Source of the DNA: a virus
Taxonomy: Duplodnaviria; Caudoviricetes
IMG/VR virus record: IMGVR_UViG_3300005077_000065
Coordinates: 1-34,383 of that record
DNA length: 34,383 nucleotides
Reading direction: 5' to 3' (one strand)
The position numbers and the translations under genes were made by a program. Positions 1-34,383 of the stretch are shown in pieces. Each line of letters opens with the position of its first letter. The first letter of the stretch is position 1. Below the pieces are notes generated by a model. That model was not told the DNA's origin, did not search any database, and saw only the letters and a program-made list of their open reading frames with translations.

Positions 1-34
1 TCATTTTGTTTGCCTCCAAAAGAGAAAAGGAAGC

Positions 35-358
35 CTAAAGCTTCCTTATCTCAATATTAACCCCCAAATTTGGTTTATCCCCGGCCCCCCCGGTTACTTC
101 TTGCACAACTGCAAAATAGTTGCAGTTTTTGTTGTCCATTTCTTTTGCCATGCTCCACGCCAGTAAAGCTGAAACATAACCTACCTTTTCGCCGCTTTTT
201 AGATTAATAGAAATTGCGTTCTCATCTGCTGCGTTGTCTGGTTCTCTTTTTAATACCAGTTCATCCATCGGTTGTAGTTGCTTAATTGCTGCATTTAAGT
301 TTGGGTTTCTTGCTGTTGTGAAATTGATGCCATAAACCTTAGTTTTTATCGCTTCCAT
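35..358 (-). CDS. HIRAN-domain protein (stand-alone)
   Basis: KVYGINF...LVLKREPDNAADENAISI...GEKVGYV is the HIRAN signature (REPxNxxDxNAI..GY); start placed at MEAIK. Confidence 0.8.
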   Translation of the reverse strand: MEAIKTKVYGINFTTARNPNLNAAIKQLQPMDELVLKREPDNAADENAISINLKSGEKVGYVSALLAWSMAKEMDNKNCNYFAVVQEVTGGAGDKPNLGVNIEIRKL

Positions 359-647
359 TGTTCGCACCACTCAAGTTCTGCATCTCTGCTTGCAATTGCG
401 CCTCTAACTCCAACCGCAGCCGTTTTAAGGCCATTGCTGCACCAAGCTTGTCCCGGCCATCCACCAAGTCATCATAGTAGATTTTGTGCCGGTCATCGGC
501 TTTGCCAAACTCAAAACTGTTCTGGCTTTCCTTCCTTTCAATTATTATCTCTGTTGTTGTTCTGCCGCTTGATTGCAGAAAGTTAATGCCAGCACCGTTT
601 ATGCTGTTAGAATACTCTACTTGTTCGCTTTTTTTGGTTTCATTCAT
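339..647 (-). CDS. Hypothetical protein (102 aa)
   Basis: ORF with GGAGG RBS upstream, coupled to the HIRAN gene. Confidence 0.7.
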   Translation of the reverse strand: MNETKKSEQVEYSNSINGAGINFLQSSGRTTTEIIIERKESQNSFEFGKADDRHKIYYDDLVDGRDKLGAAMALKRLRLELEAQLQAEMQNLSGANNGSDKN

Positions 648-701
648 TTTTAGCCCCTCCGAGCGTGTTTGCGCTTCCTATATAATCTATGCCAAGAGAA
701 T

Positions 702-807
702 CAAATAAAACAGGCATTGGCAAAGGTTGAGGTCGAGAACTTTCGTAGAAGGGGGTGTGCCCCATTTTAGAAATCTCGTCTTTGCTTCTTGCCGCCTGTT
801 TTATTTG
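702..807 (-). ncRNA. Putative structured intergenic RNA (long multi-stem hairpin)
   Basis: Perfect 14-bp arms 702-715/794-807, nested stems 720-725/780-785, 734-738/774-778 and 752-763; bulge ACCUCAAC on minus strand. Confidence 0.5.
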
Positions 808-866
808 GTTAAAAAAAATAGAAGAAATATTTAAAGGTTCCCACGGCCCGGTTTGTGGATGATTAT

Positions 867-1757
867 TCATTTTACCCGCACCTGCGGCAGCAATACTTCT
901 GCTGCTTTGTTTAACAGCTTTTCCCGGCCTTTGTAACTTATGTTTTCTTCATGGCTTGCTACATAAGTAATAGCGTTATATAACCCCCAGTGGTCGGGTG
1001 TTATGTCCTCTTCTTCTTTAAAGGCCCTTTCTACTTTCTTTGCGTACCTTTGCCCAACATGCGCCCTAATAAACTTTTTAAGTGCATCTTCATCTTGTAA
1101 TGTCCATTTTTGTGCCCTTTTAATCAACTCTTCCACCGGCTTTTCAAGCAAGGCCATCGCTTCGGTTATAAACTGCATGCCTTCGATTTTTTCAAAGACA
1201 TTGCTCGTATGAACCAACTTTTTATGTTCGCTTAAAAGCGTCTTTATCTTTGTCACAAGTTCCGGCTTTATTATCTCTGCCTCGTTTAAAGGCACTCTTA
1301 TTTTCATGCCGTTGCTGCAAACCTGCCTATAGCCAACAATCTCAATAAAGCTTCTTTTAAAAAAGCTTTCAAAACCGTAGGCCAATGCTTTCCTTCCGTC
1401 AAAACTGTTTTCAACCTTAAAGCCCAAGCTTACACCATCAATCCCTCTCTGGCCGGTATAAATCTGCATCATTGCTCTTTTTTCATCTGCTGCAATGATA
1501 TATTTAAAATCCTTTACACCTGCAACTGTTAGCCCTTCAATAATAGGCCGGAATGCCTGTGCGTGTTGCACCGCTTTATATCTGCTGGTAGGACAGTTTA
1601 CAACTGTTGTTTTATTGTTGTGTGTTACCCTTAGCGCCTTATAGTTGCTGATTTTTGCGCCGTTGCTGTCAAATAATTCAACTTCTTCTGCCACTGGCAG
1701 ACTTTGTATTGCTGCGTTGATTGTTGCAGCATTTTGCATGTTATATATACTTCTCAT
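867..1757 (-). CDS. DUF932/DUF945-like phage/plasmid protein
   Basis: SRYKAVQHAQAF...ENSFDG...YRQVCSNGM...WGLYNAITYVASH motifs; start moved to ATG 1757 behind GGAGGT RBS. Confidence 0.75.
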   Translation of the reverse strand: MRSIYNMQNAATINAAIQSLPVAEEVELFDSNGAKISNYKALRVTHNNKTTVVNCPTSRYKAVQHAQAFRPIIEGLTVAGVKDFKYIIAADEKRAMMQIYTGQRGIDGVSLGFKVENSFDGRKALAYGFESFFKRSFIEIVGYRQVCSNGMKIRVPLNEAEIIKPELVTKIKTLLSEHKKLVHTSNVFEKIEGMQFITEAMALLEKPVEELIKRAQKWTLQDEDALKKFIRAHVGQRYAKKVERAFKEEEDITPDHWGLYNAITYVASHEENISYKGREKLLNKAAEVLLPQVRVK

Positions 1758-1773
1758 TGTTCTCGACCTCCGT
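1754..1773 (-). repeat. 20-bp direct repeat copy 1 (RBS+start, ACGGAGGTCGAGAACAATGA)
   Basis: Identical to 2302-2321. Confidence 0.9.
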
Positions 1774-1785
1774 TGTTTTGAAAAA

Positions 1786-1923
1786 TTAAAAATAAAAGTG
1801 CCTTGGCAGCACTCTTGGAAGGATGCAGACTTTTCTCCATCCGCCCCTTTTGGTTGTAAGCACTTTCCACAAAGCCAGTAAAACCGGCTTTTTTCCGTAC
1901 ACTTCACAATCTCCGTATGCCAT
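1786..1923 (-). CDS. Small hypothetical protein (45 aa, MAYGDCEVYGKK...)
   Basis: AGGTGA RBS just upstream of ATG 1923; fills the gap between neighbouring genes; below ORF-track cutoff. Confidence 0.5.
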   Translation of the reverse strand: MAYGDCEVYGKKPVLLALWKVLTTKRGGWRKVCILPRVLPRHFYF

Positions 1924-1948
1924 TTTGTATCACCTTTTTTTATGGGGC

Positions 1949-2305
1949 TTATGCTTGAGCCCCCCAAAGTTGGTTATATTTCTCTTCGCCAAATAACTCT
2001 ATCATGTATTTTACCCTGCAGTCCATATATTTCTCTGCTGCCTTGGTTACATCTTGCACCAACCAGCTGGTATTTTTTGGCCGGTGGGTGGCATCAAATA
2101 ACCTTATGACCGTTGTTAGAAGTTGCATCTGTGCGGTTTGCAGTTCAAATATTGCATCTTCCATGTCCCCTGCGGTATTGGTTTTAACAAGCCCTTTAAA
2201 CTGCTTTTGTGCAAGCAACCTAAAGACCTTGTTGGCTGCTTTGTTTCCTTCTTTGCTCAGTGCTGTTGTGCATTGGCTGATTAAAATTTGGTTGTTTTCT
2301 TTCAT
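1949..2305 (-). CDS. Hypothetical helical protein (118 aa), first gene behind early-type promoter
   Basis: GGAGGT RBS, ORF track. Confidence 0.75.
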   Translation of the reverse strand: MKENNQILISQCTTALSKEGNKAANKVFRLLAQKQFKGLVKTNTAGDMEDAIFELQTAQMQLLTTVIRLFDATHRPKNTSWLVQDVTKAAEKYMDCRVKYMIELFGEEKYNQLWGAQA

Positions 2306-2321
2306 TGTTCTCGACCTCCGT
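2302..2321 (-). repeat. 20-bp direct repeat copy 2
   Basis: Identical to 1754-1773. Confidence 0.9.
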
Positions 2322-2362
2322 CTTTGCGACTTGTGTGCCGCATATTACTTACTATGTGGCTA

Positions 2363-2380
2363 CTTATATATAAACCTTCT
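2363..2380 (-). promoter_or_regulatory. Archaeal-type BRE/TATA promoter
   Basis: Minus strand AGAAGGTTTATATATAAG ~60 nt upstream of ATG 2305. Confidence 0.6.
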
Positions 2381-2418
2381 GGTTGGATTCTTCACTTACA
2401 AGCCGTGTACGGATAGAA

Positions 2419-2442
2419 TCAGTTTATTTATAAATAAACTGA
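2419..2442. repeat. Perfect 24-bp palindrome (candidate operator)
   Basis: TCAGTTTATTTA|TAAATAAACTGA. Confidence 0.85.
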
Positions 2443-2471
2443 AAATGGGCTAAAAATGGCAAAAATAAGAC

Positions 2472-2798
2472 TTAATTACCGCAAACCTTTTGCAATTGTG
2501 TTGCTTCTTTTGCATGCTTTAACTTGGTTGCAATGTGGGCTATCTCTTCTTCTATTTCGTTCCTTTGCTTTTGCAGCACATTTAATTTATGAACCAAGTA
2601 AGCTTCTTCGGTTGTGCAAAGTTCTCTTATAATAATCTCACTCACAAACCGGTTGAACCAGCGCTTATCACCGCCTCTTGCTTTTACGGCCTGCCGAAAG
2701 TAAACCTCGGCTTTATCCGTAAGTACCACAGAATGAACCCTGTTTATTGCTTTGTTTATGCTTTTTGGTCTGCCTGCTTTTAGTTTGCTTTTTTGCAT
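2472..2798 (-). CDS. Putative DNA-binding protein (ribbon-helix-helix-like + coiled coil)
   Basis: GRPK, then VHSVVL strand, two helices (FNRFVSEII), C-terminal coiled coil. Confidence 0.5.
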   Translation of the reverse strand: MQKSKLKAGRPKSINKAINRVHSVVLTDKAEVYFRQAVKARGGDKRWFNRFVSEIIIRELCTTEEAYLVHKLNVLQKQRNEIEEEIAHIATKLKHAKEATQLQKVCGN

Positions 2799-2817
2799 AT
2801 TTTTGCCCCCAAAAAAG

Positions 2818-3033
2818 TTATTAATTGGAGTTAATAATAAATTCTAAAACAGGTTGTACCCTTTGAAATTACCAACTACAGCAACTTTAAAACTTTTTAT
2901 TAACAGCCTACAAATTATCTAAATCAATTACAAACCAATAGGTTTATAAAGTTCAGTTAAATCAGAACGCTTATACACAAACATTCCAAGGTAACTTCTT
3001 TTTTTTTATTTTATTAACAACTCCAATTAATAA
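2818..3033. repeat. AT-rich non-coding segment bounded by 24-bp imperfect inverted repeats
   Basis: TTATTAATTGGAGTTaaTAATAAA (2818-2841) vs TTTATTAacAACTCCAATTAATAA (3010-3033), 22/24. Confidence 0.85.
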
Positions 3034-3077
3034 TTCTAAAAAGACAATTTATATTTAAATTCTTTGGTTCTAAAAAC

Positions 3078-3377
3078 TTATGCGGTCTTTTGTTTTTTGT
3101 GGTTCTTTAGCACCAAACCCAAAGAATAAGCAAGGTCGTATGCGTAAAGGTACGCTGCAAAAGAGTGCATTATTTGCTTACCGTTGCAGACCTCTTCCCC
3201 GGCCCGGCAACAATAAACCTCATACATGGAAGTGCAAAGCTTTTTTATTATGATTGTGTTGCCGTTCTTTTCCCATGTTTCGGCAATTATCTCTTCAAGT
3301 GCGTTGCCGTTTTCCTCTTTTACATAGCAAGTATAAATGAAGCCAAGCTGGGCTATGTCTTTAATTCTTTCTGCCAT
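3078..3377 (-). CDS. Hypothetical protein (99 aa)
   Basis: ORF track, coupled to upstream gene. Confidence 0.6.
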   Translation of the reverse strand: MAERIKDIAQLGFIYTCYVKEENGNALEEIIAETWEKNGNTIIIKKLCTSMYEVYCCRAGEEVCNGKQIMHSFAAYLYAYDLAYSLGLVLKNHKKQKTA

Positions 3378-3754
3378 TGATTATCAACCTGTGAAAAGCC
3401 TATTCTTTCATATCCATATCTTTGCGGCTCGTAAGTTACAAACAACCCAAAAGGCGAAAACATAAACAGGTTATTTTCAATAAATAGCCGGCCATAATAA
3501 ATCTGCTCGATTGCTTTGCTTCTTTGCGCCGTTGTGCATTTGAGTTCGATTGGTATTCCGTGGTCTTTATAGGTTACAACAATCAAATCACACAAAGAAA
3601 TAGTATCTCTTGTTGTTTCTTTGCGCCAGATTCCTTCTTTCATTATCCACTTAATTTCGCTTGGATTCAATCCTATATATTCAAGATTCCAAACAAGGCA
3701 ATTTAAGTGATAACTATGTTTATTTTTTATTTTTTTGGTCTTACCCAACTCCAT
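3353..3754 (-). CDS. Putative PD-(D/E)XK nuclease-fold protein
   Basis: CDLIVV...IPIELK...AIEQIYYG (D..ExK..QxxY pattern). Confidence 0.55.
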   Translation of the reverse strand: MELGKTKKIKNKHSYHLNCLVWNLEYIGLNPSEIKWIMKEGIWRKETTRDTISLCDLIVVTYKDHGIPIELKCTTAQRSKAIEQIYYGRLFIENNLFMFSPFGLFVTYEPQRYGYERIGFSQVDNQWQKELKT

Positions 3755-3915
3755 CCATTAAAGCCAGCACCAAGAGCAATCAATGAATAGCCAAGTTCAT
3801 CTGACCATTTGAAACTGATTAAGGCCCCTATCAAAACAAACAGGCCGCCCCAGATTCGCCTTGATTCGTACCACGGCTCGCTGCCGATTCCTGTCCCGGT
3901 TATGTTTACTTTCAT
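3727..3915 (-). CDS. Holin-like small membrane protein (2 TM)
   Basis: PWYESRRIW followed by two hydrophobic segments and basic C-terminus; position after tail genes. Confidence 0.55.
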   Translation of the reverse strand: MKVNITGTGIGSEPWYESRRIWGGLFVLIGALISFKWSDELGYSLIALGAGFNGWSWVRPKK

Positions 3916-3920
3916 TTATA

Positions 3921-4250
3921 TCACCCCTGCATTATAAATGGAACTGCATAAACTATCGTTGCGGTTGCAAATGCCCCGGCCAAAAATGCAATAATAGTCA
4001 GTTGTAGCTTGATATTACTTAGCTTTTCCTTGTTGTTTCTTATCATGCTCTCATGTTCTTTGCAGCGTTTTTCATATAACTCATCAAAACGCTTATCAAC
4101 TGCGTCAAAGTTTCTGTCGATTTTTAAGCTGTTTTGTGCCGTTGCTGCTTCTATGGATTCAAGTTTCGCCCTTACATGCCCCATGAAAACTGCTTGGCTT
4201 GTTTTCCATTCTTTGCTGCCGTTCATTTTTCCCTTTGTTGTTGCTACCAT
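3921..4250 (-). CDS. Coiled-coil protein with C-terminal TM (lysis-associated, XhlA-like topology)
   Basis: IDRNFDAVDKRFDEL coiled coil + LTIIAFLAGAFATATIVYAVPFI. Confidence 0.5.
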   Translation of the reverse strand: MVATTKGKMNGSKEWKTSQAVFMGHVRAKLESIEAATAQNSLKIDRNFDAVDKRFDELYEKRCKEHESMIRNNKEKLSNIKLQLTIIAFLAGAFATATIVYAVPFIMQG

Positions 4251-4855
4251 TTAAACTTCCCAAACCCGCTTTCATCGTTTGCTGTAAACCAATATCTTAT
4301 GTATCTAACATCAATTGGCTCATCAAAGTCAAAATAAGCGCCTCTGGCCGGTATTTTTTTTAAATTGGGGTAATAACACCAATCCAAATAAAAAGCCACA
4401 AATGGGTATCTATCGCTTGCGTAGCGCACCCATGCGTGACCGCCCCCAACCACATCGCCTGCCGCAAGCCTAATCTTATCTGCGGGGATTCCCGCAAGCC
4501 TGCAAAGGCAGAACAATAATGTGGCCCCATCTTCACAATCGCCTTTCTTTGAAGCAAGCGTTTCATCAACTTCTGCCCAATGTTCAATTTCTTTATACTG
4601 CACCGAATCAGACACATATTTTATATTTTTGTTGACATACTTAAGAATCTGCACAACCTTGTAGTCATCATCCATTCTGACCCATCCTTCTTTCTCAATT
4701 ATTGCTTCAAGTATGTCTTTATGTTTTATAAGCTGGGATTTGAGCCATTCATGCACTTTTATAGATTGCCGGTATTTAGAAGAAATCATATAATAAACTG
4801 TTTTAACAATCCATTTATCTTGAATCAGTGCGATTGCTTCTTTTGCCCATCCCAT
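4244..4855 (-). CDS. Transglutaminase-like cysteine protease (candidate endolysin)
   Basis: YVSD...ETLASKKGDCEDGATLL...GGGHAWV...YLDW: Cys-His-Asp triad. Confidence 0.8.
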   Translation of the reverse strand: MGWAKEAIALIQDKWIVKTVYYMISSKYRQSIKVHEWLKSQLIKHKDILEAIIEKEGWVRMDDDYKVVQILKYVNKNIKYVSDSVQYKEIEHWAEVDETLASKKGDCEDGATLLFCLCRLAGIPADKIRLAAGDVVGGGHAWVRYASDRYPFVAFYLDWCYYPNLKKIPARGAYFDFDEPIDVRYIRYWFTANDESGFGKFKW

Positions 4856-4856
4856 C

Positions 4857-5357
4857 TTATTTGAACCTTATAATAAACACGACTTCGTAATATGGCGGTA
4901 CATGTGAACTGTTATTTAAACCGTTCAAGTCTGTGCTTCTTGCGCAACTTGTTCCGCTGCCGTCATTAGAAAATTGCCCTAAGCCCGGGTTGCTGTGTGT
5001 GTGCTGGTAACTTGTGCCAGCGCCACCGCTTGCCGCTGCGCCCCTTAAAAATTTCTTTGTATCTTCAGATGCGCCGTTTAAGTTTGGTACTGCTTGGCCG
5101 TTTATTGGAGATGCTGCGTCACTTACTGTGCTTCCGTCACATTCCATCCAGCCGGTTGGCAGCGCCGGAACACCAGAAATGCTCTTAGCCCATGGTAAAA
5201 TAGAACCAATTGGCGGCGTTACAATATATTTGCTGTCTGTGCCGTCATGGTCGTGTCCTGTGCTTGTGTCTTTGACTGAATCATAACAGTCATTAAACCA
5301 TGTTTCTTCGGCATAGTCGCCGTTTGATACAGTTGAACCCCATGAAATTGCTGCCAT
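4857..5357 (-). CDS. Short tail fibre with tail-collar domain
   Basis: PPIGSILPW..PTGWMECDG..VPNL..FLRG..HTH..PPYYEVVFIIRFK; GHDHDG motif; AGGTGA RBS before ATG 5357. Confidence 0.8.
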   Translation of the reverse strand: MAAISWGSTVSNGDYAEETWFNDCYDSVKDTSTGHDHDGTDSKYIVTPPIGSILPWAKSISGVPALPTGWMECDGSTVSDAASPINGQAVPNLNGASEDTKKFLRGAAASGGAGTSYQHTHSNPGLGQFSNDGSGTSCARSTDLNGLNNSSHVPPYYEVVFIIRFK

Positions 5358-5362
5358 TATTA

Positions 5363-6262
5363 TCACCTATTATCAAAGCTGATTATTTCTTGAATAATCA
5401 GTTCGTCTGTGTTTGATTTGCTAACCGGGTTAAATGTGCCCCTTGTTCCAAGCAAAATTGTGCCGTCTGTGTTTGCAAGACCAACTTCGGTTAGATTATG
5501 GCCGTTGCATTGTGTGCTTGTTATTCTGCTTCTGTAGGTGACCTCATAATTTGTATAATCTGCTGATGGATAACTGCTTTCAACTGTTTTATAGTAATCA
5601 GCTGCTTCAGCCAGAAAGATATTATCAAATATTAAATCACCATCGCTCCATGTGTCTGATGTGTTTGCACTATAAATAGAAATAGCTGTATAATCACAGG
5701 CCGCAGTAGATGGGCTTCCGGTTGTTGTATCTGCATTGCTTGGACTTAAAGAACCTAAATAATTCCATCCAGTGCTAAGTTCAGATTTTAAAAAGTTCCA
5801 TCTCCAGTTATTGCTGCCATCATTACCAAAGTTTACAGCAACAGCTGTTCCAGTTGCCTCAAGTTTATTTAATGTTGTTGTGTCTTTTATATAAAGCCAT
5901 ACTGCCAGAATTTTACTTGCAAATGAAAGTGATGTTGTTGTTTTATATGTTGAGCAAGTAGTAGAAGCGCTGCCATCTTTTGTGATGTTCAAGCTACCGC
6001 TTCCTTGCAAATATGTAGTAGAATTGACCGAAAGAGTGCAATCCGCTGAATCTGTCCATCCTGTGGTTACATCACAGGCATCTACTTGCTCAATGCCAGT
6101 AATAGGCACAGAATTGCCTAATGCACTATCAGTGAATGCAGCGGCAGTTGTTCCTATTCCAACTTGAAATTTAGAAAGCGCAGTTCTCGTAGGAGAACTG
6201 TTTGTAAACCTATCAATGGCTATTTTTAGGCCATTGTTGGTTAATACATAGCTACTTGCCAT
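5363..6262 (-). CDS. Tail-tip/fibre-attachment protein with inserted jelly-roll (CBM-like) domain
   Basis: LTNNG...VGIGTT..DSAL and NGHNLTEVGL..F.PVSKSNTDEL halves flank a Ser/Thr/Trp-rich insert. Confidence 0.55.
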   Translation of the reverse strand: MASSYVLTNNGLKIAIDRFTNSSPTRTALSKFQVGIGTTAAAFTDSALGNSVPITGIEQVDACDVTTGWTDSADCTLSVNSTTYLQGSGSLNITKDGSASTTCSTYKTTTSLSFASKILAVWLYIKDTTTLNKLEATGTAVAVNFGNDGSNNWRWNFLKSELSTGWNYLGSLSPSNADTTTGSPSTAACDYTAISIYSANTSDTWSDGDLIFDNIFLAEAADYYKTVESSYPSADYTNYEVTYRSRITSTQCNGHNLTEVGLANTDGTILLGTRGTFNPVSKSNTDELIIQEIISFDNR

Positions 6263-6491
6263 CTTTTTTCTTACCCTCTTTTACTTCTTTGAGTTCAAGA
6301 TTGCCGTCTTTGCGCATCTTTAATTCATGCACTTTATTATTCTCAGTTTTTGAAGCATTTAAAATTTTCGTTTTAATGCTACCTACTAACTGCAGAATGC
6401 CCTGCATTTCTCTTGGTGTTGCTGCATATTTGTTGTTTTCAAGCACAGTTAATGTAAACTCTGCTTCGTTGTTTGTTAGTTCTACATTCAT
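6252..6491 (-). CDS. Hypothetical protein (possible fibre chaperone)
   Basis: GGAGG RBS; follows the fibre gene. Confidence 0.6.
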   Translation of the reverse strand: MNVELTNNEAEFTLTVLENNKYAATPREMQGILQLVGSIKTKILNASKTENNKVHELKMRKDGNLELKEVKEGKKKDGK

Positions 6492-6502
6492 TTTATCCCC
6501 TC

Positions 6503-8071
6503 CTAAGTATAAAGATTGATGTAAGCTGTGCCGCCAGCTGGCGTAAACACTTGAATAGACCCTGCCAAGGTAGTATGAGATGTGCCTTTGTCTGTGCAGC
6601 CTACGAAAGACATAACACCTACACCTGTTGCCGCTTGCCTTAGTTCTAATGTTGGCTGGTCATCGCCAGAGTTTGCTTGTTGAACAGACATAACAGGCCC
6701 TGCGGTGTTTGCACTTGCCAAATCTCTTACAAATAAATTACTACCACTTGAATCTAAACGCCCAAAATGAACATAATCTGCATTTACGCCTTTATTATTT
6801 TGTCTGAAATCTGCTGAATATCCAGTTCCAGCCTGAGCCAAAAATAGTGCTGTTTGGTCATCACTTGCATTTTCTTGATATATATACACAACTGGCCCAG
6901 CTGTGTCTGTACTTGCTAAGTTTCTATAAAATCTATTTGTACCTGCTGTGCTATTATGCAGTCCTAAGACAGACCTTTCATTTGCACCGCCAGAAGTATC
7001 AACACCAAGAGCACCATTCACATTGTCTGCGTTTGTTTTATATATAAACATTCCATATCCTGTACCATCTTGCAATAAATATAATCCACCTTGGTCATCA
7101 CCTGTGTTATCTTGAGTTATTTTTACAACTGGCCCTGCTGTGTCTACTGCTGCAAGATTTCTATAAAAGAAATTTGAGCCATTTCCTGAATTATAAAGTC
7201 CAAGAATTGAATAAGATGTATTTACTCCGCCTGCTGCATTATCTGCATTTATTACTCCATAAGTTGTATCAGACGCAAGGTTTTTCAATGCATAAATTGC
7301 ATAATGAGCACCATTTTGCTGGACTCCTAACGCCATTTGGTCATCACTTGCATTGTCTTGAATAATTCTTGCAACTGGTTGACCTGTGTTTGCACTTGTA
7401 AGATTTCTATAAATATAAGCAGTACTTCTATCACTATCTCCTCTATGTGCAAATGAAACAAAATTTGTTCCTGCTCCTTGTGCCTGGTCTCCAAAATATG
7501 CTGTTGGAAATCCTGATGTATCATTTGTTGCTAAAGCTCTTATTGCCCATGCATCTGCATCTTGAACTATATATATACATTCTTTATCATCTCCTGCATT
7601 ATCATTTACTATCACAACAACTGCACCTTCAGTATCAGCACTTGCAAGATTTCTATAAAAGTAACTGCTTCCAGTTGAAGCCTTCTGTGCAAGTTTTACA
7701 AAGTTTGTGCTTGCTCCTTCTCCGCTGTTATCAAATAAAGCAGCAGCTACGCCTGAAGTAGTTTGTGTAGTTCCAGCAACAAATGCGTCATAGACTGCAC
7801 TACTGACGACTTGTAGACACGGTTTATCATCTCCAGTGTTATCATTTGAAAAATATGCGACTACATCATCAGTGCTACCACTTGCAAGGTCACGGGCCAC
7901 ATATAACCCCTTTCCACTTGTGCCAGTTTGAACTATTGCAGCATTTTTAGTTTCAACTGCTTCAGTCACAATTGTTCTTGTGCCGTCTTTGAGTGCGTCT
8001 AATATCTGATTGAACTCAGCTGCCGTTAATTGGTCGCTTGTGTTTTTGTCTGAGATTGTTATGTATGTCAT
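6503..8071 (-). CDS. Tail fibre/spike with six internal ~65-85 aa repeats
   Basis: Repeated R[ND]LAS..T.G.V..I.QDN.GDDQ motif; TAAEFNQI N-terminal anchor; AGGTGA RBS before ATG 8071. Confidence 0.7.
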   Translation of the reverse strand: MTYITISDKNTSDQLTAAEFNQILDALKDGTRTIVTEAVETKNAAIVQTGTSGKGLYVARDLASGSTDDVVAYFSNDNTGDDKPCLQVVSSAVYDAFVAGTTQTTSGVAAALFDNSGEGASTNFVKLAQKASTGSSYFYRNLASADTEGAVVVIVNDNAGDDKECIYIVQDADAWAIRALATNDTSGFPTAYFGDQAQGAGTNFVSFAHRGDSDRSTAYIYRNLTSANTGQPVARIIQDNASDDQMALGVQQNGAHYAIYALKNLASDTTYGVINADNAAGGVNTSYSILGLYNSGNGSNFFYRNLAAVDTAGPVVKITQDNTGDDQGGLYLLQDGTGYGMFIYKTNADNVNGALGVDTSGGANERSVLGLHNSTAGTNRFYRNLASTDTAGPVVYIYQENASDDQTALFLAQAGTGYSADFRQNNKGVNADYVHFGRLDSSGSNLFVRDLASANTAGPVMSVQQANSGDDQPTLELRQAATGVGVMSFVGCTDKGTSHTTLAGSIQVFTPAGGTAYINLYT

Positions 8072-8080
8072 GTTTATCAC

Positions 8081-10000
8081 CTATGAATATTCTATTGTTA
8101 TACCGGTCAGTTGGTCGGTTGCGCTTGCTTCAATCCGCCATCTTAAATCGTCGCCAGTTTCAACTGCACCGCCAAATGTAAAAGGAAAAGTCATCGGAAA
8201 TGTGTCTTCTGTTACACCGCTTGAAAAGGTATGAGTTACGCCGTTTGTAACAGTTGCCCAATCTTCGCCACCGTCTGAACTGACCATTAAAGTGAAATTA
8301 TCTATATTTGTAAACCCGGTGACTGTCATTATAGCACTTGTAAAGTTGCTGCCAGTCTTTACAATTTGCACAGATTCACCAACTTCACCTGCATCAAAAT
8401 TAATCTGTCTGTTGGTTGTGTCCCATGTTGCTGTTGTATTTGTACTTTTAAAAGTGGTTGTTCTGAAATCTTCCCAGTAGGTTGAGTTGTTCCATATTAG
8501 CCGTTGTTCAACTTCAGCTGCATAACCGCCAGTACCGATTATAAGCTGGCCGCCGCCAATTCCATTATAAACACCTATCTTGCTGTTTATGTCCGTGCCG
8601 ATTATAAGCGCATTGTTTATGCTTTGTGTTAATATTTGCAAATATCTTGCTTTTACTTTCAAATCAGATTTTAAATATTTGACATGCACCAAAAACTCAA
8701 TCTCACCAGATAATTGTTCTTCAAGCCGTTTTATTCGTTCAAGAACATAAAAGCCCCAGTCGGCTGTTCGCCATATTTCATCGCCAACTTCAAGTGTGTC
8801 TGCATTATGAGGATATTCTTTTTGAATTTTGATTATCATAACCGTTCTGGTTTCGCTGTTGTAAGTATCAACCACATCAATCGTCTGGCCTGTTTCAACA
8901 TCATCAATGCCAATCACCTTAATCGTGGTTGAATAAAATGGATTGCTATACTTATTGAGCCAAGCTTTGCCCCTTTTCTCTGCATCTGCTATTGTCTGCA
9001 CATCTGAAAAGGTCATGGTATTTTCAATCTTGCCGTAGGTGTCTTGACTTACATCATCCTCAACAAGAACCGGTACTGGAATATTAGTTGTGTAATTTAT
9101 CCAGACATTATTTGTGCCAGAACCCGGTGACCAGTTTGTGGTGCAGTTGATTGTCTTTTGTTCCTTGTTTGCATAATAATCAAATGTTTCAGTGCTATCT
9201 TCAATGCCCGGTGTTTTCAATACCCATGTGCCAGCAACATCTTCCCATGCTTGGATAGTTACCGGGTTCTTAGTCAAAGTAAATGTCTGCTCTGAAGAAC
9301 CGTCACCGTTGAAATATTCCTCTTCTTGTACTTCCTGCACAGCGCCAAGTATTGTCAATGAATTTACAAGTTCAGTCGTGTCAATTTTCCATTTTGGAAC
9401 ATTTGCTACATTCGAGTTTGGGCCACCGACATATATAGTATAACCGCTTGCTTCAACACCTTTTGGTTCAAAATGCACGGTATCATCATCAGCATCATAA
9501 TATAGCTGATAGTCATATATATCACACAAGATTTGCAGCCGGCTTAAAACATCTGTATGTTTACATATAAATTTATTTATCAGAACCGTGCTGCCAGTAC
9601 TAACAACCGTGGCATTAAGTTCGCCCCATGTTTCAATCAAATCCTGCGCAATAGCACTGCCAACGCCGGCGCTTGCGTCTATTGCTTGGTCATAAGAATA
9701 AGTTACGCTTCTATCCCTTAATTGTTTTAGCTTGTCTTTGCATTTGATTACAACCCTATTTCCTTGCTTTTCAATCTCATCAACATAACCATTAAAAACA
9801 TTTTGTTCACTTGCGGCCAATATTCCTCTGGTGATGACCACTGTTGAATTATTGGTTAGGTCTGGGATGTCATCATATATGTTGATTGAAGCAATTATTG
9901 TGCAGTCATTTGGCTGGCTTGTAAATTGTTCTGTTATTTTCCAAGATTGTAGATGTGTACCTGCAATTTCTGTTGCATTAATTTCGACAGAAGTAAGCAT
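8081..10000 (-). CDS. Tail tip hub / central tail protein
   Basis: VFNGYVDEI..IKCKD, YYDADDDTVHF, SQDTYG, ETGQTIDV motifs of hub (gp27/gpD-like) proteins; follows TMP and Dit-like gene; TAATG overlap start. Confidence 0.7.
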   Translation of the reverse strand: MLTSVEINATEIAGTHLQSWKITEQFTSQPNDCTIIASINIYDDIPDLTNNSTVVITRGILAASEQNVFNGYVDEIEKQGNRVVIKCKDKLKQLRDRSVTYSYDQAIDASAGVGSAIAQDLIETWGELNATVVSTGSTVLINKFICKHTDVLSRLQILCDIYDYQLYYDADDDTVHFEPKGVEASGYTIYVGGPNSNVANVPKWKIDTTELVNSLTILGAVQEVQEEEYFNGDGSSEQTFTLTKNPVTIQAWEDVAGTWVLKTPGIEDSTETFDYYANKEQKTINCTTNWSPGSGTNNVWINYTTNIPVPVLVEDDVSQDTYGKIENTMTFSDVQTIADAEKRGKAWLNKYSNPFYSTTIKVIGIDDVETGQTIDVVDTYNSETRTVMIIKIQKEYPHNADTLEVGDEIWRTADWGFYVLERIKRLEEQLSGEIEFLVHVKYLKSDLKVKARYLQILTQSINNALIIGTDINSKIGVYNGIGGGQLIIGTGGYAAEVEQRLIWNNSTYWEDFRTTTFKSTNTTATWDTTNRQINFDAGEVGESVQIVKTGSNFTSAIMTVTGFTNIDNFTLMVSSDGGEDWATVTNGVTHTFSSGVTEDTFPMTFPFTFGGAVETGDDLRWRIEASATDQLTGITIEYS

Positions 10001-10362
10001 TAAACACCCTCCACCAGTTGGATTGTGTAACTGCAAATATAACCCGGAACATCCCAGTTTGTTCTTATAGAGTTTACTTTAACAGATACATCAGAACTTA
10101 ATACATCGCTTGCTGAAAAAGTTATGCTGGACTGGTTGCCGCTTATAAGCGCCTCAACTGCTGCAACTTTTGCTTTTGCTGTAACTGTATCGTCTGCAAA
10201 TATTCCATTCAAGGTTATTGATTTTACTACGCCGAGCATGTCGAATGTTTCGGTGCTTTCGCTGCCCAGAGTTGGAACAGGTAAAGGCACTATGTTTGCT
10301 GTCTTTTCTACATCAATTGTGTTAACGCCTGTTAGCGTGACTGAACCAAGTGTAATTGCCAT
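10000..10362 (-). CDS. Distal tail protein-like
   Basis: 120-aa beta-rich protein immediately after the tape measure gene. Confidence 0.55.
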   Translation of the reverse strand: MAITLGSVTLTGVNTIDVEKTANIVPLPVPTLGSESTETFDMLGVVKSITLNGIFADDTVTAKAKVAAVEALISGNQSSITFSASDVLSSDVSVKVNSIRTNWDVPGYICSYTIQLVEGV

Positions 10363-11720
10363 TATACAAGCACCCCTATGCTTTCAGTGCTTCTTGCAAG
10401 CAAGTTTCTCCTTAAACTTGACTCAATTGCACTTTCAATCTTTTTTATTACTTGGGAATTTTCAAAACTTTGCACATCAAGCGCATTTATGTTTATATTT
10501 ACCGAAATCGGCCTTGAGCCGGTAGCATTATTCAGCCGGTTGGATTTCACGCCCATGATAATATCCATCGGGTCAGATTCAATTATTTTACTGCCTGCTA
10601 CAACAAAATCGCCTTTTTTAGTTGATTTTTTGCTGTCTTTTTTATCATTTACAAAAGGTATCCAGTCAACAAGGCCCTTAAGCCATGCGATTGCTTTATC
10701 TTTCATATCCTTAAACCAGTTAGGAACAGTGACCGTCAAAAATTCTTTTAGGTCATCCCATTTCTTTATAATCCAGTTTGGGACAGTGACCGACAAAAAA
10801 GTCTTTAAATGTTCCCATTGTTTTATAATCCAATCTGGAACAGTAACACCAAAGAAAGTTTTAATGCTTACCCACTTTTCAATAATCCAGTTTGGCACTG
10901 TTTCGCCAATGAAGGTCTTTACATTTTCGCCGAAAGTTTGAATTGCTGCTGGCAGTTTCACTTCCCACCATTCTTTTAAATCAATCATAACATCATCAAT
11001 CCATTGCGGCACAGAAACAGTCAGCCAAAACTTAAAATCTTCAATCCAAGTTGCAAGCTTACCCCTTACAACATCCATATCAATGCCCCAATTCTCAAAT
11101 AAATTATCGAGCCGGCCCCCTATGCCTTGGGCCAAGTTTTCAGCCCCTTTTTTGACATTTTCCCAAATCTTGTCAGAATTTGTGGCTAATCCTGCTGCAC
11201 CGCCTCCAACTGCTCCAATCATAGCGCCAGCTGCCGCACCCACGCCTGTTCCTATTGGCCCAACAACAGAACCGATTGCTGCACCGGTTGCTGCACCGGT
11301 TGCTGCACCGCCGACTATTCCACCAATTATCCCGCCTGCGCCGCTTTTGTCAAGGTTCTTAAAAATCTCTTGAAACTTTTTATAAAATGGTATTGCAAAT
11401 CTAAGTAGCTGGATTGCAAGGGGCCTAACAAACAAACTTAGAACATCACCAATTGGTCTTAATATCATTAAAAGACTTTTGTTTAAAATGCTCATGCTTG
11501 CTTGCAGCCTTGGTGAAGCTTGATATATTTTTTCCATTGCCTTTTTGATTCCACCAAGAGCCACATTCGCAATCGCAAACCCCTTAGAAACTGCACCGAC
11601 AATGCCACTACTCCCAACACTGGCGCTGCCAGTACTTACTGTTGCGCCGCCAGCGCCGGCTATGCTGTTCATTGCGCTTGTATCAAATACAATCCTTGCT
11701 TTAATAATATCTTCTGCCAT
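10362..11720 (-). CDS. Tape measure protein (short, 452 aa)
   Basis: Gly/Ala-rich hydrophobic stretch, 22-aa F..VTVP.WI...W repeats, position after chaperone. Confidence 0.8.
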   Translation of the reverse strand: MAEDIIKARIVFDTSAMNSIAGAGGATVSTGSASVGSSGIVGAVSKGFAIANVALGGIKKAMEKIYQASPRLQASMSILNKSLLMILRPIGDVLSLFVRPLAIQLLRFAIPFYKKFQEIFKNLDKSGAGGIIGGIVGGAATGAATGAAIGSVVGPIGTGVGAAAGAMIGAVGGGAAGLATNSDKIWENVKKGAENLAQGIGGRLDNLFENWGIDMDVVRGKLATWIEDFKFWLTVSVPQWIDDVMIDLKEWWEVKLPAAIQTFGENVKTFIGETVPNWIIEKWVSIKTFFGVTVPDWIIKQWEHLKTFLSVTVPNWIIKKWDDLKEFLTVTVPNWFKDMKDKAIAWLKGLVDWIPFVNDKKDSKKSTKKGDFVVAGSKIIESDPMDIIMGVKSNRLNNATGSRPISVNININALDVQSFENSQVIKKIESAIESSLRRNLLARSTESIGVLV

Positions 11721-11721
11721 C

Positions 11722-11964
11722 TTATTTCTTGTTTCTTAACTCGCATTCGGCTTCTTTATCATGCAATAATGCACTTATTTCCATTATTGCATCATACTCC
11801 TTGCAAGTCCAATTGTCCATCTCTATTGTTGTGCCGTATTTTTCCATCCAAAAATACTTGGCTATCATGTGATTGAGCCACGCAGAACCACTACTACAGA
11901 TGTCTATTTCGTAGCGTTTTGTCTTTATATTAAATTTGATTCCTATGGCTCTAATGAGTTTTTT
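11722..11964 (-). CDS. -1 frameshift extension of tail assembly chaperone (gpGT-like)
   Basis: A AAA AAC slippery site 11964-11958; -1 frame (KLIRAIGIKF...CELRNKK*) open to TAA 11722, 1 nt before TMP ATG. Confidence 0.8.
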   Translation of the reverse strand, partial: KKLIRAIGIKFNIKTKRYEIDICSSGSAWLNHMIAKYFWMEKYGTTIEMDNWTCKEYDAIMEISALLHDKEAECELRNKK

Positions 11965-12233
11965 TTAAGGTTTTCCTCCGGCTTCATAAGTTCGCTTAGT
12001 TCAATAGTCAAGGCATCATAATCTTTGATGCTCATTTTATCCAGTGCATCTTTTATATTGACCGGCCCTAAATCGTGGCTTTTGATGCAAAGCGGCAACA
12101 GTTCAATCATAAATGTTGATTGCTTGATTCCTTCTGGTGTTTCTGCTATTACAAGCGCCTTATTTCGCATGCCTGCTTCTGGTTCTCGTAAGACTATCTT
12201 TTTACCTGTACTCAAAATTATTTCTTTTTCCAA
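11943..12233 (-). CDS. Tail assembly chaperone (gpG-like)
   Basis: Between tail tube and TMP; GKKIVLREP..; ends at slippery LKKN; TTG start after AGGAGG. Confidence 0.8.
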   Translation of the reverse strand: MEKEIILSTGKKIVLREPEAGMRNKALVIAETPEGIKQSTFMIELLPLCIKSHDLGPVNIKDALDKMSIKDYDALTIELSELMKPEENLKKNSLEP

Positions 12234-12245
12234 ATTTACCCCTCC

Positions 12246-13280
12246 TTATGATACTGTCCAGTATCTTATTGGAACTTTGTTTGTGCTATCTGTCAGCCCG
12301 GAAAGACCAAACCCTGTTATAGTTATTTCGTAAGCACCGCCTTCCAAGTCAATCGGAGCGCCAACGCTTTCAATATAACAGTTTTCAAGGTCAATGTTTA
12401 TAACCCTGTCACCAGCAACAGCACCTTCAACAAGGTCAAGACTTATTGCAACAGCCGTGAAATCGCCGCTATCTAATGGAGTTGTTGCTGTCGTTACCCC
12501 GGAGAATGCCAAGGCCCTTGCTTCTACCCCACTCAAGACGCTGCCGGCCTCATCACGGTGGCATCGCATTACAATCGTAAAATCATACCTTCTTACTCCT
12601 GCTTCTGGTTTTTCAATAAGCCTGCTGCCAAGACTTCTATAAATGAATAGGTTGTTTGTGCCATTTATAGAAAAACTTTGCAGTCTTTTTGCTGTATCGC
12701 TGCCAACTGTTACGCTGCCATCACCAAAAAATAAAGGCCGATTTGTGGGTGATACATAGGTTTCTGCGGTTGTACTTACATTGACGGTTCTTGCTACCCA
12801 GTCAGCGGTGCATTTTACTGTTTCGCCAACAGCTGCGGTTATTCCCCAATTGTTGATGCAGACCCCATCAAATACAAGGACATCATCAGTTGCGCCCTCG
12901 CTGCCTATTTCCCATGTAAGTGTGTTCATTTCTCCACTTTCATATCCAATCCTGTTTATTTCTTGCAATTCGTATGGGTCACCAACCGTGCCTGCACCAG
13001 ATAAAGTTGCTATCACACAATATTGTAAACAGTCTGGGTCAGTTAATTCCCATTCAACACTTCCTGTGACATCAAGGCCCATAGGCACACCGTGTGTTGC
13101 ATTCCGGCCCTCGCCTATACCTTGTATTCTTTGAAAGTTGTTAGTTATGTTGTAATTGAATACTGTTACTTTATCCCAGTAGTCTGTTGCACCAGCCGGC
13201 GTTGACGGTGTCCCCCATGCTACATCTTCTTTGCTTAGTAGGTAAGTCTCAACACCCCTGTAAAAACTTATTGCTGCCAT
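12246..13280 (-). CDS. Major tail tube protein
   Basis: EDVAWGTP, VTGSVEWEL, FDGVCIN, FSINGTNNL motifs; position. Confidence 0.8.
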   Translation of the reverse strand: MAAISFYRGVETYLLSKEDVAWGTPSTPAGATDYWDKVTVFNYNITNNFQRIQGIGEGRNATHGVPMGLDVTGSVEWELTDPDCLQYCVIATLSGAGTVGDPYELQEINRIGYESGEMNTLTWEIGSEGATDDVLVFDGVCINNWGITAAVGETVKCTADWVARTVNVSTTAETYVSPTNRPLFFGDGSVTVGSDTAKRLQSFSINGTNNLFIYRSLGSRLIEKPEAGVRRYDFTIVMRCHRDEAGSVLSGVEARALAFSGVTTATTPLDSGDFTAVAISLDLVEGAVAGDRVINIDLENCYIESVGAPIDLEGGAYEITITGFGLSGLTDSTNKVPIRYWTVS

Positions 13281-13403
13281 CTTATTTGCCTCCGTATGTT
13301 TGTCTTAAAATATCATTTATTTCTTCTTTGAATGGTAGTTCTTCATCAACCAATATCGCACTCCTAAGGATGTCTTTGGATGGATATATGTTTATGATTT
13401 CAT

Positions 13404-13734
13404 AATTCGTGCCAAAGGATACCTATGACTTTAGTCATGGGAGGAATTTGGCTTCACCTCGTTTAGTTTACAATCTAGTTCACTACATCTTGTTACAGAT
13501 GAGATTGAACCATCTATATTTTGTATTCCTATCCATCTTTCTACATGAGTTCTTCTTCCTTGTTTAAAAGGTGGATGTTTAGATAATAACTTAATCACAG
13601 TTGTTGCACAAAAAGGACATATTGCATTACTTGTTCTGCAAAACATTCTCTTACAATTCCGACATATAATATATTCAGCCATTCTTCTTACCTATGTTGG
13701 AAACTCCACTCTTTAGAGTGTTAGAGGATGTCAT
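13404..13734 (+). mobile_element. Non-autonomous IS200/IS605-type element carrying one passenger gene
   Basis: Target TCAT 13400-13403; LE guide GATA 13418-13421 + hairpin 13422-13441; RE guide GAAA 13700-13703 + hairpin 13704-13726 + GATG-TCAT; both hairpins centred on CTTTAG; no tnpA/tnpB. Confidence 0.75.
13431..13682 (-). CDS. Passenger gene: small Cys-rich (Zn-ribbon-like) protein, 83 aa
   Basis: CRNC...CPFC; AGGT RBS; stop TAA lies in the LE hairpin loop (..NSSHD*). Confidence 0.65.
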   Translation of the reverse strand: MAEYIICRNCKRMFCRTSNAICPFCATTVIKLLSKHPPFKQGRRTHVERWIGIQNIDGSISSVTRCSELDCKLNEVKPNSSHD

Positions 13735-13952
13735 TTTATTAACCCCTGTAATTCAATTAGAGTCTCCATCTTTTTTTGCAGACAATACACAGTCACATAA
13801 AATTGATTATTTATTTCTGCATCTTTTGTTTTTAATTCCCAAAACTTTGTCAAACTGCGTAGATACTCTTCTTTTGTTTTCTTAGTCTTCAGATTATTTA
13901 AATAGCATTCTAAAGCGATATCACGCAACATTTGTTTTTGGTATTGATTCAT
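13731..13952 (-). CDS. Hypothetical protein (73 aa) on co-inserted foreign fragment
   Basis: Starts at ATGA overlap with a 5'-truncated ORF (..MMAEKELGL*); its TGA stop is supplied by the element's terminal TCAT. Confidence 0.55.
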   Translation of the reverse strand: MNQYQKQMLRDIALECYLNNLKTKKTKEEYLRSLTKFWELKTKDAEINNQFYVTVYCLQKKMETLIELQGLIK

Positions 13953-14146
13953 AGTCCCAATTCTTTTTCTGCCATCATTATTTTTTCATAAGTAATTTTG
14001 TCCCGAATTAATAATCTTGAATCACCATAATTCCATTTAAGTTTTCTATTGCTTCCCTCACTTTTTGCTTTCCAATGCCTTTTATCGTAATCAGTTCATC
14101 TTTGAATGATTTTGAGTCTATTGCCGGTGCTTGCCGGCCCCAGTTT

Positions 14147-14314
14147 TTAGATGCCACTTTTATTCGCCTCCTTCTTGCTTCTTTCAAATAGGCCACTTAA
14201 TGATAATCGTTTAGCCTTGCTGTTCTTTTTTGCAACTTCATCAGATGCTATTTCAAGCTGTTTAACCAACTCCTTTAATACTGCAATTTCAAAGTCTGTA
14301 AATTTTGCAGCCAT
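14147..14314 (-). CDS. Small hypothetical protein (55 aa, MAAKFTDF...)
   Basis: TAATG overlap with upstream gene. Confidence 0.55.
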   Translation of the reverse strand: MAAKFTDFEIAVLKELVKQLEIASDEVAKKNSKAKRLSLSGLFERSKKEANKSGI

Positions 14315-14967
14315 TATGGTTGCTCCCAAACAAAGATTATCTGGCAATCTTGGTTTCTTTGAAAGATTTTATTTTCTCCAAAAGGCGAAACAACCAGCGG
14401 CCCCATTGCTGTTGGTGTGATAAAGTCAAAGTAATAAAAGTTTTTCTTGTTTGCTATGATTGCCTGCCTTAATGCTGCAATCATGTCTTCAACATTCTTC
14501 TGTGATTTGTCATAAACTGTGATTGAGATTGTGTAGTTTGTAAAGTTAGAACCGCCGCCAAGTTCTCCTTCAGCTGTTTGGCTGCTTATAATATCAACTG
14601 CAATCCTTGGAAAGTTAGAAAGCTTCAAATATGGTTGTGGATAATCTGGCCAGATTCTGTCATTTGAACCATGGTCATATATGATTGTGCTTATTCCAGC
14701 CTGTGACTGTGCAAAGGTAATCACGCCGGTTGTGTAATTTACGGTATAATCTGAGCCAAATTTTAGTTCTGGGTCAGAGCCAATCCTTACATATCTGACA
14801 TTTTTTACAAGCGTTGGTTCTACTGCAAGCGTGTAAGAAGTTCCAGACACACCTTCGTTGTCTGTTGTGGTTGTGACCCCTCTTGTGCTTATGGATATTA
14901 AATCTTGATTTCTAAGAAATACTACCAGTTCTTCTTTAATTTGGTACGGTGTTATATAAGTGCTCAT
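14314..14967 (-). CDS. Tail terminator-like protein with inserted beta domain
   Basis: RIWPDYP..FPRIAV..YTISITVY; insert with DYTVNYTTGVITF; position before tail tube. Confidence 0.6.
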   Translation of the reverse strand: MSTYITPYQIKEELVVFLRNQDLISISTRGVTTTTDNEGVSGTSYTLAVEPTLVKNVRYVRIGSDPELKFGSDYTVNYTTGVITFAQSQAGISTIIYDHGSNDRIWPDYPQPYLKLSNFPRIAVDIISSQTAEGELGGGSNFTNYTISITVYDKSQKNVEDMIAALRQAIIANKKNFYYFDFITPTAMGPLVVSPFGENKIFQRNQDCQIIFVWEQP

Positions 14968-14984
14968 TTCATCCTCTTGGATTA

Positions 14985-15048
14985 GGCAACAGCAAAGGGG
15001 GAAAAGCTTAAAACCCCCTTTTTATCATTGAGGTGAATGCTGTCTGCC
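14985..15048 (-). other. Intergenic branched RNA structure
   Basis: GGCAACAGC/GCTGT(C)TGCC outer stem, AAAGGGGG/CCCCCTTT and CATT/AATG inner stems; loop CACCUC on minus strand. Confidence 0.5.
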
Positions 15049-15075
15049 GTTTATAGGTCAACAATACTCAAGTGC

Positions 15076-15501
15076 TCATTTAAAATGTTTGCGCAGCGAA
15101 CTTTTTAAAATGTTCGGAAAATCATTGTCAAGAGTGGGCCGGATAAAGGGAAATGGGCGTGTCCCACGCTTTTTTATGGAATAGGCAAGCGCCCAAGCAA
15201 GTTTTTTATCTCCAAGTTTGCGCATGGCCCATCCTTCCAGTTCTTCAACCGGCGGCATCTTAGTACGGCCATTTACCCCCACCGGCGGCGTGCCATACTC
15301 TAAATATTTGCCGTGCATCGGCATGCTTATTATAATCTCGTTGTCAGTTATTTGGTACTTGATATTTGATTTTAACCGGCCAGTATCTTTGCCATGTTCC
15401 AGTGTAAGCTTTCTTTTCATGGCCTCAACGGTATTTAAAGCGATTGATTCCATAGCCCTATTTAGATTTTCTTGAAAATCTACTATCTTAATCTTGGTCA
15501 T
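15076..15501 (-). CDS. HK97 gp10-like neck/tail completion protein
   Basis: DTGRLKSNI...YLEYGT...GTRPFPFIRP. Confidence 0.85.
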   Translation of the reverse strand: MTKIKIVDFQENLNRAMESIALNTVEAMKRKLTLEHGKDTGRLKSNIKYQITDNEIIISMPMHGKYLEYGTPPVGVNGRTKMPPVEELEGWAMRKLGDKKLAWALAYSIKKRGTRPFPFIRPTLDNDFPNILKSSLRKHFK

Positions 15502-15524
15502 TTTGCAAGGAGTTTAATCGTAGT

Positions 15525-16145
15525 TTATTCCGAATCGTCTGCTACAAACAAGTTACAATATGAATAAACATAGGTCGGGCTTTTGGTTGTGTCAAATACC
15601 CCGGGCACTTGGATTATTTCTTTCACTCTAAATTTATCATAATCTCTTACCGCTTGGCCTGTTGTTTCGGCGGCCAGATTATGGGTAGTATCAGCAATAG
15701 TGAAAGTATCGGAATCCGTAATATTGCCCACGGTATAAACTCCATCATAGTTAGAAGTTCCATAAATAAGCACCCCATCCCCGGCAGCTAATCCGTGTGC
15801 ACCGCTTGTGTTCACAGTGATGGTAGTTGCATTGCCATCTATCCCACTAATTGTGAGATTTGTGCCATCAGTATAGATTAAACTATCCGATGCAACCAAA
15901 TCTGTATATTTAGCAAGCAAGGCGGCATCACCGCCCTCTATATTGCCAGTTTTATCAAAGTTCCATCGCTGGTTCATGCGCATGAAGTAAGCAGTTATTT
16001 CAGCCGGTGTATTTGTTGTAAGTGTTTCTTGACCGGTTATATTTGAGATTGTCTTTGTCACAGATACATGGAAAACAGCCCGGCCAAAGTAATCAGAAAG
16101 AATCCTATTAAAATCGTTTGCTGTTAATAAATTTTGAGTAACCAT
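15525..16145 (-). CDS. Head closure protein with inserted beta domain
   Basis: Position between adaptor and gp10; insert TITVNTSGAHGLAAGDGVLIYGTSNYDGVYTV..DTFTI. Confidence 0.55.
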   Translation of the reverse strand: MVTQNLLTANDFNRILSDYFGRAVFHVSVTKTISNITGQETLTTNTPAEITAYFMRMNQRWNFDKTGNIEGGDAALLAKYTDLVASDSLIYTDGTNLTISGIDGNATTITVNTSGAHGLAAGDGVLIYGTSNYDGVYTVGNITDSDTFTIADTTHNLAAETTGQAVRDYDKFRVKEIIQVPGVFDTTKSPTYVYSYCNLFVADDSE

Positions 16146-16147
16146 TT

Positions 16148-16972
16148 TTATCCAAATAATACAAAGGGGACATAAGCCTTTGTGGTTATGTTGGCAGCTT
16201 CAGTCTGCAATCTGGTGACTGCTTCCCTTATATTTGTGTATGGTTCTCCTTTGCTGCCAGATAACCCCGGCAAGCTTATGTTCGTAAAATCGTCATAAGT
16301 ACCTGCTATTTGCGCAACTAATGTTCTCATGCCTGCAATGATTGTGCATAACCTTAAGATTATTCTGGGTATAGGATAAACCCCATACACATATTTTATA
16401 TTCACTTGTTGTGGTTCATTGGCCATGAAAATAGACACTTCTGCACTATCTCCAAGATACAACATGCTTTTATCTTTGTAGGTATAGACATTTGAAGCTG
16501 TGACTGCTGTGTCATCTATTTCAAGAGATATAAGGTTGTGAAGTGGTACATATTCAGTGAAAATAAACTTTTCTCCGTTGCCGTCTACAGTTTCATCCTT
16601 ATATCCAAGGTCTAATATAACCGCTTGCCCGGATGTTGGAATAGTATCAAAGTCTGGTGTTGTATAAATAACAGTTTCATCATTATCCTGTATCAACCGG
16701 TATTGGCCATTTCCATTCCCGCCGGCAATCCATAAGACTTTGTTTTGGAATGCACTTACTGTGAAAGAAGCGCCGCCGCATGTTACGCTTGCTTGGTCTG
16801 CATCTGTTATACTACCGTAGTCTTCAACATTTCCAAACTTGGTTTTATACAGCCGTTCAATCTCGTCTTGTGCGTCTAAAATAAACTCATTGATAACAGC
16901 GTCAGAAATAGGTGCGCCTGTGCTTGGAAAGTTTATTGCGTTTCTAACTTGTTCTGCTGTTACCCATGCCAT
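16148..16972 (-). CDS. Head-tail adaptor (gp6/gp15-like) with inserted domains
   Basis: WVTAEQVR..FILDAQDEIER..; VNIKYVYG..IPRII C-terminal motif. Confidence 0.7.
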   Translation of the reverse strand: MAWVTAEQVRNAINFPSTGAPISDAVINEFILDAQDEIERLYKTKFGNVEDYGSITDADQASVTCGGASFTVSAFQNKVLWIAGGNGNGQYRLIQDNDETVIYTTPDFDTIPTSGQAVILDLGYKDETVDGNGEKFIFTEYVPLHNLISLEIDDTAVTASNVYTYKDKSMLYLGDSAEVSIFMANEPQQVNIKYVYGVYPIPRIILRLCTIIAGMRTLVAQIAGTYDDFTNISLPGLSGSKGEPYTNIREAVTRLQTEAANITTKAYVPFVLFG

Positions 16973-16981
16973 AAGTTACAC

Positions 16982-17137
16982 CTACTCAATTTTCTTTTTT
17001 CTGCTCCTTTTTGGTTTATCTGGTTCGCCAGATACAATCTCTTCTTCTTTTTCTTCTACAACCTTGCTTTCAACCTTCACTGGTTCTGCCTCATTTTTCC
17101 AAAATAGAAGTCCTTTTTCATCTTTCATGATTGGCAT
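16982..17137 (-). CDS. Small charged protein (51 aa, MPIMKDEKG...)
   Basis: AGGTGA RBS; fills gap; below ORF-track cutoff. Confidence 0.6.
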   Translation of the reverse strand: MPIMKDEKGLLFWKNEAEPVKVESKVVEEKEEEIVSGEPDKPKRSRKKKIE

Positions 17138-17147
17138 TGTTTATCAC

Positions 17148-17672
17148 CTATGTATTTTCACGCCCTGTGGCCTCTTTGCCAGCGGGTAACTCTCCAATAG
17201 CCATAACATAACCTTTCCAAGGTTCTTTGTTTCTAAGTATATTTAACTCGCCGCCTTTGCTTTGAGTTATCTTTGCCATGTCTATTGCTTTGCAGTTTAA
17301 AAATTTTAAGGCCCAGTTGATTAAAGACCTCAACCGTTTTAATGGAAATCCTTTACCATCAACGCCATGTGCAAGCTGGTTTAAATTACAATCGCCGAAA
17401 TGTATCGGCTCTTTATCTGCATGTACCCAGTCGTTGCACTCTTTCAAATCTGCAAGGAATCGTTCCTTATAATCGTCTTTGACAATAACATCAATAAACC
17501 TTAGTTCGGCTACCTTCGGATTCGCAAAGTTTCCAATCTCATACTTTGCGCCAGTTTTAAGCTTGTATCTAAGGCTGTTGATGTGCTTTTTGATTACTTC
17601 AAACTTATCATCTCTTGTATGGACAAGACAAATAATATGGGTGATATTATCACCCAGATTAAACTTGCCCAA
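17148..17672 (-). CDS. Hypothetical protein (174 aa)
   Basis: ORF track, in operon. Confidence 0.65.
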   Translation of the reverse strand: MGKFNLGDNITHIICLVHTRDDKFEVIKKHINSLRYKLKTGAKYEIGNFANPKVAELRFIDVIVKDDYKERFLADLKECNDWVHADKEPIHFGDCNLNQLAHGVDGKGFPLKRLRSLINWALKFLNCKAIDMAKITQSKGGELNILRNKEPWKGYVMAIGELPAGKEATGRENT

Positions 17673-17946
17673 CTACAAGAATTGAATAAGTGTGGTCGGT
17701 TGTACCGCCTGCTGCATCCAGCGTGACTACTCCTGCTGATTGTGTTGCGGTCACAATGTCGCCAGTTGTATTGTCCCATGCAATTACAAAGTCAACTGTA
17801 CTTATTGTTTCCCCTCCGGTGATTGTTGAACTGGTTAAATCAACGGTGTCTGCACTGTCTGCGGTGGCTGGTGTCTTGACCAGTAAAATTTTCCTGTTTT
17901 GTGATGGTACAACTCCATAAGAAGTGCACCCGGTTATAGCTGCCAT
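17659..17946 (-). CDS. Putative capsid decoration/cement protein
   Basis: Small Thr/Ala-rich beta protein after MCP; strong AGGAGGAG RBS. Confidence 0.55.
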   Translation of the reverse strand: MAAITGCTSYGVVPSQNRKILLVKTPATADSADTVDLTSSTITGGETISTVDFVIAWDNTTGDIVTATQSAGVVTLDAAGGTTDHTYSILVVGQV

Positions 17947-17964
17947 GTTTATCTCCTCCTTCGT

Positions 17965-18228
17965 TTATCTGTAAATTACAAGCCCACTTACTGCGCCTGT
18001 TGTTGCATCCGTGCAAGTTATCACATTCGTTGCGATGGTAACAGCTTCTTCTGAACCGTCTGCATCAATTGTGAGCACTGCCCAATCTACTGCTTTCGCA
18101 TTGGTTATTGTGACCGTATCGTTCTGTGCCGCTTTTGTAGCACTTTTCAACCGACCAAGTTTTAGGCCGGCATTAGTTGCGCCACCAAGCGGTGCGATTT
18201 CAGTCACAGTTGCATTGACATTAGTCAT
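17965..18228 (-). CDS. Putative capsid decoration/cement protein
   Basis: Small Thr/Ala-rich beta protein directly after MCP; AGGTGA RBS. Confidence 0.55.
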   Translation of the reverse strand: MTNVNATVTEIAPLGGATNAGLKLGRLKSATKAAQNDTVTITNAKAVDWAVLTIDADGSEEAVTIATNVITCTDATTGAVSGLVIYR

Positions 18229-18256
18229 TTTGATTCACCTAAGAAAATAAGCGCAA

Positions 18257-19393
18257 TTAAGCGCTTATTTCTGTTATTGAACTGCAAAACGCTGTGTTCT
18301 TTATTATCAATGCTTCGTAGATTTTCAGCATGAATTTTTCGCTGTCGTTGGTCTTTGCAAGGTCTTCATAGGTCAAATCTTGTAGAACTCTCATTTCTAC
18401 AACGCTTAGGTCTAAGAAATACATTGCTTTTGAACCGCTTACATTGCTCATATACATGCTTGGAATCACTGGTACTTGGCCAACCATTGTGTTTAAAACA
18501 ATCGTTGAAAAGCCCCAGAACACTTGCTGCGAACTTTGCAGATAACCAATCTTGGCTGTCAGAAGTGCAATCAAGTCAGTGAAAACTCCGCTTGAGCAAA
18601 CTGCAAGGTTTGGCCTACCGCCATCATCAAATGCATATCTGATTGCAAGGTCGATGTCTGCAAGTCCAAGTGCGCTTGTGTTTTTGTCAACTGTGTTTGT
18701 TGCTCCCATTAGCGTGATTATTCCGCTGAATTGTGTTGCGTCACTTCCTGCGTTACCGTTGATTATTAGGTTCTCTTCAAGTTCCCTTATTTCCCTTGTC
18801 TTGACAAGTACTTCAAACTGCTTGGCATTGCTTGCGCCTTGGTCACTAAATGAACCTGTGCTGCCGCCTGCTGGTTGGAATCCTTGCATAACAAAGCTTG
18901 GATAACTTGCGATTGCTTGCCCGGTAACCCTGCCAACTGCATAAAGATACTTTATAGCTGTGCTATATCTGTCAGTTGTGGTGTTGGTTTCTGCAAGTGC
19001 TGCATCTTCTGCTGCTGTGATGCCTCCACCTTTGGAAGTAATCATGTTATAGTCAGCCGTTAGGCCCATGTTTGTCACTCTTGGAATTATCTCAACAAGA
19101 GGGGTAAACTTCCTCGTAGTATCAATAACCCTTGGGTCAAGATAAACTGGAACCATTGCATAGCCTGCTGTTCCTGCACCGCCGGTCACGGATGTTAGTG
19201 CTTTCATACCTATTTTTGCCTTTTCATGCAAATCTTGTCTTAAATCAATCTCGTACTTTGGCTCTCCGCCGTTGCAAATGCTTTTGACATCTACCTTCTG
19301 GTAACAAGTGCCATTAGGCAAAGGCCCGAATGATTGTGCATAAGCGCTTCCAGCGTTTATTGAACCAAGACTGCCTGTGTTTGTGTTTTCCAT
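18257..19393 (-). CDS. Major capsid protein (HK97 fold)
   Basis: MVPVYLDPRVID..TPL, EENLIING..FSGI, MYFLDLS, YEDLAKTNDSEKFML; follows protease. Confidence 0.9.
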   Translation of the reverse strand: MENTNTGSLGSINAGSAYAQSFGPLPNGTCYQKVDVKSICNGGEPKYEIDLRQDLHEKAKIGMKALTSVTGGAGTAGYAMVPVYLDPRVIDTTRKFTPLVEIIPRVTNMGLTADYNMITSKGGGITAAEDAALAETNTTTDRYSTAIKYLYAVGRVTGQAIASYPSFVMQGFQPAGGSTGSFSDQGASNAKQFEVLVKTREIRELEENLIINGNAGSDATQFSGIITLMGATNTVDKNTSALGLADIDLAIRYAFDDGGRPNLAVCSSGVFTDLIALLTAKIGYLQSSQQVFWGFSTIVLNTMVGQVPVIPSMYMSNVSGSKAMYFLDLSVVEMRVLQDLTYEDLAKTNDSEKFMLKIYEALIIKNTAFCSSITEISA

Positions 19394-19407
19394 TGTTCCT
19401 CGCCTCC

Positions 19408-20433
19408 TTATCTAATTGCTTCCAGCATTCCTTTCAAAACTGGTTTATTTTCTTGTAGAACCTGCTCTTCATGCCTTGATTTCAATACTGGCTGGTTTTC
19501 CAACTTTTCAACCTTTGATTTTAGTTCAGCATTTTCTTTCAAAACACTTTTTAGTTCTGCTTTGATTTCGTTCAGAATGCTTTTAACTTCTGCATTAGCA
19601 TCTTCTTCTTCTTTTGATTCTTCCTCTTCAGAATCTTCTTTTTCTTCCTTTTTTTCTTCTTCCTGTTCTTCTTCTTTTACTTCTTTCTTCTCTTCTTCAA
19701 CAGGAGCCCCTTTTTGTTCAACATTTTCTTCAGTCATGGTATTCTCCTCCATATCAAGCAAACTTTTGACCATCACTTGGTCAAATTTGCAATTTCTGTT
19801 TACCGGGTCGCCGGTTATGGCAACATTTAACAATTTCAAATCATCCAATAGTCTGACTTTGACATTGTTAATGCTTTTGACTACTGCTCTTACCGGTATA
19901 TAAGCAATAGAAAAATACTCCAAAAATTTAGATTTAATACTGGCCCAGATATTATTGAAATATGGGTGTGCTGTGTTCATCTCTGCTTTGACCCAGATTC
20001 CTTTGCTGCCGCTTTCGGTTGTTTTAAATGCAGCATCTATAATCTTGGCCGGCGGGAGCACCGGGTTTGGAAACTCTGAATTGCCTGTTGCCATGTCCTT
20101 ATATACTGCATGTTCGATGTCAAGCTTGACAGTGCGGCCCTTAAGCTGGGTTATCATGCTACTTAGGCCCTGTTCAGTCACAAGGTCGTTATATACATCT
20201 ATATCACTTGTTGAAATAAAACCGGTTATATAGTACTTTTTGCCGCTTTTGGTTTCTACTTCAGAATACATCACATTGTCTGTAAAGAACTCATAACTTT
20301 TTGTACCCATCATCTTTTGATAGATGCCGGTTATGTAATCATAATCATCAGAATGGCCTTGGTTTGCAGCAATCTCTTTAGCTTTATTCCATTTTTCTTC
20401 ATCTATGGGTTTTCCATCAATAACTTTTGGCAT
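19408..20433 (-). CDS. Prohead protease fused to acidic scaffold region
   Basis: ITGFIST..IDVYND, LDIEH, FSIAY, LLNVAITGDPVN; Glu/Lys-rich linker and coiled coil. Confidence 0.85.
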   Translation of the reverse strand: MPKVIDGKPIDEEKWNKAKEIAANQGHSDDYDYITGIYQKMMGTKSYEFFTDNVMYSEVETKSGKKYYITGFISTSDIDVYNDLVTEQGLSSMITQLKGRTVKLDIEHAVYKDMATGNSEFPNPVLPPAKIIDAAFKTTESGSKGIWVKAEMNTAHPYFNNIWASIKSKFLEYFSIAYIPVRAVVKSINNVKVRLLDDLKLLNVAITGDPVNRNCKFDQVMVKSLLDMEENTMTEENVEQKGAPVEEEKKEVKEEEQEEEKKEEKEDSEEEESKEEEDANAEVKSILNEIKAELKSVLKENAELKSKVEKLENQPVLKSRHEEQVLQENKPVLKGMLEAIR

Positions 20434-20479
20434 ATAAATAAATCACTCTTAATCCCCTCTAATCCACATATTTGCCAAC

Positions 20480-20497
20480 AATCTTTTTAAAACTTTT
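20480..20497 (-). promoter_or_regulatory. Late-type TATA promoter motif (copy 1)
   Basis: Minus AAAAGTTTTAAAAAGATT, 17/18 identical to 26363-26380; upstream of protease-MCP. Confidence 0.55.
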
Positions 20498-20499
20498 GT

Positions 20500-20790
20500 C
20501 TATTTTGGATTTTTTGTTTTCTCTGTGGGTTTTTCCTTTTCTACCTTTTCATACTCAGCTATGTCTTTATCCAGCTTTTTTAAGCGGCTATTTATAGTGA
20601 ACATAAGGTTATTATCTGATAATTCTCGTATTAATCTAATCTGTGAAGGGGTAATGTTTGCGATGCTTTCAAGTTCGGCCTTTTGTTTTTTTAGGTGTTC
20701 TATGTCAATATCGCTGCTTAGTTTTTGCCATAGTTCAATCCGGCCATCTTCGGCTTTAACAAATTTTTTATCAACTGATTCAATTTTCAT
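20500..20790 (-). CDS. Hypothetical coiled-coil protein (96 aa)
   Basis: AGGTGG RBS, ORF track. Confidence 0.65.
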   Translation of the reverse strand: MKIESVDKKFVKAEDGRIELWQKLSSDIDIEHLKKQKAELESIANITPSQIRLIRELSDNNLMFTINSRLKKLDKDIAEYEKVEKEKPTEKTKNPK

Positions 20791-20798
20791 GTTTCCAC

Positions 20799-21176
20799 CT
20801 ACTCATCCCCTTCCCAAATAGTCTGGTCAAAAGAGTAATTCCAGTTTGCATCGTAAACTGGCATATCTTCATCCATTTCTTTTGGTGTGTAACTTTCACA
20901 GAAGTTATATGCACATTTGAACTGATTGCCAAATTCCTCTATCTTTGCAAGAGAAAACCAATTGTCAAAAACTTCTGCGGTAACATTAAATATCATTTTT
21001 GTAACTGGGATTTTTAATGCTTCTCTTGCCGCTTGGTCTTTGTAAATATAAAATCTGAACCTTGCATTCTTTAAATGCTTATCAACTTCAACAACATCTA
21101 TCACTCCGTATGCATCTGAATATTCTGTTCCTCTTTCATCAACATAAACTTGCCCTTCTTTTAAAATCATTGCCAT
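20799..21176 (-). CDS. Hypothetical protein, fibre-associated
   Basis: AGGTGA RBS before ATG 21176; follows head-region fibre. Confidence 0.65.
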   Translation of the reverse strand: MAMILKEGQVYVDERGTEYSDAYGVIDVVEVDKHLKNARFRFYIYKDQAAREALKIPVTKMIFNVTAEVFDNWFSLAKIEEFGNQFKCAYNFCESYTPKEMDEDMPVYDANWNYSFDQTIWEGDE

Positions 21177-21211
21177 GTTATTCACCTACTGTAACTTTCA
21201 TTTGCCTCATT

Positions 21212-22786
21212 TTAGCCACCTACCCATTGAGTTCCGTCATATTGAAATTTAATATTTTCCCCTGCAACGATTGTTATATTTGATGCAGAACCATAAAAAT
21301 TCTTGCCGTTTGGGTCAATATCTACAGCATTGGTGCTGTCAATGCAGACAATATTATGCACTTGGCCAGTTTCTGGTGACGGCGGTAGGTCAATCGTGAC
21401 CGTGTTGCTTGTGCCATCTGCAACAATCGCATAATCAAAGTTTGTCATCGTATAATCAGAAGTTTTTGTTTCTATCTTTTTAACAATAGCATTCCATAAG
21501 TAAGTCCTATCCTCATTATAAATTCCCCATGATGTTGTAAAATAAGAGGAATTGTCCGGGCAAATATATCCGTAGAAAGTATCAATTGACCAGCCAGAAA
21601 TTCCGGCCCCTGTTGGTACAGGATATATTTTAGCACTATCTATTGTTCCAGAACCACCACCGCTGCCATCATACAACACAAAATCAAAGCCCTTGTAACT
21701 TGTTACATTTGCGCCATTAGTAAATAAGCCAATACCAGTTATCAAAGTCGAAACATTACTTACAGTTCCAGATGTCTGGATAAATGCAGTGGCGTTGAGT
21801 GGTGCTATATTTCCAGTGAAATTTGCACCCGGCGATTGGTCAGCATTTGTAAACACGCCACCAAATAATCCATAATAACTTGCAGTATTTGTTGCTTGAG
21901 TTGCCTGTCCAAATGCAATAAATCCAAGCCCGACTGCAATTCCTGATTGGTTGTTTAATGTGGCTTGCACATTCATTTGATACTGAGTAAGATTTGGATT
22001 AGTTTCAAGAGAACCTATATTAACCTGCCCAGTCCACCAAAGGTTATCAGTTGTACCAAATGGATTCCTTAAATCTCCAGCCATTTCAATTCCACCAGAG
22101 ATTTCCATGTCACCGCCAAAGATTGAGGTTCCATCTTCATAAAGGATAGTGGAATAACCAAGAGCTGCTGTTAATGTTGGCGGTGTTGTCCATGTTGTTC
22201 CAAAAGTAGTATCATCGGCAACAGACCAACCAGAAGGCATTGTGAAAGTGTATGTCGTTCCACTTAATGAATAAGCGCCAATACCTTCAGTCCCTGACAT
22301 ATTAAATAAATCGACACCAAAAGCAACATCGAGAGCCGCTTTTGCAGTTGCAAAATCAACATCGGTAACAAGAGTGATATATGTTCCACCACCATCACCA
22401 CCAGCATCACATAAGAATACATTTAAATCTCCAACAGTTTCATCTAAATGATTTATGGTCTGGTTTGCATTTATGCCATCATTAGTGAAAAAATTAAAAT
22501 CTGAAAATCCATAACCTGCAAAAGAACCTGAAGTTGAAATTGCCCATATTGGCCCCGGCTCGTCTTGACTATCAACAAAAAAATTTATACTATTCCTTTT
22601 GAACGGTGAACCAGTAGCAATATAAGAATACATCGGCGCAAGTTTGATTGCTTCCAATGTTTCCATATCACCGGTTAATGGGTCATTTGTTGCGTCAAGT
22701 CTTAAATATGTAGAATCGGCAGAACCACTATCTAAAACACCAAGAATTTCATGTTCAATAATATGTTTTGGTATCTGTAGTCCCAT
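21212..22786 (-). CDS. Fibre/adhesin-like structural protein in the head module
   Basis: DSTYLRLDATNDPLTGD motif, Gly/Thr/Ser-rich, C-terminal TKTSDYT..VTIDLP..YDGTQW domain. Confidence 0.6.
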   Translation of the reverse strand: MGLQIPKHIIEHEILGVLDSGSADSTYLRLDATNDPLTGDMETLEAIKLAPMYSYIATGSPFKRNSINFFVDSQDEPGPIWAISTSGSFAGYGFSDFNFFTNDGINANQTINHLDETVGDLNVFLCDAGGDGGGTYITLVTDVDFATAKAALDVAFGVDLFNMSGTEGIGAYSLSGTTYTFTMPSGWSVADDTTFGTTWTTPPTLTAALGYSTILYEDGTSIFGGDMEISGGIEMAGDLRNPFGTTDNLWWTGQVNIGSLETNPNLTQYQMNVQATLNNQSGIAVGLGFIAFGQATQATNTASYYGLFGGVFTNADQSPGANFTGNIAPLNATAFIQTSGTVSNVSTLITGIGLFTNGANVTSYKGFDFVLYDGSGGGSGTIDSAKIYPVPTGAGISGWSIDTFYGYICPDNSSYFTTSWGIYNEDRTYLWNAIVKKIETKTSDYTMTNFDYAIVADGTSNTVTIDLPPSPETGQVHNIVCIDSTNAVDIDPNGKNFYGSASNITIVAGENIKFQYDGTQWVGG

Positions 22787-22795
22787 TTTGTCATT

Positions 22796-23017
22796 TTAGC
22801 TTGAATAAGTGTAAGTTGTTCTATCATCCCAGACTTTTGTAAAGCTGTCAAGTTTGTCGGCAAAGTAAATATAAACATTGTTGCCGCTTGATTTATCAAC
22901 CTTCATTATCTGCCAGACGGCTGCACTGGTTGCACTACCCCGGTTTGCTTGGCCTATAAATATGTTTGGTGAATCTGTGTCTTTGTCTACAAGCACCGTA
23001 AAGTTTTCATCTGCCAT
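22796..23017 (-). CDS. Small virion-associated protein
   Basis: IFIGQA..GSATSAAVWQIMKV..FTKVWDDRTTYTYS, a pattern seen next to phage fibres. Confidence 0.55.
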   Translation of the reverse strand: MADENFTVLVDKDTDSPNIFIGQANRGSATSAAVWQIMKVDKSSGNNVYIYFADKLDSFTKVWDDRTTYTYSS

Positions 23018-23018
23018 C

Positions 23019-23267
23019 TTACACCTTTAAAGTAACATTGATTTCTTCCTTATAATCTTCAATTTTGACCACTCTTGGATTATTGGAAATATGTGTGTCT
23101 ACCCAGATAATGTCATTTTCTGGTTCTAATGTTTTGCTGTATCTGCAATGATAAAAGGCATGTTCCAGATGGAAATAAATGTCAAAGCCGCCGCTATCTT
23201 CTTTAATCATTATCTTATTTGCGTCAAGCCAAATGGCCCTGCATACATCCCATGTGATTTCATACAT
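23019..23267 (-). CDS. Hypothetical protein (82 aa)
   Basis: ORF track, tightly packed. Confidence 0.6.
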   Translation of the reverse strand: MYEITWDVCRAIWLDANKIMIKEDSGGFDIYFHLEHAFYHCRYSKTLEPENDIIWVDTHISNNPRVVKIEDYKEEINVTLKV

Positions 23268-23269
23268 CT

Positions 23270-23896
23270 TTAAACCTCTGTAAACATTATGATAGTGCGG
23301 CAGTTCGGGTGAAATGGCGGCGCATCGCCTTGGAATGTTTTGTTTCTTACCTTTACTGTAAACAGCTTATCAAGCGGTATCGCTTGCTCTGGCGTTCCAT
23401 ACTTTTTATGTTCTGCCATGCAGATGTCGCTGGTTCGCTGGTCTACACTTACATCAAGGTATTTTTTAAGCTTCAGCCCGCTTTGTTTTGCACCATCAAG
23501 CTGACCATAGTTGCCGGCCCGGTTGCCTTCAGTTCTTATTACTGTCTTAAGCCGGTTCATGTATTTTTGGTCTTTGAATACTTGTTTGACCCTTTGCTTA
23601 AGTTGTTTTAAATCAACACCATCAAGCTGTGCCCTTTGTATCTCTTGCCGTAGGCTTTGGTTAATTTCTTCGGCTGTGTTACCAACATTCCCAGCAACAT
23701 ATTGCCTTAGATTATTTAGGTTTTGGTCATCCCTTGTAAAGTTTATTTGAAATAAATCTTCGGCTTTAATCAGCCCTTCATCATACTTTTTTTGAACATA
23801 ATTATCAAGCTTTTCTTGGAAAAATGTGGCAGTAAAAACTTTCATAAAGCCTCTCAGTAGTGCCTCTATTATGTTTTTTGCTTCGACATCTTTCAT
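23270..23896 (-). CDS. Minor head morphogenesis protein (Mu gpF / SPP1 gp7 family)
   Basis: IRTEGNRA..N.G, DQRTSDIC, PPFHPNCR. Confidence 0.9.
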   Translation of the reverse strand: MKDVEAKNIIEALLRGFMKVFTATFFQEKLDNYVQKKYDEGLIKAEDLFQINFTRDDQNLNNLRQYVAGNVGNTAEEINQSLRQEIQRAQLDGVDLKQLKQRVKQVFKDQKYMNRLKTVIRTEGNRAGNYGQLDGAKQSGLKLKKYLDVSVDQRTSDICMAEHKKYGTPEQAIPLDKLFTVKVRNKTFQGDAPPFHPNCRTIIMFTEV

Positions 23897-26229
23897 TTTT
23901 CAAAATCGCTTAGTTTATCTATTTCTTGTAAAAGAGTCTTTTCAACCGCATCAACATAACTTTCCATTTCTGTTTCGAGTGTTTTTTCTTCACTCTTATT
24001 TTTTTTCTCAACTTTGATTTCATCTTTTATTTGCTTGGCTTGCTTTATTGCATTCATCACATCTTCTTTGCTATTATCCCCTTGGGCATAACCAAGCAAT
24101 ACATCGCTTAGTTCAAAGTGCAGCTGCCTTTCTTCTGCGGTTTTTGGGTTTCCGATAATTTTTGAAGTGATTGCTTCTGTTATTCCCTGCAAGTCTGATG
24201 TGTCTACTTTATCCATAAGGCTTGGCAGTTCATCTATTCTGGATTGAGTATCTTCATCAATTACTTTGCCCTTAGAAGTATCATCTCTTGTTTCATTTTT
24301 TTGTTTTCTTAAAACTTGTTTTGCAGCCCAATCTGCAGCATCTGCCGTTGATATTCCTTGCCCTTTTGCATACCTAAAATAATCATTATAGTCTGCATCA
24401 TCGGGTAATTGGTGTGGTTTAATTGCAGTAGAACTTTCCTTTTTTGAAGATTCTGGTTTTTTAGATGACTCCAATAAAGATGGGTCTTTATTTATGGCAG
24501 ATATCACCTTCAACTTATCACTCATGGTTAATCCTAACCACGATGGGCCAGATGTAACCCCAACCGATTCTAAAAAGTTTTTCCTTTGTTCATTTGAAGC
24601 GGCAGAATATACAATTCTTGCTTCCCTTTCACTGATATATCTCTTTTTTGGAGCTGCATCTTCTTGGTATTTATACTGATAATTGCCAGATGAACCTGTA
24701 CGGCTGATATATTTGTGTTTTGTTTCCGTCTTTTTATCAAGATTAATATACTCATATTGGTTGGATTGATTAAATCCTTGATTTTCCATATTTGACTGGG
24801 CCAACTCTGATTGCCGCATTTTGCTTTCCATCAGTTCATCAACATTGATGCCAAGTTCTTTTGCAGCCATTTCCGGTGTTAAAACGCCCATATTAATCTG
24901 CTTCTCAATCAACTCATGCTTCCTAAAGTCCTCTTCAATGTCGTAATAGTTAAAAGTGAACTCCAGCGGGCAATCGGAATAGTCGATGTTGCCAAAGAAC
25001 TCTGTCATTATTTGCGTGTTAATATGATACTCAATAAGCTTTAATATTGGCCTTAGCGCTTTTCTTTTCACAACCTTTGCAGCTTCATGTGCTACGGCCC
25101 GGTTGCTGTTTTCAGTAAAGCCCATCTCCTCTGGTGTTACGCCAAAGCTTGCCATGAGAACTTTAAAGAACCATTCTTGTTGGCTTATTATCTCAAGGTC
25201 TTTGCTCATAATCTGGAATGGCGTAAACTTGACTTCTTGGCTGCTTATAGGAAATTTAAAAAAGCTTTTTCGCTTCACGCCAAACTCGTCTGTTTCCTTA
25301 AACTGATTTTCAAAGTTTGCCCTAAAATTTGATATTTGTGTTCTGTCGGCCCCGGTCAATGTAATTGCGCCTTCTGGCATGTTGTTGTTAGCGTAAAATC
25401 CAAGATTATATTTAGAACCATAAACAAGCGTTAATATCATACTTTCAAGAACCTCAATCACTGCTCTACCATATATGGAATCTGGGCGGGGGTTAGAAAT
25501 TATGTAGACTATTTCTCTTTTCCCAAATGGCACTGGCATGCTGCCGGCTGTCCAACCATACTGGAAATAAGCGGCCCTTGGGCTTATCGCTGTATCGTAC
25601 AAGTTTCTTAATTGGTCTGCGTTCTGGTAATTTGGTTTGGTTACATTGTCAGAATACATAAGATTTGGATTAATCGGCGCAACAAAATCATCTCTGTTTT
25701 CTATGCTGCCAAACTGGTCTGGGTTCTTTAGAAATGTTGCGCCATCTCTGGCATATATCTGGCTTAGTTCGCCTTTGCGGTTAAACACCTTGACAATTAC
25801 GCCTGCATCAATCTCAAGGATGCCGGTTATAAGCGCCCTTAGAATAAAACCCAAGCTTTCATCGTTGCCGTTTGGATTATTAAAAAATTTCCTAATCTCT
25901 TTAATTTTTTGCTGATAATCAACGCCATCATCTTGGTACTCATCTTTTACTTGAATATTCCAGTCTACTGCGCTTGCTTCATCGCATAAGGTTTTTATTA
26001 TTGAGAACACATAAGGGGTTTTTGCAAGCAACTTTATGTAAGGCAGATTTGTTTTTCTTGGATAACCATATGGCGGCTTGTAAAGAAATTCTGGAATATA
26101 TGCTTTAAATATGTCAAAACTTTCAAATGGTTTATCAATACTTCTTCCTGCTGTGTCAAATAATGCTGTGCTGTTAGCTTGGTCTTGCGGCTGTTGTCTT
26201 TTTAGCCCTATTCTTTCTAAGATTCCCAT
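23893..26229 (-). CDS. Portal protein with C-terminal inserted cargo region (778 aa)
   Basis: FFNNPN, YGRAVIE, FYANNNMPEG, FGVTPEEMG, LRPILKLIEYHIN; start moved to MGILERIG (26229). Confidence 0.9.
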   Translation of the reverse strand: MGILERIGLKRQQPQDQANSTALFDTAGRSIDKPFESFDIFKAYIPEFLYKPPYGYPRKTNLPYIKLLAKTPYVFSIIKTLCDEASAVDWNIQVKDEYQDDGVDYQQKIKEIRKFFNNPNGNDESLGFILRALITGILEIDAGVIVKVFNRKGELSQIYARDGATFLKNPDQFGSIENRDDFVAPINPNLMYSDNVTKPNYQNADQLRNLYDTAISPRAAYFQYGWTAGSMPVPFGKREIVYIISNPRPDSIYGRAVIEVLESMILTLVYGSKYNLGFYANNNMPEGAITLTGADRTQISNFRANFENQFKETDEFGVKRKSFFKFPISSQEVKFTPFQIMSKDLEIISQQEWFFKVLMASFGVTPEEMGFTENSNRAVAHEAAKVVKRKALRPILKLIEYHINTQIMTEFFGNIDYSDCPLEFTFNYYDIEEDFRKHELIEKQINMGVLTPEMAAKELGINVDELMESKMRQSELAQSNMENQGFNQSNQYEYINLDKKTETKHKYISRTGSSGNYQYKYQEDAAPKKRYISEREARIVYSAASNEQRKNFLESVGVTSGPSWLGLTMSDKLKVISAINKDPSLLESSKKPESSKKESSTAIKPHQLPDDADYNDYFRYAKGQGISTADAADWAAKQVLRKQKNETRDDTSKGKVIDEDTQSRIDELPSLMDKVDTSDLQGITEAITSKIIGNPKTAEERQLHFELSDVLLGYAQGDNSKEDVMNAIKQAKQIKDEIKVEKKNKSEEKTLETEMESYVDAVEKTLLQEIDKLSDFEK

Positions 26230-26239
26230 GATAATAAAG

Positions 26240-26285
26240 GCATGCGCTGCAATGGGAGAGTGAGGCCCATTTGCAACGGTCATGC
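26240..26285 (-). other. Hairpin in portal leader, loop CCUCACUCU
   Basis: Long stem with G-U on the minus strand; shares GGGAGAGTGAGG (+) with 32569-32580. Confidence 0.55.
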
Positions 26286-26362
26286 GCTGAAATTTGCTAA
26301 AACATCAATCGAGGGGCGATTGTGCATAGCTTATTGCTGGCAATATGCACAATATCCCTATT

Positions 26363-26380
26363 AATCTTTTTAAAAGTTTT
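26363..26380 (-). promoter_or_regulatory. Late-type TATA promoter motif (copy 2)
   Basis: Minus AAAACTTTTAAAAAGATT upstream of portal. Confidence 0.55.
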
Positions 26381-26781
26381 TATTTTTCCGGCACAGCATC
26401 GCCAATCTCTTCAACCTGTTTCTCAAGGTTTGTTACCCATTGGCTTATGTTATGCAGCGCATCAGTGTTCTTTTTATATTCTAAGTACACCTTGGCTTTC
26501 TCTTGCATTCTTACAAACTCTTCAAGCTTGTTTTTCTCTCTAAGGTTGATTTTCTTTTTTATTTCTTCAAGCTTGACTTCAATCTGCTCTTTTTGTTTTA
26601 GCGCATTTTGAATGTCTGATTCAATCCGCTTTTTTATGTTTAAGATTGCATCAACCTTATATGTGTCAATTACTTTTCTTGTGCCGACTGCTTTTTCGCC
26701 TTCTTTAAGCGTTATCCCCTCTTCTTCAACTATCACTTCATTGCCTAACTTTCTTAGTTTTCTTCTCATACTTAAATCCAT
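26380..26781 (-). CDS. Hypothetical coiled-coil protein (133 aa)
   Basis: AGGTGA RBS, ORF track. Confidence 0.7.
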   Translation of the reverse strand: MDLSMRRKLRKLGNEVIVEEEGITLKEGEKAVGTRKVIDTYKVDAILNIKKRIESDIQNALKQKEQIEVKLEEIKKKINLREKNKLEEFVRMQEKAKVYLEYKKNTDALHNISQWVTNLEKQVEEIGDAVPEK

Positions 26782-26989
26782 CTTTTATCACCTGCATTAT
26801 TTCCTCTTTTATAATGAAATCGCCGCTTATATTGGCTTTGATTATCTTGCCGCAAGCAACACACCTTAAGACTATCTTACCGCTGCTTGTTTGCTTGACC
26901 TTGTAACATGCCGTTCTATGGCTTAATCTATTCTTTGGTGGGCAGTATGGGCATATTAAAAGCTTTTGCTTGAAATCGTCTTTTATCAT
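26738..26989 (-). CDS. Small Zn-ribbon protein
   Basis: CPYC...CVACG; ATGA overlap with terL stop. Confidence 0.6.
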   Translation of the reverse strand: MIKDDFKQKLLICPYCPPKNRLSHRTACYKVKQTSSGKIVLRCVACGKIIKANISGDFIIKEEIMQVIKDGFKYEKKTKKVRQ

Positions 26990-28389
26990 GTGTCGGCAAA
27001 CTCCATATAAAACTGCCCTTGCTCTTCCCAGACTGCATAAACAAGGCTGTCTGCAAAGTCTGGGCTTAGCCTTTCCCAGTCACTTATTTTTATCTTTGCA
27101 TTGCTTGTCAGTTCCCATTTCATTTTGCTTAGGTCACTGAAGAGTTTATTTATGCAATCTTTCTTGTCAGTTGTTATGCTTATCTTGTTTGTTTCAAACA
27201 TTTTTTTAAGTCTGAAAAACTGTTCGGCTTTTTTGTTCTGGTAATTAAAGGCCCTTTGCTTCTTGCCATAATCCTTCCTACGGCCAATAAAATCTGTTTG
27301 GGTATATTCCTTGCTCGGAGATTGCCCAAAATGCGCAGCAAATACAGGAAACTCATCTTCATAAAGCCGGTCATAAACACCGCTGCCAAGCCCTATAACA
27401 TCAATATTAATTTTATCAAAGTCTATCAATGCATGGAGTTCTTTTATCTTGCCCACTGTTTGCATCGTGTCTTTCTTTTCTGTGAACCATATATCTTTAA
27501 TTTCAACATTATGGCCATCGTCAATCTCAACATAGGTAAACACGGTTTTATCGCTGCCAAACCGTGCAACATCTACGCCTAATACTCTTCGCCCAGTGAC
27601 CTGTTTATCATTTTCCCTTGCTGCCTGCAATTCTTCAAGTGTGAATAAACTATCTTCATCTTCATCCGGAAACTCTGCGCAGTACCATACTTTAAACTCA
27701 ATCTCCGTCAGTTCGGCCCTTATATACTGCACTTCCTTTTCATTCATTATGCCTTCTTCAACGGCTTTTGTATAAGGCACTTGATAAATCTTAAAAGCGC
27801 CGGACTGGAAACTTTCCTTGAAATGGTTGGCCTTGTGCGGCGTGCCAAGTTCAATTAGTATGGCCTGCCGTTCTGCGCTGGCAAGCATCCTCAATATTTT
27901 TGTCTTATATATGTCATCTTCTACTTCTTCGCTTTCATCAATTATAATCACTGTGCCGCCAAACCCAAGCACCTGCGCTCCTTTTCTTGCACCGCCAACT
28001 GAAAGGCAGTGTATCTTTGAACCGTTCTTAAAATTGATTTCTTGGTTGCTAAACTCATTACGCATGTCAATCTGTAAATGCACTTCTTCTGAATCAAAGC
28101 AATGATTTCTTATTTTTTTAAACACAATTTGGCTCTGGTTCCATGTTGGGCTTATTACTTGTATCTGTTCACCATCATATAATAAAGCAAGAAGTATTGC
28201 AGCAATACTTGTGATTTCACTTTTGCCGGCCCTTGTGCTTGCAACAAACAAATATTTATCGTGCTTCTTTAAGATTATATCTCTTATAAATTCCTGCTGG
28301 TAACTGGTGCAGATAAAAGGTTTATTTGCAACTGTTAGAAACAGCTTTTTTATCAATATTCTTGGGTTTTCTAATATAGTTCTTAACAA
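26986..28389 (-). CDS. terL: Terminase large subunit
   Basis: Walker A STRAGKS, Walker B IIIDE, LGTP, nuclease LGVDVARFGSDKT and SPDFADSL. Confidence 0.95.
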   Translation of the reverse strand: MLRTILENPRILIKKLFLTVANKPFICTSYQQEFIRDIILKKHDKYLFVASTRAGKSEITSIAAILLALLYDGEQIQVISPTWNQSQIVFKKIRNHCFDSEEVHLQIDMRNEFSNQEINFKNGSKIHCLSVGGARKGAQVLGFGGTVIIIDESEEVEDDIYKTKILRMLASAERQAILIELGTPHKANHFKESFQSGAFKIYQVPYTKAVEEGIMNEKEVQYIRAELTEIEFKVWYCAEFPDEDEDSLFTLEELQAARENDKQVTGRRVLGVDVARFGSDKTVFTYVEIDDGHNVEIKDIWFTEKKDTMQTVGKIKELHALIDFDKINIDVIGLGSGVYDRLYEDEFPVFAAHFGQSPSKEYTQTDFIGRRKDYGKKQRAFNYQNKKAEQFFRLKKMFETNKISITTDKKDCINKLFSDLSKMKWELTSNAKIKISDWERLSPDFADSLVYAVWEEQGQFYMEFADT

Positions 28390-28445
28390 TTTAGGCCTCT
28401 TTCTTTAATTCTATATATTGTTATTAAAAATTTTGACCTTTTTCT

Positions 28446-28892
28446 TTAATTCTTTGTATCATTATTAACAATTTCAATCTCTTTCTTTAATTCTGACCAT
28501 AAATTGACCTTTATTTCCGTATCTGGCTGTGAATCAATTATCTTTAACTTACTCAAAATGTCTATTCGCATTTTATCGCTTTCTTCAAGCTTCTTTAATA
28601 TGCCCAATACTATGTGCTGCTGTTTGTTTATCTTGTCCCTTTTTTGTAAATCTGCCAGCATTCCAAGCGCCACATTCTGCCGTAACTTTGCGTTCTGTAT
28701 TATCTCATGCGCAATATTTTTGCTGTTCACTGTTTTTAAGTCTTCAGATACAATGTAATCTATGTCATTATATACTTGGCTTTTCTTTAGATTGTACTTT
28801 TCCATCAACTGCTCATGTGTAAGTTTATGGATATCATTACGCATTGCAGCCATTCTTGCTAACCGTTTACTGGATATTCCGAACCCCATCAT
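28446..28892 (-). CDS. terS: Probable terminase small subunit
   Basis: N-terminal HTH (THEQLMEKYNLKKSQVYNDI) directly upstream of terL. Confidence 0.65.
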   Translation of the reverse strand: MMGFGISSKRLARMAAMRNDIHKLTHEQLMEKYNLKKSQVYNDIDYIVSEDLKTVNSKNIAHEIIQNAKLRQNVALGMLADLQKRDKINKQQHIVLGILKKLEESDKMRIDILSKLKIIDSQPDTEIKVNLWSELKKEIEIVNNDTKN

Positions 28893-30337
28893 TCCTCCAA
28901 GGTTTCCGAATCGCCTGTAATAGTCCAGAATGGCGTATTCTTTGGTTTTCTGCGTTTTAAACCAACATATTTGTAGAATACTTGGTTGTTTTCAATCTTT
29001 GCTGGTACTACTGCACCTTGGAAATAATTAAGCGGGCTTCTTTCTTTTTCAACCTCGTTCCATACTTCTTCCAACTTATCTCTCCAAGTAACATGCCTAT
29101 GAATGTATGCTGCTTGCGGGCCTGCTCCGGGATTGACTAAGTTATGCACCAAACTTACATCAGCCCATTCTGGAATAACATCATCTGGCCCTATTAGCTT
29201 ACCGGTATTTTTTGCTTGTAATAGCGCTTCGGTTGCGTTCTTTCTTTGCCAGTTGCCAAACACTGGGTCATCTGGACTTATTGCGCAGCAACAGCCAAAG
29301 TCAGTTAATTGTTTCCAACAGGGGTCACTTACACCTATGTTCATGCCTCTTTTCTTTGCGTGTTTGTGTATTGCGTGCATAATTTGCTCTGTCCATGTAT
29401 GGGCCGGCCTTGTGCATGCCTGTACCTTTCCAAAGCTTTTGTATATCTTGCTAAGAGGTTTACAGCTGATTCTTTCTATTTCCTTCCACTTTCTTTTAAT
29501 GTCTTTGGTCATCATCCCGGGTAGGAAGGCCACTTCATAACTTAGGTTGCGGCAACCTGCGTCTGCTGCCATGTCAAGTAAATCTCTCCATGCGTATGGA
29601 TGCTTTACCGTTGCGTCACTTATGCCGGGTATTATTGGCCTAAATCTTAAACAGGTTGTAACGCCTATATCTTCAAGGTTCTTCATACATTGTATTCTTT
29701 CGCTTGTTGGTGGTGCTCTTTTATCAATTTGCATTAATACATCATCATCAGCGCTTATGATGCTAAAATGTACCCTAAACAAATGTGGTTTATCTCTTAC
29801 TGCATCTAAGTACTCTTTTTCTAAGAATAAGTTGCCTTTTGTGCTGATTCTCACCGGTTGGTTGTACTTTTTAACCAATTCTGCAAACTTTAAGAACCAG
29901 CCTTGTTGTCTTTCTATATTATCAAGCGGGTCTGTTAATGCACCAAGCTGTATAGGTGCTGGGTAACCATTTTTATTCCTTGCGTTGTACCTTAATGCTT
30001 TTCTAAAGATTTCGTTTGTTTTGCCTTCTTTACCGCTGAATATGCTTTCCAAGCTGTTTATATTTAACTGGCCAATCTCTCTATCGTGTTGTTCCCTTTT
30101 TTGCACAAGGTTTGGGGCAAAACAATAAAGGCAACCGAAAGAACAAACTGAATGGCTATCTATGCTTACTGGCAGCGCACAATCAAAGCCATCGCTTGTG
30201 AATCTTATACCGTTATAGTTCCTTAGCTGCTTTTTCGCTGGTTTGCATGCTGTTGCTGTGCCGCATGTTGCTTTATGGTTCATACACTCTTTGCATGTGG
30301 CAACAGTTTTGCATCTTAGTTCATTTTCTTTTAGCAT
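28889..30337 (-). CDS. Radical SAM protein (spore photoproduct lyase-like)
   Basis: CSFGCLYCFA (CxxxCxxC), GALTDP, ISTKG, APPTSERI, RFRPIIPG. Confidence 0.85.
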   Translation of the reverse strand: MLKENELRCKTVATCKECMNHKATCGTATACKPAKKQLRNYNGIRFTSDGFDCALPVSIDSHSVCSFGCLYCFAPNLVQKREQHDREIGQLNINSLESIFSGKEGKTNEIFRKALRYNARNKNGYPAPIQLGALTDPLDNIERQQGWFLKFAELVKKYNQPVRISTKGNLFLEKEYLDAVRDKPHLFRVHFSIISADDDVLMQIDKRAPPTSERIQCMKNLEDIGVTTCLRFRPIIPGISDATVKHPYAWRDLLDMAADAGCRNLSYEVAFLPGMMTKDIKRKWKEIERISCKPLSKIYKSFGKVQACTRPAHTWTEQIMHAIHKHAKKRGMNIGVSDPCWKQLTDFGCCCAISPDDPVFGNWQRKNATEALLQAKNTGKLIGPDDVIPEWADVSLVHNLVNPGAGPQAAYIHRHVTWRDKLEEVWNEVEKERSPLNYFQGAVVPAKIENNQVFYKYVGLKRRKPKNTPFWTITGDSETLEE

Positions 30338-30956
30338 TTTCCATTATAAGGTTGTAAAAGAAAGTGGGGTCAAGTTCATGCGTGCTTTTGCCTTTGAATT
30401 TATCTTCTAATACTTTGCAAAGCTGTTCAAACTTTTTATCTTCTTGGTAATATTCGATATAAAACCAGTTCTGGTTCTTTGTACTCATGCCTTTTGTGTT
30501 ACTGTATTCATCTACTATGTTATCAAATGTGCCCCTTTTGTAAGCGTTGTCTATGAATAAGATTAGTTCATTGAGTTCGTCTTGGTTGTACCCGCTTAGA
30601 TTAACCAGTTCAACATCTATATCTTGCAATTCTGTTAATACTTCATGCAACTTTTGTTCATCCCACTGGCCGCTTATCTTATTTAATGCTATGTTTAAAC
30701 TTTTTTCTTTTTCAAGCGGCATGTCTACTTCAACTACCGGTACTTCTTCAATCTTGAGCGCTTTTAATGCTTTCAACCTTTGGTTCCCGCCTACGGTGTT
30801 CCCTGTTTGCTTGTTGTAAATAATAGGTTCTACATAACCAAATTTATTTATACTGTTCTTTAGCTTATTTAATTCCGCATCAGAAATAGTCCTTGGATTG
30901 TACGGCGCTTCTTTTAATTGACTTACTTTAATCTTTTTTATTTCTATGTTAATCAC
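30321..30956 (-). CDS. ParB/Sulfiredoxin N-terminal domain protein
   Basis: YNPRTIS..LKNSINKFGYVEPII..GGNQRL..NIALNKISG.WD. Confidence 0.9.
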   Translation of the reverse strand: MINIEIKKIKVSQLKEAPYNPRTISDAELNKLKNSINKFGYVEPIIYNKQTGNTVGGNQRLKALKALKIEEVPVVEVDMPLEKEKSLNIALNKISGQWDEQKLHEVLTELQDIDVELVNLSGYNQDELNELILFIDNAYKRGTFDNIVDEYSNTKGMSTKNQNWFYIEYYQEDKKFEQLCKVLEDKFKGKSTHELDPTFFYNLIMENAKRK

Positions 30957-30988
30957 CCCCCTTTGATAATCAATAACTATACTACTAT

Positions 30989-31348
30989 TTAAATTTTTTC
31001 TTCTATTAACTGTACTTTGCCATAATCATCATAAGCCCTTAGAAATTTTATATCAAGGTGTTTTGGGTAAACATCCAGCTTTTTCTTTGCCATTTCTTTG
31101 CTTTCTGTTACCAGTATCTCTATTATTTGGCCTTTACTTAGGTTTATTATGTCTGCCCGGCCACCGTTGTTGAATATTGCCTCTGTTATAAAGTTCTCTT
31201 TGTTTGCAATCAATTGCCGGCATACTTTTGCTTTTGCATGCCTGTGCAGTAAGCCTTCACTTGTAGAAAATCTTATCTGATTTATCTTTCGGTTAGATTG
31301 CCTAATATGCGTTAAACAATCATTTTCAATATATTTATTTATATCCAT
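30989..31348 (-). CDS. Putative PD-(D/E)XK-like nuclease
   Basis: E..LH..AK, TEAIFNNGGRADI..IIEIL. Confidence 0.5.
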   Translation of the reverse strand: MDINKYIENDCLTHIRQSNRKINQIRFSTSEGLLHRHAKAKVCRQLIANKENFITEAIFNNGGRADIINLSKGQIIEILVTESKEMAKKKLDVYPKHLDIKFLRAYDDYGKVQLIEEKI

Positions 31349-32039
31349 GCTTAGTTAGTGTGTTTGCATTTAAGCTTTCTACATAATTATCAAGGTTAAT
31401 TTCCATTAGCTGTTTGGTCTTTTGGTTTATATAATCATCATAATCAAGCCCTGTTGTGTTATTAAACAGCGTTTTAAGTTCTTGCAGCGCTTTTTCTTTT
31501 AAGTCATGTATCTCTTTCTTGTGGTATATTGAGTCTGTTACGCACACCTTTAAAGTTACTCTATTCTGGTCAATTATGTCCGTTATCTTTTGGTCTATAT
31601 AAGATATTAAGGATTCGTTGATTTCCCAATATTCAATCGTAAAATACACATCTGACAAACCTGCCGGCATTACATCGGGCCGTTTTATGTCTTGCTTTTT
31701 TTCCATGAACCTGTACCAAGGCAGTTCATTGAACATATTTATAAGCTTGTTTGTGTGGTACAATGGGTCATCTGGGTAAATTTCTACATTGGGCTTTCTT
31801 TTTTTGCGTATGCCAACATAAAAATATTCTGTCCCCCTATAACACCTGCCTTTATAGACATATTCATTAAACAACTTTATCCAATCGTTTTTAAGAACCC
31901 TGTCCTTGAACCTTTTATAAGGTGGAAATGGGTCAGACATTGCTAATAATTTATTATAATGCGTAATAACTTCTGTCACATACTTAATCTTGCCGCTTTT
32001 AAGTTGTGGCGTTGCTACCAGTTGGTTAGTTTGCATCAT
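31335..32039 (-). CDS. Hypothetical protein (234 aa)
   Basis: Long ORF, ATGA overlap. Confidence 0.7.
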   Translation of the reverse strand: MMQTNQLVATPQLKSGKIKYVTEVITHYNKLLAMSDPFPPYKRFKDRVLKNDWIKLFNEYVYKGRCYRGTEYFYVGIRKKRKPNVEIYPDDPLYHTNKLINMFNELPWYRFMEKKQDIKRPDVMPAGLSDVYFTIEYWEINESLISYIDQKITDIIDQNRVTLKVCVTDSIYHKKEIHDLKEKALQELKTLFNNTTGLDYDDYINQKTKQLMEINLDNYVESLNANTLTKHGYK

Positions 32040-32182
32040 ACATCAATCGCTATGGCGCTGAAATCTACCGGGGTATATTGCCGGCAGAAAGCTTCAGTAT
32101 TTGTTGCTTTGGCCCTTTTACATTCAACCGGTGGATTCACGCTTATGTTATAAACACATTTTCTGCATTTTTTTGCTGTCAT
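32036..32182 (-). CDS. Small Cys-rich protein (48 aa, MTAKKCRKC...)
   Basis: GAGGT RBS before ATG 32182; four Cys. Confidence 0.55.
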   Translation of the reverse strand: MTAKKCRKCVYNISVNPPVECKRAKATNTEAFCRQYTPVDFSAIAIDV

Positions 32183-32327
32183 TCTCAACCTCGTTTTATA
32201 AGATTGCAAGGGGTAAATATGAAAACCCCCCTGCAATTTCTTTATTCTTCTTGACTTTTTGGGGAAAAGCCGTTTAAATAAATGGGTGCAATCATATATA
32301 TATTTTTTGAATTAATGTTTGCGTCAC

Positions 32328-32483
32328 TTATTCCAAATGCATTGCTGCAATTATGAGTACCCCTGCCGCAAAGCCCAAAATAACCGACTCTATCTGGTTC
32401 TTTCTTTCCATTTCAACGCCTGCACCCATCAATAGGATGCAACCGAGGCTTAATAAGGCGATATTTTTCAAGGTTAAAATCAT
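32328..32483 (-). CDS. Small two-TM membrane protein (51 aa, MILTLKNIALL...)
   Basis: GAGG RBS; two hydrophobic segments; below ORF-track cutoff. Confidence 0.55.
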   Translation of the reverse strand: MILTLKNIALLSLGCILLMGAGVEMERKNQIESVILGFAAGVLIIAAMHLE

Positions 32484-32554
32484 ATTCCCTCTTTTATTTT
32501 GAGCCAAAATAGACCCCTTTGTGGCCCTTTAGTGCGAATTATTGCGGGTATTGG

Positions 32555-32606
32555 GTAAGTAGGGGCAAGGGAGAGTGAGGTAACCCCTGCCCCTTCTCAT
32601 ACTTAC
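32555..32606 (-). other. Intergenic hairpin, loop UUACCUCACUCU
   Basis: GTAAGT/ACTTAC outer stem and 11-bp inner stem with G-U on the minus strand. Confidence 0.55.
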
Positions 32607-32628
32607 ATTTTGGGAGGTAAGTTGAGCA

Positions 32629-33330
32629 TTAGTTTGCCACTCTGCATAAACTGGCCGAGCAAATCCGGTTGTATTTGGGCACTGGCACTTCATGGCCAAC
32701 TGCTGCTGCTTTTATCTTTGCCGCTTCAATTGCAATGTCCCTTTCGCCGGCCCCTTTGCCAAGGTAACATTTAGCTTCCAGTTCGTATAAATCATTTTTT
32801 GTTGCAAACACTTCAAGCAACCAGTCAAGGAAGCTGCCTTTCCAGTCATAGAAAAACCAGATGTCGCCAGTGATATATTTGCCTAAGTCTTGCCTGCTGA
32901 ACTTGCCATTATTTTCAAGGTTGCCAATTCGACCATCGTTGCCGGTGCTTCTGTTATCAACAATATTTAACCATTTTGCTAATTCGCCTTGGTTGTCCCA
33001 AAGGCCGTTTATGTTTCTTTGCTGCACTTGATTCCATCTGCCAAGTCTGGCCAAATCTTCTTGTACCCGGCTTATCTCTGTAATATAATCGTCATAAAAC
33101 TCGTTTATGTAATCTGCCACATCATTAAATTCATCTTGAAGTTCAAAATCTCTGCATAGTTTTGTGTTCCACCAAACGCTGGTGTCGCAGTCCACTGTTA
33201 TTTCAAGTTCTGCGCCTTTTACATGCGGCGCTAATATAACAGATAAAATCAATAATATTGCCAGCGCAATAAGGCTGAAATAAAAAAATTTGCTATATGC
33301 GTATGTTTTTTTATTCATTTTCTTTTTCAT
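32629..33330 (-). CDS. Secreted/membrane-anchored coiled-coil protein
   Basis: Basic N-terminus + hydrophobic signal ending VKGA; coiled coil; terminal Cys pairs. Confidence 0.65.
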   Translation of the reverse strand: MKKKMNKKTYAYSKFFYFSLIALAILLILSVILAPHVKGAELEITVDCDTSVWWNTKLCRDFELQDEFNDVADYINEFYDDYITEISRVQEDLARLGRWNQVQQRNINGLWDNQGELAKWLNIVDNRSTGNDGRIGNLENNGKFSRQDLGKYITGDIWFFYDWKGSFLDWLLEVFATKNDLYELEAKCYLGKGAGERDIAIEAAKIKAAAVGHEVPVPKYNRICSASLCRVAN

Positions 33331-33581
33331 TGTGTACCTCCGAATATTGGTTTGTCCGTGTTATATGGGCAATTAGGATAATCGTTTTTATCATCGGCTC
33401 TGTTTCTGCATATCACAACGCTGCCGTCTTTGAACCGGTGAGTAATCGTATTCAAGCGCTTGTCATATATGCGGCAGCTTGTAAGGTTTTTGCTTATCTG
33501 CACCAGATACTTGCATTTGCGCTTCTTTCCATTTTCATCTATAAAATAACAACACTGGCCGCATCTTTTGCATGTTATCAT
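33327..33581 (-). CDS. YkgJ/CxxCxxCC cysteine-cluster protein
   Basis: CKRCGQCC...CKYL...CRIYDKR. Confidence 0.75.
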   Translation of the reverse strand: MITCKRCGQCCYFIDENGKKRKCKYLVQISKNLTSCRIYDKRLNTITHRFKDGSVVICRNRADDKNDYPNCPYNTDKPIFGGTQ

Positions 33582-33799
33582 TATCCACCATAATATTCTT
33601 TATATTTCTTGCATACTGCATGCGCTTCTTTGAAGTTACTGCTGCAATAAACAACATTTAGATTCAGTCCCGGCGTTTTGCTGCTTTTGGCCTTCTTGGT
33701 TTTGCTGCAATAAAAACACTTAAAAACATATTTGGAATAATCCTTAATCTCTCTTAAACTGTGTCTTCCACATTCGGTGCATCTGATTAAGTTAAACAT
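33581..33799 (-). CDS. Small Zn-ribbon protein
   Basis: CTECG...CFYC. Confidence 0.65.
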   Translation of the reverse strand: MFNLIRCTECGRHSLREIKDYSKYVFKCFYCSKTKKAKSSKTPGLNLNVVYCSSNFKEAHAVCKKYKEYYGG

Positions 33800-33977
33800 T
33801 TTTCCTCTTTTTCAATTCATCCATAAGCCGTATTATGTGGTCATCTTTTTTGGCACACAATTCCACCAGTATATCTCTTATTCTTTTTAGATATAAGGCC
33901 CGCATATTGCCCCAATTGTATTCTTTTCCTGCGATTTCATTTATCTGCTGCATGAGTTCTTTTCTTGTTTCGGTCAT
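33792..33977 (-). CDS. Hypothetical protein (61 aa)
   Basis: ATGA overlap, ORF track. Confidence 0.55.
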   Translation of the reverse strand: MTETRKELMQQINEIAGKEYNWGNMRALYLKRIRDILVELCAKKDDHIIRLMDELKKRKNV

Positions 33978-34288
33978 TTTATCTGCACCCAGAACTTTTT
34001 ATGCAATATTTTTTGTTCATCAAAAGGGGGTATTGTGTTTTTGAAATATACCCCATGCGCAATCCATTCTGATACTTTTGTTTCGTAAACTTTCTGTATG
34101 TCACCGTTCTTGTAATCAATATAAATATATTCCACATTCAAGTTTTCTAAATAGTCCAGCGCTTTTATATTCATGCCAAAACCTTGAAACTTGAAAAAGA
34201 AATGCTTTTTTGCATCTCTAAAAATAACTAAGGTATTATCATCCCGCAGCTTGCCAATCAATTTTTCTTGTAGATATAATTCTTTCAT
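33974..34288 (-). CDS. Hypothetical protein (104 aa)
   Basis: ORF track; its ATGA start is the target tetranucleotide of the adjacent element. Confidence 0.7.
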   Translation of the reverse strand: MKELYLQEKLIGKLRDDNTLVIFRDAKKHFFFKFQGFGMNIKALDYLENLNVEYIYIDYKNGDIQKVYETKVSEWIAHGVYFKNTIPPFDEQKILHKKFWVQIK

Positions 34289-34383
34289 AAAAATGTGTCA
34301 AGGATACTCAAGACTTTAGTCTTGAGAGGAATTGACACTCACCTCTTTCTTGTTGATTACTTTACAAAATAATTGATTTAGTG
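34289..34383 (+). mobile_element. Left end of a second IS200/IS605-type passenger element (runs off window)
   Basis: TCAT 34285-34288; GATA at +15..+18; hairpin CTCAAGACT-TT-AGTCTTGAG; AGGAATT; outer stem GTGTCAA/TTGACAC; minus-strand ORF ending ..EVSVNSSQD* in the loop. Confidence 0.7.

Follow-up and report, generated by a model that had tools for sequence, protein, structure and literature searches.

The window, that is the whole stretch of DNA that was analysed, is a virus record of 34,383 bases, classed as linear and about 90% complete. Positions 13404-13734 are occupied by a unit of 331 bases composed of a left end (LE) of the IS200/IS605 type, an 83-aa ORF on the bottom strand and a right end (RE), both cuts reading TCAT. 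Among the genes of the record are those for terminase, portal, capsid and tail tube, nearly all on the bottom strand; TnpA, TnpB and IscB were found nowhere in the 34,383-base contig. A Nanobdellota (DPANN) archaeon is considered the likely host, because in the phylum to which Woesearchaeota belong 3 of 401 sampled genomes have relatives of the capsid protein (50-55%), against 0 of 401 in Patescibacteria; the tail tube was not found in the three genomes having capsid relatives, and comparison with cultured phages gave no match. Several side features of the genome can be mentioned. A 50-nt inverted repeat (2818-2867 and 2984-3033, 76%, with 116 nt between the arms) lies in a non-coding gap and is a possible origin or regulatory region. 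The 796-aa portal protein (23893-26283) has a long charged C-terminal extension past about residue 500 with the motif KYISRTGSSGNYQYKY, Pfam coverage being restricted to residues 92-471. Three 41-nt tandem-like repeats (28374-28496) run from the end of a 148-aa ORF into the beginning of the gene for the large terminase subunit, and a radical SAM gene beside a ParB-N gene (28889-30956), just before the terminase genes, may be a DNA-modification or packaging module.

On the top strand the unit is preceded by the left cleavage and target tetramer TCAT (13400-13403), which belongs to the flank and reads ATGA on the coding strand. The LE (13404-13462), recognised by its fold, a profile match and covariation, comprises an outer stem (13411-13416 with 13447-13452), the guide GATA (13418-13421, +15..+18) and a hairpin with a TTTA loop and AG at its 3' foot (13422-13441). 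The RE (13700-13734), recognised by fold and profile, opens with the guide GAAA (13700-13703, -35..-32), continues as an imperfect hairpin with a TTTA loop and closes with a terminal TCAT (13731-13734), its AG foot lying 10 nt before the cut. Both guides and both tetramers are present as the initial annotation had described them. The unit has subterminal imperfect hairpins at both ends and no terminal inverted repeats. Folded alone, the LE gave a z score of -2.3, with 5 of 200 shuffles as good; the RE fold was no better than shuffles (z 0.25; 118/200 as good), so that the ends owe their significance to membership in a family. Profiles made from 134 LE and 27 RE sequences of other loci, the 34,383-base window being left out, gave E 1e-16 for the LE and E 8e-9 for the RE.

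The closest point of reference for such ends is IS608, among whose guide pairs is g4-c4, consistent with the GR/CR of that element. The pairs g1-c2 and g2-c1 are given in the available text of PMC3201880, together with an AG foot of the RE at 10 nt from its cut, as in the unit, and an LE foot at 19 nt, which in the unit is found at 18 nt. Both pairs of guide and cut at the unit (GATA/TCAT and GAAA/TCAT) fit the guide rule, and the unit shares with IS608 the subterminal hairpins, the 4-nt guides 5' of the hairpins, a left cut outside and a right cut inside. It differs from IS608 in having neither tnpA nor tnpB, in carrying one bottom-strand passenger ORF, in having identical left and right cuts (TCAT) and in an LE with an extra covarying outer stem and a Shine-Dalgarno (SD) motif.

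The 83-aa cargo ORF (13431-13682, bottom strand) has a CxxC-x11-CxxC pattern at its N-terminus and ends, as had been claimed, with a TAA stop within the LE hairpin loop, so that its last about 11 residues are encoded by the LE. It makes up 94% of the unit interior, and the gap between the cargo start and the RE end is only 52 nt. The RBS of its own that had been ascribed to this ORF does exist, as AGGT 7 nt before the ATG, but it is weak. No Pfam or PHROG match and no viral relatives were found for the protein, the Atlas yielded a model of low confidence and leads all of which lay below 0.9, and no Rfam family was found near the unit at E<=1. The one homologue, P0002, aligns with the C-terminal 57 aa. 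Since it resembles the RE-encoded frame at its N-terminus and the LE tail at its C-terminus, it probably represents a sister unit whose gene codes for 52 aa. In comparison to P0002 the 83-aa ORF has about 31 additional Cys-rich residues in front which, judging from the protein letters, are perhaps a second mini-gene fused on.

From the ATG of the RE cut site a 19-codon frame runs through the RE on the bottom strand (13675-13734) and stops 5 nt past the cargo start, a position from which it may couple translation to the cargo. The upstream 73-aa ORF (13731-13952, bottom strand), which has no viral relative among those searched, receives its TGA stop from the RE terminal tetramer. On the other side an SD-like GAGGTG borne by the LE (13455-13460, bottom strand) faces the target ATG across the LE hairpin and would serve it as a translation signal. 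It had been proposed that insertion restores the upstream TGA and keeps the downstream ATG; the first part is borne out, but in the downstream flank (13282-13403, bottom strand) the ATG opens just three codons (Met-Lys-Ser-stop). A start-less frame of 39 codons (13282-13401), one register off the target ATG, reaches the tail-tube RBS and is possibly a frameshifted small gene, for which no homologue was found.

The contig breaks off within a second element of the same type, which the initial annotation had not mentioned. The final 99 bases (34285-34383, top strand) begin exactly at TCAT (34285-34288) and consist of this tetramer, the LE (34289-34383 with 30-odd inner bases; profile E 2e-17 over 34285-34347) and nothing beyond, and the same TCAT is the start codon of a 104-aa ORF (33974-34288). 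The contig start (1-17, top strand) reads TCAT, which on the coding strand is preceded at 8 nt by GGAGG, an arrangement found at 8 places in the 34,383 bases. If the genome is circular, the contig start is likely the right junction of the second element, since such an arrangement is expected when a circular genome was broken within the element, which is possibly multi-copy or polymorphic.

The ends were found to belong to a wide family. An LE pattern without any TCAT requirement gave 47 viral loci, 34 of them non-redundant, and TCAT was located within 16 nt upstream of the LE in 32 of these 34 unselected sites as compared with 708 of 9595 background windows (L029 and L036 lack it); the same target was seen in 5/6 further genome loci. 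When TCATAA was required, 121 metagenome loci (41 of them with short flanks) and 12 genome loci were obtained, the metagenome scan covering 22 of 64 parts, from which about 350 loci are estimated, and 5 of the 12 genome loci belong to Woesearchaeota or Pacearchaeota. Altogether 160 non-redundant LE sites were collected, and an RE was callable at 66; the remainder are explained mostly by contig and flank limits, and some have RE variants or no RE. In 63 of the 66 elements the terminal tetramer is the one expected from the RE guide (3 mismatches): guides GAAA, GATA and GACA with TCAT in 30 elements, CAAG with TGAC in 16, AAAG with TTAC in 11, AAAA with TTAT in 5 and CAAA with TGAT in 1. This count is supportive and not blind, because the RE caller, which accepted T[TCG]A[CT] only and in a short window, preferred predicted tetramers. 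The foot dinucleotide tracks the RE guide as well, GA guides going with an AG foot in 30/31, the combination that the RE of IS608 also has. An independent scan starting from the RE gave 2 loci, each with an LE upstream, one holding a methyltransferase and TnpA and the other a single methyltransferase-like gene. The assignment to IS200/IS605 ends following the IS608 guide rule is thus supported by the unit and by the guides of its family. The expected boundary at TCAT in relatives holds on the LE side in nearly all cases, but RE cuts were also found at TTAC and TTAT, which likewise supply a stop. In one genome of the Nanobdellota phylum (G146) four LE copies are present (L198, L203, L204 and L205), two with tnpB and two as short derivatives, and one copy is preceded by TTAT, not TCAT.

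The same end type was found on IscB elements, on top-strand tnpB elements, on one divergent tnpA/tnpB element and on elements of the order LE-cargo-tnpA-RE, in which all genes are on the bottom strand. The Y1 TnpA that had been sought on elements with matching ends was in this way identified in sister elements: ten co-oriented TnpAs behind such LEs have the HUH motif DH[IL]HLF, nine of them with a tyrosine motif at the expected place, and the three that were scanned (L012, L104 and L125) were assigned to Pfam Y1_Tnp (PF01797). The TnpA element L192 has the RE type of the unit at 13404-13734, and the closest LE of any TnpA-bearing element is identical to that of the unit at 42 of 60 positions. 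Autonomous LE-cargo-tnpA arrangements are seen at L020, L066, L086, L121, L126, L181, L192 and L010, where the cargo overlaps the tnpA stop and is mostly DNA methyltransferase-like, in one case nuclease-like. Two loci in DPANN genomes (L200 and L201) have the same ends, a broken tnpA-like frame on the top strand and an RE with a GATA guide.

The same cargo with both ends occurs at unrelated flanks in two pairs of loci, L091/L105 and L038/L118; L091 and L105 differ at about 44% of synonymous sites, and this move is therefore old. In L097 and L160 unrelated cargo is found at the same ATG position with near-identical ends and RE inner sequence. The pair L057/L081 was rejected as a clean swap, as both ends are shared but the cargo N-termini are also alike. 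Tandem RE-TCAT|LE junctions were found at 3 of 156 LEs, and behind two of them a complete cassette is visible. In such arrays (L111, oriented -300..+700, L127 and L152) a further unit, or a tnpB element, is inserted at the TCAT that terminates the RE of a different cassette. Inside the cargo ATGA occurs 68 times against 114.6 expected, a count not reached by any of 200 codon shuffles, whereas native ORFs hold 475 against 440 expected, and cargo starting with ATGA is seen in 6/35 vs 143/317. This depletion is expected if a stray TCAT on the active strand spoils excision. Taken together, the tandem junctions and the depletion of ATGA in cargo support active cassettes. In the available text of 10.1101/2023.03.14.532601 TnpA is described to use alternative matching tetramers and to mobilise ends in trans.

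Other loci have a different appearance. An LE without an RE stands next to a gene at L085, L111 and L172, L112 and L122 have the same left flank and differ in cargo, RE and right flank, and in L121/L126 the element is common and the right flank differs. These arrangements show that the ends are apparently also reshuffled by recombination, and the flank swaps and solo LEs weaken the reconstructed empty sites. Empty ATGA sites in relatives, which the initial annotation had anticipated, were found for no unit by flank BLAST among the fetched loci. Five tail-tube relatives (43-48% identity), with 0-2 small unrelated ORFs before the tube gene, are too distant for an empty allele, and a search with the L037 flank gene returned only its source contig. 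The solo-LE genes, the L112/L122 pair and the lack of an empty site are what would be seen if the unit were no longer, or had never been, moved whole by TnpA, IS deletions having left an LE and an RE around a resident gene and the 35-60 nt ends serving as homology for module swaps between viruses; the imperfect RE at 13700-13734 and the original SD, which is rarer in right flanks (15/48) than at native ATGA starts (56/97), point the same way. We regard this explanation as unlikely nevertheless, since pure homology would not need guides, a triplet foot and cut tetramers that are matched in 63/66, the depletion of ATGA is confined to the cargo, the tandem junctions have precisely the form RE-TCAT|LE and the same cargo is met with both ends at unrelated flanks.

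The target was described from 28 reconstructed sites of elements that hold cargo or TnpA and for which the two ends and sufficient flank were available, drawn from 150 LE sites and taking in two gene-poor IscB-type minis. The tetramer is a start codon at 23 of these 28 sites and at 137 of 661 other ATGA; an upstream stop is present in 13/28 vs 53/661 and a true stop/start overlap in 11/28 vs 29/661. Among all non-IscB LEs the target ATG opens at least 40 codons in 92 of 121 cases vs 392 of 1175, and the start-codon bias is much weaker in gut IscB elements (7/13). The overlaps that had been listed in this genome (23893, 26986, 28889, 32036, 33327 and 33974) are all real, each being a TCAT where two bottom-strand ORFs share 4 nt. 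The proposal that such overlaps are the target is correct as far as their enrichment is concerned, but most sites are not overlaps, and ATGA start codons at large are the better description of the target, overlaps forming a minority subset. That the element would specifically select stop/start overlaps is very improbable: they are over-represented even among start-codon sites (11/23 vs 29/137, p about 0.01), but 12 of these 23 sites lie outside overlaps, a reading frame cannot be sensed by a guide of 4 nt, the downstream ATG at 13282-13403 is unproductive, and the overlap bias is explained by survival of harmless insertions. The start-codon bias itself is most simply explained by selection acting on a target of 4 nt.

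The ATGA target itself is already known from IS605/ISC elements. In the available text of PMC4810608 an N|ATGA target is published, with empty sites, for IS605B and ISC elements, and IS605B-1_MA, ISC1-1_MA and ISC2-1_HM share the target of the units on the opposite strand, whereas they carry tnpB or iscB and variable passenger genes are not described for them there; the term "start codon" has 0 occurrences in the main text of that paper. The same LE type is found on IscB and TnpB elements, and the cargo is placed and oriented like iscB.

The diversity of cargo was assessed in 37 non-redundant two-ended units without TnpA, TnpB or IscB, the unit at 13404-13734 included and three elements with an IscB-type RE left out. 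One ORF covers at least 70% of the interior in 37/37, taken as a descriptive count, and the ORF stops in the LE loop in 30 units, reads through to the target TGA in 3 and stops earlier in 4. When the LE tail is removed the 37 cargos form 34 sequence clusters, which agrees with the expectation of units with different cargo and an LE-encoded protein tail, and the further possibilities that the cargo would be constant or a tnpB remnant did not hold. Named cargos comprise adenine/N4 methyltransferases, YopX, DUF5131 and one PHROG annotated as topoisomerase, and most are without a family; pN/pS was 0.03 and 0.09 in the two cargo pairs tested, indicating purifying selection. Homologues of cargos exist without the flanking ends (L097, L085, L115 and L109). 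At L079/L080 two cassettes, one with an MT-A70 methyltransferase and one with a short ORF, lie about 1 kb apart with one native 78-aa gene between them. That the element has been internally deleted and the ORF, without any cargo function, is what remains of tnpB, iscB or tnpA or runs antisense to one of them, as might be thought from the TnpB and IscB elements of the same end type, the C-terminal Zn ribbon that TnpB possesses and an 83-aa cargo with no family match and one homologue, can hardly be upheld and for the family is largely refuted on sequence grounds, given that TnpB, IscB and TnpA profiles had no match at E<0.05 in six frames of the 37 interiors, that the cysteines are on the bottom strand and tnpB on the top, and that other cargos are the methyltransferases, YopX and DUF5131 under purifying selection.

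Translation signals were recognised in both ends. On the coding strand an SD-like motif adjoins the outer stem of the LE: it is present in 91/106 unclassified, 9/14 TnpA, 10/13 TnpB and 19/19 IscB elements, the background being 926/4480. The motif is part of the LE itself, because it is found in tnpB elements without a bottom-strand gene. Counted with the stem collapsed, the motif most often lies 7-9 nt from the target ATG, the mode for the record's own genes being 6-8, and hairpin-bridged RBSs are known from T4 genes. The outer stem covaries: own arms pair over 5.7 bp and swapped arms over 3.5, and a stem of at least 5 bp is formed by own arms in 109 of 126 cases vs at most 38 when swapped. 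The predicted accessibility of the LE SD has a median of 0.45 and exceeds 0.5 in 49/128. Its complement could pair instead with an invariant top-strand GAGG, and a DNA-level role of the motif is possible. At the other junction the frame opened by the RE ATG ends close to the cargo start, at -7..+5, in 17/23 units as against 5/46 other frames, a count whose effective sample is small because the RE sequences are related. Retention of the original SD in the right flank was also considered and did not hold (5/28 vs 128/661; 15/48 vs 56/97 native ATGA starts).

The unit is, in our judgement, probably a non-autonomous peel-and-paste cassette, mobilised in trans by a related Y1 TnpA, kept before a start codon and having its cargo swapped at RBS boundaries; both mobility and cargo capture we infer from the comparison of sequences. 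Points against this reading are that an empty allele was found for no unit, that the contig has no TnpA and the TnpA-bearing elements have LEs no nearer than 42 of 60, that the RE hairpin is imperfect, and that the downstream ATG at the unit is unproductive. According to this model the unit would be excised as a single-stranded circle by a Y1 TnpA from a related element and re-inserted 3' of TCAT, which on the coding strand would place the gene directly before an ATGA start codon. The RE tetramer would then give the upstream gene a stop (TGA or TAA), the short frame from the RE's ATG would hand ribosomes to the cargo, and the folded LE would bring its own SD to about 7-9 nt from the downstream ATG. 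TnpA cuts only the outer ends and therefore cannot itself load cargo; exchange would proceed by TnpA-independent recombination at short matches, from SD to SD at the 3' end and at the RBS/ATG at the 5' end. Such exchange would account for most cargos having lost a stop of their own and carrying an LE-encoded tail. Arrays would arise when a new unit inserts at the end of an old one, a growth made possible, as is proposed, because RE and target are both TCAT.

The units share subterminal hairpins, guides, a fixed target and a cognate Y1 TnpA on relatives with IS200/IS605 elements and are to be classed with them. TnpB or IscB with omega RNA, by which IS605, IS1341 and ISC elements are defined, was not found in the unit (no profile match and no Rfam family), and neither was the group I intron at the LE that is typical of an IStron, there being no Rfam match at E<=1 and an ORF that fills the interior. 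Integron cassettes are promoter-less single ORFs with tight boundaries, recognised as single-strand hairpins, passing through a circular intermediate and forming co-oriented arrays, and their cargo is mostly unknown or DNA-modifying. The units resemble them in having one ORF per unit, tight boundaries, co-oriented stacking and a cargo that is mostly unknown or DNA-modifying, and in the hairpin recognition on a single strand and the circular intermediate predicted for them, whereas they would depend on an HUH transposase where integrons use the IntI tyrosine recombinase, have two different ends in place of attC, and insert, with no attI or fixed platform, at any TCAT and mostly singly. The designation "integron-like" given in the initial annotation is thus apt for tandem stacking and varied cargo, but not for an attC/IntI platform: HUH-guide LE and RE were found, with dispersed single units and arrays at only 3/156. 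PATEs are gene-less non-autonomous IS200/IS605 derivatives that likewise consist of ends mobilised in trans, but they encode no protein and the units carry one intact, variable gene (available text of PMC4810608 and 10.1101/2023.03.14.532601). No description of cargo-carrying TnpA-less IS200/IS605 units was found in the literature covered, which took in few subscription papers, and the cargo-cassette form may have been described before. What the analysis adds is the breadth (34 cargo clusters), the junction statistics, the tandem arrays and the depletion of ATGA.

A broader proposal, which we advance tentatively, is that the units form an HUH-based analogue of integrons in viruses of Nanobdellota (DPANN), with capture of single genes at RBS boundaries, TnpA acting in trans on ATGA, arrays, and translation re-wired at both junctions. 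If true, it would be a natural scar-free device adding one gene to an operon, and the ends, of about 100 nt, would provide a minimal natural design for the insertion of a gene into an operon without polarity. The signals described above suggest that IS200/IS605 ends have been shaped by translation of the opposite strand. For the viruses themselves, such cassettes are a possible route for shuffling short accessory genes and DNA methyltransferases in tightly packed operons, and may thereby address a gap in phage mosaicism.
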